NCBI GenBank assembly: GCA_963827655.1 | Contig: CAWHCF010000023.1 | Location: 416,001 to 480,000 of the forward strand | Reading direction: 5' to 3' | DNA: 64,000 nt | Origin: an uncultured Acidobacteriota bacterium | Lineage (GTDB): Bacteria > Acidobacteriota > UBA6911 | In this document: one piece after another, positions 1 to 64,000 of the stretch | How the letters are laid out: every line of letters begins with the position of its first letter | Numbering within the stretch: position 1 is the stretch's first letter | The notes under the pieces: generated by a model | Database searches by the model: none | Told to the model about the DNA's origin: nothing | Seen by the model: only the letters and a program-made list of their open reading frames with translations | Program-made: the position numbers and the translations under genes

Positions 1-159
1 TCAGATTACGCCGAGGCATATAACAATCTGGGCAATCTTCTGGCTGAAAGCGGCGACCGGCGCGGGGCGGTCGAAGCCTACGAAAACTTCCTTCGATATT
101 GGCAGGGTGATGAAGGTGTGCGCCAGGCCGTACGCGAGGAAATCAACAAACTGAAATGA
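1..159 (+). CDS. C-terminal end of a TPR-repeat protein (partial, runs off the window start)
   Basis: Frame 1 reads SDYAEAYNNLGNLLAESGDRRGAVEAYENFL...KLK*, a typical TPR consensus (YAEAYNNLG); stop TGA at 157-159. Confidence 0.75.
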   Translation, partial: SDYAEAYNNLGNLLAESGDRRGAVEAYENFLRYWQGDEGVRQAVREEINKLK

Positions 160-178
160 CCTCCGTTAAGATTCTTGC

Positions 179-2131
179 GTGGCTTCGCGTCTCAGCGTCT
201 TCGCGGTTGGTTTTGTTCCTTCAGGATATCGAATGCCTGTGCTGCGCGCCGAGCTGCTGAAAGACCTCCTGCTCTGTGGGGCTATCGTCTGGCTTCTCTG
301 GGTGCCGCTGGGACGCTGGGCGCTGAGCCGTATCGGAAGAGGAAATCTTCCTGATCCGCAAGCCCTCGCCCTGCCTCTGGGAATGGGCGCCTGGGGTTAT
401 CTGATTTTGATCCTCGGCCTGGCCGGTGCGCTCTACAAGACCGTCCTGATTCTCATCGCCGCATTGCTGTTCCTCACCCTGAGGCTGCATCGTCACTGGA
501 AGCCGGTCAACCCGGAACTTGCAACAGCGCAGCTCTCGCGATTCGAGCGAATATTCGTCCTGGTCTTCACCGCGATTTCAGCAGCCTATTCGGGGCTGGT
601 TCTCGCATCGGCGCTCGCCCCCGAGGTCGCCTTCGATGCGCTCAATGTGCACCTGCCATATGCTCGCGACGCCGCAGCCTCACATCGGATAAGCTTCGCG
701 CCCAACAACTGGAACAGCTCGATGCCGGCCCTGCCGTTGATGTCTTATATCACCGCCTTTCTGATCTCAGGACTGCCGCTGGCGAAGCTGTTCAATGTCG
801 TCTGCTACCTGGCCTCCGGCGGCGTAACCTACTGGTTTGCCCGCCGATGGTGGAGTCCGCTTCACGGCGCGGCCGCCGCGCTTCTCGTCTGGAGTTCTCC
901 CGTCGCCTTGTACGAGGCTACGACCGCCCTCGTCGACCTTCCACTTACACTGTACTCGGCCGTCGCCGTGTTTTCGGTTCTCGAGTGGACACGCCGCCAG
1001 GAGTCGTCGTATCTCTGGCTCTCCGCGGCAACGCTGGGGCTGGCGTTGAGCTGCAAGTATCATGCGGCGCTCTGGTTCATTCCCATTCTCTTCATCCTCG
1101 CCTGGCACTGTCTGCGGGGGGGCACGCAAACGCCGCGGCAGTTCGCCCGGCTGGCTCTGGCTTACTCGCTGATTGCCGCAGCCGTTTTCCTTCCCTGGCT
1201 GGTCCGCACCTGGTACTACACGGGAAATCCAGTGTTCCCCGTAGCGAATTCCTTCTTCGCCAGCCCATACTTCACGCCGGCGATGGAGAAAGCGGCTCTT
1301 GCGATGTACGACAACGAAGGTGTGGGCCGTTCCTGGCAGGCGCTCGCTCAGCTTCCCTGGACTGTCACTTTTCATCCCGGTCCATTTCGTGGCAACCTCG
1401 GAGTGCTCTTTCTTCCGGGAGTTGTTCTGGCTCTCGTCCGCGGGAAAACCCCTCAGATCCGTTTCGGATTGGCGCTGGCCGGAGCATACTTTTATCTCTG
1501 GGCCCTCACGCTGCAGGAAATCCGCTACCTGCTGCCCCTGGCCCCCCTCCTGTCGGTGTTGACATCGTTCGGACTCCTGGGAAACAACCCGGCGACCGCG
1601 CAGTCCAGGCCAAGACTCGCGTACGCCGGTCTTGTCCTGATTCTGTGCGCATCCGTCATGAGCTTCCCCTCGGTTTATCCACTCTGGACGAAAGAATGGA
1701 CGTACTGGCACAGTTATCAATCGCCGCTCTCCTATCTCCTGGGCCGAGAGACCCGGCAGGACTTCATGCGCCGGGACGTCCCCTCGGTCTACGTTTACGA
1801 CTTCATCAACGAAAAGCTCGCGGCGCCGGACCGGATCTTGTTGTTGAACGACGCCTCGCAGTTCTACTCCCGGGTCCCAACGCTGTACTCGTATACCGTG
1901 GAGGGGGAAGAAATCTTGCTGCAGGAAACAGCGGACGGCGTCGTGCGCAAGCTGAAGGAATCGGGTATTACCCACGTGCTGCTGAACTACAACGACATTG
2001 CTCCATTGCCCGGAGTGGTTCCCAGGCAGGGTGTATATTTCTTCCTGGACCGCACGTTCCAGGAAAAGCACCTGCGAGCTATTTATTCCAGCAACAATGT
2101 AGTCTTGTATCGATTGGCGAATGACGATTGA
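179..2131 (+). CDS. Polytopic membrane glycosyltransferase-like protein (ArnT/PMT, GT-C fold); true start may be ATG 233
   Basis: 650-aa ORF with many TM helices and motifs FDALNVHLP, YEATTALVDL, LSCKY, PWLVRTWYYTGNPVFP, RYLLP. Confidence 0.7.
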   Translation: MASRLSVFAVGFVPSGYRMPVLRAELLKDLLLCGAIVWLLWVPLGRWALSRIGRGNLPDPQALALPLGMGAWGYLILILGLAGALYKTVLILIAALLFLTLRLHRHWKPVNPELATAQLSRFERIFVLVFTAISAAYSGLVLASALAPEVAFDALNVHLPYARDAAASHRISFAPNNWNSSMPALPLMSYITAFLISGLPLAKLFNVVCYLASGGVTYWFARRWWSPLHGAAAALLVWSSPVALYEATTALVDLPLTLYSAVAVFSVLEWTRRQESSYLWLSAATLGLALSCKYHAALWFIPILFILAWHCLRGGTQTPRQFARLALAYSLIAAAVFLPWLVRTWYYTGNPVFPVANSFFASPYFTPAMEKAALAMYDNEGVGRSWQALAQLPWTVTFHPGPFRGNLGVLFLPGVVLALVRGKTPQIRFGLALAGAYFYLWALTLQEIRYLLPLAPLLSVLTSFGLLGNNPATAQSRPRLAYAGLVLILCASVMSFPSVYPLWTKEWTYWHSYQSPLSYLLGRETRQDFMRRDVPSVYVYDFINEKLAAPDRILLLNDASQFYSRVPTLYSYTVEGEEILLQETADGVVRKLKESGITHVLLNYNDIAPLPGVVPRQGVYFFLDRTFQEKHLRAIYSSNNVVLYRLANDD

Positions 2132-2249
2132 CGATTGGCAGACTCAGGATCACGAAACCCTTGGTGGGCGCCGGCCGCTTGTGGCATAATCCGACTATCC
2201 CTGGTCTCAATCTCAGCCAACGACATTGCCTGTTGAACGGAGGAAGTTC

Positions 2250-5200
2250 ATGCGCAAGATGCTCATTCTCGCCGCAATGTTTGCCGCCGCGGCGTCATGC
2301 TACGCCCAGACGCCTGACGGCCGCATCTCAGGCATCGTGACCGACTCGACGGGTGCTGTCGTCCCTGGGGTCGAGATCGAGGTGACAAGCGAGGATACGG
2401 GCAACCGGGTCTCGTCTATCTCCGACGACCAGGGGCGGTATATCGTTCCCCGCGTACCGCCCGGGCGCTGGCGCGTGACGGCCAAGCTGACCGGCTTCCG
2501 CGGTTACCAGCGCACGCCGGTCGTGGTCGGAACGGCCGAGCATCTCGAGATTGACATCCGGCTCGAGGTCGGCGAAGTGACCGAGACCGTGACGGTCAGC
2601 GGCGCGGCTCCACTCCTCGAGACCAACACCTCCGACATCAGCCAGCTCATCGAGTCGAAGAACGTGACCGACCTCCCGCTCAACGGGCGGCGCGCAATCA
2701 GCATCGCCGCCGTGGTGCCGGCCACCGTCTGGGTAAACTACTCCGGCAACGCCAAGCCGAACTTCAGCCTCGCCGGTGGGCGGACCCAGAGCCAGGTCTT
2801 CTGGATCGACGGCGGCAACGGCCAGAACATGAGGCTCGGCGTCGGCCAGATCGACAGCGACCCGCCGGTCGAAGTCGTGCGCGAGTTCCGCATCCTCTCG
2901 AACAACTACTCGGCCGAGTACGGCGGCTCGGCCGGAGGGCTGATCATCCTGACGACCAAGTCAGGAACCAACGAGTTCCACGGCAGCCTCTTCGAATACC
3001 TGCGCAACGACGCCTTCGACGCGGCCAACTTCTTTGCGCCCATCGACTCGACGACAGGCGACAAAAGCAAGGCCCCGCTCCGGTACAACCTGTTCGGCGG
3101 GACCGCCGGCGGCCCGATCGTGCGCAACCGAACCCACTTCTTTGCGGGGTACGAAGGGACGCGCCAACGCGTCGGGAGCACCGAGATCCTGACTGTCCCC
3201 ACGGCGCTCGAACGCGCCGGCGACTTTTCCCAGACCCGCAACGCTGCGGGGGCTGTGATACCGATCTACGATCCCTCGACGACCCGCACCGAAGCGGGCC
3301 GGACCGTTCGTGACCGCTTCCCGGACAACCGCATTCCCCAGGGGCGGCTCGACCCGGTTGCGCTCAAGATCCTTAACTTTTACCCGGTTCCGAACCGGCC
3401 CGCGACAAATCTCGCCGGGGCCAACAACTTCGCCGGCAACTGGACCGAGCGGTTCGACCGGGACAATGTCACGGCTCGGGTCGACCACGTCCTTTCGGAC
3501 AAGGACAAGGTCTACGCCCGCTACATCTTCAACGAAGATCCGCTGTCGAACACCACGGTGCTCCCGGACCCGCGCACGAACACGCGCAACTTCAGCGACC
3601 GGTTCCAGCACAACATCCTGGGCACATGGAGCCGGACCCTGTCGCCCCGCTGGCTGAACGAGCTGCGCTACACCTTCGCGACCCGCCGGTTCCACAACCG
3701 CAGCGAGGGGCTCGAAGGCAACTGGGATCAGGAGCTCGGCCTGAGCGGCATCTCCGGCGAGGCCTTCCCGCAGTTCACGGTGGCGGGAATCGCGACACTG
3801 GGATCGGGCACCCACGAGCGTCGACAGTTCCCGATTCGGCAGCACCAGCTGATCGAGAGCGTCACGGTGATCCAAGGCAATCATGCGCTGAAGTTCGGGA
3901 CCGAGTTGCGGAAGTCGACGAACTTCGAGGTCCTTCGCACTTCGATCTCGGGCCAGTTCAACTTCGGGGCCCAGCCCACGGGGTTGCCGGGAACCGGCGG
4001 AACCGGGTTTGGCTTCGCCAGCCTGCTCGTCGGGTTTCCGAACTCGTTTACGCTGCGCGAGACCGAGCCCCTGATCCGCGATAGCTGGTATCTGTCCGGG
4101 TATGTCCAGGACGACTGGAAGGTGAGACCGAACCTGACGCTCAACCTCGGGCTGCGATGGGAGACCGACACACCGATGGTCGATCGGAACCAGCGCATGA
4201 ACGGCTTCGATGCGGTGCCGATCAACCCGGTATCGGGCACGCCCGGCGTCGTTCGCTTCGCCGGACAGGATGGCTGGCCGAACCGGCTGGCTGATCCCGA
4301 CTGGAACAACTTCGGTCCGCGGTTCGGACTGGCCTGGCGGCCGTTCGGCCGCCAGAAGACCGTGATCCGGGCCGGATTCGGAGTCTTCTTCGCGCATCCC
4401 TACGACGCCGGCGTTCCCAACCAGGCCTCGCTCGGGTTCGAGAAGTCCGCCAGCCTCCAGACGCCGGACAACGGCATCACCGCGCCCTTTCTGCTCGCCA
4501 ACGGAGTGCCGCCGGTCCAGCTCACCGGCGCCGAGCGGAATGCGGGCTTCGGCGCCGTGGAGGTCGGGAGGCCGACGACCACCAATGTCACTTTTTTCGA
4601 GCCGGGCCGAAGGACTGGTTACTCGCAGCAGTTCAACCTGGGGGTGCAACACGAGCTGTTCGGCGTTCTGGTCGAGGCGGGCTATCTTGGGAATCTTTCG
4701 CGGAAGCTCGCCAACGACAATGTGACGCTTAACCAGATTCCTACCGAGAGGATGGGACCGGCAGCAACCCAGCGCGACCGGCCTTTCCCACAGTTTTCGA
4801 ACGTGACGCTGCAGCGGCCGAGCTTCGCCGTGACGGACTACCACGCCGGGTTTGCAAAAGTCGAGCGGCGGTTCTCTGGCGGAGTAAGCTTCCTCGCGAG
4901 CTACACCTGGGCGAAGAACGTCGGCAACGCGGGTCCCGGCAGCGATGGCCTCGGCGATACCCAGCCGTACCAGGACTACTACAACCGGCGCCTGGATAAG
5001 GGCCCGAGCGAGCTCGACATCAACCACAGGTTCACCTGGAGCTCGGTCTACGAGCTTCCGTTCGGGGCCGGCCGCCGCTGGCTGGCCACCAATCCCCTTC
5101 GGCACCTGGTCGGCGGCTGGTCGCTCGGCTCGATTGCCGTGCTTCAGAGCGCGCCGCCGATGTCGCTCTGGACACAGACCAACACGACCAGCGCGTTCTC

Positions 5201-5555
5201 GGCCGGAGCGCAGCGGGTGAATCTCCTGCGCGACCCCAACCTGCCGGCTTCGGAACGCACCGTTGATCGCTGGTTCGACACCGACGCGGTCGTCGCGCCC
5301 CCAGCTTTCACCTTCGGAAGCGCCGGCAACGGCATCGTCCGGGCCGACGGGAAGGTGAACTTCGATTTCTCGCTGATCAAGAACTTCTCGTTTTCGGAGC
5401 AACGCGTCGTTCAGGTGCGGGTTGAAACGTTCAATTCGTTCAATCACCCGAACTTCGATCTGCCCGGGCGAGCTCTCGGCGGACCGGGTTTCGGAGTGAT
5501 CTCAAGCGCCGACCCGGGCCGAATCATCCAGTTCGGCGTGCGCGTGGCTTTTTAA
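2250..5555 (+). CDS. TonB-dependent receptor-like outer-membrane protein with N-terminal carboxypeptidase-regulatory-like domain
   Basis: Signal peptide after RBS GGAGG; GIVTDSTGAVVPG, LPLNGR, YSAEYG, TKSGTNEFHGSLFEYLRN, QDDWKV..LTLNLGLRWE; C-terminal Phe. Confidence 0.9.
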   Translation: MRKMLILAAMFAAAASCYAQTPDGRISGIVTDSTGAVVPGVEIEVTSEDTGNRVSSISDDQGRYIVPRVPPGRWRVTAKLTGFRGYQRTPVVVGTAEHLEIDIRLEVGEVTETVTVSGAAPLLETNTSDISQLIESKNVTDLPLNGRRAISIAAVVPATVWVNYSGNAKPNFSLAGGRTQSQVFWIDGGNGQNMRLGVGQIDSDPPVEVVREFRILSNNYSAEYGGSAGGLIILTTKSGTNEFHGSLFEYLRNDAFDAANFFAPIDSTTGDKSKAPLRYNLFGGTAGGPIVRNRTHFFAGYEGTRQRVGSTEILTVPTALERAGDFSQTRNAAGAVIPIYDPSTTRTEAGRTVRDRFPDNRIPQGRLDPVALKILNFYPVPNRPATNLAGANNFAGNWTERFDRDNVTARVDHVLSDKDKVYARYIFNEDPLSNTTVLPDPRTNTRNFSDRFQHNILGTWSRTLSPRWLNELRYTFATRRFHNRSEGLEGNWDQELGLSGISGEAFPQFTVAGIATLGSGTHERRQFPIRQHQLIESVTVIQGNHALKFGTELRKSTNFEVLRTSISGQFNFGAQPTGLPGTGGTGFGFASLLVGFPNSFTLRETEPLIRDSWYLSGYVQDDWKVRPNLTLNLGLRWETDTPMVDRNQRMNGFDAVPINPVSGTPGVVRFAGQDGWPNRLADPDWNNFGPRFGLAWRPFGRQKTVIRAGFGVFFAHPYDAGVPNQASLGFEKSASLQTPDNGITAPFLLANGVPPVQLTGAERNAGFGAVEVGRPTTTNVTFFEPGRRTGYSQQFNLGVQHELFGVLVEAGYLGNLSRKLANDNVTLNQIPTERMGPAATQRDRPFPQFSNVTLQRPSFAVTDYHAGFAKVERRFSGGVSFLASYTWAKNVGNAGPGSDGLGDTQPYQDYYNRRLDKGPSELDINHRFTWSSVYELPFGAGRRWLATNPLRHLVGGWSLGSIAVLQSAPPMSLWTQTNTTSAFSAGAQRVNLLRDPNLPASERTVDRWFDTDAVVAPPAFTFGSAGNGIVRADGKVNFDFSLIKNFSFSEQRVVQVRVETFNSFNHPNFDLPGRALGGPGFGVISSADPGRIIQFGVRVAF

Positions 5556-5814
5556 AACACGGCCTCGGGGAATGCCGCATTCCGGACTCTAACAGAAGAA
5601 TCGGCAACACAGTTGCCTCGATCAGCCAGGCGGATTCAAAGCTGGCCCTTGGGCCTCCCCACACCGGGTCCGATCGACAAGACCCGGTCATCACGGTGCC
5701 AATTCAACTGTTACCACTCCACCGGTCATCGAATGAATTCACGACTCACGACTGTGCAGATCGGTGAACAGCGACCGGGGATTCAATCGTCAATCGTCAA
5801 TTGAGATTAATCCG

Positions 5815-6381
5815 GTGACGAAAGAGCATTACACCTGGTTCGACCGCTGGGTCGCCGGCATGCGCTACCGCGCGGCCGAGAAATACATTACACCGGACAG
5901 CAGGGTGTGTGATGTCGGCTGCGGAGTCGATGCGCTCTTCCTCAAGAAACTCGTCCCGCTAACTCGATGCCGGGTTGGGCTCGACTACCAGGAAATCACG
6001 GAAAAGGTTCCGGGCACGGAGTTTTTCAAGGTTGATGTCACAGGGGCATTTCCGCTGCGGGATGCCGCTTTCGATCACGTGACCTTGCTGGCGGTAATCG
6101 AGCATTTGACAGACCCGAGTCTGGTTTTCAAAGAAACCTACCGCGTGCTGGCGCCCGGAGGCTCGCTGATCGTGACCTGGCCTCACGCCTGGGTAGATCA
6201 GATTCTGATTGTGCTTTGGAAAATCGGCCTGGTGAGCCCGACCACCGAGTTCCACAAACATCAGCCCCGCAAGCCCGCCGCTTATTGTACGAAGCTGCTG
6301 CGAGACCTGGGCTTTGTCGAGATCAGGCACAGCACTTTCGAGTTCGGTCTGAACAACCTGCTGGTAGCCGTCAAGCCGTGA
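5815..6381 (+). CDS. Class I SAM-dependent methyltransferase (start uncertain; ORF extends to 5764)
   Basis: VCDVGCG motif I, FDHVTLLAVIEHL, RVLAPGG. Confidence 0.8.
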   Translation: MTKEHYTWFDRWVAGMRYRAAEKYITPDSRVCDVGCGVDALFLKKLVPLTRCRVGLDYQEITEKVPGTEFFKVDVTGAFPLRDAAFDHVTLLAVIEHLTDPSLVFKETYRVLAPGGSLIVTWPHAWVDQILIVLWKIGLVSPTTEFHKHQPRKPAAYCTKLLRDLGFVEIRHSTFEFGLNNLLVAVKP

Positions 6382-6399
6382 TCGATCACGCCGGTGCCG

Positions 6400-6635
6400 T
6401 CAGCTGCGAATTTCATTGCGCGGCACCAGCGGCGGCACTCTTGGAGGGCGCGCTTCGCTCCAGGCGAAGATTGCTTCGCCTTGCATCAGCACGGCTTTGA
6501 CATCGACAACGATGCCTACTTAGGGCTTGCGTTGAACTCTACTCGTGGCACATTCTGGCCTCTTTTGACTCCGGTATTCAGGCCTTTGCATCGGCACAAC
6601 GAAGCTCTGCGCTGGAGATCGTGCCGGTCAAGTGA
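6400..6635 (+). pseudogene. Degraded PIN-domain (VapC-like) toxin remnant
   Basis: Joining frames gives HRQ / DAYLGLAL / ILASFDSGIQAF...ALEIVPVK*, resembling the C-terminus of PIN toxins (HRQVTDAYLLxLA...LATFDxGI); needs at least 2 frameshifts. Confidence 0.4.
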
Positions 6636-6750
6636 AGGGCAACCGGATCCCCGGCTTGGGTGGGCCAGACCAGCGCGTCTCGATCCGTCGGTGGGCCGCC
6701 GCAATCGTCGGGACTTCTATCCGCCCGAAGCCGCAAAAATCGCCCGTTCC

Positions 6751-8370
6751 CTATCGGTTTCCCACGCGCTGAATTGACGGACCGCTGGAGGTGAAAGATA
6801 ACACCACTCCGACTCGATTCTGCACGGCGGTGGCCTGGTCCGGTGCGGCGCGTGGGAAGAGAAACAATTCCTCGAAGGCACGTTGAAGGGGTGTGGACGG
6901 AAAAACCAACTGAGGATAGATTCCATGCACATGCCACAGCGGAAGAATTGCCTGGGGATCCGGAGTGACCACGGCGATTCGTTGCCCATAGGGAAGCTGG
7001 TCCAGGGCCTGGTGATACGGTAGCCATTGCGCGCGGTAAAAACCGGCATCCTGGCGGCGTGTGTCCACGTAGAAACCGATAGCCGCGCCGTGCAATATCA
7101 GAACAACCAGCGCGCCCACCCAGAATCGACGGCGCTCGCTGTTCCTGGTCACACGCGCAACCCACTCCCAGATCAGGTATCCCATAAAGATTGAGGCCAG
7201 AGCGAGCGGGATGAAATAGTAATGAAAGCTCGCCCGGTGGATCAGGACCGGCGCCATCAGCACCCAGTAGGCAGCGAGCCAGGCGATTCGGCTGCGACTC
7301 CCCGGGTGTATCCTGAGATACATGATCAGTCCCAGCAAGGCGCATACAAGAAAGAGGCATTCTGCCAGGGCAAACATCCCCTCATAGGTGGAACCCATGG
7401 TGTAAAGCTTCAGAAAAACCGGCACTCGGCTCGCGAGGTAGGCCGGGGTGCGTTCGATCGCCTTGAGATAGTCAGGCGCAATCGCACCGGGCGCATCGGA
7501 AGCCGCCGAGTCGCGACCCGGCATATACTCGTATGAGAAGCGGGCAAAGACGGGCCAGTTCATCTGCAGACTTCCCACCCACAGAGCCAAGCCGGCGCCG
7601 GCGGCGAACAGAGCGGCCATCGGCAGGCGGCTCCTCAGCCGGCGAGGGATCGCGTCGTCCCGGGCGTGTTTTTCGAAAAGGATCTGAAAGAAAACAAAAG
7701 GAATCAGCAGCCCTGCCAGGTGAATCTTCGTGTAAAAGGCCGCCGCCGCGCACAACGCGGCGGAAACTGCGGACAGGTAAGCCTTGCCGCGTTCCCCGGC
7801 CGCCGCGTGTTCCTGTAAATTCCAGACTGAGATGATTGTTCCCAGGAAAAAAACCACCAGGAGAGGTTCAGGGGAGATCCGGCTCAGGAAGAAAAGAGTG
7901 GGAAACGAGGTCGCATAGGCCAGCACTGCCAGCAGGCAGGCCGACCGGTCAGGCAATAGTCTGCGCGCGAAACGATACAACACGTAAAAAGACAAGACAT
8001 GCAGGGCGGTCACGGCGACTTCACAGATGAAAAAGAGCCAGTGGATGTTCTTCGCGATGAAAGGTTCAAAAGCGACACTCTCGCCAAAAAACGAATGCCC
8101 AACGTGAAACCCGCGCAGGATAAGGTGCACGAAGAGCTGCAGAGTCAACCCTGGATGTCCGAAGGATGAGCGATCGGCACCGAAAAAGTGAACGGCGGCG
8201 CCGAAATAGAATCCCCCCGGATCCCCGTGATGCCAGAACGGAACATCGAAGACGTAGTTGGTCCAGAAACCACACGGTGCCAGATAACTGGTTATGGCAG
8301 AGGAAACCAGCAGAGTGGCGGTCAGCGCCGGCCAGAAGCCGCGCGCAGGACCAGCGTCTTTAGATCTCAT
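6751..8370 (-). CDS. Polytopic membrane protein, GT-C glycosyltransferase-like
   Basis: 539 aa with multiple TM helices; GDPGGFY, GHPGLTLQ, SPEPL, FYTKIH. Confidence 0.55.
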   Translation of the reverse strand: MRSKDAGPARGFWPALTATLLVSSAITSYLAPCGFWTNYVFDVPFWHHGDPGGFYFGAAVHFFGADRSSFGHPGLTLQLFVHLILRGFHVGHSFFGESVAFEPFIAKNIHWLFFICEVAVTALHVLSFYVLYRFARRLLPDRSACLLAVLAYATSFPTLFFLSRISPEPLLVVFFLGTIISVWNLQEHAAAGERGKAYLSAVSAALCAAAAFYTKIHLAGLLIPFVFFQILFEKHARDDAIPRRLRSRLPMAALFAAGAGLALWVGSLQMNWPVFARFSYEYMPGRDSAASDAPGAIAPDYLKAIERTPAYLASRVPVFLKLYTMGSTYEGMFALAECLFLVCALLGLIMYLRIHPGSRSRIAWLAAYWVLMAPVLIHRASFHYYFIPLALASIFMGYLIWEWVARVTRNSERRRFWVGALVVLILHGAAIGFYVDTRRQDAGFYRAQWLPYHQALDQLPYGQRIAVVTPDPQAILPLWHVHGIYPQLVFPSTPLQRAFEELFLFPRAAPDQATAVQNRVGVVLSFTSSGPSIQRVGNR

Positions 8371-8426
8371 GTTTTGGACTATTCGTGGTTAATGCTGTGA
8401 AACAAGCCCACCACGAAGACGCGAAG

Positions 8427-9530
8427 CTATCGGAGCTTGATCGTGTCGATCGTGACGATATCCCAGTACGAGTACAGCTGATTTGTGCTGAAGTTCTTGA
8501 GGAACGGCTTCGCCCACTGGAGGATCTGCGTGAATGCGTAGCCTGGAACCGCGTCCGGGTGAGGAATTCGATTGCTCCAGTAGGCGCGAATAAAAACCGA
8601 ATTCTCGTGCAGGGGCAGTTCCCGGGCATTCTCCAGGAACTGTCCCCAACCCAGGTTGCGCACCAGATACTGCTCAACGTTGGAGGTGTAAAAGACCGTC
8701 ACTTTCTCGTCCCGTTCTTTCAAGAACCGGCCGATTTCCCTCAACGAGTGCGATCCCGCGAAGTCTCCGACTACAGGAATGATTCGATTCTCTTCCTGCA
8801 TTCGTTTCAGGTACCTGAACTCTTGCGCGCTGTTCAGAAAATTCTGTTTCCGCCCGTCGAGGTCGCTTTCCAGCAGAAACTCGCCGTAGGTCGGCACCGG
8901 AATATAGTCGTACTTGATGGAGAGTCCTCGCAGAGAGAATGCCCTGTGAATCTTGTCAATGGTGGCCATGTCCTGGTCGGTCAAATTCAACCGGCAGGCA
9001 TTCTTGAGGAACAGGCGAATGCGGGCTTGATTCCTCGAGTACAGGATGGAGTCGGGGCTGGCGGTGCGAAAATACTCGACCAGATCATCGACCGTGTATC
9101 CGTCCTTCGGCAGTTTGTTGCCGTGCATGGGACGACTCAGGAGCATCGAGAGATACTCTCGCCGGTCGCGCGCGTAGTGGAACAACGCCTTGAACAGGAG
9201 ATGCTCGAGGAAGTTCTGCCGCCGAATATCGATGATGAATGCATAACGCGGTTTGAGCTTGGCAATGTAAGTGAAGTTCTGGTTTGGCCCGACGCCCAGG
9301 TAAACACCGCCCTGGATTCCAAGCTCCCGCAGCTTCCCAAGCGGATGCAAGTAGGAGGCTTCGTTGGAAACATAGTTGTCGTTCCAGAAATATCCACTCT
9401 CCTCATTGACACGCTGGATCAGTTGAGCGAATTGGCTCGCCGTGAAGGGAGGGGCCTCGTGTTCCGAGGACAGGACCGGTAGCGTTAGGAGAGCCAGGAT
9501 CCAAAGGAGCCCGGCACGGGAGAATTTCAT
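8427..9530 (-). CDS. Conserved uncharacterised exported protein
   Basis: 367-aa ORF with signal peptide; motifs YVSNE, GGVYLGVGPNQNFTYI, PVVGDFAG, FYTSNVEQYL; function not assignable. Confidence 0.7.
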   Translation of the reverse strand: MKFSRAGLLWILALLTLPVLSSEHEAPPFTASQFAQLIQRVNEESGYFWNDNYVSNEASYLHPLGKLRELGIQGGVYLGVGPNQNFTYIAKLKPRYAFIIDIRRQNFLEHLLFKALFHYARDRREYLSMLLSRPMHGNKLPKDGYTVDDLVEYFRTASPDSILYSRNQARIRLFLKNACRLNLTDQDMATIDKIHRAFSLRGLSIKYDYIPVPTYGEFLLESDLDGRKQNFLNSAQEFRYLKRMQEENRIIPVVGDFAGSHSLREIGRFLKERDEKVTVFYTSNVEQYLVRNLGWGQFLENARELPLHENSVFIRAYWSNRIPHPDAVPGYAFTQILQWAKPFLKNFSTNQLYSYWDIVTIDTIKLR

Positions 9531-9554
9531 CTATGAGGTTTTACCAGGAAAATT

Positions 9555-9679
9555 GGTGACAGGCTACGCTTTTCCCCATTTCAATGCCGCACAGAAGGAC
9601 TTCAGCGAAAGGCCACGCATTCAGTTTAGCCGGCCCTCAGGGTGACCGGTTGAAATTGGGAAAAGCGTAGCCTGTCACC
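9555..9679. repeat. MITE/REPIN-like element with 30-bp inverted repeats
   Basis: GGTGACAGGCTACGCTTTTCCCCATTTCAA (9555-9584) matches the reverse complement of 9650-9679 with 1 mismatch; 65-bp spacer. Confidence 0.8.
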
Positions 9680-9709
9680 TTGTAATGATGTAGCCTTCTG
9701 AAGTCTACG

Positions 9710-10351
9710 ATGCGCATTCCACTTCACACGCGGGCCCTGAAAGTTGCGGCATTAATCGTGGCTCTTCTGGTCGCTGCTTGCGCCCGGAAGCCGGCCGAGG
9801 AGAAGGCAAAGCTCGACCCCCTGGTCGAAGAAAGGAGGCAAAGGGACCTTGCTTTCAAATCCGGTCCCGAATCCCCCCTCCGCGACGAGGACAAGTCGCG
9901 CTTTGTGGCGCTGAACTACTACGACGCCAACCCTGAATTGCGTTTCCAGGCTGTCCTGCATCGGCATCCGACGCCGCAAACCATACGGATAGCAACCAAT
10001 ACCACTGAAGAACGATATGCTCTGCGCTACGGCTATTTCGAGTTTCAGGTCGAAGGCCAAACCTGCAGATTGCAGGTCTATCGGATGCTCGATGACCCGC
10101 CGCCGGGCCAGGCAATGCTATTTGTGCCCTTCCGTGATCAAACTTCGGGGCGGGAAAGCTATGGAGGCGGACGATACATCGACCTGCGTGAGAATACCTC
10201 GGGGATTTATGACCTCGATTTCAACCGTGCCTACAATCCCTCCTGCGCCTATGGAAAGGACTACAGCTGTCCGGTTCCACCGAGAGAGAACACGCTCGCT
10301 GTTCCCATCCGAGCCGGTGAGAAGAAGTACTCGCTTGCGGAAGTCCACTAA
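9710..10351 (+). CDS. DUF1684 family protein (probable lipoprotein)
   Basis: LVAAC lipobox; LFVPFRDQTSGRESYGGGRYID, LDFNRAYNPSCAY, CPVPPREN. Confidence 0.85.
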   Translation: MRIPLHTRALKVAALIVALLVAACARKPAEEKAKLDPLVEERRQRDLAFKSGPESPLRDEDKSRFVALNYYDANPELRFQAVLHRHPTPQTIRIATNTTEERYALRYGYFEFQVEGQTCRLQVYRMLDDPPPGQAMLFVPFRDQTSGRESYGGGRYIDLRENTSGIYDLDFNRAYNPSCAYGKDYSCPVPPRENTLAVPIRAGEKKYSLAEVH

Positions 10352-10356
10352 CCTTC

Positions 10357-10409
10357 CGATTTACGATTGACGATTGACGATTGACGATTTATTGACGATT
10401 GACGATTGA
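10357..10409. repeat. Tandem heptamer array (CGATTGA)n
   Basis: About 7 imperfect copies of CGATTGA/CGATTTA directly before the GTG at 10411. Confidence 0.9.
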
Positions 10410-10410
10410 A

Positions 10411-11046
10411 GTGCAAATAGACAACCAAACCAGCGCCCTGCTCGTCATCGACATCCAGAAGGACTTCTGCGACCCCGATTTTGCCTGCGGCAAATCAGGG
10501 CGAGACCTGAGTCCGATTCATGACATGGTTGCGAAGCGGCTTCTTCCGTTTTTGCAGCAGACCCGCGCGGCCAGCATCCTGACCGTCTATTTGGCTGCCC
10601 AATACCCGATGGGAAAGTTCTCGGTGGATGGCCTGGCTGAACTCTGCCTCGAGGGAAGTCCCGGGGCCGAGTTGTATCTGATCCAGCCGGACGCAAATTC
10701 CACCCGCGAGCGAATCTTCTTCAAGTCCGAGCTGAACGCCTTCAGCAATCCGGAGCTTCACTCTTGCCTTGCGGGCGAAAGAATCGAGCAGATTCTGATC
10801 GCCGGGGTTGCGACGGACAAGTGCGTCCGCGCGACTGTGCTGGCAGCGAGATCGATGGGATATCGGGTGATCGTGCTCTCCGACCTGGTAGCCGCAGGCA
10901 CCCACCGCCGGCGCGAGCACGACGAGACTCTGGGCTACCTGGCGGCTCAGCCTGGAATCGGCGTGCTTTCTTCCGCCGAGATTCGGTTTGAGTTGGACGG
11001 TCGCAGCTTCCCGGGGAAGCGTCCACGAAGCGCGATCTTGGGTTGA
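10411..11046 (+). CDS. Cysteine hydrolase (isochorismatase family)
   Basis: ALLVIDIQKDF, K..LNAF, GVATDKCV catalytic D-K-C triad. Confidence 0.85.
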   Translation: MQIDNQTSALLVIDIQKDFCDPDFACGKSGRDLSPIHDMVAKRLLPFLQQTRAASILTVYLAAQYPMGKFSVDGLAELCLEGSPGAELYLIQPDANSTRERIFFKSELNAFSNPELHSCLAGERIEQILIAGVATDKCVRATVLAARSMGYRVIVLSDLVAAGTHRRREHDETLGYLAAQPGIGVLSSAEIRFELDGRSFPGKRPRSAILG

Positions 11047-11094
11047 TCGCCTCCGAGCTTCGGACCGCTTCCCCGGATCACATAACCTTTCGGC

Positions 11095-11634
11095 CTACTT
11101 GAGGGTCTGGCAGGAGGCAAGCGCGCCCGTCACATCGATCGCGCTCTGTCCCTGCTCGACACTCTTTATCTTGCCTTCCTTGTCAATGACAAAAGTCGTA
11201 CGGATGGCAATCCCCGCCTCTTCGTTCAGCACTCCATAAGCGCGGGACACCTCGCGCTTGAAGTCGCTTAGGAGAGGGAATTCGACACCGTTCTTGTTGG
11301 CGAATTCCTTCTGAGAGGCGAAAGAATCAACGCTGATGCCCAGGACCTGGGTGTTGGACTCCCGGAACTTTGCCATGTTGTCCCGGTAGTTCTGTACTTC
11401 GCGGGTTCAGCCGCCGGTGAAGGCCAGGGAGTAGAAGGCAAGAACGACGTTCTGCTTCCCGCGAAAATCAGAAAGCTTGACGTCCTTTCGATCTTGATCC
11501 TTCAGGGTGAAGTCTGGCGCCATATCCCCGACTTTCACCGAGGTCTTGGGTGTCGTGGCTTGCTGGGCGTAGGCTGAAAGGATACCGGCAACCAGGGCAA
11601 GCATAAGCCCTGGAATGAAAAGACGTCGAGTCAT
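11095..11634 (-). CDS. Peroxiredoxin (AhpC/TSA family), probable selenoprotein with UGA=Sec at 11407-11409; N-terminal export signal
   Basis: ORFs 11407-11634 and 11095-11376 are in one frame: [10 protein letters not shown]...[21 protein letters not shown]...VLGISVDS...PLLSD...AIRTTFVID; TGA occupies the peroxidatic Cys position. Confidence 0.85.
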
Positions 11635-11728
11635 CTTCAGGCTCCTTTCGGGAAATATGCTTAAAATTTATGCGCGGGTGTCTTTGGAGTCAACCGAAAA
11701 CGCCGCTTCACCAGGAAAGCCGCCAGAA

Positions 11729-12125
11729 CCTGCGATTCAAACGGTGGTCGCTGGCCGAGAACGAAGAAGGAAAGAAGTGCCTGGCAAAGCGCCAGATCCG
11801 AAGGGCCGGCAGTGCGTAGGCCCGGCCGATAGAGACTGTTGCAGAACAACGGTCTCAGATGGTCGTCGCCACAGGATGCTCGAAAGGTGTCTAGGCCACT
11901 CGGCAGTGGGCGCGGGCGTCAGTCTCGTTAGGCCGGGAAAAGAGTTCAGGTCGAGAACGAGCGCCGAAGGTGCGACACAGTCGGAGTGCCGGTCCTTCGG
12001 ATGTCGGATTCGGGGCCGTGCCTCACGCCTCACGGCAGCGGCTATTCCCTGCCCGGCCTTCGGCCCTGTTAACGGGACGCGAGAAGAACCTTCGAGAATC
12101 GTACCGCTACTGTCTGAATCGCAGG
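11729..12125 (+). ncRNA. Candidate ~400-nt structured non-coding element (large ncRNA or structured MITE), family unknown
   Basis: 19-bp terminal pairing 11729-11747/12107-12125, long-range pairing 11798-11812/12049-12063 and several internal hairpins; overlapping ORFs are not protein-like. Confidence 0.55.
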
Positions 12126-12193
12126 CCAGGACATATAAGTTTGGAAGTATGGTGCGCTTGTGATAAACCTAATTCCTAATTCCAGGTGAATCA

Positions 12194-12640
12194 ATGGCGG
12201 CGATTTCCGCTGACCTCAAGAAGCTTCTGGCGCGCACCAAGCTGGCTGTACTTCCGGAGGATTACTACTTGATCCATCTTCCGCTGGACACCCGGCCGAT
12301 TGCGGCGGAATGGTTTCGTCCCGCCACGACCCGTTTTGCAATCTTCATCCGCGAGCCGAGGGGAATCTCCCTGGTGGTTCCGCGCAGAAAATGGCTGCGG
12401 ATGAGAAATATCTTCAGCGAGTACCGGCTTCGCGGACCGATGAGAGTGATCACGCTCGAAATGCCGGATTCCCTGGAGGTGTCCGGCTACATCTCGGCGC
12501 TCATCAATGTTCTTTCGCAGGCACGAATCAGCCTCATTCCCGTATCTTCGATGAATCGCGATCACATCCTGGTAAGGAAGCCGGACCTTCCCCGCAGCGT
12601 TCGGCTCTTGCGCAACTTCCTTCAGAGCTGCGGGGCGTAG
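12194..12640 (+). CDS. ACT-domain-containing protein
   Basis: 148 aa; RVITLEMPDSLEVSGYISALINVLSQARISLIPVSSMNRDHILV resembles ACT_7/CASTOR-type ACT domains. Confidence 0.75.
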   Translation: MAAISADLKKLLARTKLAVLPEDYYLIHLPLDTRPIAAEWFRPATTRFAIFIREPRGISLVVPRRKWLRMRNIFSEYRLRGPMRVITLEMPDSLEVSGYISALINVLSQARISLIPVSSMNRDHILVRKPDLPRSVRLLRNFLQSCGA

Positions 12641-12769
12641 GAAATTACTAATTACAATGGCAACGCAATTGTGAGAGACCCGTTCCTTTTCTTTCGAGCG
12701 GCCGCCTTCAGGTATCCGCATGTTGTCCGTATTGTTAGAAGCTCACTGGCTGATTGAGTCGAGGCCATC

Positions 12770-13255
12770 ATGACATTCCTTATCCTGTCGTTTCTCATCA
12801 CAATGATAGGGCTCGGCCAGGATTCGAGCGAGCCGGCGCGCCAGATACGGCTTATGCTCGAAGTTCAGCAGCAGGACTGGAACCGCGGCGATATCGAATC
12901 CTTCATGCGCGGCTACGAACGGGGCGATTCCCTTATTTTTACCAGTGGAGGGAAGATCTTCCGGGGTTGGGACGAAGCGCTTCGGCGGTACAAATCCACG
13001 TACCGGGATCGTGAGGCCATGGGGCAACTCGAGTTCTCACAGCTGGAGATAACGATTCTGAGCGACACGGCCGCCATCGTCCTCGGAAAATGGAGTCTTC
13101 AACGCCGAAACGACAGCCCGGGAGGTGTCTTTACGCTGGCGCTGCGAAAGGGCTCCGATGGATGGAAGATCATCCACGACCACACGTCATCCTACGAAAC
13201 GACCAGAACTGAGAGATGTACTTTGAAAGAGAAGGATGCGAACTGCGAATCGTGA
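12770..13255 (+). CDS. NTF2-like/DUF4440 (YybH-like) protein
   Basis: QQQDWNRGDIESFMRGY, MGQLEFS, GWKIIHDHTS. Confidence 0.85.
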   Translation: MTFLILSFLITMIGLGQDSSEPARQIRLMLEVQQQDWNRGDIESFMRGYERGDSLIFTSGGKIFRGWDEALRRYKSTYRDREAMGQLEFSQLEITILSDTAAIVLGKWSLQRRNDSPGGVFTLALRKGSDGWKIIHDHTSSYETTRTERCTLKEKDANCES

Positions 13256-13654
13256 AGAAGCGATACTCGATGTTTTTATCCTGAACGATTTTGACACACG
13301 GATATCCTGTGAGATCTTCGAATCACAAAAGCGAACCGACCCGTCGTCCGGAAGCGTGGCCAGCGACGGCATGGTGCTGCCGTAGGCATCGCTTCTCCCC
13401 GCGCGGGTATTGTTCCAAATTTCCGATAAGCTGGTTCAGCTCTTCCAGCGAAGAGACGGTACGGCCGATCGCGTCCCGCGACTTCTAGCCGACAATGTCG
13501 ATTGACTGGATGGCGATGAAAAGGCTAGAGTAAGGATTCGCTAAGCCCATCCCTCGAGTTGTGAGCTGAGTCCGTCCCTTGCTTGCGCTGTACCGCGTGA
13601 GCGATCTGCGGACTATGTTGTCTTCCGTAAAGCGCCTTTGCGGCGACACCTTTC

Positions 13655-15422
13655 ATGCAGATAGTTCTGGTCCTGACACTTCTGGTTCTTGTCCTGGTGC
13701 TGTTTCCTCTCGAGATAGTCTCGGTCGACATCATTGCACTCGGGGGTGTGATCATCCTGGTCGCCACCGGCATCCTGTCTTCGAGCGAGGCATTCGCGAG
13801 CTTTGGCAGTGACATGATGGTCCTTTTGGCTTCTATCTTCGTCATTGCCGGAGCGCTTCTCAGGACTGGCGTCCTTGACTCCATGGGGCTCTGGCTCTAC
13901 CGCCACAGCAAAGGGAACTACTATGTCCTGCTGGCGAGCATTATTCTGGTGGTCTGTTTCGCGTCCGCATGGATGAACAACACCGTGGTCACGGCCGTGT
14001 TCGTGCCGCCGGTTCTTGCGGTGGCCCGCCGATCTCAGATTCCTCCCTCGAAGCTGCTCATGCCCGTGGCCTTTGCTGCAATGCTGGGCGGATGTTGCAC
14101 CTTGATCGGAACCTCCACAAACGTCGCCGCCAGCGCTTTTCTGACCCGCAGGGGTATGGAACCCTTCGGTCTCTTTGAGTTCTTGCCTATCGGTCTGGCG
14201 GGAATTATCGGCCGGTACCCTCTTCTTCCTGTTCGGGGGAGCGCGGCTTTTGCCGTCGCGAGGAACCGGAGAGCTGATCAAAGCCTACCACGTGAAGGAG
14301 TACTTGACTGAAGTGGCCCTCCGGAACGGCTGCCCATTTGTGGGAAAACGCATCGATGAAGGCGGATTCAGGGAAATTGCGGAAGTGACGGTCCTCGGAA
14401 TCATCCGAGGGCAGAACACTCAACTGGCGCCCGAAGGACATGAGATCCTGCAAGAAAATGACATTCTTCTGCTCGAAGCCGGAGTGGAAGGCATTCACCG
14501 GCTGCGCCACACTCAAGGAGTGGAAATCAAGGGGGATATCGACCTCGGCGACAAGAGCCTTGAATCGGAAAAGGTCAAGCTGGCGGAGGTAATGATTGGA
14601 CCGGGCTCACGTTTCATCGGCCGATCACTGAAAGAGATCGAGTTCCGCCGCAGGTATGGCATGACGGCTCTTGCTCTCTCCAGGCATGGCGGTGACGTGG
14701 TCGAAAAAGTGGGAAAGATCCCGCTGATGGTAGGAGACGTCCTGCTGGTTCAAGGTCCTGAGACTCGGCTGGACGACCTCCGAAGCAGTGCCAGTATCCT
14801 GGTGCTGAGCGATCTTTCCCACTTCTTGTTCGAACGAAAGAAAGGAACCTATGTGATAACTTTCTTTGTTCTGGCTCTCGTGCTGGGGGCGCTCGATATA
14901 CTTCCCCTGACCATTACTGTGTTGGGGGCCGCGCTACTCACTATTATCGTTCGCGCTGTTCCACACGAGGAAGTCTATCGTCTGATCGAGTGGCGGCTCT
15001 TAATCATGATCGGAGGAATGACGGCGTTCGGGCAAGCACTGGTGGCCACGGGTGCGGACAAGTTTCTGGCGGACCTGATTGTGAAGACGTCGGGATTTTT
15101 CGGTCCTCACGGGATTCTTATGGGTTTCTTCGTCCTCACAGTGGCGCTGAGCCAGCCTCTATCGAACGCCGCGGCGGCGTTGGCTGTGCTTCCCGTTGCC
15201 GTGGCCAGCGCCGAGAGCCTGGGGGCGAATCCGCGGGCATTTGCCGTGGCTGTGACGATGGCTGCCTCGGCATCGTTCATGACTCCGTTCGAGCCGTCCT
15301 GCGTGCTGGTCTATCCGGCCGGCCGCTATCGCTTCCTGGATTTCATCAAGGTTGGGCTGCCGCTGACCCTCGTGTTCATGGCTGTCGTGTTGATCATGGT
15401 TCCGCTGATCTGGGGGCTGTAG
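13655..15422 (+). CDS. SLC13/CitMHS-type permease with TrkA-C domains; frameshift near 14210
   Basis: First ORF has SAWMNNT, PSKLLMP, GGCCTLIGTSTN; second ORF has two TrkA-C domains, LSNAAAA, ASASFMTP, GRYRFLDF; removing one G near 14210 joins them. Confidence 0.85.
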
Positions 15423-15447
15423 AAAAACAGGGACGTCCCCGTTTTCT
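15421..15447. terminator. Palindromic hairpin between convergent genes (bidirectional terminator or REP)
   Basis: AGAAAAACAGGGACGTCCCCGTTTTCT fills the gap between two stop codons. Confidence 0.55.
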
Positions 15448-16627
15448 ACATCAGCTCGAAGATCCCCGCGGCCCCCATCCCGCCGCCGATGCACATCGTG
15501 ACCATGCCATAGCGGTTTTTGCGGCGCCGCATCTCCGAAATAAGCGTGGCGGTGAGCTTGGCCCCGGTGCATCCGAGAGGATGCCCGAGCGCGACCGCTC
15601 CGCCATTGACATTCACCTTTTCCAGATCCAGGCCGACTTCCTTGATCACAGCCAGCGCCTGCGCTGCGAAGGCTTCGTTGAGCTCGATCAGATCGATGTC
15701 TGAGAGATTGAGTCCGGCTATTTTCAACGCCTTGGGAATTGCGACCGCCGGCCCGATGCCCATGATTTCGGGCGGAACTCCGCCGGTAGCGAATGACACG
15801 AAGCGGGCCAGAGGCCTGACGCCCAATTCCCGCGCCCGATCGGACGACATCACGACACAAGCCGCGGCGCCGTCCGATGTCTGGGAAGCATTCCCGGCAG
15901 TAACCGTGCCGCGCGCATGAAACACGGGCTTGAGCTTTGCCAGTCCTTCGCGCGAGGTGTCGGGCCGGGGCCCCTCGTCGATCGCGAAGGAAATCTCTTT
16001 GAAACTGGGTTGAGTTCCGTTCATCGCGGGCAGTTCTACTTGAACTTTCAACGGCACGATCTCTTCCTGAAACTTCTGATCTCTTATGGCCGCCAGAGCC
16101 CGGGTGTGGCTGCGCAGCGAAAACTCGTCGGCCTGCTCGCGGGTAATGCCGTACTTGCGGGCGAGATTTTCCGCGGTGAGCCCCATCGATAGATACGTAT
16201 CGGGCGCATGCTCGACCAGGTGCGGGTTGGGCGCCAGTTTATGGCCGCTCATTGGAACCATGCTCATGCTTTCAGTTCCCCCGGCGACAACTGTGTGGGC
16301 AAAACCGGCGATGATGCGTTCGGCGGCGAATGCGATGGCCTGCAGCCCGGACGAGCAAAACCGATTTATCGTCAGTGCGGAAGTGGTTACCGGCAGCCCC
16401 GCCCGGAGCATGGCAATGCGAGCAACGTTCATCCCTTGCTCTGCTTCAGGCATGGCACAGCCGAGAATCACGTCCTCGACCTCGGCATCCTCAAGCCCCG
16501 AAACGCGATTGATGGCCTCTCGGATGGCGACTGCCGCCATGTCGTCAGGGCGCGTGTTGCGCAGTGTTCCCTTGCCCGCCTTTCCGACGGCGGTCCGGAC
16601 AGCGCTGGCTATGATTGCTTCTGGCAT
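15446..16627 (-). CDS. fadA: Acetyl-CoA C-acyltransferase (thiolase)
   Basis: [32 protein letters not shown]; RBS GGGAGG. Confidence 0.92.
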
Positions 16628-16645
16628 GATCTTACCTCCCTATCA

Positions 16646-16777
16646 ATTGCGGATTGCGGATTGCAGATTGCGGATTAGCCGATTGGATTGCGGATTTGGA
16701 CCAGCGCGATCCAAGAACGATTTGGTCTTTTAACCATGAATCTTTAATCCGCAATCCGCAATCCGAAATCTGCAATC
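16646..16777. repeat. Inverted pair of heptamer arrays (GATTGCG)n ... (CGCAATC)n
   Basis: Array 16646-16697 faces its complement at 16746-16777 across a ~48-bp spacer. Confidence 0.9.
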
Positions 16778-16778
16778 G

Positions 16779-19191
16779 CTAGTTACGCAGCGGCTTGCCC
16801 TCGCGCAGCATATGTTCCATTCGTTCCTGGGTCTTCGGCTGGCCGCAGAGGGTCAGGAATGCCTCCCGCTCCAGATCCCGCAGGTGCTGCTCACTCACCT
16901 TTCGAGTTCCCAGGAACGCCCCTCCAGTAAGTACGACGGCAAGCTGCGTGCCTACCACTTTATCGTACGCAGAAATGTATCCCGCGCGTTCCATGGTGTG
17001 CAAACCTAACTTCAGGCTGGCCAGCCCAGGTTGTCCCAGGACCGGGATATCATTGCGCGGCACCGGAGGGCGATACCCCTCGCGTGCCAGGGTCAGAACA
17101 TCCTGCTTGGCGTGGTAGATGCGTTGGTCCTGGTTCATGCTGATATGGTCGCGCTCACTCAGCAGACCCAACGCGCGCGCTTCCGATGCGGAACCGGAGA
17201 CTCGGGCAGTCCCGATCAGTTCGAAGACTTTCCGAATTCGAGGAAAAAGATCGGTATCAGAATCCGATCCGGCTTCCCGCGCAGCTCTCGAGACCATCTC
17301 CATACATCCGCCGCCCGCCGGCACCAGCCCTACCCCCACCTCGACGAAGCCGATGTAAAGCTCCGCAGCGGCATGGACCTGATCCGACTGGATCACGATT
17401 TCACATCCGCCGCCCAGGGCCATCTGATGCGGCGCCGCTACCACAGGCTTTTCCGAGTAACGCAGCCGGGAATTGGCTTGCTGAAAACTGCGTATAGCCT
17501 CGTCGATCGCATCCCACTTCCCTGCCCTGGCCGCCCCGAGGACCTCAACCAGATTCGCTCCGGCCGAAAAATTGTCCCCGTCATTGGCAATCACGAGTCC
17601 CTCGAAATTTCGGGACACTTCTTCCACCGCTTCGTTCATCATCTGGATGATATCGGCATCGACCGAATTCATCTTGCTGTGAAACTCCAGGCAGGCAACG
17701 CCATCCCCGATGTCGAGGAGCGAGGCGCCGGGGTTTTGCCGCACGATCCGGTTTCGAGTTCTGAAAGAACTCAGAACGATCACACCCGGCCGTTCAGGCT
17801 CCTTTACATACGCCGCGGTCGCGGGCTCGAAATAAAGAGTCTTGCCTGACCTGCGCTTGTAGAACGAGTTCTTCCCCGAAGCCAGGACGCCCTGGACCAG
17901 CGGTGGAATGGGACGCTGCTCTTCCTGCAAGCGCTTCGCCACCGCTTCGACGCCGAGCGCATCCCAGGTTTCGAAGGGCCCGAGCTTATGAAGGAATCCC
18001 CACTTCATGGCTCGATCCACGCTCACGATGTCATCCGAAATTTCAGGAATCTTGGACGCGGCGTAGCTCAGGGAGGAACTCAAGACTCTCCACAAAAACT
18101 TTCCCGCCCTATCCGAACCAAAGACCAGCTTGCGAAGCCGCTTCTCCAGAGCAGGGAGTTTTTTGATCTTGTCCAGCGCAGGGAACCGTGGCCCCTGTGC
18201 GGGACGATACTCCATGGAGTGGTAATCGAGGTATTGAATTTCCGTACCGCGAGCCGAACGGACCTTCTTGTAAAAGCCCTGGCCGGTCTTGTCGCCCAGC
18301 CAACGGTTTTGCAGCATGGTCTGGACGAACGCCGGAACCGTGAAGATTTCACGTTCGGCCGGATCGGAAAGTAAATCGTGCAGGTTTCGGATGACGAATA
18401 CGAAAGTGTCGACCCCCACCACGTCAAAGGTCCGGAAAGTCGCGCTCTTGGGCCGGCCCAGCGACGGGCCCGGTAAGGAGATCGACTTCCTCGACGGTCA
18501 AATCCTCGTCCACCATCGCCTTGAAGAGGACGCAGATCCCGTGCGTGGCAATCCGATTCGCGATAAAGTTCGGCGTATCTTTGCAGAGGACCACCCCCTT
18601 GCCGAGCCGGTCCTCCCCGAATCGCATCAGGAAATGAGTGAGGGCCGGGTCGGTCGCAGGTGTCGGGATAATCTCCAGCAGTTTGAGATAGCGCGGCGGG
18701 TTGAAGAAATGAGTGCCGAGAAAGTGCTTCCGGAAGTCTTCGGAAAATCCTTCCGCGATGCTATGAATCGGTATGCCTGAGGTGTTCGAGCTGACCGGCG
18801 TGCCGGGCCGGCGATGAGACTCAACCTGCTCGAACAACTTGCGCTTGACCTCGAGATTCTCCGTAACAGCCTCGACAATCCAATCGGCCTTCCCGATCCA
18901 ACCCAGGTTGTCGGTGAAGTTCCCGGTCCGGACCAGCGAAGCCGCCTCCGGGCTGAAAACCGCCGCTGGTTTGGAGTTGAGCGCGCTCTTCCAACCGGTC
19001 TGGACGATGCGGTTACGCACAGCCGGCGAATCCAGGGTCAATCCCTTGCTTTGCTCTTCCGGTGTCAGCTCGGAAGGCGCGACATCCAGGAGGTATGACG
19101 GAATTCCGGCATTTGCCAGGTGCGCAGCGATCTTACTTCCCATTACACCGGCGCCTAATACCGCAGCTTGCCGGATCTTGAATTCGGCCAT
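16779..19191 (-). CDS. 3-hydroxyacyl-CoA dehydrogenase/enoyl-CoA hydratase (FadN-like); frameshift near 18468
   Basis: VLGAGVMG, SNTSG, HFFNPPRYL, KDTPNFIANR, then in the shifted frame LGRPKSATFRTFDVVGVDT and a crotonase domain (FSAGANL, ALGGGCE). Confidence 0.9.
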
Positions 19192-19247
19192 CGCAAGCTC
19201 ACTTTCGATTGACGATTAAGGAATGACGAGGACCTCAGGGTTGGCTG

Positions 19248-20072
19248 TTAACTCGACAAAGCGTCAATCACCAAGGGTTGGGGCTTCCAGCGCTGAAGGA
19301 AGTCCGTCAGAAAATTCTCCGGGCCGGCAGCGCTGGCTCGGTTGGCTATTTCGTCTCGGGCGCAGGCGACCACTTTCTGATATGCGGCGGCATCCAGTTT
19401 TCCCCTCAGCAACTGCACCCGCGCGAAGAGGAGATATGTTTGCAGCACGTCGGTCATGCAATACTGATTGATCTCCTTGTAGCGACCCTGCCGATACAAG
19501 TACTCAACGTCCTCCCCGGCTATGGTGTACTTTCCTGGCAGCCCTATCAGTTTGGCCAGAATATTCAGCGATCCTCGACGGTAGACGGCGCCAAAGTTAG
19601 AAAGGAAGTCGCACAGGTCGAAGTGGTAAAGATCGAGGTAACGACTTCCGCGGTAGGTCTGGCGCAGTTCCTGGTTGGCGAAGTAGCGCGGTAAAGCTAT
19701 CCCGTATTTCATGGCTCGGGTTTCCAGCACCGGAAGATCGAAGTCGCGCCCATTGAAAGTGACGAGAGTTTGAGAACTCTCGAACATTTGCCAGAAGCGG
19801 ACGACCAGGTCACTTTCCGTGAACCGGTCGACTCCCAGACAACCGAACGCCCGGATACGATAATTCTCATCCACCTGCAGGGTAGCGATCGAGATCGGTA
19901 TGTGGAAAGGAATCGGGAAAAAGTCGCTGCGCTGTCCGCTGCGCTCAAGCAGGCGGTCCCTCGCCTTGTCATACGCCTGATCGAGCGTCAACGTGTCTTC
20001 GGGATCGTAAATCTGTTTTACCAGATCCTTGTCGACCCTGGTTTCAATATCAAAGACGAGATATCGCGACAT
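19248..20072 (-). CDS. PolB-like 3'-5' exonuclease (DEDDy, COG3298-type)
   Basis: LVFDIET, LVTFNGRDFDLPVL, HFDLCD, YCMTDV; start set at ATG 20072. Confidence 0.85.
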   Translation of the reverse strand: MSRYLVFDIETRVDKDLVKQIYDPEDTLTLDQAYDKARDRLLERSGQRSDFFPIPFHIPISIATLQVDENYRIRAFGCLGVDRFTESDLVVRFWQMFESSQTLVTFNGRDFDLPVLETRAMKYGIALPRYFANQELRQTYRGSRYLDLYHFDLCDFLSNFGAVYRRGSLNILAKLIGLPGKYTIAGEDVEYLYRQGRYKEINQYCMTDVLQTYLLFARVQLLRGKLDAAAYQKVVACARDEIANRASAAGPENFLTDFLQRWKPQPLVIDALSS

Positions 20073-20413
20073 ATGGAATTCAAATGCAGATTCAAGAGCG
20101 GTAATTGTGGACGAGCCGGACACGGTTGTCAAACGTGTTGGGGTCAGAGTCGCATCAGCCGTGCAGGGAGTATCCGTGAAGGCCGTTTGCGAACTATCCA
20201 ATGTCGCGTCAGCCTTCCTCCGCTGGAAATCGAGCAGACAAAGTGCTCCTTCAGCCGGCTCAAACAGCCGCAACGGCCGACCTCGACCACCTGCCCCAAC
20301 CGATCTACGTCCGCGTTGACGTGCACATTATCCTGGTTTTGGCGGTGGCGCCGATTACCCACCCCAGCAAACCTCGCAGAATGAGCCAGGTAAAGGGATT
20401 CATCCCAATTTCT

Positions 20414-20460
20414 ACCCAATATGTTGGGGCTGAGATCCGCAAGGGCCCAAGATATTGCGG
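20414..20460. promoter_or_regulatory. Tandem NrdR boxes
   Basis: ACCCAATATGTTGGGG (20414-20429) and GCCCAAGATATTGCGG (20445-20460) fit acaCwAtATaTwGtgt, 31 bp apart, upstream of nrdJ. Confidence 0.75.
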
Positions 20461-20468
20461 ATTTTTGC

Positions 20469-20497
20469 TTGACACGAAATTTCACCGGGTGTAATAA
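20469..20497 (+). promoter_or_regulatory. Sigma70-type promoter for nrdJ
   Basis: TTGACA (20469-20474), 17-bp spacer, TAATAA. Confidence 0.5.
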
Positions 20498-20642
20498 GTT
20501 CGTAATTCTTGGAGGTCTTTCAGAGACAAATGTGGGGAGCGTAGAAGCCCTGCCGGAACCAACATTGTGTGGCAGGAGCAGGACATTTTTCTCTCTTTAA
20601 GGCAAAATTGGACTGTTGGTGATTGCGATTTGAGGAGGAGTA

Positions 20643-23393
20643 ATGAGCAGTACCAATCCACTATCGACCCAGGTTGGCGAGCTGGCCGTTTATTCCGCTG
20701 AAGCGACTGGTCAGAAGGCCGGAGGCATCCAGTTCCCCCGTCATTTTACGCACGAAGGAGTATCGCCCTACGATGACATCGAATGGGAAACCCGAACCGC
20801 CTCGATCGCGAATGAGAAGGGGGAAATCCTGTTCGAGCAGAAAGAGGTAGAAATTCCCAAAAACTGGTCGCAGACAGCGACCAATATCGTGGTCTCGAAA
20901 TATTTTCACGGGCAGATCGGCACCCCGCAGCGTGAAAGGAGTGTACGGCAATTGGTAGGACGCGTCGCCCGCACTCTGACGGAATGGGGGCGGAAAGGGG
21001 ACTATTTCGCCTCGGAAGCCGACGCGCGCACCTTTCATGACGAGCTCGCATTTCTGCTCCTCAACCAATACATGTCTTTCAACTCCCCCGTGTGGTTCAA
21101 CTGCGGGATTGAGCCCAAGCCCCAGTGCTCGGCCTGTTTTATCAACTCCGTGGACGACACGATGGAATCCATTCTGGAGCTGGCGCGGACCGAGGGGCGG
21201 CTCTTCAAATGGGGATCCGGCACTGGAACAAATCTGTCTCCTCTGCGCTCTTCCAGCGCGAGGCTATCGCGCGGCGGCATTGCCTCGGGACCGGTCAGTT
21301 TCATGAAGGGATTCGACGCGTTTGCCGGAGTGATCAAGAGCGGCGGCAAGACCCGACGCGCAGCAAAGATGGTGATCCTGAATACCGACCACCCGGACAT
21401 CGTCGAATTCATTGAGTGCAAGGCCAGGGAAGAGAAGAAAGCCTGGACGCTGATTGAGGCGGGCTATGACAGCGCGGTCGATGGAGAGGCTTACTCCAGC
21501 ATCTTTTTCCAGAACGCAAACAACAGCGTTCGGGTCACCGATTCCTTCATGAAGGCTGTCGAAGAAGATGGTTGGTGGGAAACCCGAGAGCGAAACACGG
21601 GTGAAGTGGTCCAGCGCTACAAGGCCCGGGACCTGATGCGGAAGATCGCCGACGCCACTTACGTTTGCGGTGATCCGGGGATGCAGTACGACACCACGAT
21701 CAATCGCTGGCACACCTGCAAGAGCACGGCTCCGATCAACGCTTCGAATCCGTGCTCCGAGTACATGTTTCTGGACGACTCCGCCTGCAACCTGGCATCG
21801 CTGAATTTGATGAAATTCGCCGACGACCACGGAGACTTCGATGTGACCAGCTTCCGTAAGGCTGTGGACGTGACCATAACCGCCCAGGAGATCATCGTTG
21901 ACAATGCAAGCTATCCGACGGAAAGGATTGCGCGCAACAGCCACGACTACCGTCCGCTGGGCCTGGGTTACGCGAACCTGGGCGCGCTGTTGATGTCGAA
22001 CGGGCTGGCCTACGATAGCGATCCAGGGCGAGACGTTGCCGCCGCCATTACCGCCGTCATGACGGGGCAAGCTTATCTTCAATCGGCGCGAATCGCGGCG
22101 AAACTTCACCCGTTCCCCGGCTACGAGAAAAACCACGAGCCGTTTCTCGAAGTGATCCGCATGCATCGCGACGCGGTTAAAGCCATCAATTCGAAGAATG
22201 TCCCGACAGACTTGATGCACGCCGCGCAGGAATGCTGGGACCTGGCGCTCATGGAAGGAAGGGTCCACGGATTCAAGAACGCTCAGGCGACCGTGCTGGC
22301 TCCCACAGGGACCATTGGGTTCATGATGGACTGTGACACAACCGGAATAGAGCCGGACCTCGCGCTGGTAAAGTTCAAGAAGCTCGTGGGGGGCGGTCTG
22401 ATGAAAATCGTCAACAATACTCTTCCTCTTGCGCTGGCCAGGCTGGGCTATCCGGAAATCCAGACGCGCGCGATCGTGAAGTATGTGGACGAGAATGGCA
22501 CCATTGAAGGCGCTCCCGCCATCAAGCCGGAGCATTTGCCGGTGTTTGATTGCGCCTTCAAGCCTCAGCGCGGCACGCGATCAATCGATTATATGGGTCA
22601 CGTGAAAATGATGAGCGCGGTCCAGCCGTTTATCTCGGGGGCAATCTCCAAGACCGTGAACGTTCCTGAGAACATCACGGTCGAGGAAATCATGGAAGCT
22701 TACCAGGCGGCCTGGAAAATGGGGATCAAGGCTATCGCCATCTATCGCGATAATTCGAAGCGCACCCAGCCGCTCAACGTTGCCATGGTTGACAAGGCCG
22801 AGGAAACTCCCGGTCCTGCCGCGCCTTCCGGCTTTCGACCGGTCCGCCGCAAGCTTCCTTCGGAGCGCAAGGCTATCACTCACAAATTCAGCATAGGGGG
22901 TCATGAGGGTTACATAACGGTGGGGATGTATGATGACGGCCAGCCTGGCGAGATTTTCCTGGTGATGGCGAAGGAAGGGAGCACCATTTCAGGGCTGATG
23001 GATTCATTCGCGACCGCCATTTCACTCGCGCTGCAGTACGGCGTTCCGCTCAAGGTGCTGATCGACAAGTTCTCGCACGTCCGCTTTGAACCTTCGGGAC
23101 ACACCGGTAACGCGGAAGTTCCTTACGCGAAATCGATCGTCGATTACATCTTCCGCTGGCTGGCTTCGAAGTTTCTGACTCCCGATGAGCAGGCTCGCAC
23201 GGGCGTCCACGTTCCGGATGCTGATTCCGCTCCCGAGAGCGATGGCAGCGCAACGCCTCGCTCCTTGAATGATCTCAGGTCGATGTACGCGCTGGACGAT
23301 GCGCCCACGTGCGCGAGATGCGGAAGCATCATGGTGCGCAACGGTTCCTGCTACAAGTGCATCAACTGCGGCGACACCAGCGGCTGCAGTTAA
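20643..23393 (+). CDS. nrdJ: Adenosylcobalamin-dependent (class II) ribonucleotide reductase with TSCPD domain and C-terminal Cys cluster
   Basis: FNSPVWFN, QCSACFI, SNPCSE, LGLGYANLG, APTGTI, GAISKTVN, IYRD; CxxC...CxxC tail; RBS GAGGAGG. Confidence 0.95.
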   Translation: MSSTNPLSTQVGELAVYSAEATGQKAGGIQFPRHFTHEGVSPYDDIEWETRTASIANEKGEILFEQKEVEIPKNWSQTATNIVVSKYFHGQIGTPQRERSVRQLVGRVARTLTEWGRKGDYFASEADARTFHDELAFLLLNQYMSFNSPVWFNCGIEPKPQCSACFINSVDDTMESILELARTEGRLFKWGSGTGTNLSPLRSSSARLSRGGIASGPVSFMKGFDAFAGVIKSGGKTRRAAKMVILNTDHPDIVEFIECKAREEKKAWTLIEAGYDSAVDGEAYSSIFFQNANNSVRVTDSFMKAVEEDGWWETRERNTGEVVQRYKARDLMRKIADATYVCGDPGMQYDTTINRWHTCKSTAPINASNPCSEYMFLDDSACNLASLNLMKFADDHGDFDVTSFRKAVDVTITAQEIIVDNASYPTERIARNSHDYRPLGLGYANLGALLMSNGLAYDSDPGRDVAAAITAVMTGQAYLQSARIAAKLHPFPGYEKNHEPFLEVIRMHRDAVKAINSKNVPTDLMHAAQECWDLALMEGRVHGFKNAQATVLAPTGTIGFMMDCDTTGIEPDLALVKFKKLVGGGLMKIVNNTLPLALARLGYPEIQTRAIVKYVDENGTIEGAPAIKPEHLPVFDCAFKPQRGTRSIDYMGHVKMMSAVQPFISGAISKTVNVPENITVEEIMEAYQAAWKMGIKAIAIYRDNSKRTQPLNVAMVDKAEETPGPAAPSGFRPVRRKLPSERKAITHKFSIGGHEGYITVGMYDDGQPGEIFLVMAKEGSTISGLMDSFATAISLALQYGVPLKVLIDKFSHVRFEPSGHTGNAEVPYAKSIVDYIFRWLASKFLTPDEQARTGVHVPDADSAPESDGSATPRSLNDLRSMYALDDAPTCARCGSIMVRNGSCYKCINCGDTSGCS

Positions 23394-23412
23394 GGCGTCG
23401 CGTCCGCCCTGT

Positions 23413-24048
23413 GTGGGAAAGAACAAAGGCAATTCTGACCGGGTCAATCTGCTGCTGACCGGCGCGCTCGCCATCGTCTTCATCTGGTCGGCCGTGCGCC
23501 CGCGTGATTACTTCACCTGGCTGCTCGAAGTGGCGCCGGCAATCATCGGCTTCGTCGTGCTGGCGGCGACTTACCGGAAGTTCAGATTCACACAGCTTGT
23601 TTATACCCTCTGCGCGCTTCACGCCATCGTCCTGATGGTGGGCGGTCACTACACCTACGCCGAGGTCCCCCTGTTCAACTGGATACGCGACACTTTCGGG
23701 CTGACGCGCAACCACTATGACCGGGTCGGGCACTTTGCCCAAGGGTTCGTCCCGGCCATGGTAACGCGAGAGATTCTGCTGCGCACCTCTCCCCTGCGCG
23801 CAGGCCAATGGCTCACGACGATCGTGGTCGCCGTCTGCCTCGCGATATCAGCACTGTACGAGTTGCTGGAATGGGCTGTGGCAGCGGCAACTGGAAGCGC
23901 AGCCGAGGCCTTCCTCGGAACCCAGGGTGACGTCTGGGACACCCAGAAGGACATGGCGATCTGCCTGGCCGGCGCTTTGGCGGCGCTCCTGACCCTGACC
24001 AGGATCCACGATCGCGCGCTCGCATCCCTGCATCCTGACCGGTACTGA
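23413..24048 (+). CDS. DUF2238 (YjdF-like) membrane protein
   Basis: TWLLEV, GGHYTYAEVPLF, RNHYDRVGHF, YELLEW, FLGTQGDVWDTQKDM; start approximated at GTG 23413. Confidence 0.88.
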   Translation: MGKNKGNSDRVNLLLTGALAIVFIWSAVRPRDYFTWLLEVAPAIIGFVVLAATYRKFRFTQLVYTLCALHAIVLMVGGHYTYAEVPLFNWIRDTFGLTRNHYDRVGHFAQGFVPAMVTREILLRTSPLRAGQWLTTIVVAVCLAISALYELLEWAVAAATGSAAEAFLGTQGDVWDTQKDMAICLAGALAALLTLTRIHDRALASLHPDRY

Positions 24049-24088
24049 CCGGCAAGACGCGAAACAGTGACAATGTGTCATCCCCTGT

Positions 24089-24124
24089 TTGACACTGCTT
24101 CAAGGGCCCTGCTATCCTGTGCGC
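24089..24124 (+). promoter_or_regulatory. Promoter of vapBC, leaderless architecture
   Basis: TTGACA-18 bp-TATCCT (with extended -10 TG), then 6 nt to ATG 24125; no SD. Confidence 0.6.
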
Positions 24125-24364
24125 ATGAAACGTACAAATCTTGTGCTTGATGAGCAATTGCTGGAGGAAGCGACCCGCCTTAGTGGCGAACGGACTTACT
24201 CTCGCGCCGTCGAGCGAGCACTCGAGGATTTTGTAAAGAGAATCAAAGCTCGCCAGATCCTGGAACTCGCCGGTTCTGGCCTCTGGGAGGGGGATCTGTC
24301 CGAGATGAGATCCGATCGCCCTCGCAAGCATCCCCGACGAGGCTCGGTTCGTGCTCCTCGTTGA
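24125..24364 (+). CDS. vapB: VapB-family antitoxin
   Basis: MKRTNLVLDEQLLEEA...AVERAL...LAGSGLWEGDLSEMR; overlaps the downstream PIN gene. Confidence 0.85.
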   Translation: MKRTNLVLDEQLLEEATRLSGERTYSRAVERALEDFVKRIKARQILELAGSGLWEGDLSEMRSDRPRKHPRRGSVRAPR

Positions 24365-24755
24365 TTCCTCGGTCTGGATCGAGACCTTCCGCAAACCCAG
24401 CCGTTTGGAGTTCGCTTCGATCGCCGATCTCAGCGAAGTTGTCACATGCCTGCCGATTATCCAGGAGGTTCTTCAGGGATTTCGGGATGAGCGGGCATTT
24501 CGCATCGCCCGCGAAGCCATGTGGGCCTTGCCCATTATTGAGTCGCCGTTACGTTCGGAAGTCTTCACTGAAGCCATTCATCTGTATCGGCAAGCACGCC
24601 ACGTCGGCTTGACCATCCGGTCGGGAGTCGACTGCCTGATCGCCGTCGTTGCCATCAGGCACAGCCTGGTTGTGTTACACCACAATCGCGACTTCGAAGC
24701 GCTGGCCAAGGTTTCACCGCTCGAGGCAAGGGAAGTCCTTCAAGCTGGAAAATAG
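24351..24755 (+). CDS. vapC: VapC PIN-domain toxin
   Basis: LVDSSVWI, IIQEVLQG, IRSGVDCLIA, HNRDF. Confidence 0.9.
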   Translation: MLLVDSSVWIETFRKPSRLEFASIADLSEVVTCLPIIQEVLQGFRDERAFRIAREAMWALPIIESPLRSEVFTEAIHLYRQARHVGLTIRSGVDCLIAVVAIRHSLVVLHHNRDFEALAKVSPLEAREVLQAGK

Positions 24756-24782
24756 CCGTGTCTAGCGATGAGCAACGACGCG

Positions 24783-25308
24783 TCAACGCTTCTTTTTCTT
24801 AAAGGCATCGCGGCGGATGCGTTTGATTTGCAGCAAGTGATTCAGGTCATGGCCGGCGATCATGCGCACCGTGTGGGCCACGGTTTCCCGGCCGCGCTCC
24901 TGGTGCATGTGGTAGCAATCCCACTGTTCCCTGGAAAGTCCCTTGAGCAGAGTCAGGTTGCACTGGCGCAAGGCGGTGAAGAGCGCCAGGGACTTCCTCG
25001 GATCGCGTTTCGCGTATCGCCCGACGAGAGCCCAATCGTCCTGGTCGTAGGCGTGAACGGGAGTGCCGCTCCTGGTAAGAGCCTGGCGCAAGCGCCAGCC
25101 CACCACCATCTCGGTTTCGGAAAGGTGCGCCAGGATCTCGCCGATGGACCACATGTCCGGCTCGCCGGACTTTTCGCCAGCTGCGCACGAGAGAGTCGCG
25201 TGGGTCAGCCGGGCAAGCCTTGGGGCGTCGCGAGCTGCGTTGCAAGCGCGTCCTTGCCTTCAGTGAAGCGAGGATACGCGCTTTGTACTGATCAATTGTT
25301 TCTTTCAT
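24783..25308 (-). CDS. DinB-family protein; frameshifts in the 5' part
   Basis: WSIGEILAHL, AYDQDDWA, MIAGHDLNHLLQI; the N-terminus MKETIDQYKARIL (ATG 25308) lies in a different frame. Confidence 0.75.
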
Positions 25309-25396
25309 GTTGCCGGTGTTTTTAACGCAAAGGCACCGGGGTTTCAAGGAATTCAACGAGTCGCCGAAAACCAACCTCACTCAACGAAATCCGCAG

Positions 25397-25588
25397 GATA
25401 TCAATCGGGGAAGACCCGGTTAGAACCGCGCTTACGGCCTCGGCCCGGAAGTAGCCATGCCGGTGTTTGCCAGGGGTCCTCTGGTCGGACTGGTGAATGT
25501 ACGCTACGTCTGGGAGTTCGGCGCAGAGACGAACTTCGAAGGAGGGAATTTCCTGTTCAGTTTCATCCTGGCAAGGCTCTCGCACTGA
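25397..25588 (+). pseudogene. C-terminal remnant of an outer-membrane beta-barrel (SphA / MetA-pathway phenol degradation-like)
   Basis: NRAYGLGPEV...VNVRYVWEFGAETNFEGGNFLFSF...*, preceded by an in-frame TAG; no N-terminus. Confidence 0.45.
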
Positions 25589-25669
25589 GAGCGACCTCGT
25601 GTCACTGGTCGGTGCTTCCTGCTTTCTTGGGTGCGAAACAAATACCACTAGGACACGAAGACACGAAGG

Positions 25670-25697
25670 TTCGTTCGGGGACTTCGCCCCGAACGAA
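25670..25697. repeat. Strong palindromic hairpin (REP-like or terminator)
   Basis: TTCGTTCGGGG-ACTTCG-CCCCGAACGAA, perfect 11-bp stem. Confidence 0.7.
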
Positions 25698-25761
25698 TGG
25701 CCCTTATGAACGACAACATGTTGGTTTGAACGTTTCGCTAAGCGCCTAAGACACCCAGGGT

Positions 25762-27201
25762 CTACGCCAGGAGCTTCTTCACCAGCGTTCCGCTGACGTC
25801 GGTCAGGCGGAAATCGCGACCCTGAAACCGGTAAGTAAGCTTCGTGTGGTCGAGGCCCATCAGGTTGAGGATCGTGGCGTGCAGGTCGTGCACGTGCACG
25901 CCGTCCTCGACCACGTTGTAGCCCAACTCGTCGGTCGCGCCTATCGTGATCCCTTTCTGGACTCCGGCGCCTGCCAGCCACATCGTGAAGGCGCGCGGGT
26001 GATGGTCGCGGCCCAGGAAGCGCGAGTTATTCCTCTTCTCATTCATTGGAGTGCGCCCGAACTCGCCGCCCCATACCACCAGCGTCGACTCGAGCAGCCC
26101 GCGCTGGCGAAGATCGCGGATCAGCGCGGCGGCGGCGCGGTCGGTCTCGCGGCAGCGCTGCGGAAGCGATGTGACGATGTCGTCAGACGGGCTGGTCCCG
26201 TGGCTGTCCCACCCCCGGTGGTAAAGCTGCACGAAGCGCACACCGCGCTCAACCAGCCGCCGCGCGAGCAGGCAATTGTTGGCGAACGAAACCTTCCCTG
26301 GCTCGGTGCCATACATTTCGTGGACGGCGGCGTCCTCTCGGGAAATGTCCGTGAGCTCCGGAACGCTCGCCTGCATCCGGTAGGCCATTTCGTAGGAAGC
26401 GATCCGGGTCGCGATCTCGGGATCACCCACCTCCCGGAGTTGAATCTGATTGAGGTCGCGCAGCGCGTCAAGCGAGCGCCGACGCTGGGCATCATCCATG
26501 CCCTTCGGGTTGCTTACGTAGAGCACCGGATCGCCCTGGGAGCGGAACTCGACTCCCTGATAGACACTCGGGAGAAATCCGCTGGACCAGCACGATTTTC
26601 CTCCGTCTGGCTGGCCGATACCGGAGACCAGCACGACGAATCCGGGAAACTCGCTGCTCTCGCTGCCCAGCCCATAAGTCAGCCAGGAGCCCATCGAGGG
26701 TCGCCCGATGAGCTGGTGGCCGGTGTTCATGAAGATCTGGGCGGGCGCGTGATTGAACTGGTCGGTATGCATCGAGCGCACGACCGCGATCTCGTCAGCG
26801 ACCTCTCTGAGATTGGGCAGCAGTTCCGAGATGACGGCGCCCGACTGCCCGCAGCTCTGGAACTTGTAAGGCGAGCCCAGCAGCTGCGGCACACCCTTGA
26901 TAAACGCAAACCGCTCCCCGCGGATCAGCTCCTCCGGGATGTTTTTCTCATTCAGCTCGACCAGCTTCGGTTTGTGATCGAACAGATCGAGCTGTGAGGG
27001 CGCCCCCGCCATGAAAAGAAAGATTATGTTCGTGGCCTTGGGCTTGAAATGCGGCGCTCGAGGCCGCATCGGTTCCGTTCGGGACGCGTCGCCGGCGTAA
27101 AGATTTTCGTTCCAGAGCGTCGAGAGCGCCAGGGCGCCGATGCCGAAACCGCCGGTCGCGAAAAAGTGTCTGCGCGTAATCGCTTTGAGGTTATCGTTCA
27201 T
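25762..27201 (-). CDS. DUF1501 family protein (Tat signal)
   Basis: ITRRHFF; [54 protein letters not shown]. Confidence 0.92.
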
Positions 27202-27219
27202 GTAGTGGCGACTCCCCGA

Positions 27220-30200
27220 CTATCCTTTCGTCAGAGTCTCGTTCAAGTTCAACAGAACGTTTGCCAGCACGGTCCAGGCGGCAAACCGGCCGGTATCGCA
27301 GCCATCCGGCCGCGCCACGCCGCCTCCGGTCGCCAGTTCTTCGGCGGCCTTCGGATTTCGCTGGAAATTGCCGAGTTCTTCTTCAAACAGCCGCAGCAGT
27401 CGATCGCTCTCCTCCGTCGAAGGCCGGCGTGCCGTGCACAGACGGAAGCCGTAGCGGATCCCCTCAAGCGGGTCCGAAGGCGCCTCGATCAGGATGCGCC
27501 GGGCCAGGCCGCGCGCGGCGTCGAAGAAAACCGGATCATTGAGCGTCGTGAGAGCCTGAAGCGGCGTATTGGTTGCCGTGCGGCGCGTGCATATCAGCTC
27601 CCGGCTCGGGGCGTCGAAGGTCATGAAAGAGGGGTGAGGAGCCGTTCGGCGCCAGAAGGTATAAATTCCGCGGCGGTAACGGTCTTCGCCGGCGCTCTCG
27701 ATCCACTTATCGTCGTTGTAGACCAGATTCCAGATCCCCGCGGGCTGAGGGGGAAACACGCTGGGCCCAAACATCTTCGAGCTCAGAAGCCCGGCGATGG
27801 CCAGGGCGTTATCCCGGATCATCTCGGCTTCCAGCCGCAGCCGCGACCCGCGGGCAAACAGTCGGTTTGCCGGGTCGCGCTGAAGAAGGTCGTCGGTCAC
27901 ACGCGAGCTTTGACGGTAGGCCGCCGAGGTCACGATCAACCGGTGCAGCGCCTTCCGGCTCCACTTCTGCTGGACGAACTCGGTCGCCAGCCAGTCCAGC
28001 AACTCCGGATGACTCGGAAGTTGTCCCTGGCTGCCAAAGTCCTCCTCGGTCTCGACGATGCCCCGGCCGAAATACTGCGCCCAAATGCGATTGACCGCGA
28101 CGCGCGCCGTGAGGGGATTGACCGGGTCGACCAGCCAGCGCGCCAGCGTCAGACGGTCTGCAGACGCACCCTCCGGAAGAGGATGGAGTACGGACGGAAC
28201 CCCCGGCGTGACCTGCTTTCCCTTCGACAAGAAGCTCCCGCGAATATGCACGTACGTCTTGCGAGGCTCCGGCAACTCCTTTATCACCATCGTCGCCGGC
28301 TGCGCCAGGTCGGCCCAGAGAGAGCGGGCGTTCGATAGAGCATCGCGCAGCGATTCGAGCTTTGGGGCGATTGAACGGTAATGTGCTCGGAGTTGCTCCA
28401 GCTGCCGTCCAGAACGCTCCGTTGCCGGAATCGCCAGGATGGACTGGATACGGACCGGAATCCTGACGCTCTTGCCGGCGCCCTTCTCGGTCGTAATCGA
28501 CAGACGAAAGCGACCGATCGATTGCGCGGCTAATGCTGACTCGTGCTTCAGCCGCACCGTAATGCGCGTTCCCCCGGCGAAGCCAAACGGGTTCTCGGCG
28601 GCGAAGACCGCCTGTGTATCTTCGAGCGCGCGCATGCGGTCTACTCGCACCGACCAGCCTCTCGCGGGATCTCCGTCGAGGGCGTTCTTCACATTCGTGC
28701 CGTGCTGCGCAAACGCGTCAACGAACCGGACCGCCTGGCTACGCTCTCGAGCGCCCGCAGGCGCGATCTCAACCTCGAAACCTGTAAGAATGAAGTTTCC
28801 GTTCGGACTGCGGCTGAACCCGCCGTTGGGCAAGCCCGGGTGCATCAGCGCCTCGAGACGAACCGCCGTGATTCCGGTCTGATCGGTCTCGGTCGTCACC
28901 ACATAGCTGTCCTGCGCCGGAATCTTTCCCTGCGCCATTATTGACTGATCCTCGAGTGGCTCGAGGGCAGCGCCGGCGACTGAGACGGCCCGCGACGGCT
29001 GAAGGACGCGCCAGGAGACCAGAGACTCGGCGCCTTCACGCTCCCACGCGGCCTGTGCGGCGTCGAGCTCGGGACTCTCCTGGTCGAGGCGCTCTTCAAG
29101 CTGAAGGATCTGCTCCTCGACCTGCTTGCGGTGAGGCGCGAAACGCCTCGATGCCGGGATGGTGAAATTCGGGCCGCGGCTTCCGCGCTCGCTGCCCGGG
29201 AGCGTATTGACATCCTCTTCGGAGTTGTTGAAGAAAGCGAAGAAGCGGTAAAACTCCTCCTGCGAGAAGGGGTCGAATTTGTGGTTGTGGCACTGAGCGC
29301 AGCCGAGCGTGGTGCCGAGCCAGACCGTTGCGGTCGTGTCGACCCGGTCGACAACGGCGGCAACACGAAACTCCTCGGGATCGACACCCCCCTCCTCGTT
29401 AATCATGGTGTTGCGGTGAAAGCCGGTCGCGATCTTCTGATCATCGGTCGCGTTCGGAAGAAGATCGCCGGCGATCTGCTCGATCGTGAACTGATCGTAG
29501 GGAAGGTCGCGATTGAGCGCGTCAACGACCCAGTCGCGATAGAGCCAGATCTTGCGCCGGTCGTCCTTTTCGTACCCGTTCGTGTCGGCATAACGCGCCA
29601 GGTCGAGCCAGGGACGCGCCCAGCGCTCACCATAGCGAGGCGACGCAAGCAGCCGGTCGACGAGCTTCCCGTATGCATCAGCGTCTGTGTCGGCGAGAAA
29701 GTTATCGATTTCCGCCGGCGCGGGAGGTAGGCCGATGAGGTCCAGGCTGAGGCGGCGGATCAGGGTCTCTTTCGAGGCCTCCGGCTGAGGGGCGAGGCCT
29801 TCGCGCTCGAGGCGCGCCAGAACAAAATTGTCGATCGGGTTTCGCACCCAGCCGGCCTTGCGCACCACCGGGAGATCCGGCCGACTGGGCGGAACATAGG
29901 CCCAGTGCTTTGCGGTTTCTTTCGACTGGCTTGCCTGCGAGCCAGGCCCCTCGGGCCACGAAGCGCCCTGGTGGATCCAGGTCCTTATGCGCTCGATCTG
30001 TTGAGTCGAGAGCCCGTCACCTTCGAGCGGCATTCGAGCGCCCTGGTCGAGACCGGCAACGCGGCGGTAGAGCGTGCTCTGTTCGGCCTTGCCGGGAACG
30101 ATTACGGGGCCGGAGAGCCCTCCCTTCAATGCGGCGGCCCGGTCGTCCAGACGCAAACCCGCCCCCTGCTTCTCGGGCCCGTGGCATGAATAACAAGACG

Positions 30201-30330
30201 TCCGGAGTATGGGCTCGATTTCGCGCTGGAAGTCGATCTTTCCCTCGCCGGCCGGCCGCTGCATTGCCCCGCCGGCCAGGACTGGAAAGATCAGGAGCGT
30301 TAAAGCGTGTTTGATCGGTCTCGAGATCAT
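27220..30330 (-). CDS. Planctomycete cytochrome c / DUF1549 / DUF1553 (PSD1) protein
   Basis: CYSCH and CAQCH heme motifs; HWAY, NPIDNF, RRLSLDLIGLPP, WLDLARYADT, HPELLDWLA, TNTPLQAL; start set at ATG 30330. Confidence 0.92.
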   Translation of the reverse strand: MISRPIKHALTLLIFPVLAGGAMQRPAGEGKIDFQREIEPILRTSCYSCHGPEKQGAGLRLDDRAAALKGGLSGPVIVPGKAEQSTLYRRVAGLDQGARMPLEGDGLSTQQIERIRTWIHQGASWPEGPGSQASQSKETAKHWAYVPPSRPDLPVVRKAGWVRNPIDNFVLARLEREGLAPQPEASKETLIRRLSLDLIGLPPAPAEIDNFLADTDADAYGKLVDRLLASPRYGERWARPWLDLARYADTNGYEKDDRRKIWLYRDWVVDALNRDLPYDQFTIEQIAGDLLPNATDDQKIATGFHRNTMINEEGGVDPEEFRVAAVVDRVDTTATVWLGTTLGCAQCHNHKFDPFSQEEFYRFFAFFNNSEEDVNTLPGSERGSRGPNFTIPASRRFAPHRKQVEEQILQLEERLDQESPELDAAQAAWEREGAESLVSWRVLQPSRAVSVAGAALEPLEDQSIMAQGKIPAQDSYVVTTETDQTGITAVRLEALMHPGLPNGGFSRSPNGNFILTGFEVEIAPAGARERSQAVRFVDAFAQHGTNVKNALDGDPARGWSVRVDRMRALEDTQAVFAAENPFGFAGGTRITVRLKHESALAAQSIGRFRLSITTEKGAGKSVRIPVRIQSILAIPATERSGRQLEQLRAHYRSIAPKLESLRDALSNARSLWADLAQPATMVIKELPEPRKTYVHIRGSFLSKGKQVTPGVPSVLHPLPEGASADRLTLARWLVDPVNPLTARVAVNRIWAQYFGRGIVETEEDFGSQGQLPSHPELLDWLATEFVQQKWSRKALHRLIVTSAAYRQSSRVTDDLLQRDPANRLFARGSRLRLEAEMIRDNALAIAGLLSSKMFGPSVFPPQPAGIWNLVYNDDKWIESAGEDRYRRGIYTFWRRTAPHPSFMTFDAPSRELICTRRTATNTPLQALTTLNDPVFFDAARGLARRILIEAPSDPLEGIRYGFRLCTARRPSTEESDRLLRLFEEELGNFQRNPKAAEELATGGGVARPDGCDTGRFAAWTVLANVLLNLNETLTKG

Positions 30331-30388
30331 CGTGGGGATGATTTTATCAGACCTTTGCCGCGAAGACACAAAGGTATAATCGGACCCG

Positions 30389-30763
30389 ATGTCGAAGACA
30401 ACGACGGCGGGCGTGAAAGAACGGCTAAGCAAGGAGCGCAATATCTGGATAGCAACCGTGCGTCGCGACGGCCGGCCGCACATCGTCCCGGTCTGGTTTG
30501 CCTGCGTCGATGACCGGATCTATGTCTGCATCGAACCTCAGAGCGTGAAGGGGCGCAATCTCGCTGGCAACCAAAACGTTGCCCTGGCGCTCGAGGACGG
30601 CAGCCATCCGATCATTTGTGAAGGCGAGGGACGGTTTCTGGAACGACCCTGGCCCGAACCGGTCGTCGATGCTTTCCGCGACAAGTACGAATGGTCGATT
30701 TCTTCGGAGCGGCAGTACACCGCCCTGGTCGAAGTCACGCCGCGCAAATGGCTCAAATGGTGA
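30389..30763 (+). CDS. Pyridoxamine 5'-phosphate oxidase-like (PPOX class) protein
   Basis: WIATVRRDGRPHIVPVWF, KGRNL; TATAAT 8 nt before the ATG. Confidence 0.85.
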   Translation: MSKTTTAGVKERLSKERNIWIATVRRDGRPHIVPVWFACVDDRIYVCIEPQSVKGRNLAGNQNVALALEDGSHPIICEGEGRFLERPWPEPVVDAFRDKYEWSISSERQYTALVEVTPRKWLKW

Positions 30764-30872
30764 CTTGGCGTCTTCGTATTACACGACTGTGAAATCTTCT
30801 GACAGCTCAGCGCGGCCAGGCTTTTTGATCATTTTTGCCGCCTTCCGGGCGCGCTGAATCTGGCGGACGTGC

Positions 30873-31946
30873 ATGAAAACAGAAGCCTGGCCCAGGGAGA
30901 GAATTCGGAAGCTCCAGGACCTGCTCCTGGACTGGTACGAGCGGCATCGGCGCGAGCTCCCGTGGCGCAGCCATCCCTCGCCCTATCGCGTCTGGATTTC
31001 CGAGACCATGCTGCAGCAAACCCAGGTCCAAACGGTTCTTCCCTATTATGAACGGTTCCTGCGACGGTTCCCCGATATCAGGACACTGGCCGAAGCGCCG
31101 GAGCAGGACGTGCTGGCCTCCTGGGCGGGTCTCGGATATTACAGCCGGGCCAGAAATCTGCAGCGGGCCGCGCGAGTAATTGTGGGACAGCATGACGGCG
31201 AATTCCCTCGAAAGCTCGAAGACATTCTGAAGTTGCCCGGCGTGGGACGATACACTGCAGGGGCGATTGCTAGCATTGCCTTCAACCGGCCCCAGCCCGT
31301 CGTCGATGGCAACGTGCGGCGCGTCATGAGCCGGCTTCACGGGATCGAGAGCCGGCCGCTCGACAGCTTCTTCTGGGATCAGGCGAAGCGTTGGATCGCG
31401 CCTGGGCGAGCCTCCGATTTCAATCAGGCCCTCATGGAATTGGGCGCGCTGGTTTGCATTCCTTCGCTGCCGCGCTGCCTGATTTGTCCCGTTCAAGCAT
31501 TATGCGAAGCTCGCCGCCGCGGAATTCAAACCCTGATCCCACCCCTGCGCTCAACCCGGGCTCGCGAGGCGATCCGTCTGATGATGCTGGTCCTGGCGCG
31601 GGACGGGAGCGTCCTGCTGGCGCGCCACCGCGATGCCGCCTACATTCCGGGTGAGTGGGGACTGCCTACACGGGCGCTGCGCGCTGACGACATTCCCGAA
31701 CGAGTGGCCAGGCTTCTGGCAAGGACGATTCTGCGCGGCCCGCTTCACCTGGAGGCTTGTCCAGTCGTGCGCCATTCGATCACTTTCCGGCATATCACTA
31801 TTCACGTGTTCCGGGGGGAATTGCCGGCCGGTCCGATGAACGATGGCGAGCAGTTTTGCTGGTCGCCCCGGACCACTCTGGCCCGGAGGCTGACTTCATC
31901 GGCCTTTCGCAAGGTTCTCGACTCCGCCGGTGTCGCCGCGTCCTGA
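30873..31946 (+). CDS. mutY: A/G-specific adenine glycosylase
   Basis: RELPWR, PYRVWISETMLQQTQV, LGYYSRARNL, LPGVGRYTAGAI, VDGNVRRV, Fe-S Cys motif. Confidence 0.95.
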   Translation: MKTEAWPRERIRKLQDLLLDWYERHRRELPWRSHPSPYRVWISETMLQQTQVQTVLPYYERFLRRFPDIRTLAEAPEQDVLASWAGLGYYSRARNLQRAARVIVGQHDGEFPRKLEDILKLPGVGRYTAGAIASIAFNRPQPVVDGNVRRVMSRLHGIESRPLDSFFWDQAKRWIAPGRASDFNQALMELGALVCIPSLPRCLICPVQALCEARRRGIQTLIPPLRSTRAREAIRLMMLVLARDGSVLLARHRDAAYIPGEWGLPTRALRADDIPERVARLLARTILRGPLHLEACPVVRHSITFRHITIHVFRGELPAGPMNDGEQFCWSPRTTLARRLTSSAFRKVLDSAGVAAS

Positions 31947-32015
31947 GACGCCAAGACCCAAAGATCGGGAATTCGATGTATACTCCGGACAGAGACTCGC
32001 ACGAACGGAGGTGTG

Positions 32016-33221
32016 ATGTCATTCAAGAGTGGCCGCCATTTCCTCCAGATCCCGGGACCGACCAATGTGCCCGAGCGCGTGTTGCGCGCGTTGAGCCGAC
32101 CGACCATCGATCATCGGGGACCCGAGTTCGCCCGCTTGACGCTGGAGATTCAGGATGGGCTGAAGCCGGTTTTCAAGACTTCCGCCCCGATTGTCATTTA
32201 CCCGGCTTCCGGAACCGGAGCGTGGGAGGCGGCGCTCGTCAACACGCTGTCGCCCGGCGACAAGGTGTTGTCGTTCGAAACCGGATATTTCGCCACGCTC
32301 TGGCGAGACCTGGCGGTCCGGCTGGGTGTCGAGGTCGAATTTGTTCCAGGAGACTGGAGGCGTGGGGTCGATCCCGCACGGGTCGAGGCCAGGCTGGCAG
32401 AGGATCACCGGCATGAGATAAAGGCCGTCATGGTGGTGCACAACGAGACCTCGACCGGCGTCACCAGCCGGGTTGCCGATCTGCGCCATGCGATCGACCG
32501 AGCCGGCCACCCCACGTTGCTATTGGTCGACACTATCTCCTCGCTGGCGTCGATCGACTACCGGCACGACGAGTGGGGCGTCGACGTGACTATTGCAGGC
32601 TCGCAAAAAGGGCTGATGCTCCCCCCGGGCCTGGGCTTCAACGCCATCAGCCAGAAAGCCCTGGTTCAATCCAAATCTGCTCGGCTGCCGAAAGCCTACT
32701 GGGATTGGGAGCCGATGCTGGCGGCCAACAAAGCCGGGTTCTTTCCATATACTCCGGCGACCAATCTGATTTTCGGCTTGCGCGAGTCGTTGCAGATGCT
32801 GCGGGAAGAAGGACTGGAGAATGTGTTTTCCCGCCATGCCCGGCTCGGCGAGGCAGCGCGCCGCGCGGTGCGCGCGTGGGGCCTGGAAATACTGTGCGCG
32901 AATCCCGACGAGTACAGCAACTCGCTGACGGCCGTTTTGATGCCTTCCGGGCACGATGCCGACGAGCTGCGCGAGCTGATTCTCGATCGATTCAATCTGT
33001 CGCTCGGCAATGGCCTGGGCAAACTGAAAGGGAAAGTGTTCCGCATCGGACATCTCGGCGACTTTAATGATCTGATGCTGGCGGGGACGCTTTCGGGTAT
33101 CGAGCTGGGGCTGGCTCTCGCCGAAGTCCCGTTCAGGAAGGGAGGAGTCGCCGCCGCCCTCGACCTTCTGGTCGGAAGTATTTCCATGACGCGCGTCTCA
33201 GATACCGCGGCGCGGCGTTGA
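32016..33221 (+). CDS. Class V PLP aminotransferase (serine/alanine-glyoxylate aminotransferase-like)
   Basis: GRHFLQIPGPTN, SGTGAWEAA, VHNETSTG, VDTISSL, GSQKGLMLPPG, FRIGHLG. Confidence 0.92.
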   Translation: MSFKSGRHFLQIPGPTNVPERVLRALSRPTIDHRGPEFARLTLEIQDGLKPVFKTSAPIVIYPASGTGAWEAALVNTLSPGDKVLSFETGYFATLWRDLAVRLGVEVEFVPGDWRRGVDPARVEARLAEDHRHEIKAVMVVHNETSTGVTSRVADLRHAIDRAGHPTLLLVDTISSLASIDYRHDEWGVDVTIAGSQKGLMLPPGLGFNAISQKALVQSKSARLPKAYWDWEPMLAANKAGFFPYTPATNLIFGLRESLQMLREEGLENVFSRHARLGEAARRAVRAWGLEILCANPDEYSNSLTAVLMPSGHDADELRELILDRFNLSLGNGLGKLKGKVFRIGHLGDFNDLMLAGTLSGIELGLALAEVPFRKGGVAAALDLLVGSISMTRVSDTAARR

Positions 33222-33238
33222 CTTGGAAGGAGGACAAC

Positions 33239-33544
33239 TTGCCGGAAGAAGACGAACCGAAGAGCGCGTTCGAGATCGCCATGGAGAAACTCAAGGCGAG
33301 CGGCGATTCTTATGCCGCATCACTCACTGACGAGCAAAAGGTCGAGATCGCCGAAATACGAAACCGCTTCCGCGCGAAAGTCGCCGAGATCGAGATCAGG
33401 CACCAGGACGAGATGAAGAAGGCAGTAGCCCAGCGTTCTTTTGAGGAAATCGAGAAACTCAACCAGAAGTTGGCTGCTGAAAAGGCTCGTCTCCATCAGG
33501 AAGAAGAAAGCCTCCTTCAGAAGGCGCGCGCAGCCAGAAAATAG
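33239..33544 (+). CDS. Small conserved hypothetical coiled-coil protein
   Basis: RBS AGGAGG then TTG; KSAFEIAMEKL...LTDEQKVEIAEIR. Confidence 0.65.
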   Translation: MPEEDEPKSAFEIAMEKLKASGDSYAASLTDEQKVEIAEIRNRFRAKVAEIEIRHQDEMKKAVAQRSFEEIEKLNQKLAAEKARLHQEEESLLQKARAARK

Positions 33545-33550
33545 ACAATG

Positions 33551-33625
33551 TTTCTTCGCGTCTTCGCGGTTAGCGCTACAGAACAAATACCACTAAGACG
33601 CCAAGACACGAAAAAACACGAAGAA
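33551..33625. repeat. Dispersed bipartite 9-mer repeat element (related copies at 42551-42625, 54690-54763, 47518-47582, 25630-25668)
   Basis: (CTTCGYGT)n-GGTTAG.GCT.C..AACAAATACCAC-(NAAGACACG)n shared between copies. Confidence 0.85.
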
Positions 33626-33626
33626 C

Positions 33627-33884
33627 TCAGATCGCCAGTTCTCGTTTTTCCTTGAGTCGCTCCCAGGCTTCAAAATCAGCCGGCCGCACCCAGTCCCAAC
33701 CGATGCGCGCCCAATCCGGATCCTGGGGGTCGAGCCCCAACTCTCGAATCGCCCCGTCCACCGTTACGAAAAATTGGCTCGCGTAGGGCAGAAGATACCC
33801 GCCTTCGGAGTCCAGCGAAGCCCGCGCCTCCTCGTAGGTCCTGAACCAGCGATTCAGGAATACATCCATCCGGGATACGTACAT
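33627..33884 (-). CDS. Hypothetical protein
   Basis: 85-aa ORF with protein-like composition (FLNRWF, GGYLLPY, LGLDPQDPDWARIGWDW). Confidence 0.6.
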   Translation of the reverse strand: MYVSRMDVFLNRWFRTYEEARASLDSEGGYLLPYASQFFVTVDGAIRELGLDPQDPDWARIGWDWVRPADFEAWERLKEKRELAI

Positions 33885-33967
33885 GATCGGCCCTTGGTCA
33901 TGCTGAGCTCGTCATTTTTGTTTGGCGAAGCCAGGCTTCGCCTCGGCCCCTCAGGGCAGCGCGGGGG

Positions 33968-35517
33968 CTACTTCGGTTTTGACATACGCTTCTTCAGCAC
34001 CACGAGCACCGAGCGGGTATTTTCGAGGTGGTCCTTCTGCTTTCCGATCTCCAGGTACTTGGTAAGCAACTCCGTGGCGCGTTTGTCGTTCTTCTTGTCG
34101 TAGTAGTGGATCATGCCGAGCTGGTAGTAAGCCTCGGCGTTCTGCGGGTTGAGCTTAAGCACCTTCTCGAAGGCGACCTGCGCCACCTGGGAGTTCCCCT
34201 GGTTCGAGAGCTTCTCCCCCAGGGCGAAGAGCGCCTGTTCGGGGGATTGCGACCCGGTGCCTTTCGGATCCGCAGTACAGCTCGAGTGCTTCCTCGTACC
34301 GTTTTTCGTCCAGGTAATACTGAGCCAGCGCCTTCCGGTAGTCGGCGTTCTCAGGCGCCAACTCCATGGCCCGCTTGAAGGCCTGGATGGCCTTGTCGGG
34401 CTGCTTGAGCTTGGCCTGGGTTCGCGCCAATCTGGAACCAGATGGCGGGCTGATTCTTCTCGGGAATCGTCGGCAGGATTTCCTCGTACTGCTTCAGCGC
34501 GCCCGCGAAGTCCCCCGATTCGAACATTTTGTTGCCTTGCTCCAGGACGCCCTGGGCTTTCATCAGACCCTCGTTCTGTTTGTAGTCGGCGATCTGCTTC
34601 TTTAGATCCTGATAAATCTTCTCCTGCGGCTTGAGCTTGAGGGCCTGATCGGCGGCTTCGATGGCTTCGTCGTACTTTTTGGTGTTGGCCAGAGCGATCG
34701 CCATGTTGTGGTAAAGATCCGCGTCCTTGTCCGACTGAAGCGCCTCTTTGTATTTTACGATGGCATCCTCGAAGCGCTTCTCGGCCAGGGCCTTGTCCCC
34801 CTCGCCGCGAACCTTCAGGTGCGGAATCTTCGCCGCCAGGGCTTCGACCTGCTGGCGGATCTCCTGGTAAGGATTTGGCCCCGTGGCGCCGCCTGTCTGC
34901 GGTATTTCGGCCAGGGCGCCGGCTAGCTCAGCCGTCCGCTTGAGAGCCTGCTCGCCCTCCTGCCACTTCTGCTGCTGAAGATAGGCGATGGCGAGATTGC
35001 GGGTAGTGTCCGGGTTTGACGGATTGATCTCGAGCGAGTCGCGGAGCTGTTTCTCGGCTTCGGCGAATTTGCCGGCCTGAAGCGACGTTGTGCCCTGGGT
35101 CAGCAGGTCGATGGATTTCTGGTGCAGCGCTTCGGATTCAAAATAAAGCTGCTTCTTGACATCACCCGGCTTGAACTGGACCGTGGCCGACTGCTGGGCG
35201 GAGCCTTTGAGAGGAATGAATTCGTGGAGTGCGGGTTCGAAGCCCTCTTTGCGCGCCACCACCCGGTAGACGCCATCCTCGAGCTTGTTGAAGTTGGCTT
35301 TTCCCTTGCCGTCGGACTTTTTTTCGCGCGCCTTTCCGGTGTTAAGGTGTTGCACAAAGACTTGAGCGCCGGCCACGGGACTTCCACCCTGGTCGACGCA
35401 CTGGACGTCGACGGTCGAATCCGCCCAAAGGGGGAAGGCGGCGAGTAAGACCCACAGGGTGACAGCCCCAAGTCTGAAACGGGGGTTGGAATAGTAGTAA
35501 TGATTCATTTCGAACAC
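33968..35517 (-). CDS. Exported TPR-repeat protein with carboxypeptidase-regulatory-like domain; two frameshifts (~34430, ~34260)
   Basis: Three consecutive ORFs (34351-35517, 34155-34430, 33968-34186) all carry TPR consensus; signal peptide and VDQGGSPVAGA domain. Confidence 0.75.
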
Positions 35518-35620
35518 TCCCTGTTTGCTGGTTTCAAGATTAGGAGGTTACTACGAGCGGAAGGGTTTGGTGGAGAAAAATCTCAACAAATACCACCAAG
35601 ACGCGAAGAACCACCAGGAA

Positions 35621-36502
35621 TCAGACCATCGCGACAATGAACAGACGGCGAAACGGGTAGAGTGTGCGTCCGTCACCCCTGACGGGGTAGGCGGCGCGCA
35701 GGCGCCGGGCGTATTCCACAAGAAAGAGCTCTCGCTCATGGTCGTCGAGCCCGTTGAGGATCGGGCGAAGCCCCGTCCCCTTCACCCATTCGAGTACCGG
35801 GTCCTTGCCTTCCAGGACCTGCAAGTACTCGGTTTCCCAGATATCGAGGCTCCTGGTACAACCTGCCAGCAGCTCGTAATACACCTTCGGATCCTCCACC
35901 CATTTTCGGGCCACCGCCTCGCGGAGTTCTGCGGTGCCCAGCGCGTTGCCGCCGGGACCGCCATCGGCTAAGGTCTCCCCCATGAGACGGTGTGAAGGCC
36001 CTTCCCAGCTAAGCGGCATTTGCACCGCCAGACAACCCCCGGCGCGCAAGAACGCGACCAGTCGTGGAAAGAGTGTGGAGTGCCCTTCTACCCAATGAAG
36101 CACAGCGTTTGAGTAGAGAAGATCGGGAGGTTCATCGGGCTGCCAGTGACGGATGTCGGCCTCGATCCAGCGGATCCTGCCGGGCTCCGCCTCGGCTTGC
36201 GCGAGCATCTCCCGCGAATTGTCGAGCCCGTAGACCGTCGCGGAAGGCCAGCGCTCGGCAATGAGACGTGTCACATGCCCCGAGCCACACCCAATGTCGT
36301 AGATCACGGCGGGATCCGCGAGCGGGACCCGGCCGAGGAGCTCGAGGGCCGGGCGCAACCGCTGGTCCGAGAACTTGAGATACTGGTTCGGATCCCAGCG
36401 TGTACCTGCAATCCGCCCGTGGTGAACTGTGCCCTGACATCGTACATCCTCCGCCGTCGCTGTCTGCGCTTTCACGGCAGTAGGCGAGCACGAATCTATC
36501 AT
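35621..36502 (-). CDS. tam: Trans-aconitate 2-methyltransferase-like (true start probably nearer 36424)
   Basis: WDPNQYLKFSDQRLRPALELL, DIGCGSG, SNAVLHWV, LAVQMP, WVKGTGLRP, YPFRRLFIVA. Confidence 0.85.
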   Translation of the reverse strand: MIDSCSPTAVKAQTATAEDVRCQGTVHHGRIAGTRWDPNQYLKFSDQRLRPALELLGRVPLADPAVIYDIGCGSGHVTRLIAERWPSATVYGLDNSREMLAQAEAEPGRIRWIEADIRHWQPDEPPDLLYSNAVLHWVEGHSTLFPRLVAFLRAGGCLAVQMPLSWEGPSHRLMGETLADGGPGGNALGTAELREAVARKWVEDPKVYYELLAGCTRSLDIWETEYLQVLEGKDPVLEWVKGTGLRPILNGLDDHERELFLVEYARRLRAAYPVRGDGRTLYPFRRLFIVAMV

Positions 36503-36615
36503 CAGGACTCATGAGACGCCAATGCCGCCGGCGAGGACTTTGTGAATATATCGACCGCTCAAAGTACTCGACATATTCGTCGAGACATGGAAGCATGGCT
36601 CCGGAGAAAACCGAG

Positions 36616-37498
36616 ATGCAAACTTTGACAAAGGCTCGACTGCTGGTTGTAGTTTCGGCTGCTTTTTCCGCGCTCTGCTTCGCGCTGCCTGAGCAGAACA
36701 CCCGGAAGATGCCGCATATTGTCTTCGTCATCGGAGACCATGAATATAGCTCGGAGAGCACTCTACCGGCTCTGGCCGAGGAACTGAAAAAACGATATGG
36801 ATTCCAGACCACAGTTCTGAAATCCTTTCCGGATCAAGAACGCGGAGCGCGATATTCCCGGCCTGGAGGCGCTCGCCCGAGCTGATCTGGCTGTCTTCTA
36901 CCTGCGCTGGCGCCAGCTCCCCAGAGAGCAAGTCGCGCACATTCGAGCTTACGTGGATTCCGGCAAGCCGGTGATCGGTTTCCGCACGACCACGCACGCC
37001 TTCAACTATCCCAAGGGGCACGAACTCGAGAAGTGGAATGCCTTCGGGGCCGAGGTCCTGGGCTCGCCTCCCGGATGGGGGAGTGGGCATACGCATTATG
37101 GACACAAGTCAAGCACCGACGTCACGATCCTTCCCGAAGCCGCATCGCACCCGATACTCAAGGGAGTTGACAAAGAGTTCCACGTGCGTTCGTGGCTGTA
37201 TCATGTAGTGCCCAGTTATCCCCCCGCCAGCGCCACCCGGCTGCTAATGGGCAGGTCCGTTAATCCGGAGAAAAAGGATGCCGTGGAGAATCCCGTCGCG
37301 TGGACCTATAAAACTGCGGCCGGCGGCCGCGTCTTCACCACAACGCTGGGCCATCCGGAAGATTTTCGGGTCGAGGCCTTCCAGCGCCTGGTTGTCAATG
37401 CCGTGCACTGGACTTCAGGGCTGCCGGTTCCAGACACCTGGGCGGGCAAGATGAACATCGACGTTCCCTATCGCGGGATGCGCGGCGCGGGGAAATGA
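36616..37498 (+). CDS. ThuA-like (type 1 glutamine amidotransferase-like) exported protein; frameshift near 36840
   Basis: HIVFVIGDHEY, then in the shifted frame IPGLEAL..ADLAVFYLR, GKPVIGFRTTTHAF, HPILKGV, GRVFTTTLGHPEDF. Confidence 0.75.
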
Positions 37499-37537
37499 AA
37501 GAGTTTTTCTGCGTCCTTGGCACGCAGAGACCGGAAG

Positions 37538-38719
37538 CTACGAAACGCCAACAACTCCGCTTCGAACGAATTCTTCAACCTCCGTCCCCTGGTAGCCGTG
37601 CGAGGAGAGGACCTGGCGCGTGTGTTCACCGAGGCGCGGCGCCGGAGCGCGAATCTCTGGCGGCGTGGCGGAAAGCTTGAAGGGGAGGTTGACCTGGAAG
37701 GCTTTGCCCCGCGAAGAGTGCTCGGCTTCGACGATCATCTCCCGGTGGCGGGCTTGTGGTGTGCGAAAAGCCTCTTCCAGGCTCAGAACCGGCTCGACGC
37801 AAGCGTCGGTCTGGCGAAATCGATCGATCCATTCCGATTGTGTGCGGGTCTTCAGGATATCCCGGATCGCGCCCGTCATCGTGTCTTGAGCCTCGCCCTG
37901 TTCGAACTGCCTGGGGATGAAGTCCTCCCGGCCGATCACCCGGCAGAAACGTTCCCAAAACTTGGACTCCAACGCCCCGATGCTCAAGTGGCGGCCATCG
38001 GCGGTTCCATAAATGTTGTAGCAGGCCAGACCGCCGGACAGCGGCAATCGGGCTCCCAGCGGCACTGGATCACCGGCGAATAGCCGCGAAGCGGCCACCG
38101 GCAGGAGCGCCATCCCGACATCCATCATTGATACGTCGACTGATTGTCCCTTTCCGGTCCGGTCGCGGGCCGCCAGCGCCGCAAGAATTCCGATCACCGC
38201 AAACAAAGCGCCCCCGAGATCCGCAACCTGAATCCCCGAAAGAACGGGGGTCCCTGCCGAGTCCGTCTGCAATCCCAGGACGCCCGCCAGCGCGAGATAG
38301 TTCACGTCATGGCCACCGCGGTCGCGCAGCGGACCGTCCTGACCGTACCCGCTGATTGAGCAAAAAATCACTCCTGGTTGGATCAATCGCAGCGCCTGGT
38401 AACCTATTCCCAGCCGATCCATGACGCCAGGACGAAATCCCTCGATAACGACATCGGCGTTTTCCAGAAGCCGGCGGAAGATCGATACCCCCTTTTCGGA
38501 TTTCAAGTTCAGCGCCAGGCTCTGTTTCCCTCGATTGATGGTGTCAAAGGTAGAGCTCTGATTTGTGCGGTGGCGCGGGCTCCAGCGTGTCGGGTCGCCT
38601 GATTGAGGATCCTCGATTTTCAGCACCCGAGCCCCCAGGTCGGCCAGAATCATGGTGGCGTAGGGTCCGGGCAACATCCGGGTCAGATCTAATACCCGAA
38701 CTCCGTCCAGGGCTTTCAT
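37538..38719 (-). CDS. CaiB/BaiF family III CoA-transferase
   Basis: LDGVRVLDLTRMLPGP, NRGKQS, EGFRPGVMDRLG, ISGYGQDGP, GHDVNY, APRLGEHT. Confidence 0.92.
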   Translation of the reverse strand: MKALDGVRVLDLTRMLPGPYATMILADLGARVLKIEDPQSGDPTRWSPRHRTNQSSTFDTINRGKQSLALNLKSEKGVSIFRRLLENADVVIEGFRPGVMDRLGIGYQALRLIQPGVIFCSISGYGQDGPLRDRGGHDVNYLALAGVLGLQTDSAGTPVLSGIQVADLGGALFAVIGILAALAARDRTGKGQSVDVSMMDVGMALLPVAASRLFAGDPVPLGARLPLSGGLACYNIYGTADGRHLSIGALESKFWERFCRVIGREDFIPRQFEQGEAQDTMTGAIRDILKTRTQSEWIDRFRQTDACVEPVLSLEEAFRTPQARHREMIVEAEHSSRGKAFQVNLPFKLSATPPEIRAPAPRLGEHTRQVLSSHGYQGTEVEEFVRSGVVGVS

Positions 38720-38819
38720 AGTGGCTTGGCGCTTTCGCGTTGGATTTGTTTCCGGCCGTCACCGCGAAGCCACCAGGAACCCAGGGAGCTTGCGGCAATC
38801 CCCAATCCGCAATCGAGCG

Positions 38820-39740
38820 CTACTGGCTTGATTCGCCCTTTACCAGGTTGTGTCTGCCCAGGAACTCGCGAATCGTGGCGAAAATCTTCAGGGTTTCGGG
38901 ACGAGAGAATCCGCCGTGTTTTCCACCCGGAATAGTCACAAGTTGATTGGGCACGCCGGCCTTTTCCAAAGCCGCGTGAAGCCGAACGGCGTGCGTGTAG
39001 GGGACCGTGGGATCCGCATCGCCATGGATCGTCAGAATGGGAGGTAAGCCAGAACGCACATATGTCAGTGGAGAAACACGGGCGGCTATTTCGTTGCGGT
39101 TGAGCATGCTTCCCAGCCACGTCACGGCATAGCTCTGCCTGTTGGCGCCCTCGAACAGATCGCCGACATCCGTGATACCGTACCAGTTGACGATGGCCGC
39201 CACCTTGAGATCTTCGTTTCCCGGGCACTGGCGGTCCAGTCCTGCCGAGGCCGGAATCATTCCCGTGGTGAGCGAGAGATGGCCCCCGGCGGAGTGGCCG
39301 GTCACGACCAGCTTGCTGGTATCGAAGTTATACTCTTTGGCGTTACGGATGACCCAGCGCAGGGCGCAGAGACAATCTTCAACCGCGGCCGGCGCCTGTG
39401 AGACTCGAGCCAGCCGATACTCGACATTGACGGCGGCCCAGCCCATTTCGAGATAGGGCAAGAGATTGAGCACAGACCCTTCCTTGCTGCCGCCTACCCA
39501 GCCGCCTCCGTGAATGTAGATCAAAGTCGGGCTGGGCTGCGCCGGGTTGCGCGGCGCATAAACATCGAGCTTGGCTTCCCAGTTGTTTGCGGTCAGATAG
39601 GTAATCCCCGGTACCAGGCGGTACTGGTTCGAAGCGTTGGCAGTCCAGGCCGCAGTCTCTGAAAGCTGAGCCCGGGCCAGTTCCGGCAGCAAGGTCAGAA
39701 TCAGGGCTGCCTGCAAGAAGGTGGACGCATTCTTAACCAT
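38820..39740 (-). CDS. Exported alpha/beta hydrolase (esterase, HSL-like)
   Basis: HGGGW, GHSAGG, HGDADPTVP, GGKHG. Confidence 0.9.
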   Translation of the reverse strand: MVKNASTFLQAALILTLLPELARAQLSETAAWTANASNQYRLVPGITYLTANNWEAKLDVYAPRNPAQPSPTLIYIHGGGWVGGSKEGSVLNLLPYLEMGWAAVNVEYRLARVSQAPAAVEDCLCALRWVIRNAKEYNFDTSKLVVTGHSAGGHLSLTTGMIPASAGLDRQCPGNEDLKVAAIVNWYGITDVGDLFEGANRQSYAVTWLGSMLNRNEIAARVSPLTYVRSGLPPILTIHGDADPTVPYTHAVRLHAALEKAGVPNQLVTIPGGKHGGFSRPETLKIFATIREFLGRHNLVKGESSQ

Positions 39741-39818
39741 GGCTCCTCCGAATTCACGCGCGGCCGGAAAGGCCGCAACCAGATTATGCGAGGTCGCACT
39801 CCAACACTTGCCGCGTGT

Positions 39819-40715
39819 CTATTCTAGCGGGCAGTCCGCAAGCAGGGGAGTCCCTCGCAAGAACAAGATGCTCAGTGTACGGCCCGGGATTTTACCAGCG
39901 CTGGAACAGCGCTCCCTCTTTTTGAACTTTCCTTTCCCATTTTTTGATGGAGTCGATTCTACTGCGAGGCCGCCACCAATCACAGCCTTAAGTTGTTCGG
40001 CAGCGTGACACTGAGAGGAATGCGATCTCCGTTCGCTCGCTAGCGTGTCCGCGGCCATGTGACGGTATCTATGTCTCATCCGGGTAACGATCCAGGCCAG
40101 GAACGCCATCCCCGCGATGAGCAGCCATGGCAAGAACCCCGACGCAGGCGAGGCGGAGGTAACGTTGAAGCTCACTCGTATGCCGCGCTGGAGGTTATCG
40201 CGATGCTGGCCGGTGATCTCGACCGCGCGGCTCGACGGGACGAGCGCGTTCACGAGATACACGCTTCCGTCGGGTCTATGGTTGTTGGTGTACGTGAGCG
40301 AATGCGGGCCGGGCACGCCGGCCGGCACGCTCGCGCGCGCCTCGATTCGAATCGTGCCGGTCCCGCCGCACATCTCCTCGATCGAGGGAAACTGGCTCCG
40401 GGTCAAGGATAACTGTTGCCGCCGGCCGTCCAATTCGAGAACGATGTCTCGCATGAGCTGGTTTGCGTAGGCCTGACCCTCCGCCGCGGAGATCCGACCG
40501 TCGCGGTCCCGGTTCATCAGGGCGGCGATCAGTGGCCCGACTTCGACACCAGGCGTCAGGTCGATGCCGAGCGCCACGCTGTCTCGAGCTATCGAGATGC
40601 GCGTGGCCTGCAGGTATTCATCGAGACGATGGCCCGCCGCAACGCGTGGAAAAACCAATGCCACGAACGCCGCGATCCAGGTCAAGCAGCTTGCTCCCCG
40701 GCGCGTCTTGCTCAC
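39819..40715 (-). CDS. Hypothetical exported/membrane-anchored protein (HRLDEYLQA motif); 3' end uncertain
   Basis: Signal peptide then GHRLDEYLQATRI; one C-terminal TM helix; start overlaps the stop of the DUF3500 gene. Confidence 0.6.
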   Translation of the reverse strand: MSKTRRGASCLTWIAAFVALVFPRVAAGHRLDEYLQATRISIARDSVALGIDLTPGVEVGPLIAALMNRDRDGRISAAEGQAYANQLMRDIVLELDGRRQQLSLTRSQFPSIEEMCGGTGTIRIEARASVPAGVPGPHSLTYTNNHRPDGSVYLVNALVPSSRAVEITGQHRDNLQRGIRVSFNVTSASPASGFLPWLLIAGMAFLAWIVTRMRHRYRHMAADTLASERRSHSSQCHAAEQLKAVIGGGLAVESTPSKNGKGKFKKRERCSSAGKIPGRTLSILFLRGTPLLADCPLE

Positions 40716-41791
40716 GGTTTGATCAGCCTCGCTCCGTAGTCGTTCGTCGGATCGCGATAGAACGTGTGGATGTGATCCGTGTCCGTACCGCGTCCCTGGG
40801 GCGCGTACTCGATCATCACGGTGGGTCCCTGGATGCGGAAATAGGCGCCGCTTCCGTTTGTCGTCGGGCCGCTCCAGGCAAAATAGGTGTCCTTCAGATT
40901 GGTCTTGATCTCGGCCATCTTGGCCCGAGACGCCTCTTCATGGAGGATTCCGACCCACTCGCTGACCAGATCGAGCAGCATCCCTTGCTGGCCGGCGCTG
41001 AATCCGGCGACCCGTATTCCTTCAGGCTGGATCACCTTGCCGTCCAGACCGGGGCCCAGAACCGTGTCGGCAACTTGATACTCGAGGATCGCCTGCTTCC
41101 GCTGCGGCGCATCCAGCGCATTGATGAGCGCGAAAGCCTTGTCGTTCTCGCCGCCGAGCGGGCGCACCGTCTCCCCGGTGAGCGTGTACTTGGCCGGTTG
41201 CGTGCCCGTGTGGCTCGGCGTCAGTACGTTGTCCTTGCCCACGACCGTGACGTTGATCGCCAGATGGTGGCCGCCGAATTGAATCATCCAGGGCTCGGTA
41301 ACGGATGGTGTGCCGAGAATAGCCAGGTAGTATTCCGCCCGCCCGAAACGAATTCGGCTCCCCGCCGCCCGTTTCGGCGCGCTCGCCGTCTCCAGGACCT
41401 CATCCGCAGTCACGATGTTCATGACCTTGCGGTAGCCGCCTGGGCTCAATGTCGCGGCGACGAGCGCGAGCGCCGCTTCCTGCTGGGAAGGCGTCAGATC
41501 GCCGAACTTGACGCCGCTGCGTTCCGTAGCGCCCGACTGCATGGTGACGCCAGTCGGGAGATTGGACCAGCGTGTCTTGAACTCAGTGGTGAGGCTGACG
41601 CTGGCTTTTGCTCGTTTCGCATCATCGAGTGCAGCCAGAAACGCCTGGGCAGCGGCGACGGCCCTGGCGGTCGGATCCTTCCCCGCCGGGGCGCGCGCTG
41701 CGCCGGCTTGCGGGGCGCCTCGCCCGGCAGAGTCGTTCACCAGCGGTAATACGAGGACGAGAAGCAAGGTCGCGCAAAGTCGTTTGTCCAT
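40712..41791 (-). CDS. DUF3500 family protein
   Basis: RWSNLP, LSPGGY, QFGGHHLAIN, FAWSG, YFRIQGP, HIHTFYRDPTNDYG. Confidence 0.88.
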   Translation of the reverse strand: MDKRLCATLLLVLVLPLVNDSAGRGAPQAGAARAPAGKDPTARAVAAAQAFLAALDDAKRAKASVSLTTEFKTRWSNLPTGVTMQSGATERSGVKFGDLTPSQQEAALALVAATLSPGGYRKVMNIVTADEVLETASAPKRAAGSRIRFGRAEYYLAILGTPSVTEPWMIQFGGHHLAINVTVVGKDNVLTPSHTGTQPAKYTLTGETVRPLGGENDKAFALINALDAPQRKQAILEYQVADTVLGPGLDGKVIQPEGIRVAGFSAGQQGMLLDLVSEWVGILHEEASRAKMAEIKTNLKDTYFAWSGPTTNGSGAYFRIQGPTVMIEYAPQGRGTDTDHIHTFYRDPTNDYGARLIKP

Positions 41792-41890
41792 GAGACCCTC
41801 ACCGTGAATTCAGCGGGCGGCGAATCCTGCAACAGTGCCGCCCTCGAATGTCAGCTTCAAAGGAAGCCCGCCCCTCCGTTATTGTGCTCG

Positions 41891-42292
41891 TCAAGGCTCT
41901 ATTATACGCAGCCCGGCAAAATAGTCCCGGTAATAGCCGCGGTCGCGGGCAAGCAGCCGGTCGCAGGTGACCAGTGCGTGAGCCCCGATCAGGAAATCAG
42001 CGACAACCCGGCGCGAGACCGCGCGACGGCGCCTGAGGTAGACCTGAAACATCGCACCCGCGAGCAAGCTACTTTCGCGGCTGGAGGGCTCGAACACGAT
42101 GTTCCAGTCATCGAGGAATTGCTCGAAGTCGTCGTTCGAGAACGCGGGCCTGATTTCAGCCAGCACGCACTCGCCGACGACGAGAGCGCCCTCGGAGGCG
42201 ACGCGACGCAGCGCGATCTCCGACGCGTCCGCACGTTTCGGATCGCCGACAACAACGTCGAGAATCACGCTTGAGTCAATCGCGGTCCGCAT
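41891..42292 (-). CDS. vapC: VapC PIN-domain toxin
   Basis: TAIDSSVILD, VLAEI, VADFLIGAHA, LLARDRGYY. Confidence 0.88.
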   Translation of the reverse strand: MRTAIDSSVILDVVVGDPKRADASEIALRRVASEGALVVGECVLAEIRPAFSNDDFEQFLDDWNIVFEPSSRESSLLAGAMFQVYLRRRRAVSRRVVADFLIGAHALVTCDRLLARDRGYYRDYFAGLRIIEP

Positions 42293-42509
42293 CACGGATC
42301 TTGTCGAGGTACCGATCGACGTTCACACCGCCGGGCAGGCGTCCTCGGCCGCGCCACTTTCGGAACGCGTCGCCCGCCTCAGTCTTGCGCGCAATCAGCT
42401 TCCCCTCTTCCGCCTCAAATTCGAGGGTGGTACCGGGACGGAGCCCGAGCCGATCGCGCAGACGCTTGGGAATCGTGACCTGTCCTTTCTCAGACACCAC
42501 ACTTTTCAT
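42276..42509 (-). CDS. AbrB/MazE/SpoVT-family antitoxin
   Basis: MKSVVSEKGQVTIPKRLRDRLGLRPG; overlaps the PIN gene. Confidence 0.9.
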   Translation of the reverse strand: MKSVVSEKGQVTIPKRLRDRLGLRPGTTLEFEAEEGKLIARKTEAGDAFRKWRGRGRLPGGVNVDRYLDKIRDADRD

Positions 42510-42544
42510 ACCATGATGGTAGGAATTCCTACCGAGAGAGTCAA
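42510..42544 (-). promoter_or_regulatory. Leaderless promoter with palindromic operator for the AbrB-PIN operon
   Basis: TTGACT-17 bp-TACCAT-6 nt-ATG; perfect 16-bp palindrome GGTAGGAATTCCTACC (42518-42533) overlaps the -10. Confidence 0.7.
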
Positions 42545-42639
42545 GGAAGTGTTTCTTCGTGTCTTTGTGTCGTGGTGGTTTGTTTCGCAGCCTTAACCAC
42601 AAAGACGCCAAGGCACGAAGAAACATCAAGACGCTTGGG

Positions 42640-43677
42640 TTAGTTTGCTTTCCGGACGAACGAGTTGTCGTAGGTCTTCTCCAGGTCGACCACCTCGGGA
42701 GTGATCCTGGGGTCGACCAGTTGAAGCGTCTTCAGCACGTTGGGCGGGCCCTCCGGCGGCATCAATCCATCCTGGCTGAACATGCCGAGGTTCGCCTTTA
42801 ACGAGGCCACGTACCGCTCCTTGCTCCCAGCCAGGAACGACTCGGGAACCTGCAAGGCGATCTCTTCCGCAGAGTGCGAATGAATGTATCTCAGGGTTTT
42901 GATGCCGGCTTTCGCGAGGGCCAGTACGGTATGGGGATTCTGCTTTATGAACTCGTCGCTGCTGTAAAACCCGCCGGCCGGCCAGATGCCGCCGAATACT
43001 TGCCTCGATCCTTCGGCCGTTCTCGTGTCATAGAGGGGGACAGCGATCCCGTCGTTTTCCATCTTGAATGCGATGGGATCGACCGTCACGCCCGCCCAAA
43101 CCCGCTCCTGCGCGATCGCGGCGATCATCGTGGTGGTGCCGGCTGCGACAACCGGGATTGCCTGGGGATCCAGGCCGTTCTGCTTGAGCAGATATTTCAC
43201 CATGGCGTCGGTGGACGAGCCGGGAGCGGTCACGCCGACAGGACGGCCGGCAAGATCTCTGATCGATCGCACCCGATCGACATGCTTCTTCCCTACCATC
43301 AGGACCATTCCCGGATAGCGATCGAACAGGATGAACATTTTCAGGAGTTTTCCCCTGACCTGAGTCCGGATCGTGTGTTCGTAGAATCCTGTGACCACGT
43401 CCACCGATCCTCCTGCCAGCGCGGCTAGCGCTTCCGACCCCCCCTTCAGATCGAAGATCTCAACCGTGAGACCGAGTTCCTTGAAGTATCCAAGCTGGTG
43501 GGCGAGAGTGAGCGGAAGGTAAATGAATTGTGACTGTCCACCCACTCCGATCTTGACCAGGGATTTTTCCAGAGTGCCGGAGGTGTCTTGAGGGCGAGAC
43601 GCGTCCCCGCAGGCGAAAGCCAGTAAAGACGCCAGCGCAGCCACGGCAATGCAAGATTTTGACAAGGTCGGACCCAT
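42640..43677 (-). CDS. NitT/TauT-family ABC transporter substrate-binding lipoprotein
   Basis: LAFAC lipobox; YLPLTLA, GFYEHTI, GVTAPGSST. Confidence 0.88.
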   Translation of the reverse strand: MGPTLSKSCIAVAALASLLAFACGDASRPQDTSGTLEKSLVKIGVGGQSQFIYLPLTLAHQLGYFKELGLTVEIFDLKGGSEALAALAGGSVDVVTGFYEHTIRTQVRGKLLKMFILFDRYPGMVLMVGKKHVDRVRSIRDLAGRPVGVTAPGSSTDAMVKYLLKQNGLDPQAIPVVAAGTTTMIAAIAQERVWAGVTVDPIAFKMENDGIAVPLYDTRTAEGSRQVFGGIWPAGGFYSSDEFIKQNPHTVLALAKAGIKTLRYIHSHSAEEIALQVPESFLAGSKERYVASLKANLGMFSQDGLMPPEGPPNVLKTLQLVDPRITPEVVDLEKTYDNSFVRKAN

Positions 43678-43678
43678 G

Positions 43679-43757
43679 CGATTGACGATTTACGATTGAC
43701 GATTGACAACTGCAATTCAATCGTCAATCGTCAATCGTCAATCGTCAATCGTCAATC
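43679..43757. repeat. Inverted pair of heptamer arrays (CGATTGA)n / (TCAATCG)n
   Basis: Arms 43679-43707 and 43717-43757 fill the whole intergenic gap inside the ABC operon. Confidence 0.9.
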
Positions 43758-44580
43758 ATGGGGCCAGGAGTTCGCCTGCCGCCGACGGCTTCCAGCGGAC
43801 CAAACGGCGCTCCAGCCAGGTGACGCCGGACTCGACCACAAGAACGACCGCGCACAGTATAACCATTCCGGCATACACGCCGGCTGAGTCGAAATTACCC
43901 TGCGCCTGGCCGATGACCCATCCCAGACCCTTTGCAGCCGCCAGGTATTCCCCAACCACAGCTCCCACCAGAGCAAAGCCGACTGAAGCATGCAGGCTCG
44001 AGAGGATCCAGGTCAGGGCGGAGGGAAACAGGACATGGCGCGCCAACTGAGCTTCGCTTGCGCCCAACATGCGCGCATTGTTGAGAAGGTTTCGATCGAC
44101 CTCGCGCACCCCTTGATACGCACTAAAGAAAACGATGAAAAAGACCAGCGAGAATCCAAGCGCAATTTTGGAGCTCTGGTCTATCCCGAGGACGAGGACG
44201 AAAATCGGCGCCAGGACAAGCCGGGGCAGAGCGTTCAGAATCTGGATATAGGGACTGAAAACTCGCGCCCAGAAGTTCGAGCGTCCGAGAAGGAAGCCTG
44301 CAGCTATTCCAAAAAAGGCGCCCAAGATAAAGCTTGCCGCCATCTCCTCCAGCGTGACGGCGATGTGCTGGTAGATGGTCCTTCCGCCAAGAAACGTGCC
44401 GCGCGGGTCGGCCAGCCATTGCCACACTCGCAAGAGAAACTCCGAGGGACGTGAGAAGAAAAATGTGTCGATCAAACCTTCGCGAGCGCCCGCTTCCCAG
44501 CCGGTAATAACGACAGCAAATATGGCGACCTGTATTGTCAGAACAAGGAGCCGCCTATCCGGCTTTCCGTGAGCGTTCAT
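43756..44580 (-). CDS. NitT/TauT-family ABC transporter permease
   Basis: FFFSRPS, NALPRLVLAP, NARMLGAS, GAVVGEY. Confidence 0.9.
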   Translation of the reverse strand: MNAHGKPDRRLLVLTIQVAIFAVVITGWEAGAREGLIDTFFFSRPSEFLLRVWQWLADPRGTFLGGRTIYQHIAVTLEEMAASFILGAFFGIAAGFLLGRSNFWARVFSPYIQILNALPRLVLAPIFVLVLGIDQSSKIALGFSLVFFIVFFSAYQGVREVDRNLLNNARMLGASEAQLARHVLFPSALTWILSSLHASVGFALVGAVVGEYLAAAKGLGWVIGQAQGNFDSAGVYAGMVILCAVVLVVESGVTWLERRLVRWKPSAAGELLAP

Positions 44581-45343
44581 AGCTCGCAATCACCTCCGCT
44601 CTTAAATCCAGCCAGAGTCGCTCGTGGATCCCGGCGAAGCCGGGGGTGAATCGAGCTTCGATTACGTTGCGGGGACGCGGCAGATCGACGACATAGTCAC
44701 CCTTCAATGTGGCTTCGGGACCGGCGGTGAACAGAATAATCCGGTCCGCGAGCGCGATCGCCTCCTCGAGGTCGTGAGTCACGAACAGCACGGTGGCTTC
44801 CAACTCCTGCCAGAGACCGAGCAGTTCGTTTTCCATCAGGGCGCGCGTCTGCACGTCGAGGGCGGAAAAGGGCTCGTCCATGAGCAACAGTGGAGGCCGG
44901 TTGATCAGCACCTGAGCCATCGCCCCACGCTTGCGCTGGCCTCCTGAGAGTTGATGAGGGTAGCGATGCTCAAATCCGGCCAAGCCCACCCGCTCGATCC
45001 AGATGCGCGCCTCTTCGAGCGACCGCGAGCGGGGCATTCCCCGGAGAAGGGGGCCCAACTGCACATTCCCGAGAACCGTCTTCCACGGGAGCAGCGCATC
45101 TTGCTGGAACATGTAACCAGCCTGACGATTGACCCCGGTCACGGGGCTGCCCAGAGTCTCGACTTTACCTGCAGCCGGCGACAACAGCCCGGCCACGACG
45201 TTAAGCAGGGACGATTTGCCACAACCCGTGGGACCAACGATAGCGGTGAACTGTCCCCGAGGGACGGAGAAACTGATCTCCCGGATAGCCCGGTATCTCC
45301 CGAACTGGACGCGGACGGCGTCGATTTCGACAGCAACAGTCAT
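44555..45343 (-). CDS. NitT/TauT-family ABC transporter ATPase
   Basis: GPTGCGKS, LSGGQ, LLMDEPF, VTHD. Confidence 0.93.
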   Translation of the reverse strand: MTVAVEIDAVRVQFGRYRAIREISFSVPRGQFTAIVGPTGCGKSSLLNVVAGLLSPAAGKVETLGSPVTGVNRQAGYMFQQDALLPWKTVLGNVQLGPLLRGMPRSRSLEEARIWIERVGLAGFEHRYPHQLSGGQRKRGAMAQVLINRPPLLLMDEPFSALDVQTRALMENELLGLWQELEATVLFVTHDLEEAIALADRIILFTAGPEATLKGDYVVDLPRPRNVIEARFTPGFAGIHERLWLDLRAEVIASYERSRKAG

Positions 45344-45404
45344 GGCAGAGGTACCTTGGAGCGCGGTCGCCTGCTACCGCCTTGCATTTGGCCAAGCTGG
45401 CATT

Positions 45405-45603
45405 CGCCCCAGGGGCGATGGAAATTGTCCCGAGGCGCGCCAACGCTAACCCCGGGCCGTGCAGAAAAAGTCCGACGCGTCCTGAAGGGCGCAGGAGCAT
45501 TGAGAGGGCAGCGTCCAGCGCCCCTCCGGGGCGCGTCTCTTTACGTGTAAACCGGGGCAGCGCTTCGCTTGCCCCGGTTGGTTCCGTCGCGCTTTCAGGG
45601 CGC
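45405..45603. repeat. Degenerate REP/REPIN-like nested-palindrome element
   Basis: CGTCCTGAAGGGCGC (45478-45492) pairs with GCGCTTTCAGGGCG (45589-45602), enclosing hairpins 45519-45533 and 45550-45579. Confidence 0.65.
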
Positions 45604-45646
45604 TCGTAGGTAATTTCGGCTTGCGCACTCAAACGCATTTCAGCTG

Positions 45647-46633
45647 TCAGTCGATTCTCTTCAACATCTGATCCATTACCCAGCTTGTTCGCGAGCCGGT
45701 GACGCCGGTGCTCGGGCACTTTCCTGTTCCGTTCAGCTCATCCACTATGGTTTGAATCAGAGGCTGCTGGATGTGTGGAGGGTTTTCCATCGCGAATTCC
45801 TCACGGCCGTTACCGGTCGTAAGGACCACAGGGCTGGAATCGAATGTCGCGAAGGTTATCTTCCCTTTCGCTCCCACGATTTCGGTGACATCGACTTGAT
45901 TGAAAGCCGTAAAACACCAGACTCCGATCCCCTGGACTCCGGATTCAAAGCGAAAATTTCCGCTGACGATGTCTTCGGCAGGATAGAGTTTTCCTTGATT
46001 CGAAGCGACTCCTCCGGCCTTCTCAATCGGGCCCAGAACGTACGCCAGGAAATCGAGCATGTGGGAGGCCAGATCCACGAATTTCCCGCCGCCGGAGATT
46101 TCGGGTGTCACGCGCCAGGGTAGGTTCTTGGGGTCGAGGTCCGCCTGGTCGGGCCGTTGATAGAGCGTCACGGTCACAAAGCGGACCTCACCGATTTCGC
46201 GCGCCTCGAGCAACTCTTTGATCCTCAAAAACCGCGGTAAGGTCCTTCGATAGTACGCGACAAACAACGGCACTGAGGCTGTCGCGCACGCCTCAATCAT
46301 GGCCCGGCACTCCTCGAAGGTCCGGGCCATCGGTTTTTCTACGTAAACCGGCTTGCGAGCGCGCGCCGCCCGGACCGTGTACTCCATATGTGAAGAGGGC
46401 GGAGTGGCGACATAGACGGCATCGACCTCGGGATCGTGAATCAGGTCTTCCGCATTGTCGAACCATTTGGGCACACCGTGGCGCAAGGCGTAGTCTTTAG
46501 CCTTTTCCGCATTCCGGCGCATTACGGCGACCAGTTTCGAGTTCCGCGCCTTTTGAAGCGCAGGCCCGCTCTTGACTTCAGTTACATCGCCGCACCCTAT
46601 GATTCCCCACCGTATTGTCTTCAACGGTTCCAT
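45647..46633 (-). CDS. Gfo/Idh/MocA-family oxidoreductase
   Basis: WGIIGCGDV, DAVYVATPP, VYVEKPM, DLASH; start set at ATG 46633. Confidence 0.92.
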   Translation of the reverse strand: MEPLKTIRWGIIGCGDVTEVKSGPALQKARNSKLVAVMRRNAEKAKDYALRHGVPKWFDNAEDLIHDPEVDAVYVATPPSSHMEYTVRAARARKPVYVEKPMARTFEECRAMIEACATASVPLFVAYYRRTLPRFLRIKELLEAREIGEVRFVTVTLYQRPDQADLDPKNLPWRVTPEISGGGKFVDLASHMLDFLAYVLGPIEKAGGVASNQGKLYPAEDIVSGNFRFESGVQGIGVWCFTAFNQVDVTEIVGAKGKITFATFDSSPVVLTTGNGREEFAMENPPHIQQPLIQTIVDELNGTGKCPSTGVTGSRTSWVMDQMLKRID

Positions 46634-46670
46634 TCTCCCTGGATTCCCTTCCGTCCCGGTGACCTGGCGG

Positions 46671-47492
46671 TCAGGCTTTTGAACTACCGCCCGGCGCCGG
46701 ACTCGAGTCAACAGGCGCGATGTCACCCATGTCCGGCTCGAGCTGAAGCATATCGGCGATTTTCGTGTAACTCGAGAACATCTGGGTCACACCGAGCACT
46801 TCCTGGATTCCTGACTCACCCACCCCGAGGCGGCGCATCTCGGCAAGATGAAATGACGTGCCAAAACCGGAACGCGTAGTCAGGGAAGCCGCAAAGGCAA
46901 GGGCCTCCTTGAAGCGGCGCGAGAGCTGGTTGTCGGTGAAAGCCCGGCGCACCGCGGCCCAGAAATCGGCCAGGTAACCGGCATCCTGCGCCAGAATTCG
47001 AAACACGGCCGGCACGTCGGGCCGGTCGTAGAAGCACCGAATCTCGGAATAGAGCGAATCGATCCTGGAGTCAGCATTACCTTCTTCAACCGGCGCAATC
47101 AAAGGGGCGCCGGCAATGGCCAGGCTGTCAGCAACCACGTTCAAGGCGTTCGTGATGCCAACCACGTAGGCGGCCTCGTACCAGGGGCCGTCCTTATTGA
47201 TTCCTTGCAGCTTCCCGGCTGCAGAGTGAGCCTTCACTCAATACTCGCAGGCGTTAATCCCGCTCACGGCGGCGGCGATCATTTCCTTCTCCGCGCGAGT
47301 GAACTCGCCCGGGGCCGCGGCGCGCTTCATCGCCCGGCCATGCGGGGCGCCGAACTCGGGGTCCCAGGCCATCACTCGACTCATTGCCGGCGGTTGTTTG
47401 AAATCGTAGTTGAACCAGCTCTTGGCCAGCTCGAACAGTTTCTGCGTTGCTTCGGGATACTCCGAAGCGTCTCTAATCCTGACTGTCGGCAT
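46671..47492 (-). CDS. Tandem AhpD/carboxymuconolactone-decarboxylase-like protein, probable selenoprotein (CxxU, UGA at 47238-47240)
   Basis: EKEMIAAAVSGINACEY*VKAH in one frame, matching the AhpD E..A..VS..N.CxxC..H motif; second CMD repeat LSRRFKEALAFA; hairpin 47206-47223 downstream of the UGA. Confidence 0.88.
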
Positions 47493-47594
47493 AGATTCCT
47501 CGCTGTTTGGCAAAAGATTCTTCGTGTCTTTGTGTCCTCGTGGTATCTGTCTCGCAGAACGAAGACACGAAGACGGCAAGAAATAGGGGCTGTG

Positions 47595-48134
47595 CTACTC
47601 GAAGAACTCTGAAACGCGACAGGAAAAGCCCGGGAGGACGGGCTCCCCGCTGAGGGTATCGCCAGATGAGAGCCGTTGAGTGTCGGTGAGAGAGCGGTAT
47701 ACGGTGACCGTTGCTTGAGCAGGGTCCACCACCCAGACCAGAGGAACTCCATTCTCGACGTACTCCCCGATCTTGTCGGCCATTTCTCGCATCCTGTCAT
47801 TCGGCGAAAGCACCTCGACTACAAGATCCGGGACAAGTTCGCCATACGACACGGGAGACTTCCCGCCTGGAAGCTTTTCTGTGCGCACGAATGTCACGTC
47901 GGGCGAACGAACGTTGTCGCTAGGAAGATGAATCCCAACATCCATACCGTAGACTTTACCGACCGCGTGCTTTCTTACAAAGTTACTCAGAAGTACGGCG
48001 ATGTTTACCGCCACTTCCGAGTGATACATTCCAGCCGGACTGGCAACGATTTCTCCATCAACCAGCTCATACTTGTAGCCGTCCTTGGGCATCTGAAGAA
48101 GATCGTCGACCGTTGCAGGCCCCTTTACTTTCAT
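47595..48134 (-). CDS. Uma2-family (DUF820) putative endonuclease
   Basis: YELVDGEI, RSPDVTFV, PDLVVEVLSP, GVPLVWVVDP, VLPGF. Confidence 0.92.
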   Translation of the reverse strand: MKVKGPATVDDLLQMPKDGYKYELVDGEIVASPAGMYHSEVAVNIAVLLSNFVRKHAVGKVYGMDVGIHLPSDNVRSPDVTFVRTEKLPGGKSPVSYGELVPDLVVEVLSPNDRMREMADKIGEYVENGVPLVWVVDPAQATVTVYRSLTDTQRLSSGDTLSGEPVLPGFSCRVSEFFE

Positions 48135-48215
48135 GGGTCAGGATTCTACAACAAAAACCAACCTCTGAGACACGAAGACTCGAAGAAACGCCAGGAAGCG
48201 AAGACGCGGTGGTTT

Positions 48216-49136
48216 CTAGCTCAGGTGGCGCTGCAAGAAGGCAAGCACTCGATCGAAGGCTTGCGCAACCGGAGGATCGTCGAGTTTCCTGTCGAAGCCA
48301 TGGCCTCCGTCGCGGATGGTAATCAATTCGTGTTCGACCCCGGCACGGGAGAGCTGTTCCGCCATGACCACCGATTGCTCGTAAGGCACATCGGTATCCT
48401 TGTCTCCATGAAGAAGCAATGTCGGCGGATAGTCTTTGGTCACGTTACGAACGGGACAGAGTCGATCGAACGCTTTGGGTTCAGTATCCGGATCGTGTCC
48501 TGCGACTTCCCTGGGCCAGAGCCCCTGTTGCCGGCAATAGAGATAGAAACGCCCGCGCTGGTTTGGGCCTTCGGTCCCTGAGATCACTCGACCGCCAACG
48601 GCGCCGTAGGCGTCCTCCTTCGAAACCTGGGGCTGCTTCGAGTAAAAAGGATCGGGGCGGCTGTACCATGCGCCGGCAATGTCGCCGTACCCATAGAAGG
48701 AAACCAGGGCCCGGGGCCGCGGGCGAAACAGGAATCCCGAGGCCAGGGTCAGGTAGCCGCCGGCGGAATGGCCTATCACCGCGACTCGATCCGGGTCGAT
48801 GCGAAAAAGGTCGGGGCCGCGCTGCCGCACCCAGCGATTGGCATCCTGGATGTCATCGAGGATTTCTTTCAGCTTCGTTTCCGGAGCCAGTCTATAGTCG
48901 ATGGAGACGACCGTATAACCGGCGTTGAGGTACCGATCCAGTTGAGCGCGATTGATGTTTTGACGATGCCCCATGATCAGGGCGCCGCCATGTATCCAGA
49001 TCAAGACCGGTGTCACGCCCTCGACCGGAGGACGGTAGACGTCCGCTTGAATACTGCAGTCTTGCACCTGCTTGAAAGTGAACGTTTGTTTGCTGAGGGG
49101 TGGGCTGGGAGACTGCAGTTTCTCCGAGCCGGGCAT
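48216..49136 (-). CDS. Alpha/beta hydrolase (esterase); Tat-like leader in frame upstream to 49199
   Basis: IHGGAL, DYRLAPE, GHSAGG, HGDKDTDVP, GGHGFD. Confidence 0.88.
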   Translation of the reverse strand: MPGSEKLQSPSPPLSKQTFTFKQVQDCSIQADVYRPPVEGVTPVLIWIHGGALIMGHRQNINRAQLDRYLNAGYTVVSIDYRLAPETKLKEILDDIQDANRWVRQRGPDLFRIDPDRVAVIGHSAGGYLTLASGFLFRPRPRALVSFYGYGDIAGAWYSRPDPFYSKQPQVSKEDAYGAVGGRVISGTEGPNQRGRFYLYCRQQGLWPREVAGHDPDTEPKAFDRLCPVRNVTKDYPPTLLLHGDKDTDVPYEQSVVMAEQLSRAGVEHELITIRDGGHGFDRKLDDPPVAQAFDRVLAFLQRHLS

Positions 49137-49195
49137 TGCAAAACCCGCTGTCCGCCAGGCGCCCAGCGCTATCGCCCAGAGAAAATCACGCCTCT

Positions 49196-49344
49196 CGATT
49201 GACGATTTACGATTGACGATTGACGATTGACTGATTGAACGCTCGCGTTACGTAAACCTCAGCTCGAGTGGAGATTAACGATTGAAACGCAGCGTTCCCA
49301 TTAACCTCGTCCAATCGTCAAATCGTCAATCGTAAATCGTCAAT
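49196..49344. repeat. Inverted pair of heptamer arrays around a ~70-bp spacer
   Basis: (CGATTGA)n at 49196-49239 and (CAATCGT)n at 49313-49344. Confidence 0.88.
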
Positions 49345-51823
49345 TCACTTTGGCTAGCTTGGCCGTGTAGTGTTCGCGCGCCTGATCGAACATCTTGCGC
49401 GCGCGCGCGCGATTGTCGCCGGGTCCGAGATTATTCCGCTCTTCCAAGTACAGCCACAAGCGATCCACCCACCGGATCATCAATTCGACGTCTTCCTTGA
49501 TCAGGGTGGGCTGCCCGCCGACATGAACATAGATGGCGCCCGACTGAGCCCGGGGTATGCCGGGCAAGATGCCGCGCGCCGGCTCACCCGTGACCCGGAC
49601 GGCAAACCAGCAACTGCTGCTTACCGCCACCTCCTTCTCCATGCGAACCGAAGTCTGCGCCGATTGCCGGCTTTCGATGACATTCCCATTCTGGATGAAC
49701 TCTACCAGGCGCAGGGGAGTCCTCGACGTCACTTCGGTAGTGAGTTTCGCGCGATAAGTCTGTCCAGCCGGGACGCGAATCTCGGAGCCGAGCGGTTGCC
49801 CGTTCACGTCGAAAGTCAGCAGCGGCCCGGTCGTGACGAAGTTGCGTCCTTCGCGGTAGCGGTCGATCCAGCGATTCCAGTTCATGCCGGACCCAACCTC
49901 CACATACTGGCGAGCGCCGCCGGGTATGCTATTGATGCCCCGCCAGTTGGTGAACACATCGGTGCCGGCTCCCGGCGCAATCTTGAAACCGCAGTTGAGA
50001 AGCCGATACCAGAGCTCGGTTGCGGCTCTGCCGAACGGCAGAATATCGATCGAATCCATGCCGCCGAGCGCCGCCGTCACCGGGCTCTCCTTGGCTCCCA
50101 GCAGGGTGTCGAAAACGTCTCCTCCTACGCCCAGCGGATGTACATAGCTGACCAGACCGCCTTGCTGCCGCGCCTCGAGCGCTGCCATTGTGTTCAATGG
50201 AAAGTCGTAAGGCGAGTCGCTTCCGATCACGCTGGTGTATGAAGGTGGAACCTGTTTTTTGATGTTCAGAAAGGCCATATGGCCCAAGGGGTCACTGTTG
50301 CGGTATTCCTGGCCCCAATACAGGATGTAGCGTTCGTTCGAAAGGGGATCTACCGAACCTCGGAAAAACTCCTTGTCGTGGATAAAAGCCCCCGCGGCGT
50401 TGGCCACAATCATGTTGGCTACGTTGAGGTCTTCGGCCTGAAGCCATCGAAGCGAGTCTGCGGGGCGCTGATAATAGCTGCCGTTGTAGTTGGCGTGAAA
50501 GTGATTCTCACCGGTGTACCAGCCGCGCTGACTCCAGTCGGTCCAGCGCTCCATCGTGAGGGTCACCTCTGCGGTAGCTCCGGGAGCAATATCAACGCTC
50601 TGTTCGGCAATGCGATACTCAATTCCCTTCTGCGCGACGATCTGGAGTCGACCGGCAGGGACCGAGAATCGTTCTTCGCCGCTTGCGACGAAGAAGCCTT
50701 CACGCTGGCCGCCTGGTTCAAGCGGATAGTAAAAAACTGAAGAGCCTGCAGACGAGTAAGCCTTGCCATCCGAAGCCCGTACGTAAAGCCTGACCGGCGT
50801 GGGTTTGCCGAGAGCGTCTTGAGTCCTGACGCGCACCTGGCCGGAAGGCTGGCGGAATTTCAAGGAATTGATCGCGACGTGCTTCTTGTCCCCTCCCGCA
50901 ATCGGCATGGTAAAGAGGTCGATGTTGCCAAGATGGTTGGATACATGAGCTATGAGTTTGCCGTCGGGCGAAACGGCGGGCGAGAACTCATCGCGTGACG
51001 TGTTGGTGATAGCCACAGGCGAACCGCCCGCGCGTGGAACCCGGTAGAGCTCGAAATCTCCCTTGCCGTTCACGACGACGGCCGAATAAACCACGTCCGA
51101 GCCGGACGGAACGGCGGCGAGCTTTTGGAGCTGCACGATGTCCTGCAGCCGATAGCGGGTGAGCGGCATCTGAATCATGATCGGAGGATTGCTGGAGGGC
51201 ATGGACCAGATCTGGGGCGCACCCAGGCGCTGGGCGGCGAAAAAGATCTCGTTCTGCTTGGGATTCCAGGCCACGTCAACCCACGGTCCGGCCGGGTTAC
51301 CTGGCAGTGGAAACTGAATCTGGGTCACCTTACCATCTGCCACGGAGATTTCGTGAAGCAGGCTGCCGCCCGGAAGCCGCAGCCCGCACACGATGCGGTT
51401 CCCGTCGGGAGACCATGTCGGCGTTCCTGCGACAGGCTGGGGAGTCGATAGTTCCCGCTCCGTTCCGGCGGTGACATCGAAGACGACCAGTTTGCCGGAG
51501 ATATTCGGGATGCGGCCCGCCGGCGCGTCCCCTCTTATGTAGGCGATTTTCGTACCGTCGGGGGACCATGCGGGATGGCCGTGATAACCCGAGGAAGTCG
51601 TCAGCTGCTCCGCGGTCCCGCCGCCGGCCGGGACGCGCCAGATGCTTCCGAAGAGCGTGAAGCCGAGCTGCGACCCATCCGGCGACCACGTAGGATCAAT
51701 CGCTCCCCAGGCGGCGGACTCGATCTTTGCAGGAGCGCTGCCTTGCCCGCGATAGAGCGCGAGTGGGAATCCGGCCAGACCGCCCAGCAGAATTACCGTC
51801 ACAAGCTTTGCCATGGTTCTCAT
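49340..51823 (-). CDS. CehA/McbA-like (PHP-fold) metallohydrolase with N-terminal TolB/PD40 repeats
   Basis: Repeated P.WSPDG; GWYTGENHFH, GQEYR, GHM, YVHP, GAGTD, GRNFVTTGP. Confidence 0.8.
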   Translation of the reverse strand: MRTMAKLVTVILLGGLAGFPLALYRGQGSAPAKIESAAWGAIDPTWSPDGSQLGFTLFGSIWRVPAGGGTAEQLTTSSGYHGHPAWSPDGTKIAYIRGDAPAGRIPNISGKLVVFDVTAGTERELSTPQPVAGTPTWSPDGNRIVCGLRLPGGSLLHEISVADGKVTQIQFPLPGNPAGPWVDVAWNPKQNEIFFAAQRLGAPQIWSMPSSNPPIMIQMPLTRYRLQDIVQLQKLAAVPSGSDVVYSAVVVNGKGDFELYRVPRAGGSPVAITNTSRDEFSPAVSPDGKLIAHVSNHLGNIDLFTMPIAGGDKKHVAINSLKFRQPSGQVRVRTQDALGKPTPVRLYVRASDGKAYSSAGSSVFYYPLEPGGQREGFFVASGEERFSVPAGRLQIVAQKGIEYRIAEQSVDIAPGATAEVTLTMERWTDWSQRGWYTGENHFHANYNGSYYQRPADSLRWLQAEDLNVANMIVANAAGAFIHDKEFFRGSVDPLSNERYILYWGQEYRNSDPLGHMAFLNIKKQVPPSYTSVIGSDSPYDFPLNTMAALEARQQGGLVSYVHPLGVGGDVFDTLLGAKESPVTAALGGMDSIDILPFGRAATELWYRLLNCGFKIAPGAGTDVFTNWRGINSIPGGARQYVEVGSGMNWNRWIDRYREGRNFVTTGPLLTFDVNGQPLGSEIRVPAGQTYRAKLTTEVTSRTPLRLVEFIQNGNVIESRQSAQTSVRMEKEVAVSSSCWFAVRVTGEPARGILPGIPRAQSGAIYVHVGGQPTLIKEDVELMIRWVDRLWLYLEERNNLGPGDNRARARKMFDQAREHYTAKLAKVN

Positions 51824-51841
51824 AAGCGTCCCGATGTTCTG

Positions 51842-53278
51842 CTACATGTTGTATCCCTCTTCGCCGTGCTGAGCGAGATCCAGACCCTGAATCTCTTGAG
51901 CTTCAGAGACACGCAGGCCGACGGTCATGTCAACTACTTTCAGGATCACCAGGCTCCCCAGCAGGGCAACCACCCACGCCACGGCCACACCCACGAATTG
52001 GTTCACAATCTGAAAAGCATTTCCATCCAGCATACCTACCGGCAGCGGGCTTCCCGAGCTGTCTTTGAATATCGGGTTTATCGCGCTGGAGGCGAAGACT
52101 CCCGTCAGCAGCGCGCCCACGGTTCCTCCGGCCCCGTGTATGCCGAAGGCATCCAGGGAGTCATCGTATCCATATCTGCCTTTCACCTTGGACACCATGA
52201 AGTAGCACAGGACTCCAGCCGCCAGGCCGATAATCAGCGCCGGCATCGGCCCGACAAATCCCGATGCAGGCGTGATGGCGACCAGGCCGGCCACGCAGCC
52301 GGAGATCGCGCCCAGGGCGCTCGGCCTGCCGTTTCGAATCCACTCGGCCCCGGCCCACCCCAGCGTTGCCGCCGCCGCGGCGAAATGAGTTACCACGAAG
52401 GCGCTGGTGGCGAGGCTGCCGGCGGCCAGGGCGCTGCCGGCATTGAAACCGAACCATCCCACCCAGAGCAAGCAGGCTCCCGTGAAACTCAAGACTACGC
52501 TGTGGGGTGGCATCGGATCCTTCGGATAGCCGAGTCGTTTCCCAAGATAAAGAGCGCATACCAGCGCGGAAACTCCGGAGCTGATATGAACCACGGTTCC
52601 TCCGGCGAAGTCGAGCGTCGGAAACAGGCCGCCGAGCGCCGCATTCAGAAGCCCCCCCTTGCCCCAGACCATGTGTGCCAGTGGATTGTAGACCAGAATG
52701 GACCACAGGATCATGAAGAGAACCATGGCGCTGAACTTCATGCGCTCGGCGAACGCGCCGGTGATCAAAGCCGGAGTGATGATGGCAAACATCAACTGGA
52801 ACACCATGAAGGTTTGCTGCGGCAGCGTGGCGGCATAATCGGGATCGGGCGCGCCGCCCACTCCCTGAAGGAACAGGTATCCCAGTCCGCCTATGAAACG
52901 GGTACCGCTATGGAAGGCAAGGCTATAGCCGAACAAAGCCCAGAGCACCGTTATGAGCGCCATGAGCGCGAAGCTTTGCATCATGGTTGCCAGAACATTT
53001 TTCTTTCGGACCAGCCCTCCATAAAAGAGCGCGAGACCCGGGCCCGTCATCAGCAGAACCAGTGCCGAACAGGTTAACACCCATGCGTTGTCGCCTGCGC
53101 TCCTGGCGTCTGCCACCTGCTGCTCGAGTTGAGCAATCTTCTCCTGGAGAGTAGAGTCGGGCACCCCGGATTGAGCTGCAGTTTGAGGCCCGTCCGCGCC
53201 CTGGCTGAAAACCGGCGTCACGGACGCACCTGCCAGCGCAATCAAACCTAGAATTCGGCACAGCGTCAAGTTTCGCAT
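51842..53278 (-). CDS. amtB: Ammonium transporter
   Basis: LVLLMTGPGLALFYGG, FQLMFAIIT, DFAGGTVVH, LWVGWFGFNAGS, AGLVAITPA, DDSLDAFGIHG; start set at ATG 53278. Confidence 0.95.
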   Translation of the reverse strand: MRNLTLCRILGLIALAGASVTPVFSQGADGPQTAAQSGVPDSTLQEKIAQLEQQVADARSAGDNAWVLTCSALVLLMTGPGLALFYGGLVRKKNVLATMMQSFALMALITVLWALFGYSLAFHSGTRFIGGLGYLFLQGVGGAPDPDYAATLPQQTFMVFQLMFAIITPALITGAFAERMKFSAMVLFMILWSILVYNPLAHMVWGKGGLLNAALGGLFPTLDFAGGTVVHISSGVSALVCALYLGKRLGYPKDPMPPHSVVLSFTGACLLWVGWFGFNAGSALAAGSLATSAFVVTHFAAAAATLGWAGAEWIRNGRPSALGAISGCVAGLVAITPASGFVGPMPALIIGLAAGVLCYFMVSKVKGRYGYDDSLDAFGIHGAGGTVGALLTGVFASSAINPIFKDSSGSPLPVGMLDGNAFQIVNQFVGVAVAWVVALLGSLVILKVVDMTVGLRVSEAQEIQGLDLAQHGEEGYNM

Positions 53279-53352
53279 ACAATTCTCACTCCGTCGCGAG
53301 ATGCTAAAGTAATTCCTCGCGCCCTTGCGTATTGCGGGTGGGTTGTGTCTTG

Positions 53353-54657
53353 CTACGTCGGTATTTCCAGTCTGATGTCTTCCACCACGATGCGGTCCCG
53401 GCCGGCGCGCTTGCCCATGTAGAGTCTTTCGTCCGCCAGTCGAACGAGCGCTGACGCAGAAGACGCCTCTTCGGGGAAAAAGGCGGCGCCGATCGTCACC
53501 GTGACACACGTGCCGGGAAAGCGCGGATCGACTTGCTCCCAGCGTTCGCTGAGATTGCGCCGGATGCGCTCCGCCGTGAGCTGGGCGAATCGAATGTCCG
53601 AGTCGGGGAGTATCAGGGCTAATTCTTCTCCGCCATACCGGCAGGCCATGTCAGACGTTCGCAGGCTGCCGAGCAGGCTGGCTCCCAGGAAAGCAAGGAC
53701 GCGATCGCCCTCGGGATGGCCGTAAGTGTCGTTGTACTCCTTGAAGTGATCGACGTCGAGCAGCATGAGAGCCAGCGGTCGGCCGCGTTCGTAAGAGTGC
53801 TTCAACTCTCGACCCAGGACGTCTTCAAAGAAAGCGCGGTTGTAGAGCCCGGTCAACGGATCGCGAACCACTCTCTGGCGCAGAGCTTCATACTTCTGCC
53901 GATAGGTCAGGATCTCGAAAATGTCCTGGATTTGCGCATGACGCCTGGGCTGAAGGTATTCGGGCTTCTCGAAGTAGCGCAGGTACAACGTAAGCACGGC
54001 GGCGTAGAAGACAGACATCAGAGTTTTTCCGACCAATCCCGAGAGAAACAGCGAGAGAAATTCAGGCTGGCCCCAGAAACTCCCGGTGGCGAAAATCAAG
54101 GTGTCAAGCACGAGTGCCAGACCCATTGAGACATAGATCCTGAGGAAGAGGAATCGGGAGATCAGCCGGCTGACCCACTCGTAGAGAATGATGACCACAA
54201 TGCCGTCGACCAGCAGCGCTGCAGTCCCCGCCAGGAGGACCCGCGGATTGTGAACCAGGAGCTCGCGCGGAAAGTTGTAAAGAATGTGCAGCCCCGGCAT
54301 GTTCATTTGCCGCGCGAAGAAGTAGGACAGCGCCTCGAGCGAAAGGTTGGCGATGGCGAGCCCGTAAATCAGCTTTCGCGCCTCCGACGCATCCTCGCGA
54401 ATGTAGATCAGTAGAAAAGCGAATAGACTTGAAGTAAACAATACGACGGAACCAGGACTGACCAGTATGCCGGGGGTCAGTTCCACGTAGAAGGAAAGGG
54501 CCAGGGTCATTTGCATCTGCTGAAACGCGCCCAGCGTGATAAAAAGCAACGAAAGCCCGAAACGCGTCCTCAAGCGGAACAGCGCAAGCAGAAGAAGCGA
54601 GACCAGGGTTGCTTCAAGCCCAAGCGTGGCAAACTGGTCGTAATTGATGAACGGCAT
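53353..54657 (-). CDS. Membrane-bound diguanylate cyclase (GGEEL) with VUT/YhhQ-like N-terminal membrane domain
   Basis: DPLTGLYNR, DVDHFK.YND.YGH..GD, RTSD I-site, RYGGEEL; about 7 TM helices; start set at ATG 54657. Confidence 0.85.
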   Translation of the reverse strand: MPFINYDQFATLGLEATLVSLLLLALFRLRTRFGLSLLFITLGAFQQMQMTLALSFYVELTPGILVSPGSVVLFTSSLFAFLLIYIREDASEARKLIYGLAIANLSLEALSYFFARQMNMPGLHILYNFPRELLVHNPRVLLAGTAALLVDGIVVIILYEWVSRLISRFLFLRIYVSMGLALVLDTLIFATGSFWGQPEFLSLFLSGLVGKTLMSVFYAAVLTLYLRYFEKPEYLQPRRHAQIQDIFEILTYRQKYEALRQRVVRDPLTGLYNRAFFEDVLGRELKHSYERGRPLALMLLDVDHFKEYNDTYGHPEGDRVLAFLGASLLGSLRTSDMACRYGGEELALILPDSDIRFAQLTAERIRRNLSERWEQVDPRFPGTCVTVTIGAAFFPEEASSASALVRLADERLYMGKRAGRDRIVVEDIRLEIPT

Positions 54658-54883
54658 GCGCCGAGGATACCACAAAAGATTCCTAGTAGTTGTTCGTGTC
54701 TTTGTGGTTAGGGCTGCGAAACAAATACCACCAGGACACGAAGACACAAAGAAACACCAGGACCCCTCCATTATTCTTGGTCTGTAACGGTTCCTGGCCA
54801 GTAACGTATTAAACTGGGTGACGCTGTCTTCCTCGCGTCTCGCCTGTTATTCTGGTCGAGCGCATGTTACCCGGAAACGATCG

Positions 54884-57800
54884 ATGTCGCAGACAAGTCT
54901 CCTCCTGACGATTATTCTTCTCGCACCCACTTCGTGGTCCCAGGGGCTAGGAACCATCCAAGGGAAGGTGGTCGACGCCAGAAATTCCCCCATACCCGCT
55001 GCCACGGTCCGGCTCTCGTCCAGCCCGCCAGGCCCTCCGCTCGAGACGCTGGCTGAGATCGACGGCACCTTTTCCTTTCCGAATCTTCCTTCCGGCACTT
55101 ACCAGCTCGTGGTGGAGATGCGCGGCTTCGAGAAGTTTGTCCGTGAGGGTGTCGAGCCTGTAGCCGAAACGACGAGCCCTTTGACAGTCACCATGCGTCG
55201 TCTCCAGCCTGCGCAGGCACCCCAGGGACCGCCCAGTCAGGGAAATCGGGCGGTCGCCGTGGAACGTACGCGTCCAGCGGAACCTCCTGCGGCCTTCGCG
55301 GAAATCGGATTGGCCGGGCTGGGAATCGGGAACGGCGCGCCCATTGTCCCTGGAGATGAGTCCGTCGTCTCGATGAGAGAGGACAACTCGGATCTTCTGG
55401 TAATCTCCGGATCTTCGACAGCCAGCCTGGCTTCCGGAGACTGGAATGACCCCGCATTCCGAGAGCGAATGATGGAGATGAGGGAGCGGATGGGCCTGGG
55501 GGGTGCGGAAGGGCCGATGTTCGGCGGCCGCGAAGGTGGCGGCGGTCGATTCGGAGAGGCCGGCGGATTCGGCGGAGGACGTCCCGGATTCCCGGGCGGG
55601 CGCGGCATGGGACGGAGACAGCCGAGATTGAACGGAAGCATCTACTCCAGCTACCGAAATTCGGTCTTCAACGCGAGGCCCTACTCGATCACGGGGAATG
55701 AAGTGACCAAACCTCTCCAGATTCAGAACAATTTCGGCGTGTCCGTAGGAGGGGCCCTTCCCTGGGGAGGACGCGCACCCGCGCGCAACCGGGGCCCGCA
55801 GCAACCCGGGATGTGGTTCTTCAGCTATGAGGGGAGCCGCAATCGCGTCCCTTTCGACGTGCTGACCACCGTCCCAACCGAACTGGAACGCGCGGGAGAC
55901 TTTTCCCGGACCAGCCTGCGCGCAGGTGTGCTGGCGGGGAGGAGTGTCACCCTCTTCGATCCGGCGTCCGGTGCATCCACGGTTTTTCCGGAAAACCGAA
56001 TTCCCGAATCGCGCATGAATCCAGCCGCCGTCTCATTGCTGGAATTTGTTCCCTTGCCCAACCTCCCGGGTTCCGTCCAGAATTTTACGATGCAACGCGG
56101 GTTGGTCAACACGTCCGATAGTTTCTCGGCCCGGCTCAATACGCGTCTCTCGACCAGGGACAATATCTTCGTCAATTATTCGACGCGTTCGGGTGATGGA
56201 ATTACCAGTCAGATCTTTCCCGGGCTCGACAGCAGTCGCGAAACGCGGTCGCAGAATGTCGTCATCGGCGGCATGCACCGCTTTCAGCCCAGGCTGATCG
56301 CGAACTACCGGATCCTTTTCAACCGGGTCCGCACTCTCAGCGTCAATTCTTTCGCCTTCAAGGAGGACGTTGCCGGCCAGCTCGGCATCCAGGGCGTTTC
56401 CCGTGAGCCGATCAATTACGGCGTTCCCACGGTCAACTTCACAAACTACGGCGACCTCCAGCTCGGCAATCCCTCGCTGACCCGCAACCAGACCCTCACG
56501 CTCGGCGGCGGTTTAAACCGAATCGGCAGCATCCACACAGTCCAGGCCGGAGGCGAGCTGAGCTGGAACCAGCGGAACAGCCAGGTTGATCCGAATGCCC
56601 GCGGCACCTTTGACTTCACGGGATTCGCCACCAGTTCCTTCGATCCGGAGGGACGCCCGGTGGCAGGAACGGGTTACGACGTGGCTGATTTTCTGCTAGG
56701 GTTTCCCTACTCGACTTCAAGGCGTTTCGGCAGCAGCATCAACTACCTTCGCAACCAGAACTTCAGTCTCTTCATGCAAGACAACTGGAGACTGCGTCCC
56801 AACGTCACCATTAACTTCGGCCTGCGGTATGAGTACATCCAGCCGTTCTACGAGAAGTACGACAAAATCGTGACTCTCGATGTTGCGCCGGGGTTCGCGG
56901 CGGTAGCGCAGGTCTTTCCCGATCAAGCCGGCCCTTACACCGGCGACTTCCCCAGGTCGCTGCTGTTCGCGGATAAAAACAACCTGGGCCCCCGGATTGG
57001 CGTTGCCTGGAAACCCAAGGCAAGTTCCAGATGGGTTCTTCGCGCCGGCTATGGCCTCTCGTACAATCCTTCGGTCTACCCCTACATCTACAGCCAGCTG
57101 GTCGGACAACCTCCATTCGCCATCGGCCAGAACATTCTGACCACTTTGACCGCTCCGCTGACTTTGCAGAACGGCTTTCCCGTGGATCCGAATGTGACCA
57201 TTCTCAATTCGTACGCCATAGATCCGTACTACCGGATTGGATATGTCCAGCAGTGGAACTTCAGCATCCAAACCCAGTTCCTGAAGCTCTACACCCTCGA
57301 CCTTGGCTATAACGCGGCCAAGGGAACGCGGCTTGATATTCTGCGCGCGCCCAATCGGGCGCCTGCCGGCGGATCGCCGATCAGCACCGAAGACAATCGC
57401 GTTATCGGCAACGCGGGCAATTTCGTTTACCAGAGTTCGGGCGCAAACTCGATCCTGCATGGCTTCCAGGCGCGTCTGAATCGGCGGTTTTCGCAGGGGT
57501 TTCGAATGGAGAACTCCTATACGCTGGCGAAGAGCATCGACAATGCCTCGGGTATCGGCGGGAGTACCTTGCTGGTGGTGCAGGATGAACGAAACATCCG
57601 CGCTGAACGCTCTCTCAGCAGCTTCGATCAGCGGCACCGGTTTCAATCGGATTTCAGTGCCGAGCTTCCCTTCGGCCAGCAAAGGCGGTTCCTTGCGGCA
57701 GCGAGTCCGCTGGTGCTCGCCGTGACATCGGGTTGGACCTTGAGCGGCAGCTACCAGCTCAGTACCGGCACCCCGTTGATGCCGCGGATTCTCGGGAATG

Positions 57801-58186
57801 TCAGCAATAACAGTGGAACGGGATCGAATGCTTCCGAGCGTCCGGATGCTACCGGGATGGCTGTCAGTCTGCCGCGCGGCGAGCGCACGACGGCGCGCTA
57901 CTTCAATACGTTGGCGTTTGCCATACCGGCCCCCGGAACCTTCGGAAACGCAGCCCGCTACAGCATCGCGGGCCCGGGGACTAACCTGTTAAGCCTCGCG
58001 GTGCGCAAGAATTTTCGCCTGGGTGACAACGGCCGGCGGCTGGAATTCCGGTGGCAGGTCTCGAATGTATTGAATCATCCCAGTTTCAGCGGCGTCGGAA
58101 CGGTGATCAATGCGCTCAGTTTCGGCCGCGTAACCGGAGCCCGTTCCATGCGCCAGATGGACTTCAATCTCCGTCTGAATTTTTGA
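54884..58186 (+). CDS. TonB-dependent receptor-like outer-membrane protein with carboxypeptidase-regulatory-like domain and Gly-rich linker
   Basis: GTIQGKVVDA, TVPTELERAGDFS, FMQDNWR..TINFGLRYEY, PRIGVAW, C-terminal LRLNF. Confidence 0.88.
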   Translation: MSQTSLLLTIILLAPTSWSQGLGTIQGKVVDARNSPIPAATVRLSSSPPGPPLETLAEIDGTFSFPNLPSGTYQLVVEMRGFEKFVREGVEPVAETTSPLTVTMRRLQPAQAPQGPPSQGNRAVAVERTRPAEPPAAFAEIGLAGLGIGNGAPIVPGDESVVSMREDNSDLLVISGSSTASLASGDWNDPAFRERMMEMRERMGLGGAEGPMFGGREGGGGRFGEAGGFGGGRPGFPGGRGMGRRQPRLNGSIYSSYRNSVFNARPYSITGNEVTKPLQIQNNFGVSVGGALPWGGRAPARNRGPQQPGMWFFSYEGSRNRVPFDVLTTVPTELERAGDFSRTSLRAGVLAGRSVTLFDPASGASTVFPENRIPESRMNPAAVSLLEFVPLPNLPGSVQNFTMQRGLVNTSDSFSARLNTRLSTRDNIFVNYSTRSGDGITSQIFPGLDSSRETRSQNVVIGGMHRFQPRLIANYRILFNRVRTLSVNSFAFKEDVAGQLGIQGVSREPINYGVPTVNFTNYGDLQLGNPSLTRNQTLTLGGGLNRIGSIHTVQAGGELSWNQRNSQVDPNARGTFDFTGFATSSFDPEGRPVAGTGYDVADFLLGFPYSTSRRFGSSINYLRNQNFSLFMQDNWRLRPNVTINFGLRYEYIQPFYEKYDKIVTLDVAPGFAAVAQVFPDQAGPYTGDFPRSLLFADKNNLGPRIGVAWKPKASSRWVLRAGYGLSYNPSVYPYIYSQLVGQPPFAIGQNILTTLTAPLTLQNGFPVDPNVTILNSYAIDPYYRIGYVQQWNFSIQTQFLKLYTLDLGYNAAKGTRLDILRAPNRAPAGGSPISTEDNRVIGNAGNFVYQSSGANSILHGFQARLNRRFSQGFRMENSYTLAKSIDNASGIGGSTLLVVQDERNIRAERSLSSFDQRHRFQSDFSAELPFGQQRRFLAAASPLVLAVTSGWTLSGSYQLSTGTPLMPRILGNVSNNSGTGSNASERPDATGMAVSLPRGERTTARYFNTLAFAIPAPGTFGNAARYSIAGPGTNLLSLAVRKNFRLGDNGRRLEFRWQVSNVLNHPSFSGVGTVINALSFGRVTGARSMRQMDFNLRLNF

Positions 58187-58193
58187 AACTGAT

Positions 58194-60320
58194 ATGGTCT
58201 TTGCGATTCCAAGCAGCTTGGCGTCTTTGCGGTCAAGGCGGGTGCGCGCAGCCGGAGTGGCGCTGCTCCTGACCTGTTCGCTCTGGGCGCAAACAGCGCC
58301 GCAGAGAACGCAACGCCCCACCTTCAGAATTCAATCGAACCTGGTCGTGGTTGACGTCACGGTTCGGGACAAGAAAGGAGACCTGGTCAGAGATCTCCGG
58401 AAGGAAGATTTCGCAGTTTATGAAGATAATGCCCTCCAGGAGATTGTGAATTTTTCCCTGGAGGACATCCCGGTGGCGCCTGAGAATCCGGCCCCCGGGA
58501 CCGCGCCCGCGGCTCCCGCGCTCAATTTCAGCGCCGTGCCCGAGCCTGAGCGAAAAAAGCACGAGCTGAAGGACAAGCGCCTGGTAATCCTTTTCTTCGA
58601 TCTATCGTCACTGACGACCGAGGATCTGAGCCGTTCGGTAACGACGGCGGAAGAATTCGTCACGAAGAAGGGCACCCCTCACGATCTGGTGGCTGTCGCT
58701 ACCTTCGGCAGCGTTTTGCAGCTGATTCAAGATTTCACCAACGATCGCGAAGTTCTGGTTCAAACCCTGCGGCAACTCAATCCGACCGAGGCCGGAGATG
58801 CTGCCGCGGAAGAACTCGGCGATGCAGAATCATCCGACGAGATCTTCGTGCCGGATGAGGTGCAGTTCAACATCTTCAACACCGACCGCCGCCTTTCCGC
58901 TCTGGACAACCTGGCCAAGACGTACCGGGAATATCCCGAGCGGAAATCGCTGATCTATTTCTCGAGCGGCTTCAGCACGACCGGGATCGAAAACCAATCA
59001 CAGATCCGATCGACGGTTGATACGGCCAACCAGTCGAACATTTCGATCTACACCGTCGACAGCCGCGGGCTTGTAGCCCTGCCTCCCGGCGGCGACGCTT
59101 CCCGCAAGGCCCCCTCGGGCAGAGCGATGTTCTCCGGCTCGGCCCGCGAGCGCCAGGTGGCAAGCCTTTCCAATTCCCAGGAGACACTCACCACGCTGGC
59201 TCATGACACAGGAGGGACGGCGTTTCAGGACACGAATGATCTCGCTCCCGTTTTTGACAAGGTACTGAACGACACCCAGGCTTATTACATGCTTGGCTAT
59301 TTCTCTTCAAATGCCAAAGAGGACGGGAAGTTCCGCAAGATTCGCGTGGAGGTCAACCGTCCGGGTCTGAAGCTCCAGCATCGACCCGGCTACTTCGCTT
59401 CGAAACAGTTCACCCGAATGACCCAATCCGAGCGGGATCGGCAGCTGGAAGAGGCCCTTGGCCTGGACCGGCCGTTCTCCGATCTGCCTTTCATCCTCCA
59501 GGCTGATTACTTCAAGGATGACGGAACCAACAGCCTGGTTCCAATCTCGATCCAGCTCGCCGGCGATGGAATCCAGTTTGACGAGAAAGGAAATCAACGA
59601 GAGGCGCAATTCGAGTTCCTGGCGCGCCTCGCCGAACCCAAGGGAAAGGTCGCCGGCCTTGCGCGCGATCTGGTTCGCGTCCGCTTGCCGGCGCGCAGCG
59701 CCGAAAAGATCCGCGCCGGCCAGATACTCTACACCACGGGCTTTCAGCTCCGCCCGGGCGATTACGATTTGAAGTTCCTGATTCGAGACAACCGAACCGG
59801 GAAACTCGGCAGTTTCGAGCAGCGCCTGGCCGTGCCGCCGCTCAATGGAAAGACCCTGCAGCTGAGTTCGATCGTTCTCGGCAGCCGGCTGGTCAAACCG
59901 GACGAGAATTCGGCGGGCGTGAGCCACCAACGGCCGGGCGCGGGCTTTCGGTTGCCCGGCGCGCCCCGCGACCCGCTCCTGATCGATGACAAGAAGATTG
60001 TTCCGAGCATCGGCCACGTCTTTCTGAACCGGCAGACACTCTACGTCTACTTCCAGGTCTACGGGGCGCAGGAAGACCGCCAGGCAAAGAAGCCGCATAT
60101 TGAAACCAATCTGTTGTTCATACAGGGCAAAACCAAGGTCCTCGAATCGCAGCCTCATGTGGTTGAAAGTTGGGCCAAGAACAGTAAAGATACGGCGGCA
60201 GTCGCGATGGCGGTTCCGCTCCGGGTTCTCAAGAAGGGAGCGTATACGGTTCAGATTCACGTTCGTGACTGCGTCTCCGACACCAATTTGTTTCAGCGCG
60301 TGCCGCTGGTGATCAATTGA
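58194..60320 (+). CDS. VWA-domain protein (acidobacterial VWFA-related type); start may be GTG 58242
   Basis: TFRIQSNLVVVDVTVRDKKG, LFFDLSS, RKSLIYFSSG, IYTVDSRGL, LAHDTGG, YYMLGY, DGKFRKIRV, RPGY. Confidence 0.9.
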   Translation: MVFAIPSSLASLRSRRVRAAGVALLLTCSLWAQTAPQRTQRPTFRIQSNLVVVDVTVRDKKGDLVRDLRKEDFAVYEDNALQEIVNFSLEDIPVAPENPAPGTAPAAPALNFSAVPEPERKKHELKDKRLVILFFDLSSLTTEDLSRSVTTAEEFVTKKGTPHDLVAVATFGSVLQLIQDFTNDREVLVQTLRQLNPTEAGDAAAEELGDAESSDEIFVPDEVQFNIFNTDRRLSALDNLAKTYREYPERKSLIYFSSGFSTTGIENQSQIRSTVDTANQSNISIYTVDSRGLVALPPGGDASRKAPSGRAMFSGSARERQVASLSNSQETLTTLAHDTGGTAFQDTNDLAPVFDKVLNDTQAYYMLGYFSSNAKEDGKFRKIRVEVNRPGLKLQHRPGYFASKQFTRMTQSERDRQLEEALGLDRPFSDLPFILQADYFKDDGTNSLVPISIQLAGDGIQFDEKGNQREAQFEFLARLAEPKGKVAGLARDLVRVRLPARSAEKIRAGQILYTTGFQLRPGDYDLKFLIRDNRTGKLGSFEQRLAVPPLNGKTLQLSSIVLGSRLVKPDENSAGVSHQRPGAGFRLPGAPRDPLLIDDKKIVPSIGHVFLNRQTLYVYFQVYGAQEDRQAKKPHIETNLLFIQGKTKVLESQPHVVESWAKNSKDTAAVAMAVPLRVLKKGAYTVQIHVRDCVSDTNLFQRVPLVIN

Positions 60321-60428
60321 CCCCGTCTCTGCGGTTAGACCGTTATGTCCGAGCTTATGAGAAATTTGTTCACATTAGAAGCCAGAAGTCAGAAGTCAGG
60401 AGCAAGAATGTGTTGGTAAAAGGCGTTC

Positions 60429-60599
60429 ATGGAATCCTTGCAGTTGGTTGGCTGGCACACTGATCTAGGTTACGGCGGACCTCAAGAAGGAAGGATGAAT
60501 CTCCTGGAGGAAGTCAGCCGCCTGCTGAATGCATATGCAAAGGCGATCTGGCTTGGCTCTGACTCCGAGGTGAGGCAAGAAAACGTCCATGACTCCTGA
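60429..60599 (+). pseudogene. C-terminal remnant of a four-helix-bundle (23S rRNA IVP-like) protein between inverted CAGAAGT heptamer arrays
   Basis: DLGYG...LLEEVSRLLNAYAKAI; flanked by (CAGAAGT)n at 60376-60409 and GACTCCT GACTTCT at 60591-60604. Confidence 0.6.
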
Positions 60600-60669
60600 C
60601 TTCTATCCCGCTGCTTTTGGCGGGATATCAAGGGCGCAGCCCTTGCCTTAGATGGTTGAGGTGATGACT

Positions 60670-61707
60670 ATGCGATCGATTCAGCTTGTCGCTCCGCGAC
60701 AGCTTGAAGAATGCGAGGTAGCGCAGCCGCCCGAGCCCGGGCCGGGAGAAGTCCTGGTCCAGGTTCGAGCCGTGGGGATCTGTGGCAGTGATCTGCATTA
60801 TTACCTGGACGGAAGGATCGGCCGCCACGCCGCCGTATATCCTCACGTGCTCGGCCACGAACCGGCGGGCGTGGTAGTGGCCGCCGGCCCTGGTGTCACA
60901 TACCCGAAGGTCGGCGAACGCGTGGCTCTCGAACCCGCGATAACGTGCCAGCGTTGCGAGTTTTGCCTCAGCGGCCATCCCAACAATTGCCTGCGGGTGG
61001 TCTTCATGAGCTCACCACCCAACCCGGGCTTTTTCCTCGAATACGCCTTGCTGCCGGCCCACAATGCCTTACCCATTCCTGACAGCTTGAGTTTCGCCCA
61101 GACCACTCTGGCCGAGCCGCTGGCCGTCATCCTCCACGTACTCGAGCTGGTTGAGATACGCGTCGGAGACACAGTCGCCGTCCTGGGAGCGGGGCCGATC
61201 GGCCTGCTGTGCGCCGCCGTGGCGCGTACAGCCGGGGCATCAACGGTTTTTGTCGCGGACAGAGTCCCCCACCGGCTGCGACTGGCGCAGGAGGTCGGAG
61301 CCGATATAGCAATCAACATGGCCTCGGAATCCCTGCGCGATGCCGTGCAGGACATGACGCGCGCTCGAGGCGTTGACATCGTCCTGGACGCCGCCGGCGC
61401 GGTTGAAACCATCAACGCGGGAATTGCAATAGCACGACCGGGAGGGCAAATTGCGCTCATCGGCATACCGGGCGAAGCCGAGCTGCCCATCGACCTTCAT
61501 ACCGCGATGGCCAAGGAATTGAACCTGCAAACCATCAAGCGGTCGAACCACAATGCTCAAGCTGCAATCGAGCTGCTCAAGACGGGCCGAATCCGGGATA
61601 GTTTTGTTACCCACCGGCTTCCGCTGGAGAAGACACCTGCGGCTTTCGAAAGCCTGGCCTCTTACGCAGACGGGGTTGGAAAAATCGTGATTGAAATCCC
61701 GGCTTAG
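60670..61707 (+). CDS. Zinc-dependent medium-chain alcohol/polyol dehydrogenase
   Basis: GICGSDLH, LGHE, CxxCxxC...C structural Zn site, GAGPIG. Confidence 0.92.
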   Translation: MRSIQLVAPRQLEECEVAQPPEPGPGEVLVQVRAVGICGSDLHYYLDGRIGRHAAVYPHVLGHEPAGVVVAAGPGVTYPKVGERVALEPAITCQRCEFCLSGHPNNCLRVVFMSSPPNPGFFLEYALLPAHNALPIPDSLSFAQTTLAEPLAVILHVLELVEIRVGDTVAVLGAGPIGLLCAAVARTAGASTVFVADRVPHRLRLAQEVGADIAINMASESLRDAVQDMTRARGVDIVLDAAGAVETINAGIAIARPGGQIALIGIPGEAELPIDLHTAMAKELNLQTIKRSNHNAQAAIELLKTGRIRDSFVTHRLPLEKTPAAFESLASYADGVGKIVIEIPA

Positions 61708-61747
61708 GACGGCGGATAAAAACCAACCACGAAGACTCGAAGAAACG

Positions 61748-63208
61748 CTAAAGCCGGAAAAGCCACTGCACAATGAAGAAGCCGTAGAACAGCGTGCAGA
61801 GCAGAAGGCCCACCTGCCGCCACCTCGGCGGGCGCAGTGGTTCAGGCAGCAAGCGCCGGTTTACGATCAGCAAGTGCGATGCGGAGAAGGCCGAGATGAA
61901 ACCTGCATTGACCGCTCCCAGCTTTATCAGGGTCAGCGGCTGCGCCAGCTGCAGCGCGATACAACCCCACACGGCGAAGGAGCCAAGCAGCGTATAGTAA
62001 ATCCTGCTGACCGAATCGCGCGCGAGCCGCCGCACGGCCGGGCTCGCAGTCCACAGGACGTCGGTCGTAAGCCGGCACATGCTGTCCATGACGGCGAGTT
62101 GGGTCTTGAAGAGAATCCAGAATCCGTTGAGCAGGGTCAGGTGCCACAGAAACGGCCCGTACTTCTGCGCCAGGTAGTGAGCCTGGTAAGCGCCGACTCC
62201 CAGCCCTTGCAGATCAGTCCCGCGCGGCGTAGTCCCGGCCGTAAGGTTGCAGGTCAGAAACATCCCGACAAAACAGCCTCCGGCCCAGAGCGCGCACTGG
62301 TCAGTAAGCACGTAATGCCACCAGGTGCGCCACTGTTTCAAGGTCCCTTCGTTGACGGGAAACACCTTCCCGACGGACGACAACTTGATCTTGGTCCCGC
62401 CCACGGCACTGGCAATGGCGCCGACGCGCGAGCCCATTCCAAAACCCTTGTCTCGCGCCCAATTCGAGATCACCAGGTTACCTACCCCGCCGTTGCCGGA
62501 ATACGGGATCAGCGCCGCGAGCAAGAACCAATCGGGCGGCAAGAAAAACTCGCCGAAGCCAAAGAAGCCTTTAAACGTAAGCCACCACTGCTCCGACGGC
62601 ACGACCAGCAGATTCGTGAGGATCAGGAAAGAGAATGTGAAGGCGAGCATGAACCAGGAGACCAGCTCCAACGTGCGCTGGACGCTGCGTCCAAAGAGCA
62701 GCAGCAGAACCGCCGCGGCAAAGCTGAAATAACCCAGCCACCTCACCGTGCCGGCGTCGGCGGCTTCCGGGAGCGCGCCGTAGATTCCGGCGAACAGGGC
62801 CGCAGCCGAGGTTGCCGCCCACCCCGGCCAACCCTGGTGAAGGACTGCGAACAGGAAGTAAACCGGTCCCCAGAGCTTCGGTCCCGGCGTGGTGCGCATG
62901 AATCCGGTGAAAATGGGCTCGCCCGTGTAGAGCGTGTACCGGACTGCCTCCGTGTTGATGATGACCTGGAGCAGAATCGATACGCTGACCATGACCAGCA
63001 GCCCCGGCCCGTACTTTATGACCGCAGCCGGACCCAGCAGCCACTCGCCGCTCCCGATCGCGGCGGCCAGCAAAATCGCGCCGGGCCCGATGATCTTCAG
63101 GAGATTTCTGAAACTGTACGGAAGCGGAGCGGGCAGAGTGTCGATCTGCCAGCTGGGAAGGTAACGGTCGTGTGCCGGCGACTGGGGAGGCGCTTGATGT
63201 GTGGACAT
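61748..63208 (-). CDS. Nramp-superfamily (YcsG-like) membrane transporter
   Basis: IGPGAILLAAAIGSGEW, RYTLYTGEPI, NWARDKGFGMG; about 11 TM helices; start set at ATG 63208. Confidence 0.7.
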   Translation of the reverse strand: MSTHQAPPQSPAHDRYLPSWQIDTLPAPLPYSFRNLLKIIGPGAILLAAAIGSGEWLLGPAAVIKYGPGLLVMVSVSILLQVIINTEAVRYTLYTGEPIFTGFMRTTPGPKLWGPVYFLFAVLHQGWPGWAATSAAALFAGIYGALPEAADAGTVRWLGYFSFAAAVLLLLFGRSVQRTLELVSWFMLAFTFSFLILTNLLVVPSEQWWLTFKGFFGFGEFFLPPDWFLLAALIPYSGNGGVGNLVISNWARDKGFGMGSRVGAIASAVGGTKIKLSSVGKVFPVNEGTLKQWRTWWHYVLTDQCALWAGGCFVGMFLTCNLTAGTTPRGTDLQGLGVGAYQAHYLAQKYGPFLWHLTLLNGFWILFKTQLAVMDSMCRLTTDVLWTASPAVRRLARDSVSRIYYTLLGSFAVWGCIALQLAQPLTLIKLGAVNAGFISAFSASHLLIVNRRLLPEPLRPPRWRQVGLLLCTLFYGFFIVQWLFRL

Positions 63209-63389
63209 CGCGTGAGTGTAAGGGAAGCCCGCGGACCGAATCAACAAGCTTCGCGGCGCCTGCGTGCTTTTTTTTAACAAAACCACGACGACACAAAGAC
63301 ACGAAGAAACACCAAGGATCTTGCCACTAAGAAACGGTGCTTGCTATGGTTTCTTGGTATCTTTGAGGTTGTTTTTTAGGAGGTAGCTT

Positions 63390-64000
63390 ATGAGAGCTTT
63401 CATGAGCATGTTTGTTTTACTCGTGACCGCCACGTCCTGTTTCATCCATGCGCAAACAGCCCCCGCTAAATCTCAAGCTCCGCCCGTTGCGTTCGTCGAC
63501 GTCAGCGTTCTTCCGATGCAGTCCGAACAAATCCTGCACAACCAGACCGTGATTGTCCGCGGAGATCGAATTGCTGAGGTCGGTCCGTCCACGCGCGTGA
63601 AGGCTCCTGACGGCGCAGTGCGAGTCGATGGGCGCGGCAAGTACCTGATGCCCGGCCTGGCCGAGATGCATGGTCACATTCCGCCTCCGACCTCGCCGCC
63701 ACAGTTCACGGAGTCGGTGCTCTTTCTCTATGTCGCGAACGGCGTAACCACCGTGCGCGGCATGCTGGGCGCGCCCGGCCAGCTCGAACTGCGCGCACGG
63801 GCCAACCGCGGCGATCTTCTGGCGCCTACCCTGTACTTGGCGGGTCCCAGTTTCAGCGGCAATTCGATTGAGTCACCGGCCCAGGCGGCACAGAAAGTTC
63901 GAGAGCAGAAAGCCGAGGGATGGGATGTGCTGAAAGTTCACCCCGGTTTGACCCGGGAGGAGTTTGATGCCATGGCGCGCACCGCGCGCGAGGTTGGGAT
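63390..64000 (+). CDS. Amidohydrolase-family protein (partial, runs off the window end)
   Basis: RBS AGGAGG, signal peptide, DGRGKYLMPGLAEMHGH, ANGVTTVRGM; open to position 64000. Confidence 0.88.
   Translation, partial: MRAFMSMFVLLVTATSCFIHAQTAPAKSQAPPVAFVDVSVLPMQSEQILHNQTVIVRGDRIAEVGPSTRVKAPDGAVRVDGRGKYLMPGLAEMHGHIPPPTSPPQFTESVLFLYVANGVTTVRGMLGAPGQLELRARANRGDLLAPTLYLAGPSFSGNSIESPAQAAQKVREQKAEGWDVLKVHPGLTREEFDAMARTAREVG

Follow-up and report, generated by a model that had tools for sequence, protein, structure and literature searches.

The 397-nt element at 11729–12125 of the window (the whole 64,000-nt stretch of DNA analyzed here) is very probably selfish repeat DNA that entered the region between two divergent promoters, those of a peroxiredoxin (prx) gene and an ACT-domain (ACT) gene. 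It would consist of three nested layers, including a core that corresponds to a Y1 transposase cassette without its gene. The strong fold of the element arises as a by-product of its stacked palindromes. For the window, this removes a false lead, as a convincing-looking 400-nt RNA turns out to be stacked palindromic repeat DNA (Table 1).

The preliminary description had reported a closed, multi-helix element with sharp ends in a gap of about 560 bp without a credible ORF, and these observations were borne out. The prx/ACT spacer measures 559 bp, and the two long ORFs spanning the element (182 aa on the plus strand and 98 aa on the minus strand) matched 0 Pfam families. In the suggested comparison with dinucleotide shuffles, the MFE of the plus strand was −181.8 kcal/mol versus −159.9 ± 6.2 kcal/mol for 100 shuffles (z = −3.54; 0/100 as good), and that of the minus strand was −159.8 kcal/mol (z = −2.68; 1/100 as good). 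The better plus-strand fold is consistent with the earlier remark that G-U pairs in this copy favor the plus strand. Both previously noted long-range pairings, the 19-bp terminal stem (11729–11747 with 12107–12125) and the inner CCGAAGGGCCGGCAG/CTGCCCGGCCTTCGG stem (11798–11812 with 12049–12063; 15 to 16 bp), are held in the plus-strand MFE structure. Likewise, no signature of a known RNA class had been seen, and no Rfam covariance model, RF01687 (gathering score, 37) included, matched the window copy at an E value of ≤1 in the interval 10500–13500. As the fold beats the shuffles, the stems are recovered, and neither Rfam nor Pfam gives a match, the earlier description of the element was accurate and its structure is not due to chance.

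The end coordinates of the element are independently right. Coverage by other genome copies (BLAST) is 0 through 11727, begins at 11728 to 11730, and is 1 or 0 beyond 12125, with zero coverage outside 11728–12129. The flanking words CCAGAA and CCAGGA, previously suggested as a target-site duplication, are present. Imperfect flanking direct repeats of 6 to 9 nt were found at 3/6 elements with printed outer ends (the window copy and those on C30 and C50), with 5/6, 7/8, and 7/9 matching positions; they were missing at two elements (C22 and C53), and the left end of the sixth (C46) could only be guessed. Because the repeat lengths (6, 8, and 9 nt) are unequal among elements, a target-site duplication in the window can be called only possible.

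Table 1. Features of the element and its surroundings (positions are those of the window)
Feature	Position	Strand	Remarks
Outer context: peroxiredoxin gene	start codon 11634	−	
Promoter-like site for peroxiredoxin gene	11665–11693	−	TTGACT-17-TAAATT; outside element
Left flank CCAGAA	11723–11728		Partner CCAGGA at 12126–12131, 5/6 identical; possible target-site duplication
Outer left arm (BL)	11729–11789	+	11729–11747 pairs with 12107–12125; conserved GCTGGCCGAGAACGAAGA; local hairpin 11781–11795
Core hairpin 1 (degenerate)	about 11794–11806	+	Followed by linker GGCAGTGCGTAG up to 11819
GTAG foot	11816–11819	+	Immediately 5' of hairpin 2
Core hairpin 2, split	11820–11937	+	5' arm GCCCGGCC, 11820–11827; 3' arm GGCCGGG, 11931–11937
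Insert C flanks	GATA 11828–11831; GTTA 11927–11930		3/4 identical; inside hairpin 2 loop
Insert C	11832–11926	+	95-nt copy with internal deletion; from a separate MITE family of ~250 bp
Insert C TIRs	GAGACTG... 11832–11838; ...CAGTCTC 11920–11926	+	Window TIR 7 nt
Core center	11938–12004	+	Spacer, then hairpins 3, 4, and 5
Hairpin 3, GCGCC-GAA-GGTGC	11961–11973	+	Conserved G.T wobble
Central hairpin 4	11974–11991	+	Site of transposase gene in relatives
Hairpin 5, degenerate	11992–12004	+	
Acido-Lenti-1-type half	12015–12066	+	Hairpin 6, CTAT foot, linker, hairpin 7
Hairpin 6, diverged	12015–12043	+	7-nt tandem duplication CCTCACG x2 at 12021–12034
CTAT foot	12042–12045	+	
Hairpin 7, CGGCC-TTC-GGCCC	12054–12066	+	
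Outer right arm/tail (BR)	12067–12125	+	TGTTAACGGGACGCGAGAAGAACCTTCGAGAATCGTACCGCTACTGTCTGAATCGCAGG; 12107–12125 pairs with 11729–11747
Outer context: ACT-domain gene	start 12194	+	

BLAST of the stretch against its own genome (an 8.18-Mb assembly of 53 contigs) returned 63 matches, and a more sensitive run returned 98 pieces in 83 places. The element is covered unevenly by these copies, with about 5 copies over 11729–11775, 9 to 12 over 11790–11828, about 9 over 11864–11915, 11 to 50 over 11926–12083, and about 12 over 12084–12125. Other copies run straight from 11828 into the sequence that resumes at about 11926 to 11930. As the blocks differ in copy number and other copies skip the intervening segment, the window element is a composite. 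In metagenome contigs of other copies, the sequence jumps from 11828 to 11950–11958, with TAAGGCCGGGA... in between. The alternative offered by the preliminary description, a non-autonomous element carrying a structure (a structured MITE), is thus supported: the element is multi-copy, and the many copies that had been said to favor a MITE are supplied by these genome-wide repeats, with a REPIN-like Acido-Lenti-1 doublet as the core, a nested MITE fragment, and outer arms.

The core (about 11790–12083) is a decayed inverted doublet of a three-hairpin unit of about 90 nt. A profile built from 8 core copies gave 152 matches on both strands of the own genome, corresponding to 114 non-overlapping loci, 29 of them full length, and matched the window at 11791–11831 (nhmmer; E = 3.3e-4) and 11926–12081 (E = 1.1e-30). 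The consensus is about 200 nt long and comprises seven hairpins. Hairpin 1 (GGCCC-GAA-GGGCC) is followed by a linker with RTAG at its end, hairpin 2 (GCCCGGCC-GTAA-GGCCGGG, uninterrupted in other copies, with a 4-nt loop of GTAA or GTGA), a spacer, and hairpin 3 (GCGCC-GAA-GGTGC); hairpin 4 is central, hairpins 5, 6, and 7 mirror hairpins 3, 2, and 1, and CTAY stands after hairpin 6. Lone halves of about 90 nt occur in relatives and match profile positions 8–96 on one strand and 102–199 on the other. With its two halves recognizing the same stretch on opposite strands, the profile shows the core to be an inverted doublet.

In an alignment of 25 copies from 9 genomes, there was almost no variation in the TAG immediately 5' of hairpin 2 or in the CTA 3' of hairpin 6; the base preceding TAG was G, A, or C (the REP foot, for comparison, is GT[AG]G). 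Pairing was retained in 93.5% of the cells, compared with 30 to 45% in slid controls, and 11/47 pairs had changed on both sides, giving a covariation score that was reached by 0/500 shuffles. The G.T wobble of hairpin 3 was kept in 20/25 copies. Strand-specific wobble pairs were considered as an RNA signature, which disappeared once this conserved wobble was set aside. In the remaining local helices, G.T cells (11) did not exceed A.C cells (22), and the hairpins are therefore without a strand-specific signature of the RNA type. Covariation in such motifs reflects a constraint on DNA hairpins and is not, on its own, proof of an RNA.

Core-family loci are mostly intergenic, with 8/114 being genic according to a crude gene call covering 75% of the genome. 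The 104 intergenic loci lie between tandem (58), convergent (27), and divergent (19) genes, and core copies show no bias in orientation relative to neighboring genes (28 same, 30 opposite). A replication-strand polarity of the copies was also considered and set aside. Concordance of core orientation with local GC skew was weak without filters (66/114; p = 0.11) and reached 40/57 (p = 0.003) only after filters that were picked post hoc, so that any such polarity would at most be a faint trace of the one expected for single-strand transposition. Between full-length copies, pairwise identity has a median of 68%. Pairs with at least 95% identity (5/406) all belong to a sub-family of about 300 bp in which the core sits inside another MITE shell, and this shell has CTTAG, CTAAG, or TTAG duplications in 6/7 copies with readable ends. 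A search for an autonomous partner of this CTNAG-duplicating MITE led to a single site with ends 2.4 kb apart, which holds a group II intron ORF and not a transposase.

In each unit, the two outer hairpins correspond to a known Rfam motif of unassigned function, Acido-Lenti-1 (RF01687), whose public description mentions neighboring group II introns and IS5-like transposons. In sister copies, the model covers hairpins 6 and 7 of the core unit together with the CUA-containing linker between them. Two intact sister copies in the same genome exceed the gathering score with 51 bits (L090; mirror half on the other strand, 38.5 bits) and 46.1 bits (L089; mirror half, 26.7 bits). The earlier statement that no Rfam family matches thus holds for the window copy but not for its family. 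The window copy escapes the model because its hairpin 6 is diverged with a 7-nt duplication and its hairpin 2 is split, and it is nevertheless homologous to the motif-carrying family by its core-profile match over 11926–12081. At an E value of ≤0.001, RF01687 has 55 matches in the own genome and occurs in 33/41 related genomes; BLAST with the window copy undercounts the family, finding it in 15/41. In one relative (G008), at least 14 of the motif matches have an identical score. The Rfam motif is 46 nt long, whereas the unit described here has three hairpins, measures about 90 nt, occurs mostly as an inverted doublet, and behaves like a transposon end module. In the main texts of the literature consulted, on Acido-Lenti-1 and on REPIN/RAYT systems in Acidobacteria, no statement was found that ties this motif to a transposase.

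Among related genomes, the hairpin unit brackets Y1 transposase genes. PF01797 was searched in 41 related genomes, and one locus per genome was taken, yielding 30 loci. The unit was found by nhmmer on both sides of the Y1 gene in 4/30 of these loci, and of five further Y1 loci, 2 had it on both sides as well. The left flank corresponds to core positions 9–96 and the right flank to positions 102–198; both lie on the same strand with about 500 bp between them, and an ORF of about 150 aa separates the two core halves. The four flanked proteins are mutually 52 to 85% identical and carry HUH (DHVH/DHIH) and YIxxQ motifs. Flanked proteins scored 80.6 and 77.8 bits against NF033573 (IS200/IS605 family transposase) and 95 to 100 bits against Y1_Tnp, with no match to REP_Tyr_transpos among the NCBIfam models.

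With one of these four proteins as the query, relatives were found in 20/41 genomes at an E value of ≤1e-20. Among 30 loci with such relatives, RF01687 matches (E ≤ 0.01) lay on both sides of the gene in 9, on one side in 5, and on neither side in 16; in the 9 both-side loci, they point outward and lie within about 150 nt. Units on both sides are added by nhmmer for three of these 30 loci, bringing the count to at least 12/30, and full-length Y1 genes at least 50% identical to the query were flanked on both sides in 7/7 cases. The Y1 gene was present in 16/22 genomes with at least 10 RF01687 matches, compared with 4/19 genomes with fewer (41 kin genomes, with the threshold set after seeing the data); one genome marked as unpublished (G034) enters only these RF01687/Y1 genome tallies. 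Most genomes have 1 to 4 Y1 gene matches, and two (G025 and G035) have 10. As the units bracket the Y1 gene in relatives, the doublet is interpreted as the cassette minus its gene.

In the own assembly, which is 90% complete, no cognate Y1 gene was found (best tblastn E value with the four flanked proteins, 0.53; protein search, 0 matches). The mobility of the family is therefore argued from the relatives, and the window copy is probably a relic that no longer moves. The single Y1 gene of the genome (PF01797; C35:41712–42383) was considered as a cognate RAYT and rejected, being flanked by unique, perfect 25-nt TIRs that occur nowhere else in the genome and not by the hairpin unit; its product scored 64.7 bits on REP_Tyr_transpos, under the cutoff of 80. 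The C35 locus and the hairpin unit have in common GAGTAG plus a GC-rich run, which is too short to count.

Insert C belongs to a separate repeat family, of which nine other genome copies were aligned. These have a 16-bp TIR (GAGACTGTTGCAAAAC/GTTTTGCAACAGTCTC), and several copies, read by eye, are flanked by a 4-nt duplication and occupy the 4-nt loop of a GC-rich hairpin. The family had no match in Rfam. The insert was also considered as an omega-RNA/TnpB scaffold, an idea that was dropped because the TnpB domain PF07282 had 0 matches in the own genome and the family is a 250-bp TIR element. Insertion sequences of the IS1397/ISKpn1 type target the loops of REP palindromes. The insert C family resembles them in its preference for 4-nt hairpin loops with a 4-nt duplication, the window copy lying in the loop of hairpin 2; unlike for these insertion sequences, no autonomous partner was identified for the family.

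The outer arms mostly occur unpaired. A profile of 6 copies located the left arm at 12 genome places, the right arm was located at 14 (both at E ≤ 0.01), and both arms occurred together at only 3 to 4 places. The left arm was not found in 112 loci (287 kb) from relatives, and neither arm flanked a Y1 gene in these 287 kb; in one relative (G007), the right tail follows core copies without any left arm. No autonomous partner with outer ends of the CCTGCGATTCAGACAGTG type was seen. The arms may be the shell of an older MITE or, alternatively, a tail that a sub-lineage picked up.

The element was missing from the prx/ACT spacer in 4/4 syntenic relatives, where this spacer measures 162 (G014), 172 (G009), 186 (G017), and 248 bp (G006). 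As 559 minus 397 leaves 162 bp, the element is an insertion. Promoter-like words outside the element are retained (AGTCAA near prx and TGTGATA near ACT), and AGTCAA, part of the prx promoter-like site, is also present in the relatives' syntenic spacers. The relatives' empty sites were also considered as a source for the exact insertion point and duplication, but these spacers are too diverged for base-by-base alignment. The whole element is also present at this locus in a DNA contig from a soil metagenome that shows 28 differences and 6 gaps over 912 nt, and the insertion therefore predates the split from this relative. Contigs from RNA runs (two runs, low-depth metagenome) cover the prx gene and end at 11639–11641; over the element, they cover only 11954–11998, derived from other copies, a depth that permits no conclusion on transcription.

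The preliminary description had also offered an undescribed large structured RNA, that is, a single non-coding RNA of 397 nt with a function of its own. This reading is barely credible, although the strong closed fold (22 kcal/mol better on the plus strand than on the minus strand), the lack of a coding signal, and the retention of the whole element at this place in a close relative (the soil contig) would fit it. Each block is a separate multi-copy repeat that is combined differently elsewhere, making the element a mosaic of three multi-copy repeat families, and the outer arms seldom occur together. Furthermore, the element is absent from all four syntenic spacers, two core hairpins have decayed and one has been split by an insertion, and none of the Rfam families (OLE, GOLLD, HEARO, ROOL, RNase P, and tmRNA among others) matched at an E value of ≤1. 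A milder form of the RNA explanation, in which the hairpin units act as RNA (sRNAs, REP-like terminators, or mRNA stabilizers), the window copy modulates prx and/or ACT, and mobility is secondary, also seems quite improbable. Acido-Lenti-1 is rated "probably RNA" and not cis-regulatory in Table 1 of Weinberg 2010 (PMC2864571), and REPs of other bacteria have such side roles, as described in the review text of Di Nocera 2013 (PMC3733652). The covariation of the hairpins, the G.U-type wobble of hairpin 3, and a mild enrichment between convergent genes (27/104 intergenic loci versus a background of 17 to 20%) point the same way. However, doublets show the motif on both strands at once, their orientation is unrelated to that of genes, and the excess of wobble pairs vanishes without hairpin 3. 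In addition, the window copy is located upstream of both genes, in the space between their divergent promoters, and does not overlap the predicted prx promoter, and the consistent partner of the motif is a DNA transposase gene.

That the whole 397-nt unit is one classical cut-and-paste MITE, with its paired arms as TIRs and CCAGAA/CCAGGA as the duplication, moved whole by a DDE transposase with the core as cargo, is possible but doubtful. The terminal arms do pair over 19 bp, half of the printed elements have flanking direct repeats, and a different shell of about 300 bp, with its own duplications, carries the same core in this genome. On the other hand, the flanking repeats are all imperfect and differ in length, the left and right arms mostly occur unpaired, right tails follow cores without a left arm in G007, the left arm is absent from the relatives' 287 kb, and no autonomous partner with these outer ends was seen.

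The nested-repeat reading suggests the following course of events. Each core unit consists of three hairpins, one of them with an RTAG foot, and its two outer hairpins make up the Rfam motif Acido-Lenti-1. In relatives, one outward-pointing unit stands on either side of the IS200-type HUH/Y1 gene of about 150 aa, and the doublet would be this cassette with its gene deleted. By analogy with the IS200/IS605 and REP/RAYT mechanisms, the Y1 enzyme would bind the hairpins on single-stranded DNA, cut near the RTAG foot, and move or copy gene-less doublets in trans. The copies in this genome are old, except those riding inside a younger MITE. A second MITE family targets hairpin loops, and a truncated copy of it went into that of core hairpin 2. 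The outer arms close the whole element into one long stem. No sign was seen that the doublet itself had been cleaved, excised, or recently transposed, as the pairs with at least 95% identity belong to the sub-family that moves inside another MITE shell, with CTNAG duplicated at its ends.

It is somewhat more likely than not that Acido-Lenti-1 is no RNA gene but the end module of a REPtron-like system with an IS200-class Y1 enzyme occurring widely in Acidobacteria. Gene-less doublets of this system would outlive the enzyme, as in this genome, be re-amplified inside unrelated MITEs, and serve as landing pads for a loop-targeting MITE and for group II introns. If this is true, an abundant Rfam family of unknown function gains a testable identity, namely the hairpin ends of a cassette for a single-strand-DNA transposase together with its REPIN-like offspring. 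Furthermore, the REP/RAYT way of life would extend to an enzyme of the IS200 class and to a phylum in which it has hardly been described.

The core family shares many traits with REP/REPIN-RAYT systems. In both, GC-rich palindromes have a tagged foot by the stem (here RTAG, with complement CTAY), doublets in head-to-head arrangement, separated by a spacer that is conserved and structured, reach high copy numbers in intergenic regions, inverted copies bracket a low-copy Y1 gene (here in relatives, with none found in the own genome), and several lineages can coexist in one genome. In the parts of the literature consulted, a REPIN stands to a REP-flanked RAYT gene as the doublet stands to the cassette here (Di Nocera 2013, PMC3733652; Bertels and Rainey 2011, PMC3116915). 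In contrast, the enzyme here scores as IS200/IS605 (NF033573) and not as REP_Tyr_transpos, the unit has three hairpins over about 90 nt instead of one palindrome of 20 to 40 nt, and the base before TAG varies. Since the flanking enzyme is of the IS200 class and not of the RAYT class, the term REPIN is used as an analogy.

The TnpA Y1 enzymes of IS200/IS605 elements act on subterminal hairpins of single-stranded DNA, and gene-less palindromic derivatives of these elements are known by the name PATE. The system described here resembles IS200/IS605 in belonging to the same enzyme family (NCBIfam and Pfam), in having hairpins at both ends, and in that gene-less derivatives outnumber the gene. However, classical IS200/IS605 ends are not mutual inverted repeats and the insertion sequence is multi-copy, whereas the ends here are inverted copies of one unit. 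Another comparable case is that of the class 3 TnpA-Y1 proteins of Acidobacteria and Planctomycetes, described in the text of Kamoun 2018 (PMC6006769) as associated with high-copy "atypical secondary structures" and as intermediate between IS and REPtron. There too, several hairpins flank the Y1 gene of Acidobacteria and also occur in hundreds of copies, about 600 of them in Solibacter usitatus. In a comparison limited to the motifs given in that text, class 3 enzymes have NHVH, W[TA], and YV..EQ with a CnGA foot, whereas those found here have DHVH/DHIH, WQ, and YIxxQ with an RTAG foot.

Intact copies of the hairpin doublet match Acido-Lenti-1 (RF01687), and in the related genome G008 at least 14 such matches, all scoring 60.5 bits, are distributed over many contigs. 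These are paired with 53.2-bit matches on the opposite strand, approximately 130 to 370 nt away. The equal scores and the paired opposite-strand matches suggest that the G008 doublets are a recently amplified, near-identical population in a genome that also carries a Y1 transposase gene.

Acido-Lenti-1 occurs near group II introns. In agreement with this proximity, a group II intron ORF (RVT_1, 97 bits; GIIM, 77 bits) splits one doublet-carrying MITE copy in the genome under study (locus L121). A second MITE family of approximately 250 bp, with 16-bp terminal inverted repeats, includes copies at C11:29060-29300, C6:219440-219680, and window positions 11832-11926. It seems to have a specific insertion target, 4-nt loops in GC-rich hairpins, with duplication of the loop. 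The family had no Rfam match, and no autonomous partner was found for it.

Coordinates of the genes and the interrupted MITE copy
Feature	Location	Strand	Description
The genome's sole Y1 gene (223 aa), span including repeats	C35:41647-42862 (locus L041, 1403-2618)		Perfect 25-nt inverted repeats at the bounds
CTNAG-duplicating MITE copy (~300 bp) carrying the hairpin doublet	C22:191274-193720 (locus L121)		Interrupted by group II intron ORF
Peroxiredoxin gene	Window 11095-11634	-	Single reading frame with in-frame TGA at 11407-11409

The inverted repeats bounding the only Y1 gene of this genome start GGGGACAG and have no further occurrence in the assembly. The gene and its repeats form a "TIRYT" arrangement, as reported for Acidobacteria in Di Nocera 2013 (PMC3733652). 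X16 is a metatranscriptome contig that belongs to a different organism; on it, hairpins 3 and 4 of a core copy are joined to GGTAGCCTGTCCCC, with departure from the window sequence at about position 11991. The TIRYT-type repeat on C35 has this same word at its inner end, hinting that the two Y1 systems, hairpin-unit type and TIRYT type, can adjoin each other.

Both halves of the TGA-interrupted peroxiredoxin frame matched Pfam AhpC-TSA, and the TGA falls exactly at the expected position of the peroxidatic cysteine. A hairpin begins approximately 20 nt past the TGA, folding no better than shuffled sequences. The gene probably encodes a peroxiredoxin that has selenocysteine and a signal peptide, rather than being the remnant of a broken gene. 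SelA is present in the genome (372.8 bits); its match (C23:243876-244765) consists of two adjacent pieces in different open frames, covering profile positions 1-30 and 32-297, a split that may reflect a frameshift or an assembly error.
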